From Cyanobacteria bacterium P01_F01_bin.150 (GTDB lineage: Bacteria; Cyanobacteriota; Cyanobacteriia; CAKZMO01): DNA of 64,000 nucleotides. The stretch is from the NCBI GenBank assembly GCA_039189765.1, contig JBCCYL010000015.1, forward strand, positions 1 to 64,000, read 5' to 3'. Shown here in pieces: positions 1 to 64,000 of the stretch. The translations under genes and the position numbers were made by a program. Each line of letters starts with the position of its first letter. The stretch's first letter is position 1. The notes under the pieces are model-generated. The model was not told the origin of the DNA and ran no database searches. It was given only the letters and a program-made list of their open reading frames with translations.

Positions 1-176
1 GATTTTGCTTACTATTTTTAGTTTTAAAATATAAATATATTATTTGAAATAGATTAAATAAATATGTTTTGTGAAAGCTTTTGATGCTGTATATGTCAGT
101 TTTTTGACTGTTTATTTTATTTGGAATTGGCTTGAAAATTAAGTCGGAAAGAATTCAATAGAGCACTAGAATGCAG

Positions 177-208
177 AGTGCCCCAGTGCCCCAGTGCCCC
201 AGTGCCCC
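177..208. repeat. Octamer tandem repeat (AGTGCCCC)x4
   Basis: Four perfect copies in an AT-rich leader; short tandem repeats of this kind are common in filamentous cyanobacteria. Confidence 0.9.
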
Positions 209-465
209 ACCTTAAAATATAAGTCTCCAAAGAAAAGCAGAATAAATCTTATATATTTCCGCAGAAGAACTATTGAAAACTATTCCATTTTTGCTTAATC
301 TGCATGATTTTTAGTTCCCAAACGTATAGCTTTTTAGATGCACAACACAAGTTGAAATTACAACAAATATGGTCATCTAATTCCCCTATTTCCATCATTG
401 CTTGCGATATTTGTATCATCTTGATTCATCAACTATTTGAAACACCACACAAGGAAATACAATCG

Positions 466-2178
466 ATGCTTTATTCTGCTCATCACCAGGATTCTTCCCA
501 AAAAGCAACTCTGCTTGTTGTTGGCAGCGGTATTACTGGATTAATGACGGCCTATCAGGCAGCATTGGCAGGATACTCCGTCAAAATTGTTAGCAAAAGC
601 CCCGATCCTCGTTCGGCAAAGGCTGGTACTCGATTTGAATCATCCACCTGGGATGGATATGTAAATCGCTACATTACGTTAACAGAAGGCCATCCCTATC
701 TGGATTTACCAGGCTACATTACAACCATGTATCCCGGCATTGATACTGATTTTCAGCAGGCTATTTCCCAAGGCGGTATGTTAGTTCATCCCAGGGAAAA
801 GTGGAATGCATTGAACCAGGAATTTCTGGCTGAACGCGATCGCGCCAATGCCAACCATGATGAAATTTTGACGCTGTTCCATGAATATATCGATGAAAAT
901 CGAGCCAGTATGGCATCCTGGTATCGTTTGCTAACAAATGCGATTAAGAAAAATCCAGAGCTTGCGGCCAAGATTTCCCTTCATAGTCATGGCATCGATC
1001 GCTTCTACGATGAGGCCTCTTTATTTGAAGGCGCAACCCACACTCAACGGGTTCAAAATATTGTTAAAAAATCCTACTCTCCCCAGGAATTACTAGCGGA
1101 TCCGTCCTTCCAAATCTATGCCTCAGGATTAAGTCAAGAGCCATTTATCGAAGGGGGGGGACTCACCATGTACGGGTTAGCGTTTGATATCCAGGCGCTT
1201 TGTCGAGAATGGCTGTTTCCTGAACTTGAATCCCATGGTGTAGAGCTTTGTTTGGGTCCTGCATACGACGTCGTTGAGATTGTTCGCGATGCGCAGGGCT
1301 ACGTTGTGGGAGTCAAGACTGCCAATGGCGAACTGCATGGAGCCAAACACCTTATCCTCCATCCCGGAGCCTATATGGATCCCAATGTCCTTAAAGGCAC
1401 GGAGGCCCATGGCAAGCTGGCAGGGGTGAAGGGCCTATGGATGCGCGTAAAACAGGCTGAGAAGTTGTTTGGGGATGCGCCTCGACCCAATAAAATTCAT
1501 GGTGGTCGCTATGCCGTGGAGATGGATGGGCATACCTACACGGGGCAAATTTGTGATTTAAACGTGATGCCCAAACATAATGCCGATGGGAGCTGGGAGC
1601 TGGTGATTGGCAGTGGCTATTTGTTTGTGGGCACCTATCCCTTTGAAGGTGATGCCATTATGGGCCAACCGTTACCGGATGCGGTGAAGGAAGGCGATCG
1701 CCAAACCCAAATTCAGTTTGTGGAAGAGCTGGCGATTCGTGCCTTTGCCCAGGTCGTTTCGCGGGTGTATGACCTGGATATTGATATGGATGCGGTGCTG
1801 GCTGGCACCCATGACTATATCGATCTGCCTTCCAATGGCTGTGTTCGCTCCTGGACTCCCGATGATAAAGAACTACGGGTTTTGATGCCAACGGTCGCGG
1901 GCGGCATGGCGATTATCGACGGTGGAGGTAATACGGGGAGTACGACTAAAGCGCCCTTTGTCAGTCAGTCTATGATTCGCTTTACTCAGGCGATTGATAA
2001 AACGGTCAAGCCGATGGAGATGGGGCAAGAGGTCCTTCAAACGTTTTACGAAGATATTCGTGCCTCTTTACGGCGAACGGTGGATGATTTGCCTAAATCC
2101 CGGTGGCAAGAGTTGGAGGATGCCCTCAATGCTGCTGTGGAGGCGACACGGGCGGTGAGGGCGATCGCTTTATTTTAG
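466..2178 (+). CDS. FAD-dependent oxidoreductase (DAO / D-amino-acid dehydrogenase-like)
   Basis: Rossmann motif LVVGSGITGLMTAYQAA; C-terminal CVRSWTPDD and GGGNTG motifs resemble the DAO family; start moved from 304 to ATG 466, which follows AAGGA at 451-455. Confidence 0.75.
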   Translation: MLYSAHHQDSSQKATLLVVGSGITGLMTAYQAALAGYSVKIVSKSPDPRSAKAGTRFESSTWDGYVNRYITLTEGHPYLDLPGYITTMYPGIDTDFQQAISQGGMLVHPREKWNALNQEFLAERDRANANHDEILTLFHEYIDENRASMASWYRLLTNAIKKNPELAAKISLHSHGIDRFYDEASLFEGATHTQRVQNIVKKSYSPQELLADPSFQIYASGLSQEPFIEGGGLTMYGLAFDIQALCREWLFPELESHGVELCLGPAYDVVEIVRDAQGYVVGVKTANGELHGAKHLILHPGAYMDPNVLKGTEAHGKLAGVKGLWMRVKQAEKLFGDAPRPNKIHGGRYAVEMDGHTYTGQICDLNVMPKHNADGSWELVIGSGYLFVGTYPFEGDAIMGQPLPDAVKEGDRQTQIQFVEELAIRAFAQVVSRVYDLDIDMDAVLAGTHDYIDLPSNGCVRSWTPDDKELRVLMPTVAGGMAIIDGGGNTGSTTKAPFVSQSMIRFTQAIDKTVKPMEMGQEVLQTFYEDIRASLRRTVDDLPKSRWQELEDALNAAVEATRAVRAIALF

Positions 2179-2199
2179 ATTTTGGATTTTGGATTTTGG
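2172..2199. repeat. Heptamer tandem repeat (ATTTTRG)x4, STRR-type
   Basis: ATTTTAG ATTTTGG ATTTTGG ATTTTGG overlapping the stop codon. Confidence 0.85.
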
Positions 2200-2207
2200 A
2201 GGGAGAT

Positions 2208-2317
2208 ACCTCGTTCCCAGTGCCTCGTTGGGAAGGTGCTTCTGAGCCAGAGGCTCAGGGCGGACAACGGAGCCGGAGTCTTCTTTTGAGATGCTCAGCC
2301 GGAGTCTGGGTACCAGA
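2208..2317. repeat. Degenerate cyanobacterial multi-hairpin dispersed repeat (CTCGTTCCCAG...CTGGGAACGAG type)
   Basis: CCTCGTTCCCAG...TGGGAA hairpin, CTGAGCC/GGCTCAG hairpin and terminal CTGGGTACCAG. Confidence 0.55.
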
Positions 2318-2353
2318 ATTTCCTGTCCAGTAGCAAGAACGAAGAAACGAATC

Positions 2354-3250
2354 ATGCGACTTCTCGGTACTTTTCTGATTGTGATATCGGCGATCGCCTT
2401 TGGGGCTATGCCGATCTTTGCCCACTTTGCCTATGGGGCTAGTGTTACTCCCCTAACAGCTTTATTTTTTCGATTTGCGATCGCCGCTCTCTGCCTTTGC
2501 AGCACTCTGATTATCCACAGAGTTCCCCTGCCTAATCCACGGAATTTCAAAATCCTGATCCTGTTGGGCGGAGTCGGGTTTGTGGTGCAATCTATTACCT
2601 TTTTTACGGCCTTGACATTTGTATCCCCTGGCTTGGTGGTATTGCTGTTGTATCTGTATCCGACGATTGTGGTGGGTCTTTCTATCTTTTGCCTCAACCA
2701 GCCCAGCAGTCCTACTAAATTAATGGCGTTGGCGATCGCCCTGTTGGGAACTGTGTTGACTATTGGCCCGGTGGAAAAAGCCCAGCTACTGGGGGTAGCC
2801 TTGGGTCTGATTTCTGCTGTGACCTATGCCGTTTATGTGTTGGTGGGCGATCGCGTGATGCAAGAGGAATCCCCTTTGACGACTTGCACGGTGATGATTT
2901 CGGCGGCGGCCCTTGTGTTTGGCAGTATGGTGGCTATTCAAGGCGTGAGTTTGCCGACTAGTGTGGTTGGCTGGATGGCGATCGCCGCCCTGGGGTTAAT
3001 TTCCACGGTGATCGCCATTGGCGCTCTATTTGCTGGAATTAAGTGTTTGGGGGCTACCACTGCATCGATGCTGTCAACGTTGGAACCAGTGGTCACCATT
3101 GTGCTGGCGTTTTGGCTTTTACAACAACCCATTACGATTATGCAGATCATTGGTGGAGCGCTGATTTTGATGGCTGTTATGCTTTTGTCACTGGAAAAAC
3201 AACTCCCAAAATTATCCACGGCAGGTTTTGGTGGTGACTCGGATGCATAA
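2354..3250 (+). CDS. DMT/EamA family transporter
   Basis: About 10 hydrophobic segments in two EamA repeats; LLYLYP and STLEPV motifs; ATG 2354 preferred as start. Confidence 0.9.
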   Translation: MRLLGTFLIVISAIAFGAMPIFAHFAYGASVTPLTALFFRFAIAALCLCSTLIIHRVPLPNPRNFKILILLGGVGFVVQSITFFTALTFVSPGLVVLLLYLYPTIVVGLSIFCLNQPSSPTKLMALAIALLGTVLTIGPVEKAQLLGVALGLISAVTYAVYVLVGDRVMQEESPLTTCTVMISAAALVFGSMVAIQGVSLPTSVVGWMAIAALGLISTVIAIGALFAGIKCLGATTASMLSTLEPVVTIVLAFWLLQQPITIMQIIGGALILMAVMLLSLEKQLPKLSTAGFGGDSDA

Positions 3251-3259
3251 ACTTCTCAA

Positions 3260-4201
3260 TCAGTAGCCTTGGTCTCGATTAACAATATGAGCTGGAGTGA
3301 TACCTGCTTCGGTTTGAGTGATGGTATCAGCGATATAGCGAACCGTTAATTGTGGCTGACTAATACAAGCGATGTGGGGCGTCAAAATAATGCGAGGATG
3401 ATCCCAAAACGGGTGATTGGAAGGCAATGGTTCAGGTTCAAAAACGTCTAAACAGGCTCCTGAAAGCTGGCCTGAGGCCAAGGCGCTAACTAGATCATCT
3501 TCTATCAAATGTTGACCTCGACCAACGTTAATTAGATATGCGCCCTTTGGTAAAGAAGCAAATAGTTTACATGATAGAATTCCTTGCGTTTGGGAGGTTA
3601 ACGGTAGCAGACATACGATTACAGAACATTCACTTAAAAAAGTATTGAGCTGCATATCGCCATGAAAACACTCCACACCGTCAAGCGTCTTAGCCCGTCG
3701 ACTCCATCCCCTTACTGATAGCCCCAGAGTAACAAGGGATTGGGCAACGGCTGCTCCCATTGCTCCTAAGCCTAGGATGCCCACAGTAAAAGGTTGTTTT
3801 TGTAGATCGGGTAGTTCTTGCCAGCGGTGCGATCGCTGTAATTCTTGATAATCTGTTATCTGAAGCTTGAATGCTAAAATAGCCCACAGCACGTATTCCA
3901 CCATTGCCCTGGGTAACTCATCATAAACAGCACGGACGATAGGAACGTGGTGGGGTAAATGTGGGTCACGCAGGATATGGTCAACCCCAGCCCCCAGGGA
4001 GCAAATCAATTGCAGGTTAATCAATTGTTGGATGATACCCAATGGGGGCCACCATGCCAGTACAATATTGATATCATCGTAATGTCCACACTCTGGCCAT
4101 ATCCGGACATCCCAAGTCGACTGTGTCTGCTTCAATATTTTGACAACCTCAGTAAGCCATAAATCTGCTGGATCAAGGGTGGTGAGAACGAGGATTATCA
4201 T
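3260..4201 (-). CDS. ghrA: D-2-hydroxyacid dehydrogenase (glyoxylate/hydroxypyruvate reductase A-like)
   Basis: GAGVD, GLGAMG, GWSR, NVGRG, DVFEPEP and TPHIA motifs; Arg/Glu/His triad intact. Confidence 0.85.
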   Translation of the reverse strand: MIILVLTTLDPADLWLTEVVKILKQTQSTWDVRIWPECGHYDDINIVLAWWPPLGIIQQLINLQLICSLGAGVDHILRDPHLPHHVPIVRAVYDELPRAMVEYVLWAILAFKLQITDYQELQRSHRWQELPDLQKQPFTVGILGLGAMGAAVAQSLVTLGLSVRGWSRRAKTLDGVECFHGDMQLNTFLSECSVIVCLLPLTSQTQGILSCKLFASLPKGAYLINVGRGQHLIEDDLVSALASGQLSGACLDVFEPEPLPSNHPFWDHPRIILTPHIACISQPQLTVRYIADTITQTEAGITPAHIVNRDQGY

Positions 4202-4289
4202 GCTTTCGTTAACCAGTCCATTATTGGAAATAAGTAAGAATGTTACTAATGATAAAGAGATTAGAGCACGGAACCTTTAACAAAGCCTC

Positions 4290-5501
4290 CTAGACTATGA
4301 ACTGGGGCAAACTGGCTACGGCCATCTCAATCTCCTTGCGTTGGCCTAACGTATTCAACCGTAAAAAGCCCTCTCCGCAGGATCCAAAGACACATCCTGG
4401 AACTCCTACAATTCCGGTTGACTCTAGAAGAGCTTGGAAAAAGTCCCAAGATGAGAGTGTATCAGGAGCCTTAACCCAGACAAAAGGACTATTTTGAGAG
4501 CCAAAACATTCCAGCCCAATATCTTCTAGGCCATGCTGGAGTAACCGAGCATTTTGCAAATAGTAGTCTACGACTGCCTCGCACTCTTGTTGTCCAGCCT
4601 CGGATAGAGCAGCGATCGCCCCTGCTTGGGCTACGTTAGACGTTCCCCAAAACTTAATGGCATGGCGAATACGCCATAGTTCGTTCAATTCTCCCGCAAC
4701 TGTATCTTGGATGGTAAGGGATTTAGGAATAACACACCAACCAACCCGCAAGCCAGTAAACCCTGCCCATTTGGAAAAACTGCCAATTTCGATGGCACAT
4801 TCTTTGGCACCTTCTATTTCATAGATGCTGCGAGGAATAACTGGATTGGTAATAAAAGGGCTGTAAACAGCATCAAATACAATGACCGTTTTCGTGGCCC
4901 TAGCATAATCGACAAAAGCCTGAAGCTGCTGACGAGTGGCCACAGCCCCCGTGGGATTATTTGGAAAACACAGATAGATTAAATCAACAGGCTGTTGAGG
5001 AAGTGGAGGAAAAAAATGGCTGTCTTCTGAACAAGGTAGATACACTAATGGACGGCCTGCTAGCATCGTACCTTCTACAAAGGACGGATAGGCTGGATCC
5101 TGCACTGCAACCGTATTCTCTAAGGCAAACAGGTCTTGAACGTTAACCGATGCAGATTGAGCACCGTCGCTAATAAAAATATCATTGGACTCTAGCTCAA
5201 CCTGTAGATTATTCCAGTAATAGCGGTCGCAAATAGCTTGGCGGAGTGCTGCACTGCCAACAATATCTTCATAGCCTGTATAAGTCTTTGAGTGCCCTAG
5301 CCGATGGGCACTCTTAACTAATTCCTGAGTCACTGTAGGGGATAACGGTTGCGTTGTATCCCCGAATGCCATCATATAAATGTGAGCCTGGGAATGGGTA
5401 GAACGATATGCTTCTGCTCTACCCCACACTTTGTTAAATACAATTTGAGTGTATGTTGCATCACCTGTTAGTTGACTAAGCCTCGAATTTTTTGTCGCCA
5501 T
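4290..5501 (-). CDS. PLP aminotransferase, LL-diaminopimelate aminotransferase (DapL) fold with divergent substrate pocket
   Basis: CFPNNPTG, FDAVY and SFSKWAGFTGLR (PLP lysine) motifs; residues that bind the distal end of DAP are altered. Confidence 0.85.
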   Translation of the reverse strand: MATKNSRLSQLTGDATYTQIVFNKVWGRAEAYRSTHSQAHIYMMAFGDTTQPLSPTVTQELVKSAHRLGHSKTYTGYEDIVGSAALRQAICDRYYWNNLQVELESNDIFISDGAQSASVNVQDLFALENTVAVQDPAYPSFVEGTMLAGRPLVYLPCSEDSHFFPPLPQQPVDLIYLCFPNNPTGAVATRQQLQAFVDYARATKTVIVFDAVYSPFITNPVIPRSIYEIEGAKECAIEIGSFSKWAGFTGLRVGWCVIPKSLTIQDTVAGELNELWRIRHAIKFWGTSNVAQAGAIAALSEAGQQECEAVVDYYLQNARLLQHGLEDIGLECFGSQNSPFVWVKAPDTLSSWDFFQALLESTGIVGVPGCVFGSCGEGFLRLNTLGQRKEIEMAVASLPQFIV

Positions 5502-5562
5502 TACAATTCGTATCAAAATACCAGAGAGCATTGAAACCAAAAGGTTTCACTTTAGGGCGAAA

Positions 5563-5654
5563 CTCAGATTTTGCACTTGTTGTTTTGTGGGGGCCAAACC
5601 GCTCCCTCAAAACAACATATCTCTTTAGCAAGAGGTACAGGTGCAATATCTGAG
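5563..5654. mobile_element. 92-bp MITE-like element nested in the above
   Basis: 18-bp imperfect terminal inverted repeats CTCAGATTTTGCACTTGT / ACAGGTGCAATATCTGAG; internal hairpin GTTGTTTTG...CAAAACAAC. Confidence 0.7.
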
Positions 5655-5801
5655 CTTCTGACGAGTTGTGTCGGCTTCGCTAACACAACTCGTTCAAAAG
5701 GCAAGGAACACGTCGTGTTTTTTGAGGAGCCTCTAACGAGTTGTGTCGATTTCGCCGACACAACTCGTTCAACATGCAAGAAACACGTCGTGTTTCTTAG
5801 G
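5652..5801. repeat. Two tandem 75-bp double-hairpin units
   Basis: Units start at 5652 and 5727; each has an ACGAGTTGTGTCG...ACACAACTCGT stem plus an AACACG-T-CGTGTT stem. Confidence 0.85.
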
Positions 5802-5882
5802 AGGAAATAGATTTGCAGGCAACCAAAACGCTTCGCCCTCCGGTTTACCATCTAAAGTTGAGGGCGCGAACCGAAAACAACG

Positions 5883-6368
5883 CTAGTTGCTTTTCAGTTT
5901 TTCGCGTCTTAAGCGTTCCTGAATGTAAGGCGATAATTGATAGGTTGACAGTATCTCCAGAGAAATATATGCAGCACCTTTAATACAACCGAGGCATTTT
6001 GTTGAATTACATCGACAGTCGAATCCTTGATCCATTGACCACTCTGTAGAGGGATAAAAGAAAGTTAGCTCATCTCCAGGATTAATTTTTTGCAGGACGG
6101 TCACCGTTCCCTTGATAGGGTTAAAGTGAACATTGGGCTCACACCCATGGTTAATGTACTGAAGAAATTCAGGGTCTAACATGATGTGTTCGTAATCACT
6201 TTTTTGAACTGTTAAATAGTTAGGTTCCGTATAAATTTTTTTGGCTCCAAAAGTGCTGAACAATTCCCCCGGCATAAATGCTGTTGTGGCATGTAATGCT
6301 TTTTCTCCAGTTTTTTTACATTCTACAATCTTGGCAAAGTGGGGAACTTGGATCTCAGTAGTTTGCAT
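5883..6368 (-). CDS. Small stand-alone SET-domain methyltransferase with post-SET Cys motif (possible small-molecule methyltransferase)
   Basis: INHGCEPN, GDELTFFYPSTEW and CRCNSTKC motifs; ATG 6368 preceded by AAGGA. Confidence 0.88.
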   Translation of the reverse strand: MQTTEIQVPHFAKIVECKKTGEKALHATTAFMPGELFSTFGAKKIYTEPNYLTVQKSDYEHIMLDPEFLQYINHGCEPNVHFNPIKGTVTVLQKINPGDELTFFYPSTEWSMDQGFDCRCNSTKCLGCIKGAAYISLEILSTYQLSPYIQERLRREKLKSN

Positions 6369-6828
6369 AATTATCCTTAAAGACGTTTCAATACACTTGC
6401 TTAGCACTTCACAAACAAAAGGGTGCTAATGGTCTCGATTGAGAATCCTACTTATTCGAGCAATTAAGCCGTTGGGGAATCACATGTGTTAAGAAACACC
6501 TTAGAATCAACAGCTTAAGCTAAAATTCACTTATTTTGCATACTTTTGTAGCTATACCCCAGCCGAAGGCAAGCAAGGTACAGCTACGCAATGTAAATGC
6601 CTAACAGCTTATGCAAGAACTGAAATTTAACTTAACTCTAGTTAAGTAAATTATCGGAAAAATGTAAAATATCGGTAAAATCCCACGAAAAGAAATATTA
6701 AGAAACATTTATTAGTATTTATTTGTGTAAGTTCCTGTGACTGCTTAGTAGGGATGGAGCTGTAGAACGATGTTTTCATTTGAGCGTAACCTGCTGAACG
6801 GTAGGTTACGCCCCTCTTTCAAAGATTG

Positions 6829-6900
6829 GGTTTCGCTTCAAGGCAAAATAAAATAAGTGGGTGGTGGCTTGGAGTCCGCCACCCACTTGATGTTGATATC
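6829..6900 (+). mobile_element. 78-bp-family miniature element
   Basis: GGTTTCGCTTCAAGGCAAAA...AAGTGGGTGG/CCACCCACTT stem...GTTGATATC; flanks CAAAGATT / CAACGATT. Confidence 0.75.
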
Positions 6901-6908
6901 CCAACGAT

Positions 6909-9900
6909 TTAGCTGTTATCACACACGGATGATAAAGCATCATCAAGCAATAAGCGGTCATGGCGATCGCCCACCAGCACTACTATCCCATCTGCCACCA
7001 CGGTCAATTCCTGGTCCTCAAACACCGACTGAGAAACAAGGGGCGCATCCTCGATATGGACCGTTTCGTGATGATAAGACTGTTCAGCTTGTGGATGCTT
7101 ACTTTGCTCTGAATCCTGGGCATTTTCATTGGAGTCAATGGGCAATAAATCCTGCCATAGAATCACGGAGCCAAGGGCCGTCGTTGGACTCGTGGGCAAT
7201 CCGCCGCGACCGGAAATAATAAATTGGCTCAGGGATTGGGTATATCGTTCCTGACAGCTACGAACCACCTCTGGAGCCGCAAACACAGTTGGCAGATCGG
7301 TTTGATCTTCGCTTAAGTCTAGGTCAGGGGTTTGAAAAATCACTTCGCCGCTGAGTTCAGGATTATTTTGGGAAATGGCGGTAATATCATTGCTGCTCAA
7401 TGCGGCAGGGTCGAGTTCATCGGGATTTGTCGTCCCCAGCAACGTGGTTAGATCCTCCCGACTGCGGATGGAAAACCCAAAGATGGCCCTTAGGATAGCC
7501 TCGGAATCCGCATCCACGGTACTACCCTGCAATGCCTGTTCAACAAAACCAGGCCGATCCTGCAATACCTGTAGCAGGCCCGGTGTGGTGATCACAATTT
7601 GGCCGCCGCTGCCGTCAAAGGCATTGGCGGTAATATCCGTATTGCTGTTGGCAGTCGTCGCTAGGATATAGCCGTTCTCCACTGTTAAGAAAATATTGCC
7701 GCCATCGCCCCCGCTGCCCGTGGTGCCTGCGCTGGTGGTAATCTGGCTGCCTGCATTCATTTCCAGAGCATCCTGCAGGCTGAGGGTAATATTGCCGCCA
7801 TCGCCAGAGTTAGTTTCTGAGGTGAGCCGAGCGCGATCGCCCAGCTCAACGGCACGGGAAGTAATTTCAATATCCCCGGCGCTGCCGTCCCCGGCGCGAC
7901 TGGAGATATTGGCACGGGTCTGTAGCTGTAGCAGCTCTGGGATAGAGAAAATAAGATCACCTCCAGTTCCAGAGGCAGTTTCTGAGGTAATCCGACTCTC
8001 CTCGGCCAGCACCATCAATGGGGCTGTAATTTCAATATTTCCGGCAATGCCGCTGCCTACCGAACTGCTGGAAATACTGGCATTGGGCTGGAGCAGGATG
8101 CGCTCGCCCACGGTAAGGCGAATGGTGCCGCCTTCTCCCGACTCGGTGCCCGAGGCTAAGCGGCTATTTTCGTCCAAAATCAGCACAGGGGAGACGACTG
8201 TAATATTTCCGGCCCGACCATCGCCGGAACGACTGGAAATCTCGGCATTGGTTTGTAGCAGGATCTCGTCTTGGCTAACGATACGGATATTGCCCCCTTG
8301 GCTTTGCTCTTCGGTTGTTTGTCTAGCTTGAGTCGAGTTGGAATCGCGAGAGGAGGTAGAGCGGGAAAAAATAACGTCGGAGGGGCGATCGCTCGCATTG
8401 GCTTCGGATGCAATGCGACTATCTTCTGCCAAGTTAAGGGACGCTACTGAAAGGTTGATATTGCCAGCTACCCCTGTTTCGGATGCACTGCTGGAAATAT
8501 TGGCCTGGTCTGCCAGTTGCAGCCGTTCTTGACTGGTGACGCGAATATTGCCTCCTTGCCCTGATAGGGTTCCTGAGCTAAGGCGGCTGTTTTGCCCCAA
8601 GATAAGCGTAGGGGCTGTGACCTGAATTGGACCAGCCCGACCATCATCAGAGCGGCTGGAAATAGTGGCATTGGACCGTAGCCGTGCGGTCTCTTGGCTA
8701 TCTAGCGTCAGTCTGCCTCCTCGCCCAGAGGTAGTGGCAGAGGTCAGACTGCTTTGATTCCCCAATATTAAGTTACCGATGGATAGGGTAATGGGGCCTG
8801 CGATGCCAGATTCAGATTGGCTGGAAATACTGGCATTGCGTTGCAGTTGCGTGGTGTTTTGAGTGTTAACGGTAATGGCGCCGCCCTCTCCAGAGGTGGT
8901 AGCGGAGGTTAGACGGCTATCTGCACCCAAGGTTAGAGTGTTAGCAGATACCTCAATAGCGCCTGCAACTCCATCTTCAGACTGACTGGAAATCGTTGCG
9001 TTGGGCTGTAGTTCTACGATACCTTGGCTGGCGATCGCAATGCTTCCCCCTTGACCTGATGTAGTTTCAGACGTGAGACGACTCTGATTGCCTAGGGTTA
9101 AGTTGGCGGAAGACACATCAATATTGCCTGCTCTACCCTCTTCTGATTGACTGGACACCGCTGCTCGATTCTGGAGTTGCACATCACCTTGGCCATTAAT
9201 GGTGATATTTCCTCCCTGCCCAGTGGTGGTGGCGGAGGTCAGGCGACTGTCGTCTGACAATACAAGGTCGGAGGTCGATAGGGCGATATTTCCGGCTTGA
9301 CCAGTAGTGGATGCGCTGGAAATCTCAGCATTCGGTTGAAGTTGGGTGGCGGTGGCGATCGCCAAGCTAATATCGCCCCCTTCCCCAGAGTCAGTACCAG
9401 ACGTTAAGCGACTCTGATTACCCAAGGCCATATTCGCTGCGGATACGCCAATGCTGCCAGCAGTCCCATCGTTGGATTGACTGGAAATCGTTGCGTTGGG
9501 CTGTAGCTCTACGATACCTTGGCTAGCGATCGCAATGCTTCCCCCTTGACCTGATGTAGTTTCAGACGTGAGGCGACTGTTACTCTCTTGCAGTAAATCA
9601 GTGATAAATAGAGCGATATTCCCGGCTTGGCCGCTAAGGGATGCACTGGAAATTTCGGCATTAAGCTGTAGATCCACTGTGCCTTGGCTGGTAACCGTAA
9701 TGGTTCCGCCTTGCCCTGATGTGGTTTCAGAGGTGAGACGGCTTTGCTCGCCTAAGCTTAAGTTGGCGGAAGATACGTTAATATTGCCTGCTCTACCCTC
9801 TTCAGATTGGCTGGACACCGCTGCTCTATTTTGGAGTTGCACATTGCCCTGGCCATCAATGGTAATATTACCTCCCTGTCCAGAGATAGTGGCAGAGGTC

Positions 9901-12900
9901 AGACTGCTGTCGTCTCCCACTATAAGGTCAGAGGTCGATAAGGTAATATTTCCGGCTTGACCACTAGTGGAGGCACTGGAAATCTCAGAGTTTGGCTGGA
10001 GTTGGGTGGTGTTGGCGATCGCCAGACGAATATCCCCCCCTTCCCCAGAGTTTGTGCCAGAGGTGAGGCGACTTTGATTGCCCAAGGTTAGATTGGCGGT
10101 TGATACCTCAATATTTCCAGCGGTGCCATTGTCAGACTGGCTGGTAATGCGGGTATTGGGGTCAAGTTGGATTGCGGTTTGGCTAGTAATAGTGATATTG
10201 CCGCCTTGGCCTGAGGTGGTTGCAGACGTCAGGCTGCTTTGTTCGTTAAGGGTCAGGGTTGATGTGGACAGGCTGATCGTTCCAGCAGTGCCAGAGTCGG
10301 CTGCACTAGAAATTTGAGCATCGTTTTGCAACTGGGTAGTATCTTGCACCGCTAAGGTAATATTTCCTCCAGTACCAGAGTTGGTGGCGGAGGTCAGGCG
10401 ACTTTGATTGCCTAATGTTAATGTTCCAGTGGATACATCGATATTTCCAGCGGTGCCATCGTCAGACTGGCTGGAAATCTGAGTATTTTGTTGCAGTTGT
10501 ACATCGTCTTGGATGGTGAGGCTAATATTGCCCCCTTGTCCTGAGACGGCTTCTGATGTGAGACGACTTTGATCGGCTAGTGTCAAATTGGCGGCAGTGA
10601 GATCAACATTACCTGCTATTCCGGTTCCGGCAGCGCTGCTGGAAATTTGAGCATTATTGGCCAGTTGGGCATTTTCTTGCAAATTGACGGTGATATTCCC
10701 GCCTCGACCGGATGAGGTAACTTCAGAGGCAAGGCGGCTAGAGTCCGCGAGGGTAAGGGTGGAAGCCGTTAGGTTAATGTTGCCAGCAGTTCCATCTCCA
10801 GCGCTACTGGAAATCTCGGCGTTGTTTCGCAACGCTACGTTATCTTGGATCGTGAGAACAATATCTCCCCCTTGTCCCTCATTAGCCTGAGAAGTAATGC
10901 GACTGTCTTCACCTAGAATAAGGGACTGAGCATTAAAGTTCATTGTCCCAGCGGAGCCTTCCCCTCCAGTGGCTTCTACCGATACCGATACTCCATCCCG
11001 GAGGGTGATGGAATCGGTCGAATTAACGCTTAAGTTACCCGCCGTACTGGCCAACACATCGGCAATAATTGTCTCGATTTCGATTTCGATTTCGACTTCT
11101 GGGGTTCCAATTCCGCTAAAGCGTTCAATCCTAAACTCAGAATTTGTTTCTGCGTTAATTTCGTCAAGAAGAATAGCGTTATTAGCAGTGAGACTAATAT
11201 TTCCCCCTTGAATCTGGGTTGAACTCAGATCGATATCGATGGCGCTATCCGTAATTTCCCTAGATCGCTCCAACGAAAAGATACCCGCGCTTCCATTCAA
11301 AATGGAGTCCTCTCCCAGTTGAATGGCTCCTGCTGCTGTCAGCGTAATATCTCCGCCATTTGCAGTAAATTCAGTTTGTCCGGTTCGATCTCCTTGTCCC
11401 TCTGCGGAGGCATCTGCTAGCGCCCGAGCCGAGGCATCAATCGAGGAGGACGGAGAAAAATCAGCAGACAAATAGGCATCATGGCGGATAGTCCCGATAT
11501 CAGATTGGCGATCGCTCACCCCTGCGCTAACTGCTGTACTGAGAGAAATCGTCCCACCATCGGCGATCGCATCTGCCTTTCCCCCTGTCGTATTTCCCCC
11601 TGGATTGTCACTCAAGGCGGCCCCATCGGCAAACGCATCAACTGATCCATTTAAATCATTGGTTTCCAGAGTGCCAATGTTTGAGGCTGCTGTCACATCC
11701 CCAGTGCTGACTTGAGTGGAGAGGGCGATCGCGCCTCCAGTGCTGCGAATATCGAGGGCATTCCCCCCAGTGGCAATTGCGCTCCCCCCATCTGGTTCAG
11801 CCGCAATGGACCCATTGGCAATTCCCTGTGCGGAGGTTGGCGCTTCAATTTCTTGGAGTTGAATGGTGCCAATGTTGGCAGAATCTGCGATCGCCCCTGT
11901 GCTCGCAGTTGTTGAGAGCGTAATACTTTCTCCAGTGCTATTAACCGTCTCAACGGTACCTCCAGTTGCCACTTCTGCACTCTGTCTATTTTCATCCAAA
12001 CGGGAAGTGTTAGCATCAGCATCAGCCCTAGCATATGTAGACGCAACAATCCTAGCTGTTTCGAGAGTGCCAATATTTGCCCCTTCCCTAAAATCAGAAC
12101 CAGGTTGAATCTCGCCAGTAGTCACTTGAGTGGCAAGGTCTAACTGACCCGCCTGGTTTTCTAGTTGGGTAACGATACCTCCATTAGCATTGTTGCTGGC
12201 CTCAGCCAATGTACTTGCCACTACTCCACCATCAATCCAAATGTTTTGGGTTTGCAGGGTTCCAATATCAGAGCGTGCTGCAATGGTTCCTGTATTGACT
12301 TGGGTGGAAAATTCAAGGTCTGCCCCGTGGCGAGCCACATTGATGATGGTTCCTCCGGTTGCCTGGGTTCCCTCGCTGAATTGGGTTACTCCGGTAACAG
12401 TAGAAGCATAGACCGTATCAGTTTGAAGGATGCCGACGGTCACATCGGATGCAATATCTCCAGTTGTAACCGCTGTTGAGAGGGTGATTGGTCCTCCCCG
12501 ACCCGATATGTTACGGCTAGATGCCCCATTCGCAGCCCCTGCTTGGCCATCATTTTGCGTGGGGGCTGACTCAGCGGTTCCAAAAAATGAGGATCGAGTA
12601 AGGATGCTGGAAATCGCATCACTGGTGGTACTAACATCCACCTCAGAGCGGATCGTTCCAGCTCGGACTATCCCAATTGGGGGCACAATGACCAAACCAG
12701 CCCTAGGTAAAATATTTGTCATGGTCACGTTTGTGGCAGCGGTAATTCCCCTGCCTTGGGCCGCGACATTAGCAACGCTTCCGCCAGTCGTTTCCCCTCC
12801 ATTCCCGCTATTCGTTAGGCCCACGTTGCGGTCTATATCCCCCTCCGCAGCAACCTCGATGGATGCAGTGGCCCGAGCATTGACATTTGCCGTGGCCTGG

Positions 12901-15872
12901 GATCTGATATTCGCACTCCTCCTTTGTCGCACTATAGTTCCCCTATTGATGGTGTTGATATTGCCAATCATCGCCTCTATCGCCAAATCACCCGTCGTCG
13001 CTTCTGTCGAAAGCGTGACCGCACCACTTTCAACGGTCACACCATTAACGCCCGTCCCTGTTGCCGTTCCACCATTACCCGTATTCTCAACCTGTACACC
13101 TCCGGCATACACATTTGCCCTCGCGGAAAATCCGTTAAAGCGGGCTGCTGCATCAATGCCGTAGGCTGACGCATTTAGTGGGGTCACGCCCAGGGTTGCA
13201 ATATCCGCAAATGCAGAAATAGTGCCTGTTTCACTTTGAGTCGAAAGTGTAATTGCTCCAGCCTGAATCGAAACATCTGTAATGCTGCCCCCCGTTGCGA
13301 CCCCTCCATTCCCGGTATTGACTGTCGTATCACCTCGGGTATTCACATGCACAGACGCATCGGCATTGGCATCAACGGCACTGAAGGCGTAAGTAGTAAT
13401 GGGTCTATCATAGTTACCATAGAGGAGTTCCCCTTCAGCTCGAAGCAAGCCAATATCAGACTCAGCGTCAATCTGACCAGACTGGACCTCGGTGTTGAGG
13501 GCGATCGCTCCCCCCCGATGCTCAATATTCTGGATACGCCCCCCCGTTGCTATCCCACCGCTTCCCTGGTTGTTAACATTTACATACGAGAAGCTATCGA
13601 CATTGACACGGGCAGAGGCATATGCCCGTACAGCAACTCTACCAGAGGCATCAATACCGGCAGTCCGTAAGGTGCCAATGTCAGCCCCAGCTATGATGTC
13701 TCCCGTGCTAACGTCAGTGCTGAGGCGGATAGTTCCACTGCGATTTACCACATCACTAACTGTGCCTCCGGTGGCATTACCCGCATTAATCGTGTTGTTG
13801 ATATCAGTGGGGTAATAGAAGGAGGGGCTAACATTGACATCTGCGGTGGCATTGGCCAGTGCAGTGACATAGGCGGATGAACGGAGTTCTCCAGTTTGAA
13901 TAGTGCCGATTTGGGTGCGATCGCCATCAGATTGGGCAACGATATCACCTGTTCTCACATCGGTAGAGAGGGTAATAGTTCCACCTCTGGATACTGTAGT
14001 GGCATTTCCGGCGATCGCCTCACCGATATAGCTCCCTCCTCCATAGGGAGAGTAAAGAGGCGCACTTGCATTAACAAATGACGTTGCAGATGTATTGATA
14101 TCTGTTGTACTGATATTGCCGACAGACTCACTAACTGATTGGCTTGCCCGATCCACCCGAGTTCTCAAGGTAATACTGCCGCCTTGGGCGATCGCACTGG
14201 CAGACCCCATCTCTACTCGCTCGGTCCCATCTGGTTGAATAGACCGTTGCTCCCCAGCATTTGCCGTTGCCGATGCAGAAGTATCTAAAAAGAAAGCGTC
14301 AATGGTATCTCCCGCCAAAATGGTGATATCTCCACCAAAGGCACGAGTATCGGTTCCCCCATCAGCAAATGCGGTAGTGATAATATCCGCTTCAACCTGA
14401 ACTCCATTGCGGGCATCAATAACAACGTTGCCACCCCTGGCAATTGCCCCATCAAACTGGGATATAGCAGTATCGATCGCCCCCACCTGAATATCGCCAC
14501 CCTGTAATCCTAGGTTGGGTTGATACTGATTGGTCAAAAAGACCGTTCCACCTGGATTGCTAATGCTACCGACTTGAATATTGGCATTGGTTCCAGTGGC
14601 CCCAACGATAAGATCGGGAAAACTCTCAGGATTGGTGATGCTAGGAAGGCCCACATCTGCCATTCCTGCTCGAATATCTAAGGTGGGTTCTGCACTGCCA
14701 TCGATCGCCACCACCGTTTCCCCATCGGAGAGCGTCACCGCCTCTTGCAATGAATTGCCCAGGGTATCCGCTCCCGTGATCGTAATCGTTCCTGGCACTC
14801 GGACTTGCCCCCCTGCCAAAATATGGAGAGACGCGCCTTCATATGCCTGAAACTCTACATCGCCACTGGCCCGAATCACCGGATCGTCTTCACTCAGCAA
14901 CGGTCCCAAGCGCCTTCCCAGAGAACTAATCCGCTCCACTCGAAAGTCACGACCTGCGGCAAAATGGGCATCGGCGATCGCCCCATCCCCAGACCGCAAC
15001 ACCAAATCCCGTCCGGCAACTAGTCCACTTTCTGGATGATTTAGCGCAAAGATATCAATGGACTCACGGCCTCGTATGCGCAGATTCCGACCCGCCGCTG
15101 CTAGAAACGGCGTGGTGGGCGTATCGCGAATTTCCACCGTGTCCTGCGCCCGTAGTCGTAGATTTCGCTCGGCTTGCAGTGTGCCCGTGAGAGTGAGGCG
15201 ATCGCCATCCAACGTCAGCGTATCCCCCACCACCAATTGCCCACGGTTGATGATTTGACCGCCATCGTCCTGGAAATTGAAATCATAATTGCCATCTTGC
15301 AATCCAGGAGTCAGATTAATGGTCAGTAAGGGCGGAGCTTCTGGGTTAACCGCACTAAAGACCTGACCATCCGCAAACTGAAACGCATCTGCGGTAGTGG
15401 CGATAAACGAACCAGAAATATCGAGTCGGGCATTTTCACCAAAGACAATGCCATTGGGATTTAAGAAAAAGAGATTCGCGTCTCCGTCCACTCCCAGGGT
15501 GCCAAAAATATTTGATATATCATTGCCTGTGACCCGACTTAAGATATGCTCAATGCCACCGGGGCTACTAAAGTACACCCGCTCAAAATCATTGATGTTA
15601 AAGTCCGAAAAGCTATGGAATAGAACGGTAGCTCGAATGGCACCCCCATCGATTAGATCGCCCTGCGCTCCACGAATCGTTACATTTGGAACCACCACCG
15701 AGCCTTCACTCCCCAAGGTCTGGTCCGGAAGAATTTGGGCTGATGCCAGAGGACTGGAGCCTGCCACAATACAACTGGTCAGCAGTAGCGTTTGCATGAC
15801 CAGCGTGGTCGATGTTTGCCTATTGCTGGGCAATGGGCTTTGGGATAGCAGACGGAGGAAAAAAGGCCACAT
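6909..15872 (-). CDS. Filamentous haemagglutinin-family (TpsA-like) large exoprotein, 2987 aa
   Basis: Signal-like segment ending ASAQILPD; haemagglutination-activity domain (LFHSFSDFN, NLFFLNPNGIVFG); 55-aa beta-helix repeats; C-terminal FIISGRGGLP motif. Confidence 0.92.
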   Translation of the reverse strand: MWPFFLRLLSQSPLPSNRQTSTTLVMQTLLLTSCIVAGSSPLASAQILPDQTLGSEGSVVVPNVTIRGAQGDLIDGGAIRATVLFHSFSDFNINDFERVYFSSPGGIEHILSRVTGNDISNIFGTLGVDGDANLFFLNPNGIVFGENARLDISGSFIATTADAFQFADGQVFSAVNPEAPPLLTINLTPGLQDGNYDFNFQDDGGQIINRGQLVVGDTLTLDGDRLTLTGTLQAERNLRLRAQDTVEIRDTPTTPFLAAAGRNLRIRGRESIDIFALNHPESGLVAGRDLVLRSGDGAIADAHFAAGRDFRVERISSLGRRLGPLLSEDDPVIRASGDVEFQAYEGASLHILAGGQVRVPGTITITGADTLGNSLQEAVTLSDGETVVAIDGSAEPTLDIRAGMADVGLPSITNPESFPDLIVGATGTNANIQVGSISNPGGTVFLTNQYQPNLGLQGGDIQVGAIDTAISQFDGAIARGGNVVIDARNGVQVEADIITTAFADGGTDTRAFGGDITILAGDTIDAFFLDTSASATANAGEQRSIQPDGTERVEMGSASAIAQGGSITLRTRVDRASQSVSESVGNISTTDINTSATSFVNASAPLYSPYGGGSYIGEAIAGNATTVSRGGTITLSTDVRTGDIVAQSDGDRTQIGTIQTGELRSSAYVTALANATADVNVSPSFYYPTDINNTINAGNATGGTVSDVVNRSGTIRLSTDVSTGDIIAGADIGTLRTAGIDASGRVAVRAYASARVNVDSFSYVNVNNQGSGGIATGGRIQNIEHRGGAIALNTEVQSGQIDAESDIGLLRAEGELLYGNYDRPITTYAFSAVDANADASVHVNTRGDTTVNTGNGGVATGGSITDVSIQAGAITLSTQSETGTISAFADIATLGVTPLNASAYGIDAAARFNGFSARANVYAGGVQVENTGNGGTATGTGVNGVTVESGAVTLSTEATTGDLAIEAMIGNINTINRGTIVRQRRSANIRSQATANVNARATASIEVAAEGDIDRNVGLTNSGNGGETTGGSVANVAAQGRGITAATNVTMTNILPRAGLVIVPPIGIVRAGTIRSEVDVSTTSDAISSILTRSSFFGTAESAPTQNDGQAGAANGASSRNISGRGGPITLSTAVTTGDIASDVTVGILQTDTVYASTVTGVTQFSEGTQATGGTIINVARHGADLEFSTQVNTGTIAARSDIGTLQTQNIWIDGGVVASTLAEASNNANGGIVTQLENQAGQLDLATQVTTGEIQPGSDFREGANIGTLETARIVASTYARADADANTSRLDENRQSAEVATGGTVETVNSTGESITLSTTASTGAIADSANIGTIQLQEIEAPTSAQGIANGSIAAEPDGGSAIATGGNALDIRSTGGAIALSTQVSTGDVTAASNIGTLETNDLNGSVDAFADGAALSDNPGGNTTGGKADAIADGGTISLSTAVSAGVSDRQSDIGTIRHDAYLSADFSPSSSIDASARALADASAEGQGDRTGQTEFTANGGDITLTAAGAIQLGEDSILNGSAGIFSLERSREITDSAIDIDLSSTQIQGGNISLTANNAILLDEINAETNSEFRIERFSGIGTPEVEIEIEIETIIADVLASTAGNLSVNSTDSITLRDGVSVSVEATGGEGSAGTMNFNAQSLILGEDSRITSQANEGQGGDIVLTIQDNVALRNNAEISSSAGDGTAGNINLTASTLTLADSSRLASEVTSSGRGGNITVNLQENAQLANNAQISSSAAGTGIAGNVDLTAANLTLADQSRLTSEAVSGQGGNISLTIQDDVQLQQNTQISSQSDDGTAGNIDVSTGTLTLGNQSRLTSATNSGTGGNITLAVQDTTQLQNDAQISSAADSGTAGTISLSTSTLTLNEQSSLTSATTSGQGGNITITSQTAIQLDPNTRITSQSDNGTAGNIEVSTANLTLGNQSRLTSGTNSGEGGDIRLAIANTTQLQPNSEISSASTSGQAGNITLSTSDLIVGDDSSLTSATISGQGGNITIDGQGNVQLQNRAAVSSQSEEGRAGNINVSSANLSLGEQSRLTSETTSGQGGTITVTSQGTVDLQLNAEISSASLSGQAGNIALFITDLLQESNSRLTSETTSGQGGSIAIASQGIVELQPNATISSQSNDGTAGSIGVSAANMALGNQSRLTSGTDSGEGGDISLAIATATQLQPNAEISSASTTGQAGNIALSTSDLVLSDDSRLTSATTTGQGGNITINGQGDVQLQNRAAVSSQSEEGRAGNIDVSSANLTLGNQSRLTSETTSGQGGSIAIASQGIVELQPNATISSQSEDGVAGAIEVSANTLTLGADSRLTSATTSGEGGAITVNTQNTTQLQRNASISSQSESGIAGPITLSIGNLILGNQSSLTSATTSGRGGRLTLDSQETARLRSNATISSRSDDGRAGPIQVTAPTLILGQNSRLSSGTLSGQGGNIRVTSQERLQLADQANISSSASETGVAGNINLSVASLNLAEDSRIASEANASDRPSDVIFSRSTSSRDSNSTQARQTTEEQSQGGNIRIVSQDEILLQTNAEISSRSGDGRAGNITVVSPVLILDENSRLASGTESGEGGTIRLTVGERILLQPNASISSSSVGSGIAGNIEITAPLMVLAEESRITSETASGTGGDLIFSIPELLQLQTRANISSRAGDGSAGDIEITSRAVELGDRARLTSETNSGDGGNITLSLQDALEMNAGSQITTSAGTTGSGGDGGNIFLTVENGYILATTANSNTDITANAFDGSGGQIVITTPGLLQVLQDRPGFVEQALQGSTVDADSEAILRAIFGFSIRSREDLTTLLGTTNPDELDPAALSSNDITAISQNNPELSGEVIFQTPDLDLSEDQTDLPTVFAAPEVVRSCQERYTQSLSQFIISGRGGLPTSPTTALGSVILWQDLLPIDSNENAQDSEQSKHPQAEQSYHHETVHIEDAPLVSQSVFEDQELTVVADGIVVLVGDRHDRLLLDDALSSVCDNS

Positions 15873-15915
15873 GGAGATACAATCCCGTTATTTTTGTCCA
15901 GGGTTACGCAACTCG

Positions 15916-15993
15916 GGTCTCAACTCTAGGCGGATAGTGTGGGCACTTCGCGCTCACACTACCGTTGATCTTGGTCCGCCTTAACGCGAAACT
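15916..15993 (-). mobile_element. 78-bp-family miniature element 43 bp upstream of the exoprotein gene
   Basis: Reverse-oriented family ends; flanks CGCAACTC / CGAAACTC. Confidence 0.8.
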
Positions 15994-16102
15994 CCGAAAC
16001 TCTGATGGTGAAAAGAATAAAAGAAAATAGGGAGAAATAAGCGATCGCGCCTTATTTTGTAATGAGATTTTGGAGAGTAGGCTGTGGTTAAAGGGGGACA
16101 GG

Positions 16103-16137
16103 AAAAAAGCGATCGCCCTTGGTTAGGGGCGATCGCT
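16103..16137 (-). terminator. Intrinsic terminator whose stem is built from two HIP1 sites
   Basis: AGCGATCGCCC-N8-GGGCGATCGCT with an A6 tract (U-tract on the minus strand), downstream of the FG-GAP gene. Confidence 0.75.
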
Positions 16138-16163
16138 CTATTACAAGCAGATAGGCTTAACGT

Positions 16164-18752
16164 TTAAAGGGCATCAACATTGACCTCTGCCACAAACGGT
16201 TCACCTTGACCAAACAGGACATAGGATCTGCCACCCAGGTGAGCTCCTTGGACTAGGCCCTTCCCAAATGCCGCTCCAATGAGCAGATCGTCATAGCCAT
16301 CATTGTTGATGTCCCCAGCAGCGCTGGCATGGGAACCGAAACGACCATTGCCATTCAGTCTAAAGCCGTTGGTCCCGTCCAGATCAGCCAGATTGAGGCC
16401 AGAATTGAACACATCGGTACCACCAAATACCACGTAGGCTTCACCTTGTTCACCGCTATTCCCAGCCTGTAACCCTGCAACAAGGATGTCATCATAGCCA
16501 TCACCGTTGATATCGCCTACACCGCTGACAGTACCGCCAATTCGGTCAGTTTCCTCAATGGGGTTAATGACAAATCCATTGGTACCGTCCAGGGTTGCAG
16601 GGTTGAGAAGTGGGTCAAACCCACTGGCCTTGCCGTAAACCAAATAGGCTTCACCGCTAGCGTTCCCACTGGCATCTCCTTCAGGAGCGCCGATGAGGAT
16701 ATCGTCATAGCCATCATTGTTGAAATCGCCAGCACTGCTCACGTCTTGGCCAGACTGGTCATGAACATCAATACCGTGAACGACAAATCCATTCGTGCCA
16801 TCCAAAGTATCCAAATCGAAAATGCCTAGAGTCGGGTCAACACTAAATCCACCCGCTTGACCAAACACCACGTAGGTCTGGCCTGAGTGATACCCATTAG
16901 CACCCCCTAAGCCAGCGCCGATGATAAAGTCATTAATGCCATCACCGTTGATGTCTCCTCCGGCACTGACGCTCTCCCCGATATTCCCTCCTTTAGTCGC
17001 AGCAAAGGTAATGCCATTAGTTCCATCTAGGTTCGAGACATCGAAGACTGGGGTGGAGCCATTGGTGTTACCGTAAATCACATGAACACCTCCTCCACGA
17101 CCGGTCAGACTTTTAGCACTTTTTTCTCCAATGAGTAAGTCATCAATCCCGTCATTGTTAACATCTCCAGCATTACTGACATCTAAACTATTAGGCGTGC
17201 TGTGGGTATTCGAATCAATACCAACGATTTTAAAGCCGTCAGAGCCATCTAAGTCAGCTAAATTGATGTTGGGGGCAAAGCCACTAGCGTTGCCAAGCAC
17301 CACATAGGCTTCAGGAAGTACGCCTTTATTATTTTCCCCCAGAGTTGGTGTGCGGACTTGTTCCGTTCCAATAACGATGTCGTCATAGCCATCATTGTTG
17401 ATATCTCCAGCATTGCTTACTGAAAACCCAGCCCGGTCAGCTTCTTCAATCCCCTGGATCACAAAACCATTGGTGCCATCCAGATCCGCTAGGGTCAGGC
17501 TAGGATCAAATCCATTTGCGCCACCAAACACCACATAGGTTTCCCCAGCTTGGTTAATCCCGTTGACATCCGCTTGAGGAGCACCAATGATAATGTCCGT
17601 AAACCCATCGCCATTGATATCACCGCCGCCACCGACAGTAGCGGCGCGGGAACCTTCTCCCTCGATACCTGCAAAGAAGATTATTTCAGGGGCCTGAGGT
17701 ATAGGAGTGGTATTGAGCAAGACGGATACATTGTTGCTAGAATAGTTGGCTGTGACGATATCAAGATCTCCATCTTGATCCAAGTCGTTAATCGCAACAG
17801 AAAGTGGGCTAGACTCTGTTTCAATGTTAATTGGGGAAGAGAAGCTACCAGACCCATCCCCCAATAAAACCGAAACATTATGGCTGGCATAGTTTGCTGT
17901 CACGATGTCAGAGTGGCCATCCCCGTCTAAGTCAGCGATCGCAACGGAACGGGGTTCTGTCCCTACGGCAATATCAGTTGAGGCCGAGAAACTGCCAGAC
18001 CCATCTCCCAGTAGAACCGAAACATCGTCACTGTGACGATTGCCCACAACCAGGTCAATATTGCCATCTCCATTCAAATCACCGGTCGCGATGGAGTAAG
18101 GATCATCCCCTACTACAAAATTGCTAGGGGACGAAAAGCTGCCATCCCCATTCCCCAGCCAGATTGAAATGTTGTCATCACTACGGTTCGTTACGGCCAA
18201 GTCAGAGTGACCATCTCCATTAAAGTCAGCGATCGCCACGGCCATGGGATCATTTCCCGTTGTTAGGTTGGTGGGGGTAGAAAATCCCCCAGAGCCATCT
18301 CCTAGTAGGATCGAGATATTGTCGCTGTTTTGATTGGTTACAACTAAGTCAGGTACACCATCCCCATTTAAGTCAGCAATTGTGACGTTTCGTGGTCCTG
18401 TTCCCGTTGCAATATTGGTTGGGGCAGAGAAGCTTCCTAAACCGTTGCCAAGGAGAACTGAAACATTATTACTGCCACGGTTTGCTACGGCTAGGTCAGC
18501 ATCTCCATCTCCATCAAAATCAGCAATCGCTAAGCCATGGGGATTTATTCCTGTTGCGAAATCGGTTGAGGCGGAAAATCCCCCAGAGCCATCCCCCAGA
18601 AGGATTGAGACAGTACTGTCGTTACGATTTGCTACGGTTAAGTCAACGATTCCATCTCCATTCAAATCAGCGATGGCTACAGCAAAGGGACGCGCTCCTG
18701 TTGCAAAGGCAGTTTGGGGGCTAAATTCAAGCAGTGATTGAGAAGAGGACAT
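16164..18752 (-). CDS. FG-GAP/VCBS-repeat plus integrin-alpha-like beta-propeller protein
   Basis: Seven ADLNGDG..DLxVxN repeats, then AGD(I/V)NxDGxDD(L/I)xIGA...YV(V/I)FG repeats. Confidence 0.9.
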   Translation of the reverse strand: MSSSQSLLEFSPQTAFATGARPFAVAIADLNGDGIVDLTVANRNDSTVSILLGDGSGGFSASTDFATGINPHGLAIADFDGDGDADLAVANRGSNNVSVLLGNGLGSFSAPTNIATGTGPRNVTIADLNGDGVPDLVVTNQNSDNISILLGDGSGGFSTPTNLTTGNDPMAVAIADFNGDGHSDLAVTNRSDDNISIWLGNGDGSFSSPSNFVVGDDPYSIATGDLNGDGNIDLVVGNRHSDDVSVLLGDGSGSFSASTDIAVGTEPRSVAIADLDGDGHSDIVTANYASHNVSVLLGDGSGSFSSPINIETESSPLSVAINDLDQDGDLDIVTANYSSNNVSVLLNTTPIPQAPEIIFFAGIEGEGSRAATVGGGGDINGDGFTDIIIGAPQADVNGINQAGETYVVFGGANGFDPSLTLADLDGTNGFVIQGIEEADRAGFSVSNAGDINNDGYDDIVIGTEQVRTPTLGENNKGVLPEAYVVLGNASGFAPNINLADLDGSDGFKIVGIDSNTHSTPNSLDVSNAGDVNNDGIDDLLIGEKSAKSLTGRGGGVHVIYGNTNGSTPVFDVSNLDGTNGITFAATKGGNIGESVSAGGDINGDGINDFIIGAGLGGANGYHSGQTYVVFGQAGGFSVDPTLGIFDLDTLDGTNGFVVHGIDVHDQSGQDVSSAGDFNNDGYDDILIGAPEGDASGNASGEAYLVYGKASGFDPLLNPATLDGTNGFVINPIEETDRIGGTVSGVGDINGDGYDDILVAGLQAGNSGEQGEAYVVFGGTDVFNSGLNLADLDGTNGFRLNGNGRFGSHASAAGDINNDGYDDLLIGAAFGKGLVQGAHLGGRSYVLFGQGEPFVAEVNVDAL

Positions 18753-18876
18753 GTGTTGTTCTCCGAAAATTTAATGTGTATGTGCATGGTGGTTTAGCAA
18801 GCAGAAATAAACGTTATAAGATGGCGAGTATTTTTTTCTTTGCCACTTGTTCAAAGTGCTTGTTGAACCACTGAAG

Positions 18877-18907
18877 GGGTATACGGGGATGTCTGAGAGA
18901 TTATGCA
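18877..18907 (-). promoter_or_regulatory. Putative alternative-sigma promoter motif, copy 1
   Basis: Minus strand TGCATAATCTCTCA-N8-CGTATACCC, ~125 bp upstream of the FG-GAP start; 24/31 identical to 20186-20216 with identical spacing. Confidence 0.55.
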
Positions 18908-18992
18908 GAGGGTAAACAGCTTCGAAATATTCCGTTACACTTTAATGGCGAATGGATGAACAGAATTATTTTCCACTTCTAGTAATCTCACT

Positions 18993-19031
18993 AAAAAAGC
19001 GAGCGCCCTCCTTTTAGAAGAAGGCGCTCGC
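18993..19031 (-). terminator. Intrinsic terminator after the second DUF928 gene
   Basis: GCGAGCGCC...GGCGCTCGC stem with an A6 tract. Confidence 0.75.
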
Positions 19032-19135
19032 ATTCACGATTGCTATTAGTGTTCTGGACTATTGCCTATCGCAAGTCTTGCCATCAAACGTTAGAGCGAA
19101 TGATTAGGCGTTACAGATTGAGTAGTTTCAGCTCC

Positions 19136-20038
19136 TCAGTCAATTGATGCTAGATCCGTTAAACCACCTTGACTCAGCAATGCCGCTAACGTGGCGCTTA
19201 CTTTAGGATTCGATGGATGGGTGCGCTGGAGTTCACCCAAAATTGTTAAGGCATCATGCCAAACTCCGGACGCCGCATAGGCCTGGGCAAGGGCGATCGC
19301 GTGCTCCACATTGCTTACATCTATGTCGTCAGCGAGTGGCGCTAGACCTTCAATATCGATCTTTTGAAAGGTGCCGCTTACGGATACCGATGCGCCAATG
19401 CGATCGGGATCGCATTCAATAAAAAACGTCCAGTGATAGGGTTCAGCAACAGGCAAAACTGTAGTAGAACCCTTTACTGCATCAGCGTTTTCATTGGGTA
19501 ACTGAATAGATATCAGCCCCGGCTCCATATCTAGTTCTAAGGTTGTCTGATAGAGATAATTATCCGATTTATCTTGCACCACCAATGCAACCGTCTGGTC
19601 TGGGGTCAACGCGGCTGGAGAATAGAACCACAGCGTTGGCTGATCCGTGGTGGTTTGTCCCCAAACCATACCATCCATCACAGGCGTTAACGCCATCAGA
19701 CCCTCATAGGCACCACATTTACCTCGGCCAGTGCCGCCTGCGGCTCGTCCCTTAGGATTGCCTCGTCTAGGATAGTCGTCTGGTGCATTAAAGAGAATAA
19801 GGCTTTCTTCCAGGGATGGTAAGCCAACTGATGCCATACTCACTGCTGTTGAATGATCGTCGTCAAGGCTAGGGGAGGCCATTGCGATCGCCTCAACAGA
19901 ATTTGATTCAAACGCAATGACTCTTATCTCATTAAATGACGTTAGGCTTAAAGGTGCAGCCAGCAAGAAGGGAGTAGCTTTAACGCAAGACTTCAGGATA
20001 GTTTGTGCGGTTTTGAGGGCGATTTGACTCGATTTCAT
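19136..20038 (-). CDS. DUF928 domain protein
   Basis: RGNPKGRAAGGTGRGKC, LMALTP, WGQTTTDQPTLWFY, YHWTFFIEC, YAASGVWHDAL; start uncertain (20038 or 20095). Confidence 0.88.
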   Translation of the reverse strand: MKSSQIALKTAQTILKSCVKATPFLLAAPLSLTSFNEIRVIAFESNSVEAIAMASPSLDDDHSTAVSMASVGLPSLEESLILFNAPDDYPRRGNPKGRAAGGTGRGKCGAYEGLMALTPVMDGMVWGQTTTDQPTLWFYSPAALTPDQTVALVVQDKSDNYLYQTTLELDMEPGLISIQLPNENADAVKGSTTVLPVAEPYHWTFFIECDPDRIGASVSVSGTFQKIDIEGLAPLADDIDVSNVEHAIALAQAYAASGVWHDALTILGELQRTHPSNPKVSATLAALLSQGGLTDLASID

Positions 20039-20185
20039 AACAAGATGCTCCAAATGTTGAATAGTCTCTAAGTGTGTCGGAAAAAGTAGATGCAACCTTG
20101 AAATCGGAATGATTCTGGAATCCCTTGACCATCAAGCGATCCAGAGATTTAGACTCAAGCGTGGGAGCTAAACTCTCGTCTAAAA

Positions 20186-20216
20186 GGGTATACGTTGAGG
20201 CTTGATAGAATATGCA
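20186..20216 (-). promoter_or_regulatory. Putative alternative-sigma promoter motif, copy 2
   Basis: Minus strand TGCATATTCTATCA-N8-CGTATACCC, just downstream of a terminator and upstream of DUF928. Confidence 0.55.
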
Positions 20217-20236
20217 CGAACTTCGTTACTTGATAT

Positions 20237-20263
20237 AAAAAATGGGGGTACGAAGTACCCCCA
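20237..20263 (-). terminator. Intrinsic terminator after the first DUF928 gene
   Basis: TGGGGGTAC-GAA-GTACCCCCA perfect stem with an A6 tract. Confidence 0.8.
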
Positions 20264-20286
20264 CGTTCGTTTCTTTTATTGCGCTG

Positions 20287-21276
20287 TTACTGTTCGGCGA
20301 TACAACAATCCTGTATCGGTTCCGCTGCCAGTGATTCCAGCCCAATCTGTTGCAATAGATCCGTCCATGCTGCATCAATTTCAGCATCAGTGGGATGGGC
20401 ATGGTGCAGCGTCGCTACAATCGTCAGCGCATCATGCCAGATTCCTGCAGCCGCATAGGTTCTGGCCTGGGAGAGCGATCGCTTTCGATCATTTACATCG
20501 ACCTCTCCAGAAAACGGCATCACCCCATTCATAGTTACCCTTTGGATCGCACCCTTGACCGATACAAACGCAGTTGAGCGTTCAGGGTCACAGTAAATGG
20601 AGAAGGTCCAAGGTAGCAGATCATCAACGGGTAGAGTCACCGTCGAAACTGCTGTCGTACCAGCATTAGTTTCTAGATTCGGCAATACTTGAACCGCGAT
20701 AATGCCCGCTGCTGCTTCCACCTCTAAAGTAGTAGCGGCAATATATTGATCAGTGCCATCTTGCACCACCAGTTCAATGGGCACCTCTGGTATCAAACCC
20801 TCGGGAGAATAGAACCAAAGGGTTGGGTTCGTCGCAGTGGTTTGTCCCCAGGTCAGCTGATTGGGTGAAGAAGCACTGGCCGTTGGATTATCTGTAACTG
20901 GCACCAGAGCCGTCAGACCTTCATAGTTTAGACAGTTCCCCCGACTGGCCCCTCCCACCCGTCTTCCCCTGGGTGCTCCCCGTCCTGGGGGGGGAGGTGC
21001 ATTGAAAATAATAGGACTCGTTTGAATGGAGGTCCCTTGGGAGGGCGAAGCGGTTTCGGCTTCTATTGCCTCAACTGAAGGCGAAATATTGTTTAAGGTC
21101 TCATCAGCAAATGCAGGCTCCGTAAGCTGGGCAACAGATGACTGAGCAGAAATCGGCGCGAGTATCCCAAGCGCCAATAATGGCGACACTAAGAGCTGAG
21201 CACCATAGCTTTGATAGGTTGCCCAAGGGGAGCTGAAAAGGCTCCGCTGTAATTCCCACCGTTGAACGTATTTCAT
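20287..21276 (-). CDS. DUF928 domain protein (probably secreted)
   Basis: Signal-like hydrophobic segment ending ISAQ; PPPPGRGAPRGRRVGGASRGNC; WGQTTATNPTLWFY; YAAAGIWHDAL. Confidence 0.9.
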   Translation of the reverse strand: MKYVQRWELQRSLFSSPWATYQSYGAQLLVSPLLALGILAPISAQSSVAQLTEPAFADETLNNISPSVEAIEAETASPSQGTSIQTSPIIFNAPPPPGRGAPRGRRVGGASRGNCLNYEGLTALVPVTDNPTASASSPNQLTWGQTTATNPTLWFYSPEGLIPEVPIELVVQDGTDQYIAATTLEVEAAAGIIAVQVLPNLETNAGTTAVSTVTLPVDDLLPWTFSIYCDPERSTAFVSVKGAIQRVTMNGVMPFSGEVDVNDRKRSLSQARTYAAAGIWHDALTIVATLHHAHPTDAEIDAAWTDLLQQIGLESLAAEPIQDCCIAEQ

Positions 21277-21328
21277 AAAACGACCTCACCTAAATCGTGG
21301 AGTTATCATACAAAAATCTTGATTCGTT

Positions 21329-23836
21329 TCATAAAGAGCTATCAACTTTAGGCGGGTAATAATGGGAGCGCTTCGTGCCCTCACTACCGTTGATTTTCGA
21401 AACCCGTTTCATCAAGAAACTAACAGTCATACTTGAACCCACCAAGGCCAGCCCAGCAGGCACCAGCGGCATCCAGTATCCATACAGAAGCAACATAAAA
21501 GCACTACCAGCTAGCAGACCAACCCCTGCACTGTCCAATAGAATAATTGGAGGATCTATGTTTTGAGCGTTTGCCCCCTGGGTTCCCATAAACCATTGCA
21601 CATATCTTGAAGAGAGGCCAATTGCGCTTCCGACCATCGCCCACCCCCATACCCATAGAACGGTTAATGCAGGGGAAATTGAGCGCAATACGGGCCGACC
21701 GTCTAGCACCGCACTAAGAATATGGCTGGTCATTTGAGCGTGGAGAAATACTCCAGCCGTTTGCTGAATTCTAGTGACCCCGTAAGGGGTTGGCCAGTAA
21801 TCGTTCATGCTGTTAGCCGTTATGCCGATTAATACAATTCGATCATTGATTGCAGTGGGAATGACCTCACCGTTTAAGATTTGAGTAAGGGACACCTGAT
21901 AAGCAATCTCCTTGGGAGAAGGGACAGATCGGTAGTTCAGCAAAATTTGCACCCCACTGGCATCAATAGCTTGGTAGCCACCGCTGCGAGGCTGTAGCGT
22001 GGGAAACACCACATTATTTATCACTAAGTTGTCGTTTGTATCAAAGGAAATATCGACAGTCTCGTGCTGTAGGTATTGAAAGACAAGGCGAGCACTGAAG
22101 GCATAGGGGGTGGTACAGGCAGCGGCTGGGTCTGGCTCCATTGATAGCAAGTGACGACGAATAATACCGTCAGCATCTGCCAAAAAGTCACTAAAGCCTA
22201 AAAACTCTTCGGTTAACTCAGGCGGCGGAGACACGCCTGAGGGGTCATAAATCGGGTCCCGTCCTTTACAGACGGCAATAAAGCGATCGCTCTGACTCAA
22301 CCGCTTAGCCAAATTAGGGTAATCAGAGCTAACAGGAAAATCACGATAGATATCTAAGCCAATCACTCGGGCCTGATGCTGCTCCAAAATCACCAACAGT
22401 TGGTCAAGAGCCTCATCGGAAAGAGAGCTGCGGCTCTGTAGCGTTTGGTTCTGAATATCCGCATCATCAATGGTCACAATTAGAAATCGATCGTCAGGGG
22501 GTTCCGCTGGACGAAATCGCATCAGTTGATCCAGGGCTTGGAGTTCGAAGGGTTCAAGAAGGCCCAAAAAACGGGCAACCAGCGTCATCAGCGTTATCAT
22601 CAGTGGATATAAAAGCTGGGCCTGGAGCAACAATAGCCGCGTTGGCCGCTGGACGTTAGCCCTGACATCTGTTGCCACCCCAGAATTGGGTGGAGATAAT
22701 ACGGAGCCTTTAGATTCTTTCGGGGTTGTCACATCCTGGAGTTCTGCCCAGGTTAATGTGCGTTCAGCGGGATTTTGCACGATGACAGGTAGCTGGGTCG
22801 CCCATGGACAGTCTTGCTCCAGAGACTGGAGCTTTTCACGGGCTGACCGAACAGCCAAATAAAGCGACGCATTGTTAGCCAGGGCCGTCAAAAGATGTTT
22901 AAGAAATGCATGGGCCACGCGATCGGGAACCGGTTCCCGCATCACAATGGTTTGGGGAATATGGAGGTCCGCTAAATCCCAGGCCAGCCCTAGCCCATCA
23001 CAGGAGTTAAAAATCGCGAGCTGAAGACCGTGGGCGATCGCCTGCTTTAGTCCATATTTAAGCTGGCCGATGGTGATGCTATCCGTCTGATTTAGCAACA
23101 ATTGTCCGGTCCCCTGGCTGGAGCTATGGCCCGCAAAAAAAAGAATATCCCACTGTTGATGCCAGAGGTGATGGTTGAGCGTATCTAAACTCGGTTCCGC
23201 TAACACGGTCACGGTTGCTCCCGGTAATCCGGCCAAAAGCTGCCGATCCGTTTCCACCTCAATCCCCTGGGAATTGCCCAAAATCACTAACACTCTGACT
23301 TGGGCGATCGCTTTTTGTCCAGTGTCTTTAATCGACCGATTATATTCAACCGGGCTTAGGGCTAGCTCGGCTTTAGGATAGTCGTCAAATAATTGCCAGA
23401 GCTGCCAGGGAAACCGCAGCACCTCATGATCTTTAGCCGCAACCATCACCTGGATTTCATCCGTGGGGGACAGGTGGGTTCTTAACTTGCGGTCGATGGA
23501 GCGAAAGGTGGATGCATCTAGCCACAGATTAAGCTGATGCTGTAGATCTTTGCCCAACTGCTCAAACTCTGAGACCGAAACATTGGTAACGTCATCCTCT
23601 TCAATTTCAATATTGAAGTCTCCTGGGCCTAAGCGCCAGGGATTCTGCTGGTCGTACAGCAGCAGGTAGAGCGATCGCCACTGCTGATATTGCGTACCCA
23701 GGATGGCTTGAGCTGGAAGGCTACCTGAAAATTGGATCGGAGCCGTACGGTTTGCTTCCCATAGCTGAACGATGACATCCGGAAACCCCCGTTGCCAATT
23801 GCCCTGCCCTAAATTTAGGATCACGCGCTGACTCAT
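21329..23836 (-). CDS. CHAT (caspase-like) domain - CHASE2 membrane receptor
   Basis: FFAGHS and FNSCDGLG (His/Cys dyad), a TM helix, CHASE2 motifs (VIGLDIYRD, DADGIIRR, IVLIG), three C-terminal TM segments. Confidence 0.9.
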   Translation of the reverse strand: MSQRVILNLGQGNWQRGFPDVIVQLWEANRTAPIQFSGSLPAQAILGTQYQQWRSLYLLLYDQQNPWRLGPGDFNIEIEEDDVTNVSVSEFEQLGKDLQHQLNLWLDASTFRSIDRKLRTHLSPTDEIQVMVAAKDHEVLRFPWQLWQLFDDYPKAELALSPVEYNRSIKDTGQKAIAQVRVLVILGNSQGIEVETDRQLLAGLPGATVTVLAEPSLDTLNHHLWHQQWDILFFAGHSSSQGTGQLLLNQTDSITIGQLKYGLKQAIAHGLQLAIFNSCDGLGLAWDLADLHIPQTIVMREPVPDRVAHAFLKHLLTALANNASLYLAVRSAREKLQSLEQDCPWATQLPVIVQNPAERTLTWAELQDVTTPKESKGSVLSPPNSGVATDVRANVQRPTRLLLLQAQLLYPLMITLMTLVARFLGLLEPFELQALDQLMRFRPAEPPDDRFLIVTIDDADIQNQTLQSRSSLSDEALDQLLVILEQHQARVIGLDIYRDFPVSSDYPNLAKRLSQSDRFIAVCKGRDPIYDPSGVSPPPELTEEFLGFSDFLADADGIIRRHLLSMEPDPAAACTTPYAFSARLVFQYLQHETVDISFDTNDNLVINNVVFPTLQPRSGGYQAIDASGVQILLNYRSVPSPKEIAYQVSLTQILNGEVIPTAINDRIVLIGITANSMNDYWPTPYGVTRIQQTAGVFLHAQMTSHILSAVLDGRPVLRSISPALTVLWVWGWAMVGSAIGLSSRYVQWFMGTQGANAQNIDPPIILLDSAGVGLLAGSAFMLLLYGYWMPLVPAGLALVGSSMTVSFLMKRVSKINGSEGTKRSHYYPPKVDSSL

Positions 23837-23844
23837 ACCAATGC

Positions 23845-25149
23845 TTATGTGGTGAAATCTTCAGTAATGCTTTCATTGCCAAGCTGAACGCGAAGACTAA
23901 ACGCTGTATTGGCAGGCAATCGAAAGCGCTTAAGCTGAATAAAGGCATCGAGCGATCGCCCCTGCACCGATTGGACCACGTCTCCCGTGGGGGCCAGCAG
24001 CGCTAGCTCAATCCCGTCCGGCATTGTAGCCATTGCTTGTGGAGGCCCCGCTTGAGGAGAACTTGGGGAGCTTACTTGGGATGGCGTTTGTCCAGAGTCG
24101 CTTTCGGGACGCAACTGCACCTGAAGCATCACCCGACCATCGGCTTCGGTAATAGCCCGCACCAACAGTAAAAGTGGAACCGAATGACTGTCGACCTCAA
24201 ACGCTAGGCGTTTGCCCATGCTAATCTCAGTGGCGGCATCAGTGGACGTTGAGCTACGAAAAGCCATCGCCCATTCCACATTGGATGGAATCAAGCTATC
24301 CAATGTCTGCCATCCCCGTTCAAGCCATTCCCCAGACAAGAGTGGATCAAGCCATTGCCCCAGAGGGATGAGAGTATTGTCAGAAGGTTCACCAGCAAGC
24401 TTGTTGGACAATTCGGACGCCGATGAAAACGGGACCTTGAGCGCCTGGCTTAAGCGCGATCGCCATTCATCATTGGCGAGCAATGCCCCCCAAGTCTCAA
24501 ACGATAACTCTAATCGCGGCACCAAAACGCCTGGTTGGGATAATTGCTCAATTAAAGCATTGACCTGGGTCGATGATAGAGACGCAAACAGCGACGCAAC
24601 CGACCCTAGGGCTACTTGCGTCGCTTCATCGGGACATAGCTCTCGGGTTACCATCAAAAGCGCTATGTTAGTCGTTAGCCCGTCGCCGTCAAGGCTGTAG
24701 GTGCGATCGCTTTCGTCATAACTGCCCTGCTGTTTAAGGGTTTGATGGGTTGTATAGCCCCACATTTTTACCCAACCCTCATCAGGATTAACCTGCACCG
24801 CCAGATAGTAATCCCCCACCCAATTTGGAATATCCACCCATTCTTGAGGCACCCGTAGCTCGCTCCGGTCTATGGCCTCTGATGGCATTAATATAAACTG
24901 GTCTGACTCAAATCGAACTGCAGTACCCGCAATGCCGTTCATCTCTAATGTATCGTAGGTCTGCTGCTGCAAGTCTTCCTGTTCCAGCAGCCAGGGCATG
25001 ACCCCACTCAAGCAAAGCTGGTTAATATAGGCTTGCCAGCGAGACGCTGAACGCGGGTATTCAGCCTGCATTTGTTGCCAGAGTTGTTCTTGATCGGTGT
25101 CGTCAATCTCAACCCATATATCGTCAGAACAGTCTAATAAGACAGTCAT
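23845..25149 (-). CDS. DUF1822 family protein (putative anti-sigma or protease substrate)
   Basis: RWQAYINQLC, ELRVPQEWVDIPNWVGDYYLAVQV and WGYTTH motifs; overlaps the sigma gene stop by 4 nt. Confidence 0.88.
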   Translation of the reverse strand: MTVLLDCSDDIWVEIDDTDQEQLWQQMQAEYPRSASRWQAYINQLCLSGVMPWLLEQEDLQQQTYDTLEMNGIAGTAVRFESDQFILMPSEAIDRSELRVPQEWVDIPNWVGDYYLAVQVNPDEGWVKMWGYTTHQTLKQQGSYDESDRTYSLDGDGLTTNIALLMVTRELCPDEATQVALGSVASLFASLSSTQVNALIEQLSQPGVLVPRLELSFETWGALLANDEWRSRLSQALKVPFSSASELSNKLAGEPSDNTLIPLGQWLDPLLSGEWLERGWQTLDSLIPSNVEWAMAFRSSTSTDAATEISMGKRLAFEVDSHSVPLLLLVRAITEADGRVMLQVQLRPESDSGQTPSQVSSPSSPQAGPPQAMATMPDGIELALLAPTGDVVQSVQGRSLDAFIQLKRFRLPANTAFSLRVQLGNESITEDFTT

Positions 25150-26360
25150 TGCAAATCCTCCTTTCCGTGGTCTGCTGCTGCGTAATAGCTATAGATCCAC
25201 TCTTCTATCACTAGTCCAATATTGGTTAATACGTCGGACGTTAGGGAAATATGCAGCGTATCTTTGCTCCATACTGCACAATCTTTGAGCAAGGTTGTAC
25301 GGATTTTACTCAGTTGACGAGACACCTTATATTGCTTGACGTTCAGGGTTTTAGCGATCGCCTGCTGCGTCTTACCTTGACCGTAATATAGCTCAAGCAG
25401 GGTTTGGGCCTCCACATCAAGTCGCCCCAAAGATTGAATTAAGGCCTCTTGAATGTTGCGCCGCTGTTGCTGCCGCTGAGTATTTTCCTCCTGAGTAATT
25501 AAGTCATCTAGTAGAGTTTCCTGCTGATCGTCCGCAACGCTATCCTGCCATTCCCCCTGCTCAGCCCCCGGTTTGGGTGCATTCAAAGACGCCGCCTTGG
25601 GATAAAGAAAGGTACGGGCCGCTTTGGCCATTTCACGCAGCCATTGTTTAAGGGTGTCTGGGGTGGCGGTTGGAACCGGTGGGGTAAGGGTTAGCCGTTG
25701 CTGATTAAAATGCTGGGCGATCGCGTTCCAGGTGGCTTCATCCGGACCATCCAACTGTCGCGTATTCTTACTATTACTGGGCATATAAAGATTATTAAAC
25801 ATTTTCCAAGCCAACAGATAGCCATCGATATGGTCTACTTTGCGGCCTGCGGTTTCTAATGCTTCTTGTAATCGTTTCTGGCTAATTTTTCGTAGAAGAG
25901 ACCAATCCGAGCAGATGTCCGTCTCCTGTCGCTGTCGCAGCGTATCTCGAATAATATTGCTAAAGGCCATTCGAGCATAGGTGTCTAGTTTTGCCCCATG
26001 CTCTGGAGAAAACTTTTTGAGCACTTTGGGAAAACCCGCGATCGCCACCTGAAAACAGTCCGCCAGGGAATATTGGGTGCTGGCAAATCCTGCGGCAATT
26101 TTGTGGGCAGACCAGTAGCAGGATTCTTGGACAAACGCGGTTAAGTGATAATAGGCTGGCCCGACGATGGAATGCGCCACCCAACGTTTATGCCAGTAAG
26201 TAGTCCAGAATGATGGGTTTATTTTACCCTCTGGGATTTTGTCTAAAACCTTTACCATATTCAGCTTAAGTCGAGAATCCACCACCCATCGGTTAAACCG
26301 ATTGTCCGTAAACTCGATAAACGCTGAAAATTGGTCCGTAATAGTTTGACGTGTGCGCAT
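25146..26360 (-). CDS. Sigma-70 family RNA polymerase sigma factor (cyanobacterial type)
   Basis: YHLTAFVQESCYW, YSLADCFQ and CSDWSLLRK motifs; region-4 HTH LLELYYGQGKTQQAIAKTLNVKQYKVSRQL. Confidence 0.85.
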   Translation of the reverse strand: MRTRQTITDQFSAFIEFTDNRFNRWVVDSRLKLNMVKVLDKIPEGKINPSFWTTYWHKRWVAHSIVGPAYYHLTAFVQESCYWSAHKIAAGFASTQYSLADCFQVAIAGFPKVLKKFSPEHGAKLDTYARMAFSNIIRDTLRQRQETDICSDWSLLRKISQKRLQEALETAGRKVDHIDGYLLAWKMFNNLYMPSNSKNTRQLDGPDEATWNAIAQHFNQQRLTLTPPVPTATPDTLKQWLREMAKAARTFLYPKAASLNAPKPGAEQGEWQDSVADDQQETLLDDLITQEENTQRQQQRRNIQEALIQSLGRLDVEAQTLLELYYGQGKTQQAIAKTLNVKQYKVSRQLSKIRTTLLKDCAVWSKDTLHISLTSDVLTNIGLVIEEWIYSYYAAADHGKEDLQ

Positions 26361-26575
26361 CGCTCCGAATAGGCCCTAGCTGTTTCCATCGTGTAGCAAG
26401 CGCCAGATCAACAGAGGGCCGATTGCATAAGCATTGGATCTCACACAAATTTTTGTAGTCTACTCAAGCGCCTGTATTTTCTATCACAACTATACGATGA
26501 CTTGTGTGCCAGACCATCGGATGACGACACAGTAATTTACCTTGGATATAGACCAAGGGACATCAAAGAACAGCG

Positions 26576-27670
26576 TTATAAGCTATCCAGATCAACCCCC
26601 TTATCTTGTAGTTTTTTTAACAATGCCTGATAGTCTCGCTCGGATTGGTCAGCCCGTTCTCGTTCAAGATTGACCTGGACTTCTGCTTGTTCCGCTCGTT
26701 GTTGTTCCTGTTGAATTCGTTCCCGTTCAACGTCAATTTGGGTTTCTGCTTGTTCCGCCCGTTGTTTTTCTTGTTCCGCCCGTTGTTTTTCTTGTTCCGC
26801 CCGTTGTTTTTCTTGTTCCGCCCGTTGTTTTTCTTGTTCCGCCCGTTGTTTTTCTTGTTCTGCCCGTTGTTTTTCTTGTTCTGCCCGTTGTTTTTCTTGT
26901 TCCGCCCGTTCTGGGTCAGAGGGAATCCACTGCCCATCTTCGTCGTACCATCGTAGCCATAGGCCATCAGCATCTTCGTAAAAGCCTGACCAAATTCCTA
27001 AGCCCAAGGACAGCTCCTTAAACCAAAATCGAGAATTTGGTAAATTCACCTCCTGATAGGTTCCATGCGTCAGGCGAAAGAGCCGGAATTGGTTTTGGTA
27101 GCGATCGTAGACGGCATAATAGGGAATCTGTAAAAATTTCTCATACACATCCCATTTGCGAGGCGGCTTATCTGGGCGCTGTGGGCGTATCCCTAAATCG
27201 TCATCGTCGGTTCCTGGGGAAAGAAATTCGATGGCTAAAAAGGGTGGGGCGGGTTCATACCAGGTAACATAGCTCCACCGCAAGTCTTGCTGTCGCTCCA
27301 GCCTGGGGGTATCTAGGGCCATAAACCAGTCGGGCCGTTTGTATAGGAGGGGACGCTGGGGGTCGTAGTATAGGTTGAGATCGCTAGCAATAAAGAGGGT
27401 GTTATTGGTTGGAGATTGAGGAGAGTTTTGGGCATTTTCTTCAGATTCCCCACCATCAGACGGGGTAGACAAGGCGGCAGGATAGAGGGGGGACTGACAG
27501 GTTTGTCTTAACAGTTCCGCTTGCATCCGATGAAATTCATCTGGCAATCCGGGTTCTCCTATTTCTTCACTGGGTAATTCGTACATCGTAGGCAAGCGCC
27601 GCTGATGCATTGGGGATGCAAAGTCGTACATGGACGTGGCCTCGGTGAAGGACATATGTAAGTAGTCCAA
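26576..27670 (-). CDS. Uma2-family (PD-(D/E)xK) endonuclease-like protein with coiled-coil tail
   Basis: LPTMYELPSE..EPGLPDEFH, DLNLYYD, RPDWF, IEFLSPGT; RAEQEKQ heptads; start uncertain. Confidence 0.88.
   Translation of the reverse strand: MDYLHMSFTEATSMYDFASPMHQRRLPTMYELPSEEIGEPGLPDEFHRMQAELLRQTCQSPLYPAALSTPSDGGESEENAQNSPQSPTNNTLFIASDLNLYYDPQRPLLYKRPDWFMALDTPRLERQQDLRWSYVTWYEPAPPFLAIEFLSPGTDDDDLGIRPQRPDKPPRKWDVYEKFLQIPYYAVYDRYQNQFRLFRLTHGTYQEVNLPNSRFWFKELSLGLGIWSGFYEDADGLWLRWYDEDGQWIPSDPERAEQEKQRAEQEKQRAEQEKQRAEQEKQRAEQEKQRAEQEKQRAEQEKQRAEQAETQIDVERERIQQEQQRAEQAEVQVNLERERADQSERDYQALLKKLQDKGVDLDSL
26749..26909. repeat. Coding 21-bp tandem repeat, ~7.5 copies (RAEQEKQ)
   Basis: CTTGTTCYGCCCGTTGTTTTT units. 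Confidence 0.95.
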
Positions 27671-27921
27671 AATTAGTTTCTTGAATGTGTTTGCTCCTCA
27701 GGAATGCACACAATCCAGAAATTGACGTTAATTTTGCACATTTAATTAGAACTAGAATACTATATTTTGGGGTGATTATGGGTTGTAGTGACGTAGTGAC
27801 GCCTATGGAGTTCAATAACTTAAGTTGCCAAGGTATTCTAGTGTGGAGTTGGAGGCGATCGCCCATAAACCCTGAACCTACCGCCATCTGCTACGCAACA
27901 ATAGTTGTAAATGTAGTAAAT

Positions 27922-27989
27922 GTAGGGTGCGTGACAACGCACCGATGCCATGTTGGTAGGCGATATAGGTGCGTTATCACGCACCCTAC
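27922..27989. repeat. REP/REPIN-like inverted pair with GTAG ends
   Basis: GTAGGGTGCGTGACAACGCACC ... GGTGCGTTATCACGCACCCTAC. Confidence 0.75.
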
Positions 27990-28024
27990 CGTGACTTTAT
28001 GTGGTAGAAGCAGATGTGGATGAA

Positions 28025-30724
28025 CTATAGCCAGTTCCCCAATAAGACAAAGGGAGACCAATAGACCGGTGCCCGATAATCTGGATCGCGTAACAAGGCT
28101 AGCTGCGCCCGTCGCAGTGCTTCAGCTTTAGAAATCGTGTCATTGGCTAGCTCAGTGTAGAGGTGACTCATTAACCAAGCCGTTGATTGATCATCCACGC
28201 TCCACAGGGACGCCAAAGTACTCCGTACGCCAGCTCGGACTGCAATCCCCGCTAGCCCTAATACGGCTCGATCATCTCCCGTAGCGGTTTCACAAGCACT
28301 CATAATCAGGAGTTCAATGGGCGTTAATCTTGTCAAATCACCCGTGCGCAAAATATCACTTAGCTCACCCACTTTAATCGGTTTATCCCATGCCAAAATA
28401 AACGTTTCGTCCGCATTGGAACTAAACTGGCCATGGGTGGCCAGATGAACAATGGGAAAGGGCAGCTTTTTGATTTGCTCCTGGAGCGTGTCGCTAGTAA
28501 ATCGTTGATTTAGAAGGATACGGCTAGGAATAGTGGATTTAACCGTGTCTAACTCCAGCCCCACATTGTCCAATGCCGTAAATCCATGGCGAGACTCCGT
28601 CAAGCCAGCACCTAGAACTTTGACGCTTTGACGCCTTAAAGACTGAGGATTAAGCAACTGTAGCCCTGGCGTCAGCGCCACCTGATAGTCTTCAATCAGA
28701 TAGTGCTCCCCATCAAACAGAGCCGCCATGGGAATTTCCCGTAATGTTCCATCCAAAATAAATACAAGTGTCTTAACCTGCGTTTGGGCTAATTCATTCT
28801 CAATGGGACGAATGAGCCAGTTATAGACCTCTTGCCCCAGGTCTTTGCCTTCTGGGGCTGGAAAAGGGCGAGTCAAACTATAAAGTAATCGATTAACAAT
28901 TTTTTCAAAATGCTTATGGGACACTGGAACCGTATGATGCGTTAAGGGTTGGTTGGGCAAACTCACAATCACTTCAAGCCGTTGATTGACCTCCTCAGAA
29001 GACGGATCGCCCAGGACAATGGGATAAATTACTGCGGTGTCCGTTTGATCTACGTCGTCAATGGCAATAGCTTGTCCTTCTATGCAGGTCGATTGAAAAA
29101 AGTTGCTCAACTCTGCTAGCTGGAGGGACTCAATCACCTGGCGGGCTTGCTGAAGCGTAGCGGGTGAGATATCGACGGCTGGGTCCAGAAGCAAATCGAC
29201 GTATTCACGATAGACAGGCTCCACCTCTTCCTTAAAGGAAAACTGCCGATCCAGAGTTGAAGACACCAGATCATATCGGAGAGATTTTAGCGATTCAAAC
29301 GCCGCTTTATAGGCCGATAGGGCATCGGCCTGATTGCCTTGGCGTTTGAGAATGCGGGCTAGCTGCCACTGCCACTGATAGATAATGTCGGTGGCATCAA
29401 GACCTTGGGCTAGAACTAACGCCTCCTGGGTTAGTTTGTTGGCATCGGCCCACTGAGCGGCCTGTTCATATATATTGCCCAGGTACCCCGTGGCATAGGT
29501 TTCGGCATAGCGATCGCCACTCTGTCTTGCTTGTTGAACGGTCTCTGCCAATAGCTCAACGGCTAACGCCTGCCTATCCTTTGGCTCAGGAAACTGGCTC
29601 AAATAATGGGCAAAGCGAATACGGCTATATAACGTCGAACGGCTGGGGGCCAGCAACTGGACCTGCCGCTGAATTTTTGCAGCCAACGGCTCGGCCTCAG
29701 GCCAATTGGCCATTTTCACCAAGAGTCCCAGTTCGCTAAGCTGAGCCTGGATATGGGAGGCGACTGGGCCATGGATACTAGTCGCGTGACGATAATGATC
29801 CAGGGCGTCATCAAGAGCTAGCTCAGTTTCAGCAATCTGTCCCAGACTAATTAGCAATGCCGACTGTTCACTAATCATCCCATGGCGTTGAGCTAATGTA
29901 AGTCCCTCGGTTAATACCTGTTTGGCGGTTGTATGCTCCCCAATAGCATGCAGAACATCGCCTAAACTGTGAAATCCCAGGACCTGTAACGTGACGTTGA
30001 TTTCCTTCTCCAGACTAGCTTTTGCCTGGGCCAACGTATCGTGGGCCTGCGAAAAATAGCCCAAAGCCTGAAGGCCACGTGCCTGATTAATCAGACTGCC
30101 AACGTATCGCTGGGTTTCATCAGCCTGCTGGTAAAAAGATCCGGACTGTTGCCATGCTTCAAGGGCCTCGTTTACGTTTCCCCTGGCAAAGGCTAAACTC
30201 CCTTGCGTATTCAAGATCTGCCCGCCGATAATCCACTGATTACGGCGGGTGGATGGACCTTGATTTGTCTCTGGAAATAAGCTTATTTCTGTGAAGGGAT
30301 TCGTTTCTGTAAGTAAACTCGCTCCTGTGAATTGCTCAAATGCCTCCATACTTTGGGTAATGGCTGCGTCCGCCTGAGACCATTGCCCTAATGCTTGGTG
30401 AGCCAGGGATAGGTAGCTGAGGGCAAGACTGTAGTTGAGGCGATCGCCAGCGGTCTGGGCCATCTCTGTAGCAAGGGTCCACGTCTCTAGGGCCTGATCA
30501 AACTGCCCTTCAGAATACTGAGTCCGTCCATAACTCAGTATGGCAGATAGGTTGTGCTCAATGGCCGAAGCCTTAACACCATAGGAATCAACCGGCCTAG
30601 TTGTGTCTGTAGTCCTGTGGTAAGTCGGAATGATGGCTTCCATCGCTCGGCCATTGGCCGCAAGACCAATAACTAAACAGAAACTAATAAAAAAGTAGAT
30701 GATGCCAGAAACCCAGCGAGCCAT
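28025..30724 (-). CDS. TPR-CHAT domain protein (caspase-like protease) with N-terminal signal/TM segment
   Basis: TPR helices; CHAT motifs HLATHGQF, LIMSACETATGD, ASLWSVDD and YWSPFVLLGNWL. Confidence 0.93.
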   Translation of the reverse strand: MARWVSGIIYFFISFCLVIGLAANGRAMEAIIPTYHRTTDTTRPVDSYGVKASAIEHNLSAILSYGRTQYSEGQFDQALETWTLATEMAQTAGDRLNYSLALSYLSLAHQALGQWSQADAAITQSMEAFEQFTGASLLTETNPFTEISLFPETNQGPSTRRNQWIIGGQILNTQGSLAFARGNVNEALEAWQQSGSFYQQADETQRYVGSLINQARGLQALGYFSQAHDTLAQAKASLEKEINVTLQVLGFHSLGDVLHAIGEHTTAKQVLTEGLTLAQRHGMISEQSALLISLGQIAETELALDDALDHYRHATSIHGPVASHIQAQLSELGLLVKMANWPEAEPLAAKIQRQVQLLAPSRSTLYSRIRFAHYLSQFPEPKDRQALAVELLAETVQQARQSGDRYAETYATGYLGNIYEQAAQWADANKLTQEALVLAQGLDATDIIYQWQWQLARILKRQGNQADALSAYKAAFESLKSLRYDLVSSTLDRQFSFKEEVEPVYREYVDLLLDPAVDISPATLQQARQVIESLQLAELSNFFQSTCIEGQAIAIDDVDQTDTAVIYPIVLGDPSSEEVNQRLEVIVSLPNQPLTHHTVPVSHKHFEKIVNRLLYSLTRPFPAPEGKDLGQEVYNWLIRPIENELAQTQVKTLVFILDGTLREIPMAALFDGEHYLIEDYQVALTPGLQLLNPQSLRRQSVKVLGAGLTESRHGFTALDNVGLELDTVKSTIPSRILLNQRFTSDTLQEQIKKLPFPIVHLATHGQFSSNADETFILAWDKPIKVGELSDILRTGDLTRLTPIELLIMSACETATGDDRAVLGLAGIAVRAGVRSTLASLWSVDDQSTAWLMSHLYTELANDTISKAEALRRAQLALLRDPDYRAPVYWSPFVLLGNWL

Positions 30725-30911
30725 GGAGCATTATCCTTGATGAGTATGGCAGTCACCCATTTGCTAAAGAGCTGAGCCAGCCTTGCTTGAAAGATGATTC
30801 TCCTCACTATCTCAAAGGATGGGACAATCAGGACCCAAAACCGTGCAAAATTTAATCCTTTGCAGGTCGTCTAGAACCGGAAGAACTCACTTGATATTAA
30901 GCTTAACCCAA

Positions 30912-30959
30912 AAACGCCCAAACGCTAAAACGCCCAAACGCCCAAACGCCCAAACTCTA
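30912..30959. repeat. Octamer tandem repeat (AAACGCCC-like) x6
   Basis: AAACGCCC/AAACGCTA units at the 3' end of the aldehyde dehydrogenase gene. Confidence 0.85.
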
Positions 30960-32375
30960 AAACCACCAAGGATCAACCACAGCAGCAATCTTGGCCAAAA
31001 AGACTTGCTTGCGCATAAATCGCTGGATAGATGCTGGTCCCATGCGAGAACCTCCCAGTCCCGATCGCTTAAATGCGTTTTTTTCACCTTCATGGACCAG
31101 GGCTGTCAGGCCAGCATCGTTAAGGCTAATGGCTCCAGCTTGCAGATGTTGCCCCACAAGCTGGGCGTCATCGGGGGAACTCGCAAAAACTGCCGCGCTA
31201 AGACCGTAAACCGTATCATTTGCCAAGGAAATGGCCTGCGCAACCTTATCAAACGTCATTACCGGCATAATGGGGCCAAAGGTTTCCTCGGTCATTATTG
31301 CCATAGTGTGATTAACCTGGGTCAGCACCGTGGGCCGTAGCCACAGACCTCCTCCCCATTCTTCAATGGTGCCACCACACTGGACAATGGCTCCCTTATC
31401 CAAGGCATCCTGTAAATGGCTCCTAATCAGAGCCGCTTGGGATTCGGCAATAATGGGACCAATCTGACCGCTGTCAGGTTCAGGGTAGGCAAGGTCAAGC
31501 TGTTTAGCTTTACTGACCAAGGATTCAACAAAGCGATCGCCAATGGTTCCATCCACATAAATCCGTTCAATAGACAAACAAGACTGTCCAGCATTAACCA
31601 CCGACCCCCACAGCACCGCAGTAGCTGCCTGCTCCACATTCGCTGAGGCTAAAACAATGGCGGGATCTTTGCCCCCCAGCTCCAAAAACGCAGGAATCAT
31701 TCGTTTTGCCGCCGCCATAGCCACGGTTTTCCCCGTCGCGACACTACCGGTAAAGCAGACCAGATCTACGACATCGACCAAAGCAGCCCCCGTTTCCCCT
31801 GCTCCTTCAATATAGGTGAGAACTGATTGGAGAGAGGGGACGGAGGCGATCGCCTCCATCATGACCTGAATAAATCGAGGAGCAATTTCACTGGGTTTCA
31901 CCACCACAGCACAACCCGCCAGCAATGCGGGAACCGTATCGATAGTGGAGAGCAACAGGGGAAAATTCCAGGGACTGATCACCCCCACCAAGCCATAGGG
32001 GACAAGCTGGGGCCGTAGCTGAATAAACGGAATAGCGGCGTTTTTTGTTGGGGCTGGAGCAATCAGATCTGGAGTCAGTCCACACCAGCGATCCAGACCT
32101 GAGAGAAACGAGTCCACCTCCAAGATCGATTCAGAGAGGCGGCCCGTATCTGTCACCAGTGCCTGAATCAAGGCGTCTTTGCGCTTTACCAACGCCTGTT
32201 TCCACGCCTGCAAAGCTGCAATCCGATGGGCCACACCTTTTGTCTGCCAACCCTGCTGCTCTTGGCGTAAACGGTCACAGATGGCAGTTAGCTGCTCCGG
32301 GGTAGGCGGGGTAATCTGATAGTCCAAACACCCTGTGCGAGGATTGCGCACGGCAATAGCTTTAGTCATATCCAA
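30957..32375 (-). CDS. Aldehyde dehydrogenase family protein
   Basis: ISPWNFP, KPSE, FTGS, LELGGKDP, NAGQSC and EETFGP motifs. Confidence 0.95.
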   Translation of the reverse strand: MDMTKAIAVRNPRTGCLDYQITPPTPEQLTAICDRLRQEQQGWQTKGVAHRIAALQAWKQALVKRKDALIQALVTDTGRLSESILEVDSFLSGLDRWCGLTPDLIAPAPTKNAAIPFIQLRPQLVPYGLVGVISPWNFPLLLSTIDTVPALLAGCAVVVKPSEIAPRFIQVMMEAIASVPSLQSVLTYIEGAGETGAALVDVVDLVCFTGSVATGKTVAMAAAKRMIPAFLELGGKDPAIVLASANVEQAATAVLWGSVVNAGQSCLSIERIYVDGTIGDRFVESLVSKAKQLDLAYPEPDSGQIGPIIAESQAALIRSHLQDALDKGAIVQCGGTIEEWGGGLWLRPTVLTQVNHTMAIMTEETFGPIMPVMTFDKVAQAISLANDTVYGLSAAVFASSPDDAQLVGQHLQAGAISLNDAGLTALVHEGEKNAFKRSGLGGSRMGPASIQRFMRKQVFLAKIAAVVDPWWF

Positions 32376-32389
32376 TCACATCCATCTAG

Positions 32390-32467
32390 TCACTCAACTT
32401 TAGACGATTAGAGGGGGCACGGTGCGTTCACTCCACCGTTGATTCTGTTTCGTCTTAAAAAGAAACC
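32390..32467 (-). mobile_element. 78-bp-family miniature element (degenerate)
   Basis: TCAACTTTAG...CCGTTGATTCTGTTTCGTCTTAAAAAGAAACC. Confidence 0.75.
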
Positions 32468-32575
32468 CTGAAATTAAACAACTAACCTTATACAGATGCG
32501 CTAATTTTTAATGACGACCGAATCATCCGCATACTAATCTTCTATTTTCTTTACACATATTGCTTGGTTTTTGTT

Positions 32576-32644
32576 TTAACCCAAAACAAAACTAAGGGTA
32601 GTGGGGATGATTCTCGTCCCCACTACCAGCCCAAAGTTGATACC
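32576..32644 (+). mobile_element. 78-bp-family miniature element
   Basis: GGTAGTGGGGATGA/TCGTCCCCACTACC stem and CCAAAGTTGATACC end. Confidence 0.78.
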
Positions 32645-32663
32645 CTATTTCTCTACAGATAAA

Positions 32664-33494
32664 ATGGCTGAACAGTTTGATGCCCGCGACTGGGTTAAGG
32701 TCCGCAACTCAACCACAGGCGAACAAGTCTTTCTTACCTGGAGTGGCTCCATCTATGCGTTTGTGCCTGGTGAACCCAAGATTCATCTGTTCAATATGGT
32801 GGGCATGAACGTAAGCCGCTGTCTCGACAATCAGGATGAAAGCTGGGATTTTGTTTCACGGGAGCTGAACTATTATCTTGATCCAGAGACCAATGAGATT
32901 TTACATCGCTGGACCAATCCCTGGAATGGGGAAAAAGTCCCGGTAATACATATTGCCAACAACCCAGTGCAGGGACACCAACCCTACCAGGGGAAATATA
33001 AGGCGACGGTAGACGGAGATTTTACGACATTTGCATTTGATCTATTTACGTTCTATCCCAATCCGCTGGCAGATGACGATCGCTTTTTACCCTATAGTCC
33101 CCAGCCGATTTACCAGGCGGTTGAACTGTTTAAGCTAACCGTCCCCACCCAGGAATTACGCCAACCCAACACAACGTCTATTTCCAACGTGATTTTGGGC
33201 TGGAATCGGCTGGGTCCATGGGTTCCCTGGATGAAGATGGGGGACCGGGTGGGTCAGCTAATTTACAGTGCTAGCGGTCGCAAACTGATGGGATTTGAGG
33301 AATTGCCAGACCTTCTACAGCAACAAATCAATACGCGGATTCCCGCCTACCGGTATGCGCCCCAGGCTCGCATAGACTGTAAAAATATTACGTCCTGGCA
33401 GTACTTCAAGCGGCATTTTGACGCGTATCTGGCAGGTGAACAATTTCCTCTGCCGGATGTAATGGGAGCAGCGGACTCGAGTCCGCTGCCCTGA
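32664..33494 (+). CDS. DUF1838 family protein
   Basis: WSGSIYAFVPGE, GMNVSRC, SRELNYYLDP and WVPWMKMGDR motifs; start at ATG 32664 because the upstream extension lies in the repeat. Confidence 0.8.
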   Translation: MAEQFDARDWVKVRNSTTGEQVFLTWSGSIYAFVPGEPKIHLFNMVGMNVSRCLDNQDESWDFVSRELNYYLDPETNEILHRWTNPWNGEKVPVIHIANNPVQGHQPYQGKYKATVDGDFTTFAFDLFTFYPNPLADDDRFLPYSPQPIYQAVELFKLTVPTQELRQPNTTSISNVILGWNRLGPWVPWMKMGDRVGQLIYSASGRKLMGFEELPDLLQQQINTRIPAYRYAPQARIDCKNITSWQYFKRHFDAYLAGEQFPLPDVMGAADSSPLP

Positions 33495-33541
33495 TATGGC
33501 CTACTTGTCCCCTAAATTAGGGGCAAATCGGAGATTACGGA

Positions 33542-33734
33542 TTAGCCTCCAAGCTGAAAGATAACGCCCGGATACTCTCGGTATCCACAGATCTTGTCGC
33601 CTGCGACATCAAAGGAAATAGCCGCCTGGTTTTCATAGGGATGCCCCAACATCAGTTGACAAACCATGGGAAAAGTCTCGGAAAGCAGCCTGGGCAATAT
33701 CAAACGTTTCAGAGCTGGCGGTGGTCACAGACAT
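33542..33734 (-). pseudogene. NTF2/SnoaL-like protein remnant with internal deletion and frameshift
   Basis: MSVTTASSETFDIAQAAFRDFSHGLST in one frame joins LMLGHPYENQAAISFDVAGDKICGYREYPGVIFQLGG* in another; the 193-nt span is not a multiple of 3. Confidence 0.7.
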
Positions 33735-33747
33735 CTTTAAATTCCTT

Positions 33748-33841
33748 TAAGTAGGTAGGCCAAATTAAATTTAGGACCGAGATGGCTGAAATCCTTGCAG
33801 TCTCGTGGTTTATTTGCAAAATAAATGCGCCTACCTACTTA
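33748..33841. mobile_element. MITE-like element with perfect 13-bp terminal inverted repeats
   Basis: TAAGTAGGTAGGC ... GCCTACCTACTTA. Confidence 0.75.
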
Positions 33842-33960
33842 GTGCATTCTCTAATAGTTTCAATAAACTCTGGCTGATATTCAATACGCCATTTTTTCAT
33901 AGGATATGACTGCGATATCTCAGTCGTACAGCTTAGCAATTCGTTTGTGTCGGCTAAACT

Positions 33961-34763
33961 TTAACGTCTAGAGACTTGAAGCACAATTTTACCAACATGC
34001 TTCTTGGCTAAAAATGCTTTTTGGGCACTAACAATATCTTCTAGGGCAAACACTTGGGCAACAAGCGGACGAATGCTGCCATCTGCAATTCGCTTGATTA
34101 AATTGGGAAAGACCTCTGGTTCAAGCACCGTACATCCGAAAAAATTCAGGTCTTTCAGATACAGCGTCCGCACATCCAGTTCCACCAAAGCACCACCAAT
34201 AGCACCGGCAACTGCATAGCGTCCTTTGGGGCGAAGAACGTCTAAATATTCCGACCACTGTTCCCCTGCGACCAAATCAATGACAACATCAATGGAATTC
34301 TGGCCAAGCCTCTCAGTCAGGCTTTCGCCTCTCAGGATAGTGTTGGTCGCACCTATATCCAAAATCGACTGTACTTTTGATACGCTTGTTACGGCAATAA
34401 CCTCAGCGCCTCTTGCTTTAACCAGTTGAACCACAGCAGAACCGACCCCACCTGATGCCCCGGTAACTAAAACGCGATCGCTTTTGCCAAAACGATCTGT
34501 CCACACAAATCTGCACCCTGAATACGGGGAAATTGAATCGGCACGCCACCCCAGCTTGCATCTTCAGCAGCTCTTTCCTTTTTGGAGTACCAGGCTATGC
34601 GAGTATTAATATCCGTATTGTTGACTGCTGCTGTGCTGACTCGACTCAAAACATCATCAGGCTTAACCTGGGGGATGGGAATATCGTGACGAAACTCAAT
34701 TTGATCAAAGCCTCCACGCCCTTTTAGCCAGACACCACGCATCCGTTTCGATGATTTTTTCAT
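33961..34763 (-). pseudogene. MDR (alcohol dehydrogenase / quinone reductase family) pseudogene, split
   Basis: N-terminal part (VNNTDINTR, FPRIQGADLCG) and C-terminal part (VLVTGASGGVG...GKIVL) are in different frames; the segment normally between them is absent. Confidence 0.8.
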
Positions 34764-34778
34764 AGTTGAAACCATCGA

Positions 34779-35090
34779 TTAAACTCTAAATGGCTCTGAT
34801 TTTTCAGTGAAGTGTAACGGTAAGACTCCTTCAACATTTTCCGTTGGGTGAGGCACAATGTAGTGAGCGGTAGCCTCCCCATTCTCAGGGCAATTGTTCG
34901 CAACTGCCAGGCCAGCCTCCATGGCCCTTTTGACTTCAGCCACAGGACCTCGAATCACCACAAACTGATGTCCGCTATCGGCCTGGTTAATCCCCAGAAG
35001 AGAGACTCTACCTGCTTTAACCATGGCATCCGCCGCGACCATCGAAGCTGGATATCCGTGAGTTTCGATTACACCGACAGCGTAAAGCAT
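34779..35090 (-). CDS. ccmK: Carboxysome shell BMC-H protein, orphan CcmK paralog (K3/K6-like)
   Basis: AVGVIETHGYPASMVAADAMVKAGRV, IRGPVAEV, PHPTENVEGVLPLHFTEKSEPFR; 103 aa. Confidence 0.9.
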   Translation of the reverse strand: MLYAVGVIETHGYPASMVAADAMVKAGRVSLLGINQADSGHQFVVIRGPVAEVKRAMEAGLAVANNCPENGEATAHYIVPHPTENVEGVLPLHFTEKSEPFRV

Positions 35091-35287
35091 AGGGAAATAG
35101 TCCTGTTGTAGTTCTTGCTTTCTAAATATACCTGAGACCGACACTCAACATGGCAAGAATGGAACAAAGATGGCGTAGGATCGAGAGTGGCGTTGGTAGC
35201 GCTCTCATTACTGTTGCTTTTATTTAGCCTGCCAAAGAATCCGTTCTCAGCACATCCACATAATAGACCTGTTAAAAGTAGACCCAC

Positions 35288-36052
35288 ATGTTGATGGTAA
35301 TTTCCCCTGCTAAGACTCTAGATTTTAGCGGTAGCCCCTATCCCCACTTCACCCAACCCACCCATATAGAAGATAGTCAAGAACTGATTAATCAGCTCCG
35401 AGAATTCAGTGTGGCGGACATCGGTCAGTTAATGAAAATCAGCGAAAAGCTATCAATCCTCAATCAGCAACGTTACGAAGATTTTCAGACACCATTCACC
35501 CTAGATAACGCTCAACAGGCACTGTTCGTATTCAAAGGTGATGTGTACAAGGGCATTGATATTGATAACTACGATGATGAAGATTTGGCCTTTGCTCAGG
35601 CTCATTTACGAATTTTGTCGGGGCTATATGGCATTTTGCGTCCTCTGGATTTAATGCAAGCCTACAGGCTAGAAATGGGGACCAAGTTGGTTAATAAGCG
35701 CGGCAAAAATCTTTACGAGTTTTGGGGCAATCAAATCTCGGAACAGCTTAATGAGGAATTGGCGCAACAGGTTGAACCCTGGCTGGTAAATCTGGCATCT
35801 AATGAATATTTTAAGGCGATCGCCCCCAAAGCCCTCAATGCCAGATTATTGAACATTGCATTTAAGGAAAATAAAAGCGGCACCTATAAAGTCATTGGCA
35901 TTCACGCTAAACGAGCGAGAGGGCTGATGGTTAATTTCATTATTAAAAATCGGATTGAAACCCCTGAGCCAATAAAGACCTTTGATGTGGAAGGCTATGC
36001 CTTTAACGAAGAGTTATCCACCCCTGACACCTGGACATTCTGTCGAGGATGA
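35288..36052 (+). CDS. yaaA: Peroxide stress protein YaaA
   Basis: ISPAKTLDF, LRILSGLYGILRPLD, YRLEMGTKL, NLASNEY and AKRARG motifs. Confidence 0.95.
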   Translation: MLMVISPAKTLDFSGSPYPHFTQPTHIEDSQELINQLREFSVADIGQLMKISEKLSILNQQRYEDFQTPFTLDNAQQALFVFKGDVYKGIDIDNYDDEDLAFAQAHLRILSGLYGILRPLDLMQAYRLEMGTKLVNKRGKNLYEFWGNQISEQLNEELAQQVEPWLVNLASNEYFKAIAPKALNARLLNIAFKENKSGTYKVIGIHAKRARGLMVNFIIKNRIETPEPIKTFDVEGYAFNEELSTPDTWTFCRG

Positions 36053-36166
36053 TTTTAGTCTCTAAATACTGTGGAGCCATAAATGCCCATGTTAATGAAG
36101 ATAAAGGGACAATTCGCTCTAGAATCATTCAAAGAACCAAAACGAAGACTGATTTAGGAAACCAGC

Positions 36167-37156
36167 ATGGATATTAAAAATGGATTCGTCGGCACAGTTG
36201 GCAATACTCCCCTCATCCGACTAAACAGCTTGAGCGACGAAACTGGCTGTGAAATTTTGGGAAAAGCCGAATTTTTGAATCCAGGAGGGTCGGTAAAAGA
36301 CCGGGCCGCTCTCTATATTATTAAAGATGCCGAAGAAAAAGGATTGCTTAAACCGGGCGGAACGGTTGTAGAAGGCACTGCCGGAAATACAGGCATCGGC
36401 CTTGCTCATATTTGTAATGCCAAAGGCTATAAATGTTTGATCATTATTCCTGAAACCCAATCCCAGGAAAAAATGGATCTGTTACGAACACTAGGGGCAG
36501 AGGTTCGCCCAGTGCCAGCCGTTCCCTATCGCGACCCCAATAACTATGTGAAAATGTCGGGACGCATTGCGGAAGAACTCCCCAATGCGATTTGGGCTAA
36601 TCAGTTTGATAATGTCGCGAATCGGATTGCCCATTATCAAACAACGGGACCAGAAATTTGGGACCAAACGGATGGAAAAGTAGATGCCTGGATCGCAGCG
36701 ACAGGAACAGGTGGGACCTATGCTGGTACATCTATGTTTTTGAAAGAAAAAAATCCTGACGTCAAATGTGTAGTTGCGGATCCAATGGGCAGCGGTATTT
36801 ACAGCTTGGTGAAGACAGGGAACGTAAAAATTGAAGGCCGCTCTATCACCGAAGGAATTGGCAACAGCCGCATTACGGCTAATATGCAGGATGCTCCTGT
36901 TGACGATGCCATCCAAATTGATGACTACGACGCCCTCAAAACCATCTATAAATTAATGGAGAAAGAAGGATTGTTTATGGGAGGGTCCGTAGGTATCAAC
37001 GTTGCAGGCGCCGTAGCCTTGGCAAAGCAAATGGGACCAGGGCATACCATCGTGACAGTGTTATGTGACAGCGGAGCTAGATATCAGTCTCGGATTTTTG
37101 ATAAAAACTGGCTAGTGTCCAAAGACTTCGATCTAGATAAATTAGGGCTACAATAA
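36167..37156 (+). CDS. cysK: Cysteine synthase
   Basis: KAEFLNPGGSVKDR, EGTAGNTG and GTGGT motifs. Confidence 0.9.
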   Translation: MDIKNGFVGTVGNTPLIRLNSLSDETGCEILGKAEFLNPGGSVKDRAALYIIKDAEEKGLLKPGGTVVEGTAGNTGIGLAHICNAKGYKCLIIIPETQSQEKMDLLRTLGAEVRPVPAVPYRDPNNYVKMSGRIAEELPNAIWANQFDNVANRIAHYQTTGPEIWDQTDGKVDAWIAATGTGGTYAGTSMFLKEKNPDVKCVVADPMGSGIYSLVKTGNVKIEGRSITEGIGNSRITANMQDAPVDDAIQIDDYDALKTIYKLMEKEGLFMGGSVGINVAGAVALAKQMGPGHTIVTVLCDSGARYQSRIFDKNWLVSKDFDLDKLGLQ

Positions 37157-37191
37157 GCGGACTATTCATCAATCCACACAAGCATTTTGAG

Positions 37192-37264
37192 GGTTTCTAA
37201 GGCGAAATTAAATTAACGGTAGTGGGGCACGAAGCGCCCCCTCTACCTGCCCAAAGTTAACCCC
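37192..37264 (+). mobile_element. 78-bp-family miniature element with perfect 10-bp TSD
   Basis: GCATTTTGAG at 37182-37191 and 37265-37274; 5-bp deletion in the first hairpin. Confidence 0.9.
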
Positions 37265-37516
37265 GCATTTTGAGTGGGAAGGCATACGATAATTTTCTGC
37301 TCATTTACAACATTGCCGAGCATTGTGTAATCTTGGCTCCGTCCCCCATTGTGCCCAGGGAAAACAAGGCCCTAATCAATATAACGATGTTGCACCATCT
37401 AACGCTTCCATTTCTCCACAACACGGAACTCGTTGGCGATCGCAAGTAGGTGATAAAAATCACTCACACACTTCATTCGATCTTCATCCAATTTGTCCAC
37501 TCCTTACATGTATTTT

Positions 37517-37542
37517 TACTGAGTATCTTTAGATACTCAGTA
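37517..37542. promoter_or_regulatory. Perfect palindrome containing a GTA-N8-TAC (NtcA-type) site
   Basis: TACTGAGTATCT-TT-AGATACTCAGTA; GTATCTTTAGATAC at 37523-37536. Confidence 0.45.
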
Positions 37543-37631
37543 TAGTGGTTATTACTGGCATAGCGATAATGTGCTCCGGATTCTTTCTGAAGTGTAATCG
37601 CTATCTTTGCGGTCTTTAAGGGGATAAACAC

Positions 37632-38885
37632 ATGGCATCTCGAGTAGTAAAGCAGCCTATTATCAGCAGAAATAGCCGCAAATATGATCCATGGGATTTA
37701 ATGTTCAAAGAAGAGGCAGTTACTGACTCTGGAGTATACAACGCCCAAACGAAGATCTACGACACCTTCATTACTCTGGCAAAAACATGGGCATCGAATG
37801 ATGTACTCAGCCTTTTCCGGCAGGTTTTTATTCACTGTGTTGACTCCACCGAGAGCAATCTTACGCCAGCGCTTTATATTCTTCTACAAGCGGGGAATGA
37901 AGAGGACTTTCATTACACTCTCAACCGAGTGTGCTATATCCTTGTCAATAATTGGGAAACAGCTCGCGATCAAGATGCCATTATTGAACTAATTGATGTC
38001 CTGACAATGGCCACAGACCTCAAGACAGGAAACTCGCCTAAACTAAGGAAATTGAGGAGGTGGGTAACTACCTTTTTGGAAAGTCAAGCATTTAGAGATC
38101 TCAAGCTCTATACCTCTCGGGAGACACAATCATCGCATTGGACTCACCGCTACACATCCTATTTGTTAACGGCTCAATCGCTTAATCAGAATAATCCTGA
38201 TGAACAACGCTTAGCTGCCAATATCGCCTCAAATGAAATGCGGCGTGAGTTCAAGCGTAATTTAGCCATGTACACGCTTCAGTCTGACAAATCTAATTAC
38301 TCCACTGACACTCTCAAAAATCCCACTTTGCTTGGAGAGCATGTCTTACCGCTAATCAGAAAAATCCTGACGAAAAAAGGAAAGTTTGGCTGCCAGGATG
38401 TGGCTAACATATTTCTAGCCCAGTCTAAAAACGCAAAGTTTAAGCATTTTAAGCGTGGACTGGCGGAGTATATCGTATTTGCAATAGGGTCTGAGGAAAT
38501 AACAAAACTGTTGCAGACTCAGATATCCGAATATTTAGAGACCTTGTACACTCACTACGATAAGCGCCCTGTAGATGATGCCATTCTCCTCCGTACTGCC
38601 AATCAGATGATAGATTTTTTAATCATGAATCGGCGCGGAACTCCAGCACCCACCATGACTCTTCTGTTAAGTAAAGGCTATGCCCTCACTTTGGCAATTC
38701 TGCTGCTTAAGGTGATCATGATTAGTCCCAAATCCAGAAAATATTTGGAGGGTAAAATTGGCGATTTAGTGTCTTATTACGGCGAATTACCAGAAGGAGA
38801 ATGCCAATGGCTGATCCAGTTCCTAGAGATTCTAAACGTCACTTTTACTATCTATTCAGATCGGGGTTCAACTTTAGGTGGGTAG
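37632..38885 (+). CDS. Cyanobacterial hypothetical protein; C-terminus replaced by an inserted element
   Basis: 417-aa helical ORF (LNRVCYILVNNW, RYTSYLL, NPTLLG); last codons and stop lie inside the repeat. Confidence 0.8.
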   Translation: MASRVVKQPIISRNSRKYDPWDLMFKEEAVTDSGVYNAQTKIYDTFITLAKTWASNDVLSLFRQVFIHCVDSTESNLTPALYILLQAGNEEDFHYTLNRVCYILVNNWETARDQDAIIELIDVLTMATDLKTGNSPKLRKLRRWVTTFLESQAFRDLKLYTSRETQSSHWTHRYTSYLLTAQSLNQNNPDEQRLAANIASNEMRREFKRNLAMYTLQSDKSNYSTDTLKNPTLLGEHVLPLIRKILTKKGKFGCQDVANIFLAQSKNAKFKHFKRGLAEYIVFAIGSEEITKLLQTQISEYLETLYTHYDKRPVDDAILLRTANQMIDFLIMNRRGTPAPTMTLLLSKGYALTLAILLLKVIMISPKSRKYLEGKIGDLVSYYGELPEGECQWLIQFLEILNVTFTIYSDRGSTLGG

Positions 38886-38941
38886 TGGAGGCGCAATGTG
38901 CCCCCGCTACCGTTAATCTTGTTTCGCCTTAAAACGAAACC
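38863..38941 (-). mobile_element. 78-bp-family miniature element inserted in a gene 3' end
   Basis: Flanks CTATTCAGATC (38852-38862) / CTATGCAGATC (38942-38952). Confidence 0.88.
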
Positions 38942-39000
38942 CTATGCAGATCAAAATATAAGCCAGGAGCAAGTCAGAGTTTCTTCGTTGTTGTTTCCTG

Positions 39001-41118
39001 TTAACGCTCCAAGCAATCTAGAATAAAGGCATATTCAAATGCCTGTTCCTTCAAGCGACCATAGCGACCAGAGGCACCACCATGCCCAGCATCCATGTTA
39101 GTTTTGAGCAGAAGCTGACGCTGATCCGTTTTAAGGTCTCGTAGCTTGGCAGTCCATTTGGCTGGTTCCCAATAAGAGACCCTAGGATCGTTTAATCCTG
39201 CGGTAATCAGCAGATGAGGATAGTCTTGAGCCTTGACATTATCGTAAGGAGAGTAGGACTTCATGTAGTCGTAGAATTCAGGCTGGTTTGGATTACCCCA
39301 CTCATCCCATTCCATTACAGATAGAGGCAGGGACGGGTCCAGAATTGTTGTCAATACATCTACGAAAGGAACTGCGGCGATCGCCCCCTTGAATAGTTCA
39401 GGCCGCATATTCAATACCGCCCCCATCAGCAAACCGCCTGCACTGCCCCCTGAAATAGTCAACTTTTCAGCACAGGTCCACTGCTGCTCAATTAAGTATT
39501 CTGCACAAGCAATAAAATCAGTAAAAGTATTCTTTTTGTTGAGAAACTTACCATCTTCATACCACTTGCGCCCCATTTCGCCACCACCACGAATATGGGC
39601 GATCGCACACACGACTCCTCGGTCTAAGAGTGATAACCGCTGAGATCCAAAACTCACTGGATAAGGATATCCATAGGAGCCATAACCTGTTAAAAACAGG
39701 GGAGCTTGACCATTTCTCTCTAAGCCTTTCTTGTAAACAAGAGAGATGGGAATCGACGTACCGTCAGTCGCTGTTGCCATTAGCCATTCGCTTTGATAGT
39801 CGTCCCGGTCATATCCTCCCAAAACAGGAGTTTCCTTCTTTAATTCCCGCTCGTGGGTGACCATATCATAGTCAAATACCGATGATGGCGTGGTTAGAGA
39901 GGTGTAGGTAAAACGCAAATTAGTCGTATCAAACTCAGGCATGGCACCAGAGGACACCGAATAGGTTGGCTCCGGGAACGTCAACGGATGAGGGGATTGA
40001 CGTTCATTTGCTGATGTTGGAATTCCCTGAATCTGAATAGTGGGCAAACCATTCTCGCGCTCGTAACGCACTAGGTAATCTCTAAAAACATCAATGCCTC
40101 TGAGCATTACATCTTCTCGATGGGGAATCACAGTTTGCCAGTGCTCTTTCCCTGGTTTTACAACACTTGTGGCCATTAACTTGAAGTTAATCGCATTTTC
40201 ATTGGTCACAATAAAGAATCGATCGGTAGCTTCACCCGTAGCATTACCTGGGTGATGATAAACACCATACTCTATACCCGGAATTCGAGGCTGGATCAGT
40301 TGTAAGTCGTCCAAAGGAGAATCTGCCGAGAGAAAACGGACCTCTGAGGTAATCTTGCTATCAGCAGATAAGAAAATATAGGCGTTACTGCGAGTGCGCT
40401 CTACATATAAATAAAATCCATCATCCGACTCCTCGTAGAGCAGCACATCCGCTGCCGGATCTGTACCCAGTTCATGACGCCAACATTGAAAAGGGCGATG
40501 GGCCTGATCAATACGAACGTAAAACAGAGTGCGATTGTCATTGGCCCAAACCGCATCACTCACCTCTTCAATCAATTCTGGGAAACAGCTCCCTGTCGAT
40601 AGATCCTTAATTTGTAGGGTGTAGGATTCGGAACCGTTAGTATCAGTGGAATAGGCCAAGTACTGATGATTTGGACTAATCGTTGTTGTACCCAGGCTAA
40701 AGAAAGGATAGCCCTCAGCTAGCTGATTTTGATCCAACAATATTTCTTCTTCACTTTCCAAAATTTCTTTTTTACGACAGAAAATTCTGTACGCTTTACC
40801 CGTTTCGGTGCGGCTGTAGTAAAAGTAGGGGCCATGCCGGTAAGGTACGGAAAGATCGGTTTCTTGAATACGACCCAACATCTCCTGATAAAGTTGATCC
40901 TGTAACTCCTTAGCATGGGCCATTTGCGCTTCGGTATAAGCGTTTTCAGCCTCCAAATACTCAATAACCTCAGGATTTTCCTTCTCCCTGATCCAATAGT
41001 AAGGATCGGTGCGGCGATCGCTATGCGTCTCAAGAACCTTGGGGCGCTTAACAGCAACCGGATACTCTATAAGTGAAGCCGAAAGTGGAGATGATTGTGA
41101 CGATTCAGGATTACGCAT
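39001..41118 (-). CDS. ptrB: S9 family oligopeptidase B (protease II)
   Basis: DPYYWIR, GGSAGG (catalytic Ser), NDPRV (Asp) and AGHGG (His). Confidence 0.93.
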   Translation of the reverse strand: MRNPESSQSSPLSASLIEYPVAVKRPKVLETHSDRRTDPYYWIREKENPEVIEYLEAENAYTEAQMAHAKELQDQLYQEMLGRIQETDLSVPYRHGPYFYYSRTETGKAYRIFCRKKEILESEEEILLDQNQLAEGYPFFSLGTTTISPNHQYLAYSTDTNGSESYTLQIKDLSTGSCFPELIEEVSDAVWANDNRTLFYVRIDQAHRPFQCWRHELGTDPAADVLLYEESDDGFYLYVERTRSNAYIFLSADSKITSEVRFLSADSPLDDLQLIQPRIPGIEYGVYHHPGNATGEATDRFFIVTNENAINFKLMATSVVKPGKEHWQTVIPHREDVMLRGIDVFRDYLVRYERENGLPTIQIQGIPTSANERQSPHPLTFPEPTYSVSSGAMPEFDTTNLRFTYTSLTTPSSVFDYDMVTHERELKKETPVLGGYDRDDYQSEWLMATATDGTSIPISLVYKKGLERNGQAPLFLTGYGSYGYPYPVSFGSQRLSLLDRGVVCAIAHIRGGGEMGRKWYEDGKFLNKKNTFTDFIACAEYLIEQQWTCAEKLTISGGSAGGLLMGAVLNMRPELFKGAIAAVPFVDVLTTILDPSLPLSVMEWDEWGNPNQPEFYDYMKSYSPYDNVKAQDYPHLLITAGLNDPRVSYWEPAKWTAKLRDLKTDQRQLLLKTNMDAGHGGASGRYGRLKEQAFEYAFILDCLER

Positions 41119-41390
41119 GAAATGGCAAAAGACTACAATTAGCTATGGATAACATGGGGCCTATAGCATTAGCCTAGAGTCAATCACCCGGCTCTAGCAA
41201 TAGGATCACCTACATTTTTGAGAAATTAGATGAAATCTTCTCAAAGGCAAATAGAACAGGACACCATGCTCGTTATCACTCTTCGCTTTTATTAAGCTTT
41301 ACCTTAGTTTAAAGCGCCGGTGACAAATGGTTTTATTGTCGAGAGAAAATCCGGTACAAATTTCTCAAGACTTTTCCTAAAGCTATGTTT

Positions 41391-41699
41391 CTAATTAGAC
41401 GTTTGTGGCTTGACGGGTTCTCCATCCACTAACTCAATTTGTCCTGATTCACGCACACAAAATAATTTCCATCGTTGATTATTTACTTTTCCAGGAAGAA
41501 AACCCATAATCATCAGGTACTCTTCCTTTTCACCCCGTCTAACGCGGACCAGCAATTCACCATTGCGTTGACTAACAATCAACGCCTCTATTTCAAACTC
41601 GCCCTCCTGTTCCCAGGGCATTAAAATGCGCTCACCAGATGCTGGGTTGGTGCGCAAAATTGCACGAATATTTTCAGATTCAGGTTTGCGAGGAACCAT
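41391..41699 (-). CDS. Hypothetical protein
   Basis: 102-aa ATG ORF with protein-like composition; family not recognised. Confidence 0.55.
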   Translation of the reverse strand: MVPRKPESENIRAILRTNPASGERILMPWEQEGEFEIEALIVSQRNGELLVRVRRGEKEEYLMIMGFLPGKVNNQRWKLFCVRESGQIELVDGEPVKPQTSN

Positions 41700-41886
41700 A
41701 ATTTTGTCAAACGTTGTATTAAGAGGAGACTATTGCTCAGCAAAGAGTTATATCAATGCCATAGTGATACTATCACCTTGGGCAGAATTGGGAACGTGTT
41801 TCACACATCTTCAACGATTTAATTTTCAAAAGCCTTATCAAGCGAATTTTGTCCCAAATATATTAACGAAATCTTATAAATATGGT

Positions 41887-42207
41887 ATGAACACGACACT
41901 GATTGACCTATGTGGCTGGTTACCGGCCATTATTATCCCACTAGCAACAATTATTCAGCTCAGTGCAATCTTTCGAAATCGTTCCACCGCAGGCATTAGC
42001 GCTATCACTTGGTTCCTATTTGGCATCGCCAACGTAGGATTATACATCTACACAGAAAAATATGGAGACATCCAAGCCATTGCTGGCCTACTTGGCTCAG
42101 CCCTATTAGATTTTATTATTACTGGTTTGGCGATCGCCCAGTATGGCAGTCAATCACAAGAAAAAAAGGCAGAAGTGGACCAAGGTGACCCTGAATATCT
42201 AAGTTGA
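41887..42207 (+). CDS. Small 3-TM membrane protein (PQ-loop/SemiSWEET-like)
   Basis: GWLPAIIIP..IQL..STAGISAITW pattern; start ATG 41887. Confidence 0.65.
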   Translation: MNTTLIDLCGWLPAIIIPLATIIQLSAIFRNRSTAGISAITWFLFGIANVGLYIYTEKYGDIQAIAGLLGSALLDFIITGLAIAQYGSQSQEKKAEVDQGDPEYLS

Positions 42208-42852
42208 TGCCACTTTACTGGCACTGATTTGACTTCTTAAAACTGATGCCCGCTCTGTGATCAGTGCCCAATTCTCTTTGTCCAGAAGAGGCTTGGGGAA
42301 TAGGTGACTGGACAATCCCACCGCGATCGCTCCTGCCTTCAGAAACTCCAGGGCATTGTGAGTCGTAATCCCCCCTGTAGGAATTAAGGGAATATGACCA
42401 AGAGGTCCTCGCAAGCAGTTCAAATAGCTTGTTCCCCCCATCGTTTTAATGGGAAATACTTTTACGCAAGCGGCCCCTGCCTGCCATGCGGTAACAATTT
42501 CTGTCGGCGATAGTGCGCCAGGTACCATTGGGACCTGTTGGGCATAGGACAAGCGAATCAGGACTTCACTAGTATGGGGACTAAATGCAAATTTAGCGCC
42601 TGCATCAATGGCAGCTTGCAGATCCGCTGGCGTCAGAATGGTCCCGGTACCGATAATACAGTCAGGATAATCCTCCACCAGGGTGCGAATTAAATTCGCT
42701 GCGTTACCACTGTTCCAGGTAATTTCAATCAGCCCCATGCCAGCTTCTATCACCGCCTGGGCCATCTTAAGCGCAATAGTGGCGTCATGGGAACGGACAA
42801 CAGCAATTGCCCGATGGGTCTCTAGTAAACGAAGCCATTCCTCTGGAGTCAT
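42199..42852 (-). CDS. eda: KHG/KDPG aldolase
   Basis: IAVVR, IEIT, GTGTI, PGALSPTE, VKVFP and PTGGI motifs. Confidence 0.93.
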   Translation of the reverse strand: MTPEEWLRLLETHRAIAVVRSHDATIALKMAQAVIEAGMGLIEITWNSGNAANLIRTLVEDYPDCIIGTGTILTPADLQAAIDAGAKFAFSPHTSEVLIRLSYAQQVPMVPGALSPTEIVTAWQAGAACVKVFPIKTMGGTSYLNCLRGPLGHIPLIPTGGITTHNALEFLKAGAIAVGLSSHLFPKPLLDKENWALITERASVLRSQISASKVAST

Positions 42853-43015
42853 AGGGTATGGTCTACAGGAGTTATTGTCTAACCGATCCCCAATATTTGT
42901 ATATCAACATTGGGCAAATGATATGAACGCGAATGCTCACATCATCGTTAATTTTGATTTGCCCTAAAACAAGGCCTCAATATTCTAGCTTTTAGCCTTA
43001 ACTCTGGGCTTGATT

Positions 43016-44329
43016 TTAGCGTTGATTCCAGGATTGTTCAGCATCTGCTAACGCATCATCAACAGACTTTTGGCCCAACATAGCAGCTTGAAGATTTTCA
43101 TAGATGATCTTTTGTAGCTGCTTCACGTCTTCCATGGCAGGAATTAGCACCTCAGCTTGCTCCATCTGTCCGGCGCTCACCAAGCGTGCTTTATCCCCCG
43201 GTGAGGCATCGCTGACCTCAAGCGTAAAATAATCATCTGTAAGAGCGGTTTGAGTTGAGGGCAATACATTGGCTTCTTTAGCAAAAGACAATTGATTGAC
43301 ATCATTTGTCACGTACAGTGCAAAGTCCAGGGCCGCATCAGGGACATCGGTTCCTCTGGGAATCACCACATTCATGGCCGCCACATTCATCGCCCCAGTT
43401 TGCCCGGTGATTTGAGGTGCCGTTGATGATACTTCAGCAATGGATGGGGCATTCTTGGCGATCGCATCCAAAAAATGAGGGCTGGATGACACCATCGCAA
43501 TTTCACCAGCCTGATAAAGCTCTATCCCTCGGCGATGTCCCTGGGTCAACACATCCCTTGGAATCAGCTCATTTTGATACAAATCCACCCAATATTGAAA
43601 TGCCGCCTTACCTTCCTGGGTATTAAACGCCGCCTTGCCCTGATCATCCACCAATGTCACATCCATCTTTACCAGCGATTGCAAAATATCCGCCGCATCG
43701 TCAGCCACAAAAGTTATAAAAAAGGCATATTTCCCGGTGGTATCTTTTACCTTTTTAGCAGCGATAGCCAATTCAGCAAACGTGGATGGCGGCTCATCAA
43801 CTTGGGCTTGCCCAAAGAGCTCTTCGTTATAAATGGTGACACTCGCCGTGAGATACCAAGGTAAGCCAAAACTCTCACCGTTGAGGGTATTGGACTGCCA
43901 GATTTTGGGTAAATAGGTCTGCTTATCTACATCCGATACCTGATTGTCCAAAGTAAGCCATGCGTTACGGCTAGCAAGCTGTGAAGCAAAATCAGGGTTC
44001 AAATTCACCACATCAGGAGCCGTTCCCGCAGATACAGAGGTCAGAATTTTGCTTTGCATATCTCCCCAAGGGACATCTACCCAGCGAACGCTCGTGTCAG
44101 GATTTTGGCTCTCAAAATCAGCAATCAGCTCATTGAAGTAGTCTGTAAAATCGGGCTGGAGCTGCATTGTCCAGAAGACGACTTCTTGGGTTGCACTTGC
44201 ATCTGAACCCGAGTCTGCGTTCTCTTGAGATGACGATTGTCCACAGCCTGAGGTCGTCAGAGCGATCGCCAACCCTACGCTCAAGGCCACATTCCAATGC
44301 TGACTTAATCTAGTCAATCGGTGCTCCAT
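43016..44329 (-). CDS. Sugar ABC transporter substrate-binding lipoprotein
   Basis: Lipobox TSGC; FWTMQL, WVDVPW, APDVVNLNP and GLPWY motifs. Confidence 0.9.
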   Translation of the reverse strand: MEHRLTRLSQHWNVALSVGLAIALTTSGCGQSSSQENADSGSDASATQEVVFWTMQLQPDFTDYFNELIADFESQNPDTSVRWVDVPWGDMQSKILTSVSAGTAPDVVNLNPDFASQLASRNAWLTLDNQVSDVDKQTYLPKIWQSNTLNGESFGLPWYLTASVTIYNEELFGQAQVDEPPSTFAELAIAAKKVKDTTGKYAFFITFVADDAADILQSLVKMDVTLVDDQGKAAFNTQEGKAAFQYWVDLYQNELIPRDVLTQGHRRGIELYQAGEIAMVSSSPHFLDAIAKNAPSIAEVSSTAPQITGQTGAMNVAAMNVVIPRGTDVPDAALDFALYVTNDVNQLSFAKEANVLPSTQTALTDDYFTLEVSDASPGDKARLVSAGQMEQAEVLIPAMEDVKQLQKIIYENLQAAMLGQKSVDDALADAEQSWNQR

Positions 44330-44358
44330 ACGCCCTCCTCCTAAGACTATTTCTGTCG

Positions 44359-44448
44359 TGTATCAACCCTAACTGGATAGTGAGGGAATCGCCTACGCTA
44401 GTATTAGCGTTGTTTCTCCTCAAAACCATTTCGCCTCAAACCTGAACC
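44359..44448 (-). mobile_element. Degenerate 78-bp-family element
   Basis: GTATCAACCCTAA..GATAGTGAGG left end, TTTCGCCTCAAACCTGAACC right end; CTGTCG in both flanks. Confidence 0.5.
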
Positions 44449-44485
44449 CACCCTGTCGGACAGTGTACGTTAAATTGAGTTCTAT

Positions 44486-44538
44486 AAAAACTTAGAGGGT
44501 GAGAGCTTGAGACCTGCTCAACTCCTCACCCTCTAAAA
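44486..44538 (-). terminator. Hairpin terminator downstream of rpsF
   Basis: TTAGAGGGTGAG...CTCACCCTCTAA stem with A tract. Confidence 0.7.
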
Positions 44539-44599
44539 ATGATGTCCAACTTAACCAACGTTAATTCATCACATCAGCTAATTTTCCCCCAAAAAAATC

Positions 44600-44944
44600 C
44601 TAGCTAGGGCGTTCACTGACAACTTCCTCAACGGTCGGCTCTTCAGCATCATTGGAAGATAATTCTTGCTTAATGGTCAAGTAACGAATAACATCCTCAC
44701 TCAAACGCATGGCACGCTCCATGGCCTTAACCGCATCGCCGGGACTTTGATAATTCATTTGAATATAAACCCCTTCACGATAGCGCTGAATTTCATAAGC
44801 AAGTCGGCGTCTACCCCGATGTTGAGTTTCAATATCAGCAGCACCATTATCAATTAATAATGTCTGATATTTGGTAATCGCCTGATCAGTCTGCTCTTCG
44901 CCCATGTCAGGACGAAGAATATACATCGTTTCGTAAGCCTGCAT
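44600..44944 (-). CDS. rpsF: 30S ribosomal protein S6
   Basis: [19 protein letters not shown] and SEDVIRYL motifs. Confidence 0.97.
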
Positions 44945-45409
44945 TAAATTAGTACTCCTTCTGGACAAATGGCCCCTATGGAATCAACAGTTATCGCCAA
45001 CAGCTCGTATACGAGTGATGCTGGAGCACCATGTACAAGCTGCTTAGCGTCTAACTAGAGGCAAGGATCTAATATCATATACCAAGAAGAAGGCCTTTTA
45101 CTTGCCAACACTTGGACTTCGCCCTCATCAATGGCTTCAAAAGCAGTTCGCATCTCTAACGGAATAGCCTAAAGTAGATAAGTCTTATGATTTTTATACA
45201 TTCTTGGCTTATCATTAAAATGCTAATAAATAATAAAAAATAAATGATTCCGTTGACTCTCCACAATGCCTTGCTTGAGGCTAAACAATAGAGTGAACTT
45301 TATAAGATGTGGCGGGAAAGGTGGGGTATGGTAGAGCGTATGACTTCGTTCCTGACACACTCACTCATACAGGTCTTTATCATCCTTACAGAAGAAGCAA
45401 ATAATAGCT

Positions 45410-46252
45410 ATGGCGCAGCGCTATGTCCGAGTGCAAACGAACCAAGGACACCTCCACTACGGGATCCTGAACCTTGATAGATGTGTGCAAGTTTTAGATG
45501 CTCCGCCTTGGTTGAGAGGGCAACCAACCGAGCTTTTGTTGTCAGCAGACGAGTATCACCTAATGGCTCCTTGCGCACCTTCAAAGATTGTAGCGGTGGG
45601 CAAAAACTATCGGAAGCATGCTGCCGAGATGGATTCGGTTGTTCCATCAGAGCCTTTATTATTTATCAAGCCTTCTACCACGTTAACGGCAACCCAATCG
45701 ATTATCCTCTATCCGTTCCAATCTAGTCGCGTAGATTATGAAGGAGAACTGGCCCTAATTATTGGCGATCGCTGTGCCGATTGTTCCCCCGAAGAAGCTC
45801 AAAGCAAGATTTGGGGTTACACTATCGCCAACGATGTAACCGCCCGAGACTTGCAACGTCAAGACAGCCAGTGGACTAGGGCTAAAGGCTTCGATACTTT
45901 TTGTCCCCTTGGACCATGGATTGTTAGAGAATTACCGGTTGGTGCCCAAATAGAGACCCATTTGAATGAAGATGAAAAACCTGTGCAATCAGCCTGCACT
46001 GAAGACATGGTGTTCCCTCCAGACATCTTAGTAGCTTACATCAGCCAAATTATGACGCTGTTACCGGGCGATGTAGTTTTAACAGGAACCCCAGAAGGGG
46101 TAGGACCCTTACATGTGGGCGATCGCGTCCGAGTTACCATTGAAGGCATTGGGTCTCTTGAGAATCAAATTGAGCCTAGGCCAAGACCAGAGGCCATTAA
46201 TCGTAACCGAAGTATAAAAAAAGACCTGAATGAGATCAGTGGGCCAGATTAG
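45410..46252 (+). CDS. Fumarylacetoacetate hydrolase family protein
   Basis: VGKNYRKH, DYEGEL, NDVTARD, AKGFDTF and TGTPEG motifs. Confidence 0.95.
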   Translation: MAQRYVRVQTNQGHLHYGILNLDRCVQVLDAPPWLRGQPTELLLSADEYHLMAPCAPSKIVAVGKNYRKHAAEMDSVVPSEPLLFIKPSTTLTATQSIILYPFQSSRVDYEGELALIIGDRCADCSPEEAQSKIWGYTIANDVTARDLQRQDSQWTRAKGFDTFCPLGPWIVRELPVGAQIETHLNEDEKPVQSACTEDMVFPPDILVAYISQIMTLLPGDVVLTGTPEGVGPLHVGDRVRVTIEGIGSLENQIEPRPRPEAINRNRSIKKDLNEISGPD

Positions 46253-46295
46253 AGCATTAGCTCTAATCAAATCCACAATAATGACATATGTTGCC

Positions 46296-46811
46296 CTAAC
46301 GAACTTGCATGTAAACTGCATCGGAGATAGTTGGAATTTCCGCATACTTACCCAATGCCGACTGGAAAATTGAGTAGACGATGATAGCCAACCCTCCCAG
46401 CACTATCGTATTGATCAGAGTGACTCCGAGCATCGTATTGCCTAAAACTGGGACAATATTCAGAATAAGCTGCCAGAGAATACTAAATAAGCTCAATGCA
46501 ATACCCACTAAGATCGCTTGCATCGCATTAAAGCGGATAAAGTGACGAATCCGCTCGTTTCGCACAACTAATGCAAAAACTAGAATAAATGCAATAAAAT
46601 CGCCAAGGGGAATTTGTCCGACAATGCTGGCGTAAAGCCCAAATAGCAGATTTAGGGGAATCATCAGTAACGATACACCCGGGATAGAATTTAGCGTTTG
46701 AAGAATATCACCATAAGCAAAATCAAGGCGATAGGCATCTGCTAGCGGCAGAGCATAAACTAAGCAAGAAAAAAATCGATCCATTGCTGTTGAGCTGCCT
46801 CGCCATGTCAT
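46296..46811 (-). CDS. Tic20/Ycf60 family membrane protein
   Basis: MTWRGS, VVRNERIRHFIRFNAMQA and IPTISDAVYMQV motifs. Confidence 0.9.
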   Translation of the reverse strand: MTWRGSSTAMDRFFSCLVYALPLADAYRLDFAYGDILQTLNSIPGVSLLMIPLNLLFGLYASIVGQIPLGDFIAFILVFALVVRNERIRHFIRFNAMQAILVGIALSLFSILWQLILNIVPVLGNTMLGVTLINTIVLGGLAIIVYSIFQSALGKYAEIPTISDAVYMQVR

Positions 46812-46982
46812 TATTTTTCTCCCTATGTAAACTTGGCTTACCTTAGAGAGTAGCAATTTTTTCGAGAAACGCAGAGAAATTTGTGCACAGTTTGTGACAG
46901 AACATGTAAAAGGTAAGCAATTATATTCATACCATCTACAAATTTACACCCATTTGCTGAAGCGTTGCAGTCACAACAAGTC

Positions 46983-47192
46983 TTAACCATCAATGTGAGC
47001 AATGCGAAATCCCATCTGACATTCATATTGATTAAGGCGATGGTCACCATCTTCAGGCAAACATTGCAATGCTCGACCACACAAAAGCTCTCCACCATAC
47101 CAACGAGGCCTTCCCTGCTGGTCCGCCATCACGCATCCTTGACACACTGATTGGGACGGGAGCAATTGATTATCCATGAGGATCACTAGCAT
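46983..47192 (-). CDS. Small Cys-rich cyanobacterial protein
   Basis: MLVILMD..VCQGCVMADQQGRPRW..C..YECQMGFRIA; GGAGG ribosome site upstream. Confidence 0.8.
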   Translation of the reverse strand: MLVILMDNQLLPSQSVCQGCVMADQQGRPRWYGGELLCGRALQCLPEDGDHRLNQYECQMGFRIAHIDG

Positions 47193-47233
47193 CCTTGCAC
47201 CTCCAATGACTCACCTCTACGACTCATTTTAGG

Positions 47234-47311
47234 GGTTTCGTTTTAAGGCGAAACAAAATCAACGTTAGTGGGGACGCTCCATGTACCCACTAACAGCCTA
47301 AAGTTGATACC
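47234..47311 (+). mobile_element. 78-bp-family miniature element with perfect 9-bp TSD
   Basis: CATTTTAGG at 47225-47233 and 47312-47320. Confidence 0.92.
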
Positions 47312-47551
47312 CATTTTAGGCGGGAGATATAGTTGCTGTCTGTTGAAGACAGAGAAACGTTACTCAAACTTTATGGGTTCTTCAATTCCAACTCCCCTTA
47401 TAAAATTCCCCATAAATATGTGCAAAAAACTTGAAGCCAGATGAATTGTAGGGACAAGACACGTTAGTATGTTTATCCTGTGGCTCTATTTTATTAAATT
47501 GAGCGGCCCAAATATTTCTACTGATTCTTAAGACTTGAAAGGAGCATCATT

Positions 47552-48835
47552 GTGACCCAATCTAACACTGATTACCTTGTCCAGACAGATGCAACTGTGG
47601 CTCAAATGCTCCAGAATGAGCTACAGCGTCAACAAGAGCACCTCGAACTGATTGCTAGTGAGAATTTTGCGTCTCCTGCCGTTATGGCTGCTCAAGGCTC
47701 AGTGTTGACGAATAAGTACGCTGAAGGCTTACCACAAAAGCGATACTACGGTGGATGTGAATTCATAGATCAGGTCGAGCAGCTAGCCATTGATCGAGTC
47801 AAAGAGTTATTTGGAGCAGCCCATGCCAATGTTCAGCCCCACTCTGGTGCCCAAGCAAACTTTGCGGTCTTCCTAGCGTTGCTCCAGCCCGGCGATACGA
47901 TTATGGGTATGGACTTGTCCCACGGAGGACACTTGACCCATGGCTCTCCCGTTAATGTATCGGGTAAGTGGTTCAATGTTTGCCACTATGGGGTTAATCA
48001 AGAAACCGAACAGCTTGATTACGATAATATTCGAGAGATTGCATTGGAGCACAAGCCCAAACTAATAATCTGTGGATACTCTGCCTACCCTCGCACCATT
48101 CATTTTGAAAAGTTACGGGCGATCGCCGATGAAATCGGTGCATTTCTGATGGCAGACATTGCCCATATTGCTGGACTTGTCGCCAGTGGACATCATCCTA
48201 ATCCCCTTCCACATTGCGATGTCGTTACTACCACCACTCATAAAACCCTACGGGGACCTCGCGGTGGTTTGATTATGACCCGAGACCCAGAGCTGGGCAA
48301 AAAATTTGACAAAGCTGTTTTTCCTGGTAGTCAGGGTGGTCCTTTGGAGCATGTCATTGCGGCAAAAGCTGTTGCCTTTGGGGAAGCTCTCAAGCCCGAA
48401 TTTAAAGCTTACTGCGGTCAGGTCGTTGCTAATGCCAAAGCAATGGGTAAGCGTCTCCAAGAACGAGGATTCAAGATCGTATCCAGTGGCACTGATAACC
48501 ATCTAATCTTAGTTGACCTCCGTTCCATCGGCATGACTGGAAAAGTTGCGGATCAGCTTGTCAGTTTAGTCAACATCACTGCTAATAAAAATACCGTTCC
48601 CTTCGACCCTGAATCACCGTTCGTCACCAGTGGTCTTCGGTTAGGCTCTCCAGCCATGACCACACGCGGTATGGGGACAGAGGAATTTGCAGAGATCGCT
48701 GACATTATTGCCGATCGGTTATTGAATCCTGAAGATGAGGCGATCGCCCAAAACTGTCTTAACCGCGTTAAATCTCTCTGCAATCGCTTTCCCCTTTATC
48801 GCCATCTCCAGCAGGCAGAACCCGCTCTTGTCTAG
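47552..48835 (+). CDS. glyA: Serine hydroxymethyltransferase
   Basis: LIASENF, NKYAEG, GGHLTHG and [14 protein letters not shown] motifs; GTG start after GGAG. Confidence 0.98.
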
Positions 48836-49066
48836 ATCAACCTGGGCAAATTCCCAGATTCTCTAATCTGAGGTAGTCGGCTTAACTTGCGGACCTTATG
48901 ATTAATATCAAGGTTCCTCAGGATATATCCGGTTTTGTGTGCAGTCACGACGCAGAATATGAAAGGGCATCCCCTATTGACAAGATTCCCGTCATAAGGT
49001 CTCTTGAAATAGACACGTTTCCAATTTCCCAATACTTGTCGTGCTTGTACATCACTAAGGTTAGCC

Positions 49067-50116
49067 ATGCCCTCCCAGTTTTATCATCTGGTTGTTTTTT
49101 CAATTTCCGCTGTAGTTGTTCTACTCAGCACCCCTATTGTCCGTAAGATTGGCATGAATAGCGGCCGCGTTGACTTACCAGGCGGCCGTAAAGTTCACGA
49201 ACGTCCCATGGTTCGTCTCGGTGGTGTATCTATCTTTCTAGGCGTCTTGATTGCCCTATTAACCGCTTGGGCAATTGGTGGTTTCGGTATCCTTCCCCCG
49301 CAAAAAGAATATGAAATATGGGGAGTAACGATCGGAGGCCTGCTTTTTTTCCTGATTGGTCTCGCAGACGATTTATTTAATCTTTCACCATTGACCCGTC
49401 TAGCCCTGCAAATGCTTGTTGCAGGCTGTGCATGGTCTGTTGGAGTGCAAATTGCATTTATTGATATTCCGTTTGTCGGCATCACCCAATTGCCCGAAGT
49501 GCTAAGTTGTCTACTCACGATTATCTGGTTGGTTGGTATGGCAAATGCCATCAACTGGATTGATGGATTAGATGGTCTTGCTGCTGGGGTATGCGGAATT
49601 GCTGCCCTTGTTATGTTAATTGTTAGTCTGTTTATGAATCAGCCTGCCGCTGCATTAATCGTTGCAGCGTTAGCAGGGGGAGCATTTGGCTTCTTACGTT
49701 ATAACTTCAATCCTGCACAAATTTTTATGGGAGATGGAGGAGCCTATTTTATGGGCTTTACTCTAGCCGGTGTGGGGGTAATTGGTCTGCTAAAAGGGGT
49801 AACAACAGTAGCCGTCCTATTACCTGTGCTGATTTTAGCTGTTCCTATTTTTGATATGTCAGCGGTGATTATTGATCGACTTCGTAGTGGCCAATCTCCA
49901 TTCATTGCAGATAAGCGTCATTTGCACCACCGATTATTGCAAGCAGGTCTATCACATCGATCAACGGTCCTATTTATCTATGCCCTAACTATCTGGGTAG
50001 GAACTCTGGCTTTAGCCATTGCTCGTATTCCCAGCGGGGTTATTTATGCAAGTGCAGCAACCGCTTTATTAGGCTATAGCTGCTGGCGAGTACGTCGCCT
50101 ATCTACTAGGGGATAA
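49067..50116 (+). CDS. MraY/WecA-family undecaprenyl-phosphate GlcNAc-1-phosphate transferase
   Basis: GLADD, NAINWIDGLDGL, NFNPAQIFMGDGG and HLHHRL motifs. Confidence 0.92.
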   Translation: MPSQFYHLVVFSISAVVVLLSTPIVRKIGMNSGRVDLPGGRKVHERPMVRLGGVSIFLGVLIALLTAWAIGGFGILPPQKEYEIWGVTIGGLLFFLIGLADDLFNLSPLTRLALQMLVAGCAWSVGVQIAFIDIPFVGITQLPEVLSCLLTIIWLVGMANAINWIDGLDGLAAGVCGIAALVMLIVSLFMNQPAAALIVAALAGGAFGFLRYNFNPAQIFMGDGGAYFMGFTLAGVGVIGLLKGVTTVAVLLPVLILAVPIFDMSAVIIDRLRSGQSPFIADKRHLHHRLLQAGLSHRSTVLFIYALTIWVGTLALAIARIPSGVIYASAATALLGYSCWRVRRLSTRG

Positions 50117-50189
50117 TCTCTGCAACTTTAGCCCTGAGGACTCCATAATGGAGGTAAATTAGCAAAGGCAATTTGTAGAGTGACATCCC

Positions 50190-51452
50190 ATGGATCAGAG
50201 TGCTGAGATCATCTGTGTAGGAACAGAGCTATTACTAGGTGACATTCTCAATAGCAATGCCCAATATTTAGCTCAACAACTGGCTCAGTTAGGTATTCCC
50301 CACTATTATCAGACGGTAGTAGGAGACAATCCAAATAGAATTCAGCGCGCGATTGCCATTGCCTGTGAGCGATCGCGCCTTTTAATTTTTACTGGGGGAT
50401 TGGGGCCAACCCCAGACGATTTAACCACGGAAACCCTAGCCGATTTTTTCGGTGAGCCATTAATTGAGCGCCCTGAAATTATTGCAGATCTGCATCAGAA
50501 ATTTACCCAACGGGGTCGTAATTTATCTCCCAGCAATCTTAAACAGGCTCTACTTCCTGAAACTGCCCAAACTCTTCCCAATCCTCTGGGTAGTGCCCCT
50601 GGCATCATTTGGGAACCTCGCTCTGGGTTAACCATATTGACTTTTCCTGGTGTGCCAAAGGAAATGGTTGCCATGTGGGAACAAACCGCAGTGCCCTATC
50701 TCAAACAACATGGATGGAGCAAAACCACAATCTACAGCCGTATCCTTCGCCACTGGGGCATTGGCGAAGCAACATTGGCAGATAAAATTCGCCCGTTTTT
50801 TGATTGCGATAATCCCACCGTTGCTCCTTATGCAGGCGAAGGAGAAGTCCGTTTACGGCTTTCAGCGAAAGCGACCTCTGAAGTAGAAGCACAGGCTCTT
50901 ATTGCACCAGTTGAGCAAGAATTACGAGATATTATCGGAGAAGATTGCTACGGAGCTGACACTGATAGCCTCAGTTCCGTGGTTGGGCAACAGCTCATTG
51001 TCAGAAATGAAACATTGGCCGTTGCTGAATCCTGCACGGCTGGAGGTCTTGGTCATCAAATTACGACGACTCCTGGTAGCTCTGCCTATTTTTTGGGCGG
51101 CGTTATTTCTTACAGCAATGCAATCAAGATACAATTGCTTAATGTTCAGGACTTGGATTTGACTCAATATGGTGCAGTGAGCCATCCCGTTGCTCGGCAA
51201 ATGGCTCTGGGTGTGCGCGATCGCCTCGGTAGTAGCTGGGGTCTCAGCATCACTGGGATTGCAGGGCCAGAAGGAGGGACAGAAGAAAAGCCCGTTGGCC
51301 TTGTCTACATTGGCATTGCAGGTCCAGATAACCACTTGAGTAGCAATGAATATCGTTTATCGACCTATCGGGGGCGTGAATGGATTCGCTGGCTTAGCAT
51401 TTGTACTGCGTTGGATCAACTACGCCGTCTGCTGAATACAAAGCTTAAATAG
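50190..51452 (+). CDS. cinA: Competence/damage-inducible protein CinA (NMN deamidase)
   Basis: VGTELLLG, GGLGPTPDD, AESCTAG and SITGIAGP motifs. Confidence 0.95.
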   Translation: MDQSAEIICVGTELLLGDILNSNAQYLAQQLAQLGIPHYYQTVVGDNPNRIQRAIAIACERSRLLIFTGGLGPTPDDLTTETLADFFGEPLIERPEIIADLHQKFTQRGRNLSPSNLKQALLPETAQTLPNPLGSAPGIIWEPRSGLTILTFPGVPKEMVAMWEQTAVPYLKQHGWSKTTIYSRILRHWGIGEATLADKIRPFFDCDNPTVAPYAGEGEVRLRLSAKATSEVEAQALIAPVEQELRDIIGEDCYGADTDSLSSVVGQQLIVRNETLAVAESCTAGGLGHQITTTPGSSAYFLGGVISYSNAIKIQLLNVQDLDLTQYGAVSHPVARQMALGVRDRLGSSWGLSITGIAGPEGGTEEKPVGLVYIGIAGPDNHLSSNEYRLSTYRGREWIRWLSICTALDQLRRLLNTKLK

Positions 51453-51611
51453 CAAGCAATGCTCTTGTTTATTTGGCGAAATCGGCTATCATGAAATGAA
51501 GGCACTTTATATCTACTTCTTCTAAATATTGTCGTTTCAATTTTAAAGTTGGGTGGATATTTTGTGTACTCTATGCTTACTTCGACGTTTTTATAGGGAG
51601 CGACTTAGCCA

Positions 51612-51749
51612 ATGGACTTCATCGAAGAGATGCTGGATAAGCTGAGGGAACTCGTTGACAAGCTTTTAGATTCATTATTAGGGCCAGACCCTGAGCTTGA
51701 GCATGAGCCTATTCCTGTTCCTGTCAACGATAGATACCGTCGACGATAG
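51612..51749 (+). CDS. 45-aa small protein missing from the ORF track
   Basis: AGGGAG ribosome site; MDFIEEMLDKLRELVDKLLDSLLGPDPELEHEPIPVPVNDRYRRR*. Confidence 0.75.
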   Translation: MDFIEEMLDKLRELVDKLLDSLLGPDPELEHEPIPVPVNDRYRRR

Positions 51750-51796
51750 GTCATTATTTGAATCTTGAAACTTGTAAGAAATTGTAGGGTGTAAAG

Positions 51797-52237
51797 TTGT
51801 CTACAGTTCTAGTTTTGAATGGTCCAAATCTCAACTTGTTGGGAACGAGAGAGCCAGGAATATATGGCGGTTTCACGTTAGAGGATGTAAGCAATAAACT
51901 TCGAATACTAGCCGAGCAGCTATCAGTTGAACTGTTAATTTATCAGTCAAATCATGAAGGAGAGCTAGTTGACCTGATTCATAAAGCTTTGACTGAAAGA
52001 GTTGCAGGCATTCTAATTAATGCTGGGGCCTATACACACACTAGTGTGGCCCTTAGAGATGCTATATCTGCTGTAAATATCCCTACCGTTGAGATTCATA
52101 TCAGTAATATATATGTGAGGGAAGAGTTCAGGCACTATTCATACATTGCACCTGTGGCTGTGGGCCAGATCAGTGGGTTTGGGTTAGAGAGCTATACGCT
52201 TGGGTTGCGTGCCCTGATGCCCTGGATAAATAAATAG
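51797..52237 (+). CDS. aroQ: Type II 3-dehydroquinate dehydratase
   Basis: [33 protein letters not shown] and EIHISN motifs; TTG start. Confidence 0.96.
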
Positions 52238-52371
52238 GTAGCCTTTGTCTATTACTGAAGTGACTATTCTGTTCACTGGGGCGGGGCTTTGTGCTGACAG
52301 TATGATATTGGCTGTGGACTGATTGGCAATTAATTTATATTAGTCGCTCAATCACTTCGAAAGGTATCATT

Positions 52372-54393
52372 CTACCTCTTCTTTACGCTTGTCTTCTCTA
52401 CGTCATTTATATCGGATAGTTTTCTGCTGCTGCTGCTAACTATGGTCGAGAGACTTGGTTTTAGCAGCAGGCTTTTTGTAGTTGTAACGGGAATGGTGAA
52501 TTGAAACTTGCTTCCTTTACCGTGTCCTTTTGATTCAGCCCAAATTTCACCACCTAAATGGGTGACTACCTGGCGACAAATTGCTAGACCAAGGCCAGTT
52601 CCTCCGGTCGTTCGTCTTAGTGCACCTTCTTCTTGATAAAAGCGATCGAAGACTGCTTCAAGACGCTTTGGCGCAATCCCCCTACCCGTATCTTCAATTG
52701 AAATTTTAATCATGTCATTTTGGGTAGAAGCTGCTTCAATGCTGATTTGTCCATCTGAAGGAGTAAATTTGCAGGCATTATCCAAAAGCTTTGATAACAC
52801 CTCGACAAGCCATTCTCCATCGGCACAGACGAAGGGTAAATCGCTAGCAACGTAGCTCTGAATAGTTGGAAGATTTTCTTTTTGTTGTCGTATCCGAATA
52901 CTGCTTAACGCAAGCTCTACACACTCTTCTATCGACAGAGACTCTAAATGCCATTCAACTCGTCCACTCTCCAACTGCGAAAGGGTCAGAAAATCTTGCA
53001 CTAGTTTTCGCAACCGTTCTGCATCCTCAAGAGCCGTACTAAGCATTACTTGTTGTAAGTCCTGCGGCATATCCGGCTCACTGGCCAGGCTTTCGAGGCA
53101 AACTTGAATTGTCGATAACGGTGTACGCAACTCATGCCCCGTAATGGCAATGAGGTTGCTTCGGGTCCGCTCTAAAGCTTCCAATTGTTGATTAAGACGG
53201 TCTAAATTTGCATAGGCTTCTGCTTGGATTAAAGCAACTCCAAACTGAACGGCGATCGCCTCTAACATCTTGATGTCATCTGCACTCCACGAGTAGTGGG
53301 ACTCGTTTCCAGCGTGAAGTTCTACGATGCCCATCAGAACTTCCTGATGCGTGATCGGAACTAACAACCAGCCACGTATCTGATACTGCTCAATCAAGCT
53401 TGCTAAAGAGACTAAGTTAATTGCAGAAAAAGTTTCCACATTTTCTATTGCAATTGTCTCCTGCTGTTGGATAATTGCTTGAAAAAGAGGATTATTATGC
53501 AGCGGCCAAACCTGCCCCACTAATGAGAGACAGTTAGAATTCAACAAGAACTCATGTTGAATAGTAATGCTCTGGTCATCTGCATGGCACGGATAAATAA
53601 AGCATCGTTCAACCTGCATGACCTGCCCCAATTCTTGCACTGCCACAGCAAAGATCTGCTCCGGATCCAAAGACCGACGAATTGCAGACGTAATTAGATT
53701 AATAAGTTGTTCACGCCTACTCTGAGCCATCATGGCACGATAAGCTTTCAAAAGCTTGTACTGCCCAGCCTGTAGATAAGTTGTAAGCCTTTGTACAAAA
53801 GGATCTGGGGCAATTGTTTGAGATGTATCAGCAACATTGAGAAAGGTATCCTTAGCTTCTGCAATTTTATTGGCTAATTCAGGCCGATAAACCAGGATTC
53901 GATCCAAAATAATGGTGGCAGATTGACAGCTAACCGTTTTATCAAACGTCCAAATCCCTTCAAAGCGGCGATTCTCATCCATAGCAATGGGAACTCTTCC
54001 GGATGGTTCCTCATCTGTCTTTTCTCGACAAATTAGGCATGCGGTATGATGCAGACCAACAACAACAAGATGCCACTCTTGACTAAGCTGATCAGACGGT
54101 TCGAAGGCTACTCTTTCATAATCTTCAGACCCATGTGAAAAACTTGTTTCAGGTGCAGCTAAAACATAAACATGAGGAGTAAGGCGAGAAATTCTACGAT
54201 AACGCTGAGCTTCCTGCCGGTAAAAGCGCTCTTGCTGAAAACTTGCAATCACAAGTGAAGGACTATCGCCAGCAAGAACTTGATCTTCCATTGCATGGGA
54301 TAACGCAGTGAGTGAAGACTTAAAATAAATTTGAAACCGAAGCTCAGGCATCGCCTGAATCACTTGATCTAGAATTGAAGTAGAAATACTCAT
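52372..54393 (-). CDS. DICT-GAF sensor histidine kinase
   Basis: DICT motifs (YFKSSLTALSHAMED, EWHLVV), GAF domain, HELRTPL, LLDNACKFT, DTGRGI and GGTGLGL. Confidence 0.92.
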   Translation of the reverse strand: MSISTSILDQVIQAMPELRFQIYFKSSLTALSHAMEDQVLAGDSPSLVIASFQQERFYRQEAQRYRRISRLTPHVYVLAAPETSFSHGSEDYERVAFEPSDQLSQEWHLVVVGLHHTACLICREKTDEEPSGRVPIAMDENRRFEGIWTFDKTVSCQSATIILDRILVYRPELANKIAEAKDTFLNVADTSQTIAPDPFVQRLTTYLQAGQYKLLKAYRAMMAQSRREQLINLITSAIRRSLDPEQIFAVAVQELGQVMQVERCFIYPCHADDQSITIQHEFLLNSNCLSLVGQVWPLHNNPLFQAIIQQQETIAIENVETFSAINLVSLASLIEQYQIRGWLLVPITHQEVLMGIVELHAGNESHYSWSADDIKMLEAIAVQFGVALIQAEAYANLDRLNQQLEALERTRSNLIAITGHELRTPLSTIQVCLESLASEPDMPQDLQQVMLSTALEDAERLRKLVQDFLTLSQLESGRVEWHLESLSIEECVELALSSIRIRQQKENLPTIQSYVASDLPFVCADGEWLVEVLSKLLDNACKFTPSDGQISIEAASTQNDMIKISIEDTGRGIAPKRLEAVFDRFYQEEGALRRTTGGTGLGLAICRQVVTHLGGEIWAESKGHGKGSKFQFTIPVTTTKSLLLKPSLSTIVSSSSRKLSDINDVEKTSVKKR

Positions 54394-54780
54394 CAAATTG
54401 GCTTTGCTAAATAAGCCACTACAAAGATCCAAATAAGAAAAGATTACCTAAAGCAGTAAACCGCAAGATTGAACGGACAAGAGGCGACTAAGATAGGACG
54501 AAACAATCAATCACATTTGTCTATACTGCAATAGTAACTCTCACGATAATCTTACAGTATTGCCATCCTTATTCCATGGAAGCTTCAATATATGATGCAT
54601 GTTTCCTAGCTATAAACAGAAAGGGAGGCATCACCATATAATTATGAAGACTGACGAGACTTTTTGAGATAATAATAGGGCGTCAATTCCAGGGTGTGTT
54701 GATGTGAGCGCCTTACGGTAGGCAATTTCCATAAGGATTTTATTGGAATCCTTGTTTACATTTGCAATGATGAGACGTTT

Positions 54781-55542
54781 ATGTACAGCGATGACGACTT
54801 AACCGTACTAGATGTAGTTGGAGACCTAGAAAGTCCCCTTGACCAGTTGGAGACCGTTGAAGATGACACGAGTACGGAACTCCCCGATCCGGAAGAAATG
54901 CTTGCCCTTCTTGAAGCCGCCGATCCTCAACAGCGAATGCTTGCAGCTCGCTCATTTTGTGATTTGCAAGATGAGCGAGCAATTCCAAAACTAATTAATC
55001 TCTTATCAGATCCTTGTCCTCTGGTAAGAGTTAGTGCTGCTTATGGGCTGGGAAGAAACCCTAGTAAAGATGCCGTAGAGTCTTTGATTCATCAGCTACA
55101 AACTGACTGGAACGGATATGTTCGAAAGGGTGTTGTTTGGGCTTTAGGCAATTGCCAAGACTTACGATCACGCGACCCGCTGCTGGTAGCAATTAAAGAA
55201 GACATTCCAGCAGTGCGCTTGTGGGCCGCCAGTGCACTGGCCCAGATGAGGGGAATTGATTATGAGTCAATTATATGTGCTATTCCTCCTCTTATTGAAG
55301 CGATGTTAAACGACCCTATTCCTGCAGTGCGTAGTAACTGTGCTTGGGCCATCGGTGAATTATGTCGAGAGCTACCCTCCAATGTGGTGTACTCAACGGC
55401 TGTAGATGCGCTCATCGAAGCTTTTGCAGAAGATGCCGATTTAGGAGTGCGAGAAGATGCTCGAGCAGCAGTACTTAAGTTAGGGGATACTCGAGGCTTA
55501 CAAGTTATCGAAGAAATTGAACTGGACGGATTCTTCCTGTAG
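54781..55542 (+). CDS. HEAT-repeat (PBS lyase-like) protein
   Basis: VRVSAAYGLG, VRKGVVWALG, VRLWAASALA and VRSNCAWAIG repeats. Confidence 0.9.
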   Translation: MYSDDDLTVLDVVGDLESPLDQLETVEDDTSTELPDPEEMLALLEAADPQQRMLAARSFCDLQDERAIPKLINLLSDPCPLVRVSAAYGLGRNPSKDAVESLIHQLQTDWNGYVRKGVVWALGNCQDLRSRDPLLVAIKEDIPAVRLWAASALAQMRGIDYESIICAIPPLIEAMLNDPIPAVRSNCAWAIGELCRELPSNVVYSTAVDALIEAFAEDADLGVREDARAAVLKLGDTRGLQVIEEIELDGFFL

Positions 55543-55589
55543 GACAGAAAAAGTCGTTTAGCGTGTATTAAAGAAGTGTTTTATCTGTA

Positions 55590-56033
55590 TCAAGATCCGG
55601 GTGGCAGCTCCGTCACGGAAACATCAACTACATCCACATCTACTGTGCCAGGAGGTGTTACTCTCTGAAATGATTTATCTTTCACAACGAGAAATTCACC
55701 ACAGCTTGGACATTGCATCTTCTGATTGCTAATGCCAATAACACTCTGGCTACAAACCGGGCAGTTACCGTTGATTAAGCTACGCCGCAGCCAAATTTGG
55801 ACCCCAATAAAGGCAAGAATCGGCAAAAGCAGCAGGATACCAATGAGAACAAAGATTGATTTGACAAGCCACCATAAGCCAACAGAACTAATAAACCAGA
55901 AGGCAGCAATCAGAACTAACCAAAAACGTAACCCTGATGAGAAGGCGTAAATCTTTTTAAATCCGTTTGGATTCACGGCTTTTCTCCTGAATAGCACATG
56001 CTTCAGCCTATCGCTTTCATTCGGTTTCAGCAA
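55590..56033 (-). CDS. Membrane protein with zinc ribbon
   Basis: Two TM segments then CPVC...CPSC; start uncertain. Confidence 0.75.
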   Translation of the reverse strand: MLKPNESDRLKHVLFRRKAVNPNGFKKIYAFSSGLRFWLVLIAAFWFISSVGLWWLVKSIFVLIGILLLLPILAFIGVQIWLRRSLINGNCPVCSQSVIGISNQKMQCPSCGEFLVVKDKSFQRVTPPGTVDVDVVDVSVTELPPGS

Positions 56034-56056
56034 GAACTATTGCATGTTTGCAACCA

Positions 56057-57277
56057 TCAATTTGACTGCAGTAATGCCTGTAACCGCTGGCGAAACATCG
56101 CTTGCCCAAAGGTCGCGATCGCCTCCTCCCGCAACCATTTCCCATTACATCGTTGATCATTTCCTAGGAGTACCTCAATACAGGCATCAGCAACTGCTTG
56201 AGAGTTGCGATGGGGCACCTGCCAGCCAACTCGTCCATCCTGTAATGGGTCAGAAGAACCGTCGGCATCTCCAGACACAACAGGAATCCCACACGCCATT
56301 GCTTCCAAGTAAACAATGCCAAATCCTTCTTGGGATGGCATCACATAGGCATCTGCCAGTCGATAATGGTCTCGCAGTTCTGCCACTGGTACAAATCCAG
56401 CAAAAATCACCTGCCCCTCAACTCCTAGGTCCTTTGCCAATTTTGCTAAACGGGGCTGATCGTCTCCCCGACCAATAACAAGATACCGAATATTGGGAAT
56501 CCTTTCTCGGATGGCAGGCAACGCCCTAATCGTAACATCGACCCCTTTATAAATATCGCCTGACCACAGACGAGCAACCGTGACCATGAGTTTAGAATCT
56601 GGAGAAATAGAGTAGCGATCGAGAAGTTGTGGGTTCTTCGGACCGGGAGTGAAGTAGGCCTCATCAATCGCGCAGGGTAAAAACTTTAGCCGTTCAAAGG
56701 GAATTTGGTTGAATTGACAGAGGCAGTCGCCAGTATATCGGCTGATAGTCCAAATCGAATCAGCCTGTTGTAAAGCATTTTTATAGGATGGCTCTAATTC
56801 ACGCCAAACTTCTTTGCCGTAGGTCAACACCGTGTAGGGAACATCAAACCAACGACACAGCCGTTGTACAAGGGGAGTAAGCAAAATATGTCCACAGTAC
56901 ACTCGCTCCGGACGCTGGCGTAGCAGATAGAGAAACAGGGCGATGGCAAATTTAATCCGTCCCAAGACAGGAAAATCAGACTGAAAATAATGAAAGGTAA
57001 ATTTAGAAGGTTGGGAAGATTGAAACGGGTTCTCACAGTCGGAGCGATCGCGCAGTAAAAATACATCTGCCTGCAACGGTTGATCGTTCCGATCAGCGTC
57101 TATGTGTTTATAGGCATAAAAGATATCCTTGATGTAGGACTGAATTCCTCCCTCCTGGGAAAAGATTTCTAAGCATAGCAACAGAATTGAAGGTGCAGCA
57201 TCATCTTGGGATTGCAAAGACGAAGAATTTTCAGTTGGGCTAGAGGATTTTTCCAGAGGTACGTAAGCCATAGTCAT
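56057..57277 (-). CDS. Glycosyltransferase family 4
   Basis: GGIQSY, YKGVD and EGFGIVYLEAMACG motifs. Confidence 0.93.
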   Translation of the reverse strand: MTMAYVPLEKSSSPTENSSSLQSQDDAAPSILLLCLEIFSQEGGIQSYIKDIFYAYKHIDADRNDQPLQADVFLLRDRSDCENPFQSSQPSKFTFHYFQSDFPVLGRIKFAIALFLYLLRQRPERVYCGHILLTPLVQRLCRWFDVPYTVLTYGKEVWRELEPSYKNALQQADSIWTISRYTGDCLCQFNQIPFERLKFLPCAIDEAYFTPGPKNPQLLDRYSISPDSKLMVTVARLWSGDIYKGVDVTIRALPAIRERIPNIRYLVIGRGDDQPRLAKLAKDLGVEGQVIFAGFVPVAELRDHYRLADAYVMPSQEGFGIVYLEAMACGIPVVSGDADGSSDPLQDGRVGWQVPHRNSQAVADACIEVLLGNDQRCNGKWLREEAIATFGQAMFRQRLQALLQSN

Positions 57278-57307
57278 CCATTGACATCACTATTCATAAG
57301 CGTTAGG

Positions 57308-57385
57308 GGTTTCGTTTTAAGGCGAAACAGAATGGACAGTGGTGTGGGCGCGACGCACCCACACCACCGACCTAAAGGTGATACC
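57308..57385 (+). mobile_element. 78-bp-family miniature element
   Basis: GGTTTCGTTTTAAGGCGAAAC...GTGGTGTGGG/CCCACACCAC...CCTAAAGGTGATACC. Confidence 0.88.
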
Positions 57386-57611
57386 CATCGCTAGAGACGG
57401 ATACAATCCAATGGCTCAATCTTTCCAAGAAATAGTCCAATTAGGCTTCGAAAGCACACTGAAGTTTCCCTCTAAGTTTACTAGGAGTGAATTTATACTC
57501 AGCCTTTTCACGGATAGGGTCATATCGTGGTGTCCAATAAAAATGAATCCTCCGCTAAACGAAAGATTCATTCTCAAAGTTGTGTCCGAAAGACTATAGG
57601 TATCGGTAAAT

Positions 57612-58094
57612 TTAGAAAAGCCCTAAAGTCAGAGACTTATCAATAGGGAAGGTGGCACCAATGCCCAACCAAAGTGTTACGGCAGTTCCAAAGAGGAAAA
57701 CAGCCATTGCCCCTTTTCTCCTAAAAGGATTCTGGAACTTATTCACACTCTCAATAAAAGGAACCATCATCAGACCTAGTGGGATAGCACCTTGAAGAGC
57801 GATACCCAACAGCTTGTTAGGCAAAATTCTCAGAATCTGAAACACAGGATACAAATACCATTCAGGCAAAATCTCCAGGGGAGTTGCAAATGGATTGGCC
57901 GGTTCACCAACCATTGCAGGATCAAGCACAGCCAAACTAACGACACAACCAATGGTGCCCAAAATTACAATGGGGAATGTGTAAAGTAAATCATTAGGCC
58001 AAGCAGGCTCACCATAATAGTTATGCCCCATACCCTGCTTTAGCAATTCACGAAGTTTAGGATCACTTAGATCCGGCTTCTTAAGGACTGACAT
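57612..58094 (-). CDS. petD: Cytochrome b6f subunit IV
   Basis: [22 protein letters not shown] and NKFQNPFRR motifs. Confidence 0.99.
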
Positions 58095-58137
58095 TCGTCT
58101 AAAATTCTCCTGAAAACAGAAATTTTCTACGTCTAAG

Positions 58138-58215
58138 GGTCTCGCTCTAAAGTGAAACAGAATTAGCGGCCACGTAGGCGGATCGCACTCAAACGACCCG
58201 CCTAAATTGAATGCC
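58138..58215 (+). mobile_element. Degenerate 78-bp-family element between petB and petD
   Basis: GGTCTCGCTCTAAAGTGAAAC...CCTAAATTGAATGCC; same length as the family. Confidence 0.65.
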
Positions 58216-58334
58216 CCTTATTGAGTAAGCCTCAACATACAGTTCATATTAGCAACTGGGAGCATTGTCAGAGCCGAAGTGTAACTAAAATGAACCTAGC
58301 TAAACGCTTGGCAAAAGTCCTCACATTCAAAGCT

Positions 58335-59003
58335 CTACAAGGGACCTGAAATACCCTGCTTACGAATCATCAAGAAGTGCAGCAGCATAAAGACTGCAAT
58401 CAACCAAGGCAAAACAAAGGTATGAAGACTGTAAAAGCGAGTCAATGTTGGTTGCCCAACACTAACACCGCCCCGCAAGGCTTCAACCATTAAAGAACCG
58501 ACAACTGGAATTGCTTCTGGCACACCAGACACAATCTTGACGGCCCAATAACCAACCTGGTCCCAAGGCAGCGAATAACCAGTTACGCCAAAGGAAACAG
58601 TAATAACAGCCATGGTCACACCAGTAATCCAAGTTAATTCACGGGGTCTTTTGAACCCTCCTGTCAAGTAAACTCGGAAAACATGAAGAATCATCATAAG
58701 AACCATCATACTGGCAGACCAGCGATGAATAGAACGAATGAGCCAACCAAAGTTCACCTCAGTCATGAGATATTGAACAGAACTAAACGCCTCTACCACA
58801 GTTGGCTTGTAGTAAAACGTCATCGCAAAACCAGTAGCAAACTGAATTAAGAAACAAACTAGAGTAATGCCGCCCAGACAGTAAAAAATATTTACATGAG
58901 GCGGAACATACTTACTAGAGATGTCGTCAGAAATGGCCTGAATTTCCAGGCGTTCCTGAAACCATTGAAATGGTGCTGAATCTGTAACCTGCTTGGTAAA
59001 CAT
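58335..59003 (-). CDS. petB: Cytochrome b6
   Basis: [22 protein letters not shown] and [10 protein letters not shown] motifs. Confidence 0.99.
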
Positions 59004-59302
59004 TGAACAAAGACTTAGCTTAGAAGGAATATCGAGGTTGCTTGTAACAAAAAATGTAGCATAGTAATAGCTATCGTTTTTTCATCTATTCACATACAGA
59101 AACATCGATATATTAAGAATTAATACCCATCAGAGTGACATTATAGTCCGGCTATCATTGCGTTCTAGCCCATGAAGATAGAGCATTTTAGCGATCAAAA
59201 AGACATGTAAAGAAAAAAAAACCTGCAAACTTAATCGTAATAAATTGTAATAAATATGAGCCTAACCTTGCTCCAGGTTAGACCACTAGATTAAATCGGG
59301 CT

Positions 59303-60544
59303 ATGAGTTTGGCAAAGGATATTAGCGGAATGAAAAAAGTAACCCTTCAACTGAGTGGAATGTTGAGTTGCATCCTGGCTTTTGTGACTGTTTGGACTGT
59401 CTCTCCAGAAGTGGCGATCGCTTACTCTGATGGACAACAGCTATTGAGCGAAGCCTGGCACGTTGTTGATCGTTCCTATGTTGATGACACGTTTAACCAT
59501 CAAAACTGGTGGAAAGTCAGACAAAAAGCTCTAAAGCAGCCATTATCAACTCCTGAAGAAGCATATACGGCGATTGAGGAGATGTTGAGCTTGCTTGATG
59601 ATCCGTTTACTCGTTTGTTGCGTCCTCAGCAGTATCAAAGCTTGCAAACGAGTACCGCTGGCGAACTGACCGGTGTAGGGCTTCAGCTTGTTCAGGACTT
59701 GGAGACAGAGGATCTGATTGTCATTGCCCCAATGGAGGGTTCACCCGCCCAAAAAGCTGGCATACAGTCCCAAGACCGTATTACAGCTATTGATGGGGTT
59801 TCAACTCATACCTTTGATTTAGAAGAGGCTGCTCGCAGAATGAGGGGCCAAATTGGGTCTCATGTTAAGCTAACGATTCTACGCGAACAGGAGAGTCATT
59901 CATTTGAGATAGTACGCGATCGCATTACCCTAAATCCAGTTCAAGCTGAACTAAGGCAGCAAGATGATGGCTCTAAGTTTGGTTATATCCGGCTCAGCCA
60001 ATTTAATGGCAATGCAACGACTCAAATGCGAGAGGGTTTACAGGAGCTAGAAGAACAGGGTGCAGAGAGCTATATTCTTGATTTGAGAAATAATCCTGGA
60101 GGTTTACTCCAAGCAGGCATTGATATTTCTCGGTTATGGCTAGATGATGGCACTATTGTCTACACTGCAAATCGAAACGGCATTCAAGATCGCTTCGATG
60201 CCAGCAATACATCATTGACCCAAGACAGACTTATCGTCCTAGTAAATTCCGGCACTGCCAGCGCCAGTGAAATTCTATCCGGCGCATTGCAGGATAATCA
60301 TCGAGCAATCCTAGTAGGAGAAAAAACATTTGGGAAGGGCCTTATTCAGTCTTTGTTTAACTTATCTGATGGTTCTGGGATAGCAGTAACTGTTGCTCGA
60401 TACGAAACCCCTGCACATAACGATATCAATAAGCTCGGTATTACTCCTGATGTAAGAGTACCCATGATCGGATTGGGTTGGGACAAAGTAGGTACGATGG
60501 AAGACTCACAGTATGTAGAAGCCTTGGCTAATCTACAAAATTGA
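59303..60544 (+). CDS. ctpA: Carboxyl-terminal processing protease (S41)
   Basis: PDZ domain (GVGL), DLRNNPGG, TASASE and TFGKGLIQ motifs; divergent from petB; start may be 59330. Confidence 0.92.
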   Translation: MSLAKDISGMKKVTLQLSGMLSCILAFVTVWTVSPEVAIAYSDGQQLLSEAWHVVDRSYVDDTFNHQNWWKVRQKALKQPLSTPEEAYTAIEEMLSLLDDPFTRLLRPQQYQSLQTSTAGELTGVGLQLVQDLETEDLIVIAPMEGSPAQKAGIQSQDRITAIDGVSTHTFDLEEAARRMRGQIGSHVKLTILREQESHSFEIVRDRITLNPVQAELRQQDDGSKFGYIRLSQFNGNATTQMREGLQELEEQGAESYILDLRNNPGGLLQAGIDISRLWLDDGTIVYTANRNGIQDRFDASNTSLTQDRLIVLVNSGTASASEILSGALQDNHRAILVGEKTFGKGLIQSLFNLSDGSGIAVTVARYETPAHNDINKLGITPDVRVPMIGLGWDKVGTMEDSQYVEALANLQN

Positions 60545-60622
60545 TAATTTCTATAGAAGATAAGTAAACAGCCCCTTGTCTTTACCTACTTAAAAGCTAA
60601 GGGAGTAATAATAAAAATTAAA

Positions 60623-60646
60623 GGCAAGAAGCATATGCTTCTTGCC
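60623..60646. terminator. Perfect 24-bp palindrome between convergent ctpA and tRNA
   Basis: GGCAAGAAGCAT-ATGCTTCTTGCC. Confidence 0.65.
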
Positions 60647-60652
60647 CTCATA

Positions 60653-60725
60653 TACCCCCAGGGGAATTCGAATCCCCGTCGCCTCCGTGAAAGGGAGGTG
60701 TCCTAGGCCTCTAGACGATGGGGGC
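60653..60725 (-). tRNA. trnE: tRNA-Glu (UUC)
   Basis: GCCCCCATCGTCTAGAGGCCTAGGACACCTCCCTTTCACGGAGGCGACGGGGATTCGAATTCCCCTGGGGGTA folds as a cloverleaf; anticodon TTC; CCA not encoded. Confidence 0.98.
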
Positions 60726-60859
60726 AAAACTGTGAAACTTGTTCAGTGCCTTGCCTGCGCGTCATTCACATAAGCCATGATATCGAGCCGTAAGAAAGGT
60801 GTCAACCCTTACATCGAAGTTTTCTGAAAAATCTGCATGATGGCAACCTGAACACGTTA

Positions 60860-61138
60860 CTAACCATGTAATTTAGAGTTACGCAGACGGATCAGTTGTC
60901 GTCGCATTTCCGCAGACGCATCGGTATCAGGAACCTCTTCAGCCGTTGTCTGAGCTGATAGCATCTCCAAGTATTCATCAGACCCACAAGACAGAGCATC
61001 AATCAATAATTCCAGCAGATGTTCCTGATCGTCCAGGAGTCCCTGTTCTTCAATTAGCTTGAACTTGAGATGAACCTCACATTCATAAATACCGACATCA
61101 AGTTGAACATCCTGTGTGTGGAGCGAACTAGATTTCAT
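60860..61138 (-). CDS. Npun_R1517-family small protein
   Basis: VGIYECEVHLKFKLIEE and MRRQLIRLRNS motifs. Confidence 0.8.
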   Translation of the reverse strand: MKSSSLHTQDVQLDVGIYECEVHLKFKLIEEQGLLDDQEHLLELLIDALSCGSDEYLEMLSAQTTAEEVPDTDASAEMRRQLIRLRNSKLHG

Positions 61139-61740
61139 AAGTCTTAAGCTGGACAATTGCCCAGACGTATATAAGGACGGTCTATATTGATTAGAAGTCG
61201 AAAGTTTGGACATCTGCAATGAGCTGAAATCATTCAGCTTTACCCTGCCATAATGAATAACCCAATGCGCAACGTTTATAGAAAATGCTCTTTCGGACTA
61301 GCTTTATGACCTAACGTTAACATTTACAAAGACCATTCCATATCCGACATCATACTGACTTCAGCCCTATCATTATCGTTATGGGTTACCTTATTTGTAA
61401 CGCGGACTCTGCATGTCATCGATATCTAAGTAAGCTTCCATGCAAAAGGTATCTGGCTGGACTCCATAGCGTCTTTATGGCAAGAATAAAATCACTTTAA
61501 ATTCGATTGGGTAAAACATTAGCCTTTCCTCACAACAACAGGATCTACACAGATAGTGAATTTCATTACAATACTGCCTCCTCTATTCTGACAGTAGCGC
61601 AAATGCATCTTTATAAAGCCACGGTAAGTTTTTTACTGCAATCCATGAGTTTTTTAAGATGAATATTGTGCATTATGACTATTGTGAGCCGCCTAAATCC
61701 TGCCAGGTAGATTTTTCAGACCCTATTAGTCGTTCCGCAG

Positions 61741-61818
61741 GGTCTCGTTTTAAGACGAAACAAAATCAACGGTATTGTGGGCGCGGAGCGCCCACAATAC
61801 CCACCTAAAGTTGATCCC
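61741..61818 (+). mobile_element. 78-bp-family miniature element with perfect TSD and perfect hairpins
   Basis: GTTCCGCAG at 61732-61740 and 61819-61827; GGTATTGTGGGCGC-GGA-GCGCCCACAATACC. Confidence 0.93.
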
Positions 61819-62034
61819 GTTCCGCAGTATTGTTACCGATAAAGGCAAATATTAAGTAGGCTAGACGTAAGTTTCGAGGTGAACTTTACTCACACATGAT
61901 TAAATTCATTCCAGATTTGAGCAATATGTCACCCTCAAGGAAGCTCAACTCTTATTAAAAAATTTGGGATGCAGAGACCTATCCCTACATCCCATAACCG
62001 TTAATTTTCTGAACTCTCACAGATTAGCAATAGC

Positions 62035-63999
62035 CTATGGCTCCCGCACCGGGTCTGCAGATAGATTGTTGTCGGGGAAATTGCTAACGGCTCTTTGAAT
62101 CGCAACTAGTGCCCGATTGTAAGCCAAAATGGCCGTAACCAAGTTGACTTCTGCTTCGGTTAAACGGGTTTGAGCTTCCAAGACGTCGGACTGAATACCA
62201 ACTCCGGCACCAAACCGTAAACGGGCCAACCGCAAGGATTCTTCCGCTAAGCCAACGGCAGAATTTGCCGTTTGAATATTTTTGAAGCTGGCTCCTAAGT
62301 TTAGATACTGCTGCTCTATATCAAAACGAATGTCTTCTCTAGTATCAGCAAATTGAGTTTCAGCAAGCTCAGCGGCAATTGCCTCCTGTCGGGCGGCTGC
62401 TCGAGTCGCACCGCCGTTGTACAATGTCCAGGCAAGCTGGAGACCAACGGATAGCTCTTCATTATCTGTCGGAGAACGGGTCACATCAAGCAAATCGTTA
62501 ATTTGATACTCAGCAAAAGCAGAGAGCTGGGGCCAGCGGTTGGCAAGGGTGGCCCGTTTCTGCTGCTGTTCAATTTCTCGCTGAAGCAACTGTTGTTCTA
62601 GCTCAGCCCGATTGCGATAGGCTAACACAAGAGTTTCTTCTAGTGGCATTGCCCATTCTCCTGCCACTTCAACCGGATCGGCCGCTGAAATATTGATGCC
62701 AGGGGGAATGCTCAAAACTTCGGCGAGTTGGCGTCGCGTCACCTGTTGGTCCCTGAGGGCATTGCTGAGGGCCTGTTCATCATTGGCCAGATCAACCTCT
62801 GCTTGGAGACGATCAAAACGGGTACCGACCCCAGCTCGTTCCCTTGCCAGAGCATCCCTCAAACTAATACGCGACTGCTCAACCGTATCTTCAGCAATAC
62901 GAACCAGCTCATCGGATTCCTGGAGGTCATAGTAGGCTGATGTAATGTTAAGGCGTAAATCTTCTCTAACAACTTCCACCTGTAGCTGCTGCAATTCTAC
63001 AGCTTTTTCTGCCGCTCGAACCGATGCTGACCTCTGACCAGAGGTAAAAATGTCGTAGTCTACCCTTAGTACAGAGAGTAAATTTGTAGTTACAGTGTCG
63101 TCTCCATCCAGTGAAGCAGAAGGGTTCCCCTGTACATCAGGAGCGCCCACTGGTTCATTAGAAATATCAACGTCTTGGTGGGTTAAGGTCGTTTGACTAG
63201 TAATCGTAGGCAAATAGGCCGCTCTTTGCTGTCGCAGGGCCTCTTGGCTTTGCTCAAGCTGCTGAAGGGCTGATTCTAGCTCTCGACTGTTACGGCGAGA
63301 AATTTCTAGTGCCTGTTCTAAGGAGATGGGTTGAGTTCCCTCTATTTCAACTGTTTCTGGCTCAATCGGGGTAAATAGTGGATTGGCAGGGGCTAGTAGA
63401 TAATCAGGAATTTCGATTAATGACTCTGACGAATCACTTGGTTCTTCGACAAAATCATCTATCTCAGCATCGGATGGAATCGCGATATCTGGCCTTGCGC
63501 GAACGGGGGGTTCTTCAGTAGGCGTTGGGTCTTCCTGAGATGTAGCCTCAGGTATTTCATCTGCCGACTCTAATGCCGGTAACTGAGCCTCTAATCCTTC
63601 ACTTGTCGCTTCTTCTGCCGTCTCTGTTTTGTCCACCTCAGAGATTGTCGGGGTCCCAAGAGCTGGTAGATCAACTTCAAATGATTGAGCGGTCAATAGC
63701 TCATTATCAGTATTAGCAACAGCAGAAGATACGGCCTGGATAGGTTCCCAAACTTGTTCATCTTTTCCATGAGAAGGACTGAATTCTAGCAGCCTTAAGT
63801 TCTCTGAGACCTCAGAGAATGCGTATTTTTCCGGCGCAGGCAAATGACTAGAGCCAAACCCTTGGAGATCCGTTGATATTAGAGAAGGAAGAGTATTAGA
63901 TTCGCTGGCAGGACTATCTGAAGCCGTAAGCTCATACTCACCGTGAGGAGTAGGAGAAGAAAGTTTAGCTTGAGCAGAAGCCCCTTCTGCAACTCCCAA
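62035..63999 (-). CDS. tolC: TolC-family outer membrane efflux protein (5' end outside the window)
   Basis: Two OEP repeats (AYYDLQ..GVGTRFD; ARLRFGAGVGIQSDVL) after a long acidic N-terminal extension. Confidence 0.9.
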   Translation of the reverse strand: MGVAEGASAQAKLSSPTPHGEYELTASDSPASESNTLPSLISTDLQGFGSSHLPAPEKYAFSEVSENLRLLEFSPSHGKDEQVWEPIQAVSSAVANTDNELLTAQSFEVDLPALGTPTISEVDKTETAEEATSEGLEAQLPALESADEIPEATSQEDPTPTEEPPVRARPDIAIPSDAEIDDFVEEPSDSSESLIEIPDYLLAPANPLFTPIEPETVEIEGTQPISLEQALEISRRNSRELESALQQLEQSQEALRQQRAAYLPTITSQTTLTHQDVDISNEPVGAPDVQGNPSASLDGDDTVTTNLLSVLRVDYDIFTSGQRSASVRAAEKAVELQQLQVEVVREDLRLNITSAYYDLQESDELVRIAEDTVEQSRISLRDALARERAGVGTRFDRLQAEVDLANDEQALSNALRDQQVTRRQLAEVLSIPPGINISAADPVEVAGEWAMPLEETLVLAYRNRAELEQQLLQREIEQQQKRATLANRWPQLSAFAEYQINDLLDVTRSPTDNEELSVGLQLAWTLYNGGATRAAARQEAIAAELAETQFADTREDIRFDIEQQYLNLGASFKNIQTANSAVGLAEESLRLARLRFGAGVGIQSDVLEAQTRLTEAEVNLVTAILAYNRALVAIQRAVSNFPDNNLSADPVREP

Positions 64000-64000
64000 A

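Follow-up and report, generated by a model that had tools for sequence, protein, structure and literature searches.

A conserved trio of SET methyltransferase, DapL-fold aminotransferase and GhrA-like reductase genes in cyanobacteria as a candidate pathway to sulfonium or betaine-type hydroxy acids

Three genes in the window (the whole 64,000-nucleotide stretch of DNA that was analysed) encoded a BurB-like SET methyltransferase, an aminotransferase of the DapL fold whose distal pocket, judged by alignment, is rebuilt, and a GhrA-like 2-oxoacid reductase, and the three were found together in other genomes. We propose that the trio forms a small-molecule pathway cassette, and the product that we favour, at somewhat less than even confidence, is DMSHB, made from methionine by way of S-methylmethionine (SMM). 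What we infer here is the substrate, sulfur as the methyl acceptor, the sequence of reactions and the role in physiology, and an N-methylated product would fit most of the evidence equally well. An earlier note on this DNA had described three co-oriented genes for a SET/post-SET methyltransferase of about 161 residues, a DapL-fold aminotransferase with an altered pocket and a GhrA-like reductase; all three ORFs indeed lay on the minus strand (Table 1), and each description held when compared with protein families and solved structures. The same note had read the trio as supplying the three chemistries of a sulfonium pathway. That reading gained in part, from the kinship of the SET protein with BurB, the co-conservation of the genes, the rebuilt pocket and a link to SMM chemistry at one related locus (L030). 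The layout needed amending in one respect, a spacer between the first two genes.

Gene layout and conservation of the cassette

Table 1. Features of the cassette in the window
Feature	Position	Strand	Family match or content
SET/post-SET methyltransferase, 161 aa, BurB-like, compact	5883..6368	-	Pfam SET
SET-aminotransferase spacer, 381 bp	5502..5882	-	repeats and terminator-like hairpin
DapL-fold class I aminotransferase, 403 aa from conserved start	4290..5501	-	TIGR03542
GhrA-like D-isomer-specific 2-oxoacid reductase, 313 aa	3260..4201	-	2-Hacid_dh_C

The spacer held two tandem 72-nt repeats (5652-5723 and 5727-5798, 75 nt from start to start; two matches in the window against zero expected), each carrying a hairpin of 14-15 bp; a further hairpin, at 5544-5563, resembled a terminator. 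Co-transcription of the three genes in the window is therefore uncertain. A 95-aa ORF within the spacer (5564-5851) is probably spurious, as it had no family match and overlapped the repeats. A scan of promoters and terminators returned counts not above those of shuffled sequence (8 against 7.5 +/- 2.8 and 7 against 4.1 +/- 2.1). The aminotransferase ORF spanned 4290-5540, and the conserved start at its 14th codon gave the extent listed in Table 1. The GC content of the cassette (0.455) lay inside the range of the window (0.43-0.52), so there was no island signature. The plus-strand genes at 304-2178 and 2291-3250, encoding a DAO-type flavoprotein and an EamA exporter respectively, ran convergent with the reductase gene. 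Both were considered as cassette members and left out, because none of 80 related loci held a homologue of either, and an Atlas search returned only generic D-amino-acid-dehydrogenase-like neighbours.

The SET family was present in at least 586 genome stretches, of which the best 80 loci were read, and its hosts were filamentous cyanobacteria, Parabeggiatoa and many Chitinophagaceae; the SET tree was a quick tree. Linkage was counted in 28 cyanobacterial-type loci holding a SET orthologue. An aminotransferase with the tryptophan-bearing pocket described below lay downstream of SET on the same strand in 15 of them, which span several cyanobacterial families and a gammaproteobacterium, and the full trio followed in the same order in 11, a Parabeggiatoa MAG included. 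As order and strand were shared with these 11 other genomes, the grouping is not due to chance, and the earlier note's question whether the genes stay together was answered in its favour. The SET-aminotransferase gap measured 13-243 bp in 11 of the 15 related loci, and the aminotransferase-reductase gap -13 to 58 bp in 7 of the 11 trio loci, where the reductase orthologues downstream of the aminotransferase were 48-54% identical. One locus (L014) was rejected as aminotransferase-bearing, its aminotransferase being unrelated (28% identical) and on the opposite strand. Some genomes had a gene for a small 2OG/Fe(II) oxygenase, for a sulfotransferase or for both between the aminotransferase and reductase genes; neither protein had informative solved or curated relatives. 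Efflux-type transporters were commoner among the neighbours than uptake systems, which lends no support to the osmolyte role that the earlier note had considered.

These arrangements bear on an explanation in which SET is a protein-lysine methyltransferase and the aminotransferase and reductase form an unrelated amino-acid or 2-oxoacid salvage pair beside it. The 13 of 28 loci with no such aminotransferase near SET would suit it, as would the long spacer with its terminator-like hairpin in the window and the public name of the SET relatives, 'SET domain-containing protein-lysine N-methyltransferase'. We nevertheless consider this explanation improbable, since order and strand were conserved in 15 loci from such different hosts, the recurrent SET partners are without exception exporters or enzymes of small-molecule amino-acid chemistry, and the kinship of the SET protein is with BurB rather than with protein methyltransferases, as set out next.

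Relatives and probable chemistry of the three enzymes

The SET protein scored 30.1 bits on Pfam SET (cut-off 22.4), and the cysteine of its NH[SG]C motif together with those of the post-SET CxCx4C motif (C76, C118, C120 and C125) was invariant in all 25 aligned family members. Its top sequence match in the PDB was BurB (9l4t, E 1.6e-8), and the family profile gave BurB 71.5 bits (E 6.1e-19) and the runner-up among solved structures, KMT2D, 38.6 bits (7.8e-9). The AlphaFold model (pLDDT 91.4) found its best fold matches in BurB as well (9l4v and 9l4t, TM 0.71 over 139-153 columns), whereas the histone-methyltransferase SET domains among the matches listed reached a TM of at most 0.61. By sequence, profile and fold the protein is thus BurB-like and not like a histone lysine methyltransferase, which supports the kinship with BurB that the earlier note had raised. 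An Atlas search with the SET protein returned its own family and one Ascomycota 'Post-SET' cluster, nothing else.

Identity to a BurB orthologue was 24%. According to the accessible part of one account (PMC7496086), BurB and the Streptomyces methionine S-methyltransferase share an activity at 35% identity, and low identity therefore does not exclude shared chemistry. In the available portions of another (PMC12542666), BurB methylated free methionine and neither MTHB nor MMPA, and held methionine through main-chain atoms of R70, T73, V130 and M132. The methionine-binding segments of BurB, T73-x-Q and Y124-x-S-T-E...R133, corresponded to T53-V-Q and Y105-P-S-T-E...Q114 in the window protein and were conserved across the family, although with main-chain contacts the side chains say little. 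BurB H93 was matched by H74, S88 by a leucine, and R133 by glutamine in the window protein and arginine in most of the family. Two positions beside the substrate were changed (D123 to F104 and D129 to W110), and specificity may therefore differ from that of BurB. We propose that the protein is a putative methyltransferase acting on a free alpha-amino acid, at its side chain.

The acceptor could also be nitrogen. N-methylation is the usual chemistry of SET enzymes, and the solved relatives of the protein other than BurB were all lysine methyltransferases. SET might thus act on free lysine or ornithine, methylating the distal amine as far as the trimethylammonium form, and the trio would then yield a betaine-type 2-hydroxy-omega-trimethylammonio acid; the aromatic residues gained near the BurB substrate site (F104 and W110) would agree with this. 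Against it, an S-methyltransferase is by far the closest of the characterised enzymes, and the spacing of the segments around the substrate site was unchanged save for one residue, which suggests an acceptor at a methionine-like distance and would fit ornithine better than lysine. We regard N-methylation as rather unlikely, though still a serious contender, and return to it with the partner enzymes.

The aminotransferase scored 150.8 bits on Aminotran_1_2 and 434.6 bits on TIGR03542, the DapL model (cut-off 364.7). Its matches in the PDB were DapL (6oxm and 3qgu) and ALD1 (4fl0), at 276-310 bits for the DapL structures and 289 bits for ALD1. Substrate recognition in Chlamydomonas DapL was attributed to K142, E110 and N321 in the part of PMC3102117 available, and in an alignment to 3qgu these were replaced by Q, I and W. 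Among the 120 closest homologues the Schiff-base lysine was retained throughout. The K142 position held Q in 101, H in 11 and K in 8, the N321 position W in 110, N in 8 and L in 2, and the E110 position I, V, F or L in 104. On this alignment the distal pocket has been rebuilt and differs from that of diaminopimelate enzymes.

An ordinary LL-diaminopimelate aminotransferase serving lysine synthesis, in a trio with no common function, would explain the TIGR03542 score and the label "LL-diaminopimelate aminotransferase" borne by the named orthologues (many matches were nameless). We consider this very improbable and did not file the protein as DapL, because all three recognition residues were replaced, with 110 of the 120 homologues bearing W and 112 bearing Q or H, and only the 8 most distant kept both K and N. 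The clusters with the W pocket that carry this name are probably not diaminopimelate enzymes. The protein shared its fold and PLP lysine with DapL and its plant paralogue ALD1, and the change of K to Q with ALD1 alone of the two; ALD1 retains the Glu and Asn where the window protein has I and W. We propose that the aminotransferase would convert a methylated amino acid to its 2-oxo acid. DapL and ALD1 bind substrates of lysine length, which counts against SMM as the substrate and for methylated lysine or ornithine, and loss of the Glu that meets the distal amine with gain of a Trp would suit a quaternary ammonium group.

The reductase scored 160.4 bits on 2-Hacid_dh_C (PF02826). GhrA was both its best NCBIfam model (NF012013, an equivalog; 260.3 bits, below the cut-off of 403) and its best match in the PDB (6p35, 235 bits). 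Features of the D-isomer-specific 2-hydroxyacid dehydrogenase superfamily were present, namely an NAD(P)-binding domain and an Arg, Glu and His for catalysis. Against 6p35, the catalytic motifs matched at RG, E and H, and so did WSR(R/T), which follows GxGxxG. GhrA's NADPH-type motif was among those aligned, and the enzyme is probably NADPH-dependent; we propose that it would make a D-2-hydroxy acid from a 2-oxo acid. Its genetic tie to the aminotransferase and SET suggests a 2-oxo acid other than that of GhrA.

Proposed pathway and the evidence of other SET partners

In the favoured pathway the BurB-like SET enzyme would methylate a free alpha-amino acid on its side chain; the likeliest acceptor is the sulfur of methionine, and SMM would result. 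The DapL-derived aminotransferase, in whose distal pocket Gln, Ile and Trp replace the Lys, Glu and Asn that bind the distal end of diaminopimelate, would remove the alpha-amino group to give 4-dimethylsulfonio-2-oxobutyrate, which the GhrA-like reductase would convert with NADPH to the D-2-hydroxy acid, DMSHB. The net effect would be to put a hydroxyl in place of the charged alpha-amine on a cationic 'onium' amino acid, leaving a zwitterion, and the 2OG/Fe(II) oxygenase or sulfotransferase, where present, would tailor the product. A variant of the same scheme with the same product would run from methionine through MTOB and MTHB, with SET acting last. The 2-oxo acid derived from SMM is reportedly unstable, and this counts against the favoured pathway.

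The genes found beside SET elsewhere offered further evidence on its product. Recurring alternative partners were GNAT enzymes, formyltransferase-like proteins and ATP-grasp ligases, with rare SET-ATP-grasp fusions; all act on the alpha-amine or the carboxylate, which suggests that SET makes a free amino acid. Four longer, fused SET forms were found at E <= 1e-10, two of them tied to Ddl-like ATP-grasp ligases (one by domain matches, one by name alone), and none of the four was fused to an aminotransferase or reductase. In a MAG (locus L030), a SET family member lay two genes from a LysA-like decarboxylase with a flavin amine oxidase directly upstream. This decarboxylase was 45% identical (353 bits) to the one in the burI position of a bur-like cluster in Eleftheria, whose SET protein scored 249 bits on BurB, and 46% identical (382 bits) to a second, whose gene overlaps that of a BurB-like SET protein in Sphingomonas; on genuine LysA structures it scored at most 157 bits. 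A BurI-type decarboxylase near a family member ties the SET family to SMM chemistry; L030 is a single locus, and its SET gene carries an in-frame stop. A ketol-acid reductoisomerase beside SET at another locus (L007) was dropped as a BurG-type lead, since at 583 bits it exceeded the IlvC cut-off (336) and is therefore a housekeeping gene.

More broadly, the SET family as a whole may make SMM as a hub metabolite whose fate is set by the neighbouring genes, a view that we advance tentatively and with limited confidence. An aminotransferase and reductase would lead to DMSHB by a hybrid route that methylates first and then transaminates and reduces, a BurI-like decarboxylase and amine oxidase to DMSP, GNAT or formyltransferase enzymes to N-acyl-SMM, and ATP-grasp ligases to SMM peptides.

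Two loci leaned instead towards nitrogen, and by their family matches carry enzymes typical of N-methyl or trimethylammonium compounds. At L005, the genes between SET and the aminotransferase included a dioxygenase that scored 221 bits on TmpA, 196 on gamma-butyrobetaine dioxygenase and 167 on trimethyllysine dioxygenase, all below cut-off and all models of enzymes acting on trimethylammonium substrates; a tandem CaiB-type CoA-transferase was also present. At L001, SET was followed by GNAT and then by an N-methyl-amino-acid-oxidase-like flavoprotein. These neighbours favour methylation of lysine or ornithine, but each was seen at a single locus. Among the partner enzymes only the L030 decarboxylase has a characterised counterpart, and this one corresponds to the enzyme at the SMM-decarboxylase position in a bur-like cluster, which counts against nitrogen. 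Oscillatoria SIO1A7 (L001) and Symploca SIO3E6 (P0023), which carry the SET family, are described in the available text of PMC11306096 as already making DMSP via DsyGD; a second DMSP route there would be redundant, which argues against the sulfonium product.

Relation to known DMSP pathways

BurB of Burkholderia thailandensis and MSMT of Streptomyces mobaraensis are SET-domain methionine S-methyltransferases of the 'methylation' pathway to DMSP. Like them, the window protein has a compact, stand-alone SET and post-SET fold (about 160-180 aa) and its gene sits within a small-molecule cluster, and it shares with BurB the signature T-x-Q ... Y-x-[ST]-T-E-x4-[RQ]-x-F-x-C-x-C-x4-C. The partners differ: bur and MSMT clusters hold a LysA-like decarboxylase, a class-III aminotransferase and an aldehyde dehydrogenase, whereas here a DapL-fold class-I aminotransferase and a 2-hydroxyacid reductase are found. 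Pfam scans of the window returned no class-III aminotransferase, tblastn found no match to the L030 decarboxylase there, and the sole aldehyde dehydrogenase of the window (30957-32375) lay about 25 kb from the cassette.

The transamination pathway to DMSP runs from a methionine aminotransferase and an MTOB reductase through DsyB, DsyG, DSYE or TpMMT to a DMSHB decarboxylase. The cassette would share its transamination, 2-oxo acid reduction and SAM-dependent methylation, with DMSHB as the expected product. It differs in its class-V SET methyltransferase, in that methylation may come first, and in the absence of a DsyD-type decarboxylase, or of any decarboxylating step, from the window. The SET protein was the sole methyltransferase of the cassette, with no class-I (Rossmann) enzyme of the DsyB/DsyG/DSYE type, DsyG being described as PF08241 (PMC11306096, in the sections available). 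Those sections named no confirmed gene for the methionine aminotransferase or the MTOB reductase and reported one predicted MTOB reductase to be inactive.

In the literature searched, no prior description of the cassette was found. As stated in the accessible parts of two accounts (PMC11306096, PMC13360808), the DMSP markers dsyB, DSYB, dsyGD, DSYE, mmtN and burB miss some producers, some cyanobacteria make DMSP without any of these genes, and burB is confined to a narrow range of taxa. If the product is a sulfonium compound, this conserved and misannotated cassette would be a new gene set for sulfonium hydroxy acids and would offer, for the first time, genetically linked candidate genes for the transamination and reduction steps, and if SMM is the hub, benthic and terrestrial cyanobacteria would be unrecognised sulfonium producers. 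Were the product a trimethylammonium compound, SET would represent a bacterial N-methyltransferase of free lysine or ornithine, an activity for which the carnitine literature, as far as covered by the available portion of PMC8085414, had yet to identify a gene. With either product, over a hundred database protein clusters (110 of the 120 closest) have the W pocket, and the named ones among them are probably misnamed.

Organization and conservation of the cassette

The three co-oriented minus-strand genes described in the earlier note, encoding a SET-domain protein, a DapL-fold aminotransferase and a GhrA-like reductase, were all present at the positions listed below, and the trio was found together in other genomes, a point that the note had suggested checking. 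A scan of one genome per species yielded 586 stretches encoding a relative of the SET protein, and neighborhoods were taken from the best 80 of these (loci L001–L080), comprising 52 Bacteroidota-type and 28 cyanobacterial-type loci, the latter being 27 cyanobacterial loci and one from a Candidatus Parabeggiatoa MAG. An aminotransferase with tryptophan at the position of DapL N321 (W-type) lay 3' of the SET gene on the same strand in 15 of the 28 cyanobacterial-type loci and was followed by the reductase in 11, always in the order SET, aminotransferase, reductase. In most trio genomes the reductase gene followed the aminotransferase gene closely, the gap being −13 to 58 bp in 7 of the 11 full-trio loci. 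Four loci encoded SET and aminotransferase with no reductase: L002 and L008 reached a contig edge, L005 offered only about 1.3 kb of sequence past the aminotransferase, and none was found in the approximately 3.5 kb past it in L003. The Parabeggiatoa locus (L020), from a gammaproteobacterial sulfur bacterium, held the complete trio; its SET protein was nested inside the cyanobacterial clade in a quick tree (SH-aLRT 99), which suggested that the cassette had moved horizontally.

Coordinates of the cassette genes and spacer repeats
Feature	Position	Strand	Description
SET protein	5883–6368	−	161 aa; Pfam SET, 30.1 bits
Aminotransferase	4290–5501	−	403 aa from conserved start; TIGR03542 (DapL), 434.6 bits
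D-2-hydroxyacid dehydrogenase (reductase)	3260–4201	−	best model GhrA, 260.3 bits
Two tandem 72-nt repeats in SET–aminotransferase spacer	5652–5798		start-to-start 75 nt; 86% alike; 14–15 bp perfect hairpin in each

The spacer between the SET and aminotransferase genes spanned 381 bp and contained, besides the repeats, a terminator-like hairpin, so it is uncertain whether the three genes are transcribed together in this organism. The repeats were confined to this spacer when the 64-kb window was searched and may represent a small mobile repeat or a regulatory element. The GC content of the cassette (0.455) fell inside the range of the window, the rest of which was ordinary cyanobacterial chromosome, including petB/petD, a PBS-lyase HEAT protein and CHAT/CHASE2 genes. 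Two genes at 304–3250 converged on the reductase gene, one for an EamA-family exporter and one for a DAO-type flavoprotein of 624 aa that contains long insertions, and no homologues of either recurred among the best 80 of 586 related loci. The region 5' of the SET gene (6909–27670) encoded a 2987-aa TPS-domain repeat protein resembling two-partner-secretion exoproteins and then an FG-GAP repeat protein, the products of two DUF928 genes, and one protein each of the CHAT-CHASE2 and DUF1822 types. These genes seem unconnected with the trio.

Relatives of the SET protein and its partner enzymes

The window SET protein found its best match among all PDB sequences in BurB (9l4t, E 1.6e-8), the Burkholderia SET-domain methyltransferase that acts on the way to DMSP. 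A profile built from 25 SET family members scored BurB at 71.5 bits (E 6.1e-19) and the next entry, KMT2D, at 38.6 bits. The top fold matches of its AlphaFold model (pLDDT 91.4) were BurB–SMM–SAM and BurB–Met (TM 0.71 over 139–153 columns), while histone-methyltransferase SET domains reached at most 0.61 among the matches listed. Sequence, profile and fold all placed this protein nearer BurB than histone methyltransferases. Without exception, the 25 aligned SET relatives kept the cysteine of the NH[SG]C motif and those of the post-SET CxCx4C motif. The accessible text of PMC12542666 describes BurB as converting free L-Met to S-methylmethionine (SMM) while rejecting MTHB and MMPA, with Met held by main-chain atoms of R70, T73, V130 and M132 and with Y124 adjoining the transferred methyl. 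Probable counterparts of the Met-binding segments were recognizable in the window SET protein as T53-V-Q and Y105-P-S-T-E-W-S-M-D-Q, a signature common to an Eleftheria BurB orthologue, a Sphingomonas BurB-like protein and a Streptomyces plasmid protein. The window SET protein was only 24% identical overall to the BurB orthologue; for comparison, the accessible text of PMC7496086 puts BurB at 35% identity to the Streptomyces Met S-methyltransferase, which has the same activity. A cluster of 246-aa “Post-SET domain” proteins from Ascomycota also resembled the Atlas model of the window SET protein (TM 0.89 by query) and may merit attention, as the available part of PMC8085414 reports that the gene for the fungal free-lysine methyltransferase had yet to be identified.

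The start of the aminotransferase was set at the 14th codon of its ORF (4290–5540) by alignment with 15 orthologues, and its DapL score exceeded the curated cut-off of 364.7 bits. Substrate recognition in Chlamydomonas DapL involves K142, E110 of the other subunit and N321, with K282 as the PLP lysine (PMC3102117, as far as accessible). When aligned to 3qgu, the window enzyme carried Q, I and W at K142, E110 and N321, and kept the PLP lysine; the altered pocket proposed earlier thus extended to all three recognition residues. Every one of the 120 database clusters closest to the enzyme retained the PLP lysine; the N321 position was W in 110, the K142 position was Q in 101 and H in 11, and the E110 position was I, V, F or L in 104; K and N were kept in only the 8 most distant. 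The plant lysine aminotransferase paralogue ALD1 has only the K to Q change in common with the window enzyme. Many of the 120 clusters had no name and the named ones were called “LL-diaminopimelate aminotransferase”, probably because they score above the TIGR03542 cut-off. Judged by pocket residues, this label is probably wrong for the W-pocket clade (110/120 clusters, including the database proteins P0122–P0229). The reductase fell below the GhrA cut-off of 403 bits; its catalytic Arg, Glu and His and an NADPH-type WSR motif aligned with E. coli-type GhrA (6p35).

Sulfur or nitrogen as the methyl acceptor

In the proposed pathway, the SET protein would add a methyl group to a free amino acid at its side chain (Met to SMM), the aminotransferase would convert the product to a 2-oxo acid, and the reductase would take this to a D-2-hydroxy acid (DMSHB), for a net change from cation to zwitterion. 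The same product would arise in another order, from Met to MTOB to MTHB with the SET protein acting last. No step from DMSHB to DMSP was encoded in the window. A small 2OG/Fe(II) oxygenase inside the cassette in five loci (L002, L003, L005, L006, L011) and a sulfotransferase in three (L005, L008, L024) could modify the product further. We hold this sulfonium reading of the cassette tentatively, at somewhat below an even chance.

A bridge to SMM chemistry, resting on one locus, came from a Microcoleaceae MAG (L030:2179–6286), which encoded a flavin amine oxidase directly upstream, the SET protein, a 194-aa protein without known family and a LysA-fold decarboxylase. This decarboxylase was 45% identical (353 bits) to the LysA-like decarboxylase of an Eleftheria terrae cluster and 46% identical (382 bits) to a Sphingomonas decarboxylase overlapping a BurB-like SET gene (115 bits to BurB); it scored at most 157 bits against solved LysA enzymes and lay under the lysA cut-off (241 vs 297.9 bits). 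The Eleftheria cluster ran PKS, SET (249 bits to BurB), TauD-type oxygenase, class-III aminotransferase, aldehyde dehydrogenase, megasynthase, KARI homologue, FkbH, decarboxylase and AMP-ligase. Since this matches the bur order, its decarboxylase was taken, by position, as the probable counterpart of the SMM decarboxylase BurI, which the accessible text of PMC7496086 describes just as “a decarboxylase”. With its amine oxidase, L030 looks like a methylation-type DMSP-like route, from SMM to amine to aldehyde. Its SET gene carried an in-frame stop inside the EFLQ/YINH motif, which may reflect a pseudogene or an assembly error.

The SET protein could instead N-methylate its substrate, the usual reaction of SET enzymes, and give an ammonium product. 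The DapL/ALD1 pocket has the size for substrates of lysine length, and replacement of Glu by Ile and of Asn by Trp would suit a quaternary ammonium no less than a sulfonium. In Symploca sp. SIO1C2 (L005:8594–13700), four genes between SET and aminotransferase encoded an 807-aa tandem CaiB-type CoA-transferase, a GBBH/TMLH/TmpA-like dioxygenase, the small 2OG oxygenase and the sulfotransferase, and by gene content this locus is a putative extended “onium compound” cluster. The three best models of the dioxygenase all act on trimethylammonium substrates, and L001 encoded an N-methyl-amino-acid-oxidase-like flavoprotein. Because the DMSP lyase DddD is likewise built from tandem CaiB domains, the CoA-transferase, which would suit an ammonium product, counts for either reading. 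The BurB kinship of the SET protein and the L030 decarboxylase count for sulfur; we considered N-methylation less likely than the sulfonium reading.

Known DMSP routes and other SET neighborhoods

The cassette would work as a hybrid of two bacterial DMSP routes, its methyltransferase resembling that of the methylation route and the chemistry of its aminotransferase and reductase that of the transamination route. It lies outside the bur/MSMT gene set because its partner enzymes differ, and outside the DsyB/DsyG set because its methyltransferase class differs. The accessible portions of PMC11306096 and PMC13360808 say that burB occurs in a narrow range of taxa; that of PMC11306096 names neither a Met aminotransferase gene nor an MTOB reductase gene as confirmed, and the sole predicted MTOB reductase was inactive. 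No prior description of the trio was found in the literature searched, which comprised main texts outside subscription-only papers. Exporters were frequent, being EamA in the window, RND efflux genes flanking the trio in L010, L013 and L018, and MatE near SET in L007, L014 and L023, which suggested that the product may be released from the cell. A link to osmotic stress was hinted at only by MscS-type channel genes close to SET in L005, L008 and L022.

The aminotransferase was absent from 13 of the 28 cyanobacterial-type loci, in which the SET gene kept other company: GNAT (L001, L009), formyltransferase-like (L016, L022), an ATP-grasp–SET fusion (L014, L015, L023), MatE exporters (L007, L014, L023), or decarboxylase and amine oxidase (L030). 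Another of these 13, a Scytonema MAG (L012:1–8495), placed a PKS (DH-cMT-KR-ACP) and an NRPS (C-A-PCP-TE) directly 5' of SET on the same strand, an arrangement reminiscent of BurB, which serves an assembly-line pathway. The SET partners (aminotransferase, GNAT, formyltransferase, ATP-grasp ligase and decarboxylase) share a site of action, the alpha-amine or carboxylate of an amino acid. Of the comparative arguments that the SET protein would yield a free, side-chain-methylated amino acid, we take this pattern as the strongest.

Among the 52 Bacteroidota-type loci (within L027–L080; mostly Chitinophagaceae), a Ddl-like ATP-grasp gene lay immediately 3' of SET in 48, a second ATP-grasp gene came next in 42, and an ABC_membrane_3 protein next in 21. 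Three of the four loci outside this count lacked the ATP-grasp gene and one lost it to the ORF filter. In rare cases a SET protein of this type is fused to an ATP-grasp domain. In L027 (cluster at 7953–12124), the sole locus of this group scanned against Pfam, the second ATP-grasp gene carried its own divergent SET domain. The Bacteroidota-type arrangement is conserved and apparently undescribed, and its content suggests a methylated amino-acid peptide as product.

Follow-up and report, generated by a model that had tools for sequence, protein, structure and literature searches.

The described enzymes nearest to the protein studied here are LL-diaminopimelate aminotransferase (DapL) and ALD1. 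ALD1 of Arabidopsis (PDB 4fl0) is itself a DapL paralog that has taken on a new substrate, and is known as a lysine aminotransferase (PMC9309667). A small stand-alone SET-domain protein is linked to amino-acid-processing enzymes in the BurB/BurI/BurD/BurE route, as set out in the accessible portions of PMC7496086 and PMC12542666; according to the latter, BurB is a proven methionine S-methyltransferase that does not methylate MTHB, holds methionine through main-chain contacts and binds its amino group. In their accessible text, two reviews or introductions report BurB only in Burkholderia.

4-Dimethylsulfonio-2-hydroxybutyrate (DMSHB) is an osmolyte and the direct precursor of DMSP. In the plant Wollastonia (Melanthera) biflora, Rhodes et al. 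are said to have described, in 1997, the transamination of S-methylmethionine (SMM), the same reaction as the step proposed below, and there it reportedly leads to DMSP-aldehyde. Decarboxylase-independent plant routes have been considered to warrant future study (PMC11464771). The accessible text of PMC11306096 describes the accumulation of DMSHB in a filamentous marine cyanobacterium as well as the DsyB and DsyG/DsyGD route, which likewise occurs in filamentous cyanobacteria, and whose aminotransferase, 2-oxo-acid reductase and S-methyltransferase have counterparts in the cassette described here that would give the same DMSHB.

Here we analyze a 64,000-nucleotide stretch of DNA (the window) from Cyanobacteria bacterium P01_F01_bin.150. 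An earlier note, made from the letters of the window, had pointed to a DapL paralog with altered distal-site residues. We propose that this gene belongs to a cassette that probably serves not lysine synthesis but the production of a small molecule that is methylated and carries a positive charge, and that may be related to DMSP; we do so because its pocket is rebuilt and because it lies between a methyltransferase gene and a reductase gene. In the article texts and listings searched, we found no paper on the cyanobacterial clade or the cassette; the supplements of PMC11306096 and PMC7496086 may list BurB homologs.

Results

The aminotransferase keeps the DapL fold and an intact PLP site

The gene at 4290..5501, on the minus strand, is an intact open reading frame of 403 amino acids encoding a DapL-family (type I) PLP aminotransferase paralog. 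Aminotran_1_2 is the sole Pfam match of the protein, which passes the cut-off of TIGR03542, the family model for plant-type DapL (434.8 bits against 364.7; the canonical copy in the same genome scores 611.1). The solved structures nearest to it are the DapL enzymes of Verrucomicrobium, Chlamydomonas, Arabidopsis and Chlamydia, together with ALD1. An AlphaFold model (pLDDT 93.8, built from a 101-row alignment) matches DapL structures (PDB 3ei6, 3qgu and 6oxm) with TM scores of 0.90–0.92 at 36–38% identity, and DapL and ALD1 structures taken together with scores of 0.88–0.92. As the earlier note had claimed, the PLP and α-carboxylate machinery is kept, in the form of FPNNPTG (residues 179–185), DAVY (210–213), SFSKWAGFTGLR with K244 and R252, and R381 within GFLR. 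Moreover, Y77, N181/N182, D210, Y213, K244, R252 and R381 are invariant in 80/80 sequences of the subclade to which the protein belongs (subclade A, below). Fold, PLP site and α-carboxylate residues are thus what the protein has in common with DapL. When the aminotransferase was searched against plasmids only six matches were returned, at ~40% identity and named DapL where annotated. Identity with the guanitoxin enzyme GntC was rejected: a score of 157 bits, where the cut-off is 415, indicates no more than a generic likeness.

A rebuilt distal pocket

We take E97, K129 and N309 to be the Arabidopsis numbers of the DapL recognition residues, and Tyr37 and Tyr152 to be further substrate-contact residues. 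In the 4290..5501 protein all five are replaced, Glu97, Lys129, Tyr152 and Asn309 by Ile80, Gln115, Phe141 and Trp285, respectively; E110, K142 and N321 of Chlamydomonas DapL (positions counted along the alignment) align with I80, Q115 and W285. The motif changes are exactly those that the earlier note had listed (GYEDIVG, SDGAQSA, YPSF and KFWG), and alignment with characterized DapL proteins and ALD1 indicated that the distal Glu, Lys and Asn are not conserved. Among the roles that the note had assigned at this site, that of the tyrosine is presumed. Those of the glutamate, lysine and asparagine stand, these being the three substrate-recognition residues named in the accessible text of PMC3102117. 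The statement that the N-terminal YLF is absent was half right: the Tyr is replaced by I20, but in the window protein F22 still occupies the Phe column. A short insertion brings in a tyrosine, Y17, that 77/80 subclade-A sequences share, and an acidic residue that the note had missed, E78, is gained in 79/80 subclade-A sequences, as against Gly in 70/78 DapL-like ones.

Residue counts were made on pooled homologs of 330–470 amino acids, after removal of rows more than 97% identical, and each row was assigned to a group according to its whole-sequence identity with reference proteins. Across the 80 rows of subclade A, the window protein included, Q115 and W285 are each found in 80/80 and F141 in 78/80, and column 80 is mostly hydrophobic. 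The 78 DapL-like rows have Lys (77/78), Asn (78/78) and Tyr (78/78) at columns 115, 285 and 141, and Glu (60/78) at that of I80. Subclade B (28 rows) has Gln or His at 115 and Trp in 25/28 at the 285 column. Both the K129 and N309 columns vary elsewhere, the Lys being kept in 107 and the Asn in 113 of 131 diverse DapL-family representatives (330–480 amino acids, drawn from 149 new ids); the Gln/Trp pair at 115 and 285 occurs in none of these 131. The pocket changes are neither chance nor decay.

The pocket would have lost the groups that serve the distal carboxylate (Lys129 and Tyr152) and an N–H-bearing ammonium (Glu97 and Asn309), and would have acquired an acid (Glu78) and a wall of aromatic residues (Trp285 and Phe141) in exchange. 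An aromatic wall with an acid is the usual recipe for holding a fully methylated cation. The same design of aromatic residues and acid serves cation binding in BurA-A, according to the accessible text of PMC7496086. The linked BurB-like SET gene and the gained E78 favor the part of the earlier proposal that invoked a methylated cationic side chain held by cation–π contacts; that side chain may be either that of S-methylmethionine or an N-methylated amine.

Both ALD1 and the window protein have the motif SDGAQS (Lys129Gln), a likeness that the note had also missed. Unlike the window protein, with its Ile, Phe and Trp, ALD1 keeps the Glu97, Tyr152 and Asn309 columns (GYGLEQG, FPAY and SFNG), and Glu78 is new in the window protein. 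Glu97 and Asn309 of ALD1 would be expected to bind the ε-amine of lysine; because ALD1 shares Lys129Gln yet keeps these two residues, plain lysine fits the rebuilt pocket poorly. By its residues, the 4290..5501 protein would work like DapL and ALD1 in its chemistry while matching the distal signature of neither.

A separate clade beside the canonical dapL

The host genome (10.6 Mb, 99% complete) has three DapL-type genes, namely that at 4290..5501, a 53% identical paralog on contig C123, and, on contig C80, a canonical dapL of the kind that the earlier note had suggested looking for, with YLFPE, GYGPEQG, SDGAKCD, YPVY and KFNG. A separate canonical copy is also present in 4/4 other cyanobacterial carriers tested. 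A fifth carrier tested, the gammaproteobacterial Parabeggiatoa MAG, has no canonical dapL at E 1e-60; in this genome dapD was found above the cut-off.

In a quick maximum-likelihood tree (96 rows, SH-aLRT support only, no outgroup), 58 paralogs form one clade (support 100) that stands apart from cyanobacterial DapL and splits into subclades A and B. The clade is patchy in distribution, being found in 3/401 class-wide genomes and, in two carrier-rich families, in 11/52 and 15/144, counts that take in incomplete genomes. Named carriers, which include Moorena, Okeania, Symploca, Roseofilum and Lyngbya, are mostly marine or brackish taxa. Named homologs carry the annotation LL-diaminopimelate aminotransferase. 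For the 4290..5501 gene this public label is probably wrong, because a canonical dapL is present elsewhere in the genome; the separate clade and a conserved neighborhood unrelated to lysine synthesis likewise bear out the doubt that had been cast on a plain dapL annotation. In contrast to DapL proper, then, the gene co-exists with a true dapL and sits in a methyltransferase/reductase cassette.

A cassette with a methyltransferase and a reductase

The minus-strand order in the window is SET methyltransferase (5883–6368), aminotransferase and GhrA-like dehydrogenase (3260–4201). The last of these (3260..4201; 313 amino acids, PF02826), a GhrA-like D-2-hydroxyacid dehydrogenase, scores 260 bits against NF012013, below the cut-off of 403; its catalytic Arg, Glu and His motifs are intact, and it has the sequence GWSR, which we take to be the motif of NADPH-preferring GhrA.

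We surveyed the neighborhoods of 38 loci, the window included (29 of subclade A and nine of subclade B); these loci are kin, and the counts that follow are not counts of independent events. The SET gene is found in 26/29 subclade-A loci, on the same strand as the aminotransferase. Two of the three loci that lack it stop at contig edges, and for one of these (L252) a SET gene lies on another contig, ahead of an aminotransferase fragment; the subclade-A carrier G171, which has no SET gene at its locus, has no SET match genome-wide. The other partners in subclade A, always on the same strand, are the dehydrogenase (19/29) and an IPNS-type Fe(II) oxygenase (10/29), with one or both in 27/29. The H-x-D...H triad of these oxygenases, which are of the IPNS/ACC-oxidase type, is invariant, and Lys/Asn-Ala-Leu stands at the site of the RxS motif. 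As Lys is at the Arg position in 9/10, binding of 2-oxoglutarate may persist, and for the same reason we set aside a reading in which DMSOB replaces 2-oxoglutarate in the oxygenase reaction and DMSP results. Subclade-B loci have the dehydrogenase in 8/9 and, in 7/9, a double Rossmann methyltransferase and a class II aldolase; look-alikes of this methyltransferase include histamine and carnosine N-methyltransferases, which we treat as leads only. Since each of the two subclades comes with a methyltransferase unrelated to that of the other, methylation is arguably part of the job.

Converging on the cassette is an EamA/DMT transporter gene (2291..3250, plus strand; PF00892), possibly an exporter, which failed to group with the EamA genes of two other loci (L007 and L224) and is not a conserved neighbor. 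Nor is the gene at 304–2178, for a 624-amino-acid FAD oxidoreductase of the DAO family that matches no known family closely, conserved as a neighbor across the 38 loci; it has one paralog, 23% identical, on contig C14. Between the SET and aminotransferase genes (5652..5798) lie two 72-nucleotide hairpin-bearing palindromic repeats that resemble each other at 86%. Their family accounts for 116 blastn segments genome-wide, and they are probably unrelated to the enzyme. At 6909–15872 the window encodes a repetitive protein of 2987 amino acids that looks, by eye, like a filamentous-hemagglutinin-type exoprotein.

The SET partner is closest to BurB among solved structures

The SET gene (5883..6368, minus strand) encodes a 161-amino-acid methyltransferase (PF00856), a small stand-alone SET domain with post-SET; an upstream GTG would lengthen the frame to 6407. 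BurB is its best solved relative both by sequence (E 1.6e-8; 77.7 bits with a 22-row profile, the next scoring 41) and by fold (TM 0.70, 22–24% identity). Uncharacterized SET clusters of ascomycetes are structurally closer, at TM 0.88–0.89 by a method different from that behind the 0.70. We compared the BurB active-site residues R70, H72, T73, S88, H93, Y124, V130, M132, R133 and H138. Most members of the SET family keep the columns of T73, H93, Y124, the S-T-E just after Y124, and R133, with Gln at the R133 position in the window copy. The SET protein differs from BurB at H72, S88, V130, M132 and H138, and it keeps the canonical SET motif YINH where BurB has LLLH. Because BurB binds methionine by main chains, the specificity of the SET protein is not readable from these residues.

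The SET family also occurs without the aminotransferase, with matches in 14/52 and 25/144 genomes of the two carrier-rich families, several of them with stops. Its other neighbors are genes for LysA-like decarboxylases, a flavin amine oxidase, FeeM-like acyltransferases and a second methyltransferase. Because the family adjoins LysA-like decarboxylases and N-acyltransferase-like genes, this analysis of its neighbors suggests that the SET product still has its α-amino group. Pairing with a decarboxylase parallels that of BurB with BurI in the accessible text of PMC7496086.

Several arrangements of SET genes recur. A SET gene, a Rossmann methyltransferase and a LysA-like decarboxylase occur together at six loci (L254, L256, L257, L261, L262 and L263; compare BurB with BurI, or FlvH with FlvG). 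At L294:2451–6538 and L295:4827–8934 a flavin amine oxidase, SET, a 194-amino-acid gene and a LysA-like decarboxylase form one run, which echoes the Spartina route of methyltransferase, decarboxylase and oxidase. At L268, L272, L277, L286 and L287 a FeeM-like GNAT N-acyltransferase gene comes after SET, in many cases in a decayed state. The host genome has two more SET copies, L083:7800–8246 (contig C50) and L084:7438–8064 (contig C142), one broken by a stop and one intact and stand-alone.

Other clusters of the aminotransferase clade

The host genome has a second cassette, on contig C123 (L081:4739–9595), with a double histamine-N-methyltransferase-like enzyme, a class II aldolase, a divergent GhrA-like dehydrogenase and a subclade-B aminotransferase, a gene set that recurs in 7/9 subclade-B loci; we speculate that it might make a dimethylated imidazolium acid. 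An expanded cluster (L208:6398–13537) holds SET, an 807-amino-acid double CaiB CoA transferase (presumably a DddD-like architecture), an Fe(II) oxygenase, a Sulfotransfer_5 protein and the aminotransferase, with a GBBH/TmpA-like dioxygenase on the opposite strand. Two divergent members of the clade are accompanied by EgtD-, FcoT-, PhyH- and methyltransferase-like genes (L215) and by two TauD genes, a threonine-aldolase-like gene, CmcI and GNAT (L217). The genome G416, considered below, has a subclade-B aminotransferase and a SET-family gene.

Discussion

We put at about two in three the probability that the enzyme, a DapL turned to a new use, has as its substrate for transamination a methylated, cationic amino acid of some kind. 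Somewhat short of an even chance, and offered tentatively, is the narrower proposal that its substrate is SMM made by the SET neighbor, with D-DMSHB following. The SET enzyme would methylate methionine with SAM to give SMM, the aminotransferase would turn SMM into the 2-oxo acid DMSOB, and the GhrA-like enzyme would reduce DMSOB to D-DMSHB; the Fe(II) oxygenase, where present, would tailor the product further. We infer every substrate and the order of the steps. SMM is favored because it is a glutamate in which a sulfonium replaces the distal carboxylate, the glutamate isostere among such cations; the loss of Lys129, Tyr152, Glu97 and Asn309 and the gain of Trp285, Phe141 and Glu78 would be the refit expected for it. 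Consistent with this route, the closest solved relative of the SET neighbor is BurB, a methionine methyltransferase, and in the genome G416 a DsyGD-like gene of 499 amino acids is directly followed by a D-2-hydroxyacid dehydrogenase gene (L232:366–2907), in keeping with the reductase predicted next to dsyGD. DMSHB accumulation in a filamentous marine cyanobacterium fits as well. Against it, this reductase beside the DsyGD-like gene shares only 27% identity with the dehydrogenase of the window, the SET protein is only 22–24% identical to BurB and keeps the canonical Asn-His motif, DMSOB is chemically unstable, and the GBBH/TmpA-like dioxygenase at L208 and the TMLD-like and aldolase genes at L217 point to trimethylammonium chemistry. 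According to the accessible text of PMC11306096, a predicted MTOB reductase adjoins dsyGD, but the reductase beside dsyGD had no activity in vitro.

The cassette differs from the Bur route in having no decarboxylase or aldehyde dehydrogenase, and in that its aminotransferase is an α-amino-acid class I enzyme followed by a 2-hydroxyacid dehydrogenase; in the window cassette we found neither the set of SMM decarboxylase, amine transaminase and aldehyde dehydrogenase nor an MTHB methyltransferase. It differs from the DsyG route in that its methyltransferase is of the SET rather than the Rossmann type and probably acts first. The host genome has no close DsyG homolog (best tblastn matches 25–29%, in the N-terminal domain only), and a lone PF04115 gene was rejected as DsyGD, since it is not beside a methyltransferase and a DsyGD-like query gave no tblastn match at E 1e-6.

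SET enzymes classically methylate lysine, and the substrate could instead be a free basic amino acid (lysine, ornithine or diaminobutyrate) N-methylated on its side chain by the SET enzyme to a di- or trimethyl form; an ALD1-like aminotransferase refitted for methylated ammonium would then yield the 2-oxo acid, and dehydrogenase and oxygenase would finish a betaine- or carnitine-like hydroxy acid. We consider this main rival rather unlikely, although the canonical NH motif is kept in the SET protein, GBBH/TMLD-like genes occur at L208 and L217, and subclade B is paired with a histamine/carnosine-N-methyltransferase-like double enzyme. FlvH, which would serve as a precedent, is presumably a SET protein. 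With FlvG this fungal enzyme turns lysine into dimethylcadaverine (accessible text of PMC8902786), and ALD1, the lysine aminotransferase of PMC9309667, has SDGAQS too. Weighing against N-methylation, all lysine methyltransferases score 41 bits or less with the SET profile that gives BurB 77.7, a Trp in place of Asn309 would be expected to make the site for the distal amine of diaminopimelate shorter, and GBBH-like genes (family F20) are found in only 3/38 loci, that at L215 being an unannotated 166-amino-acid piece. More remote is DapL isoenzyme activity, or ALD1-like transamination of unmodified lysine to pipecolate that is N-methylated later: the TIGR03542 equivalog cut-off is passed, homologs are labeled accordingly, and K129 and N309 vary in ~18% and ~14% of diverse DapL-family representatives, but all three literature-named recognition residues are replaced, ALD1 keeps Glu97 and Asn309, the clade is patchy (3/401 class-wide genomes), and a canonical dapL co-exists in the host and in 4/4 other cyanobacterial carriers, the gammaproteobacterial carrier having dapD. 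We give it very little weight.

The order of steps could also be that of algae, with transamination of methionine to MTOB, reduction to D-MTHB and methylation of MTHB by the SET enzyme to DMSHB. This sequence, in which the aminotransferase substrate is neutral, sidesteps the unstable DMSOB, matches the known transamination pathway and suits the hydrophobic I80/F141/W285 pocket. It seems improbable given that the conserved, gained E78 suits a cation, that the decarboxylase and N-acyltransferase partners of the SET family imply an amino-acid product, and that BurB binds the methionine amino group and leaves MTHB unmethylated (accessible text of PMC12542666). The sulfonium might, finally, be a leaving group, with γ-elimination or ACC-synthase-like ring closure of SMM releasing DMS directly; either the dehydrogenase or the ACC-oxidase/IPNS-like oxygenase would then deal with the C4 fragment. 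In favor of this, ACC synthases are related through the class I fold, and the oxygenase that accompanies the aminotransferase belongs to the IPNS/ACC-oxidase type, with Lys/Asn-Ala-Leu at the RxS site; yet the fold is that of DapL (TM 0.92), with no ACC synthase among the top matches listed, Lys at the Arg position of 9/10 oxygenases means that 2-oxoglutarate binding may persist, and more loci have the dehydrogenase (19/29) than the oxygenase (10/29), as would suit an ordinary 2-oxo acid. We regard such chemistry as highly unlikely.

A methylation-first route from methionine through SMM and DMSOB to D-DMSHB was not found in our literature searches. That the cassette is such an undescribed route to DMSHB in mat-forming marine cyanobacteria, and holds the first gene for SMM transamination, we advance with a shade more reserve than the SMM proposal itself. 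The wider clade would then comprise aminotransferases for onium amino acids that derive from DapL and that have twice been joined by a methyltransferase, the two being unrelated.

At a minimum, more than 100 proteins of one clade are mislabeled as a lysine-biosynthesis enzyme, and this clade flags an unstudied pathway to a small molecule in benthic cyanobacteria. Should SMM prove to be the substrate, BurB-type chemistry extends beyond Burkholderia, and the aminotransferase is a candidate enzyme for the transamination step long inferred in plants. The marine DMSP/DMS cycle would then have a new route and new producers, with a cassette that surveys built on dsyB, mmtN or dsyGD would have missed.
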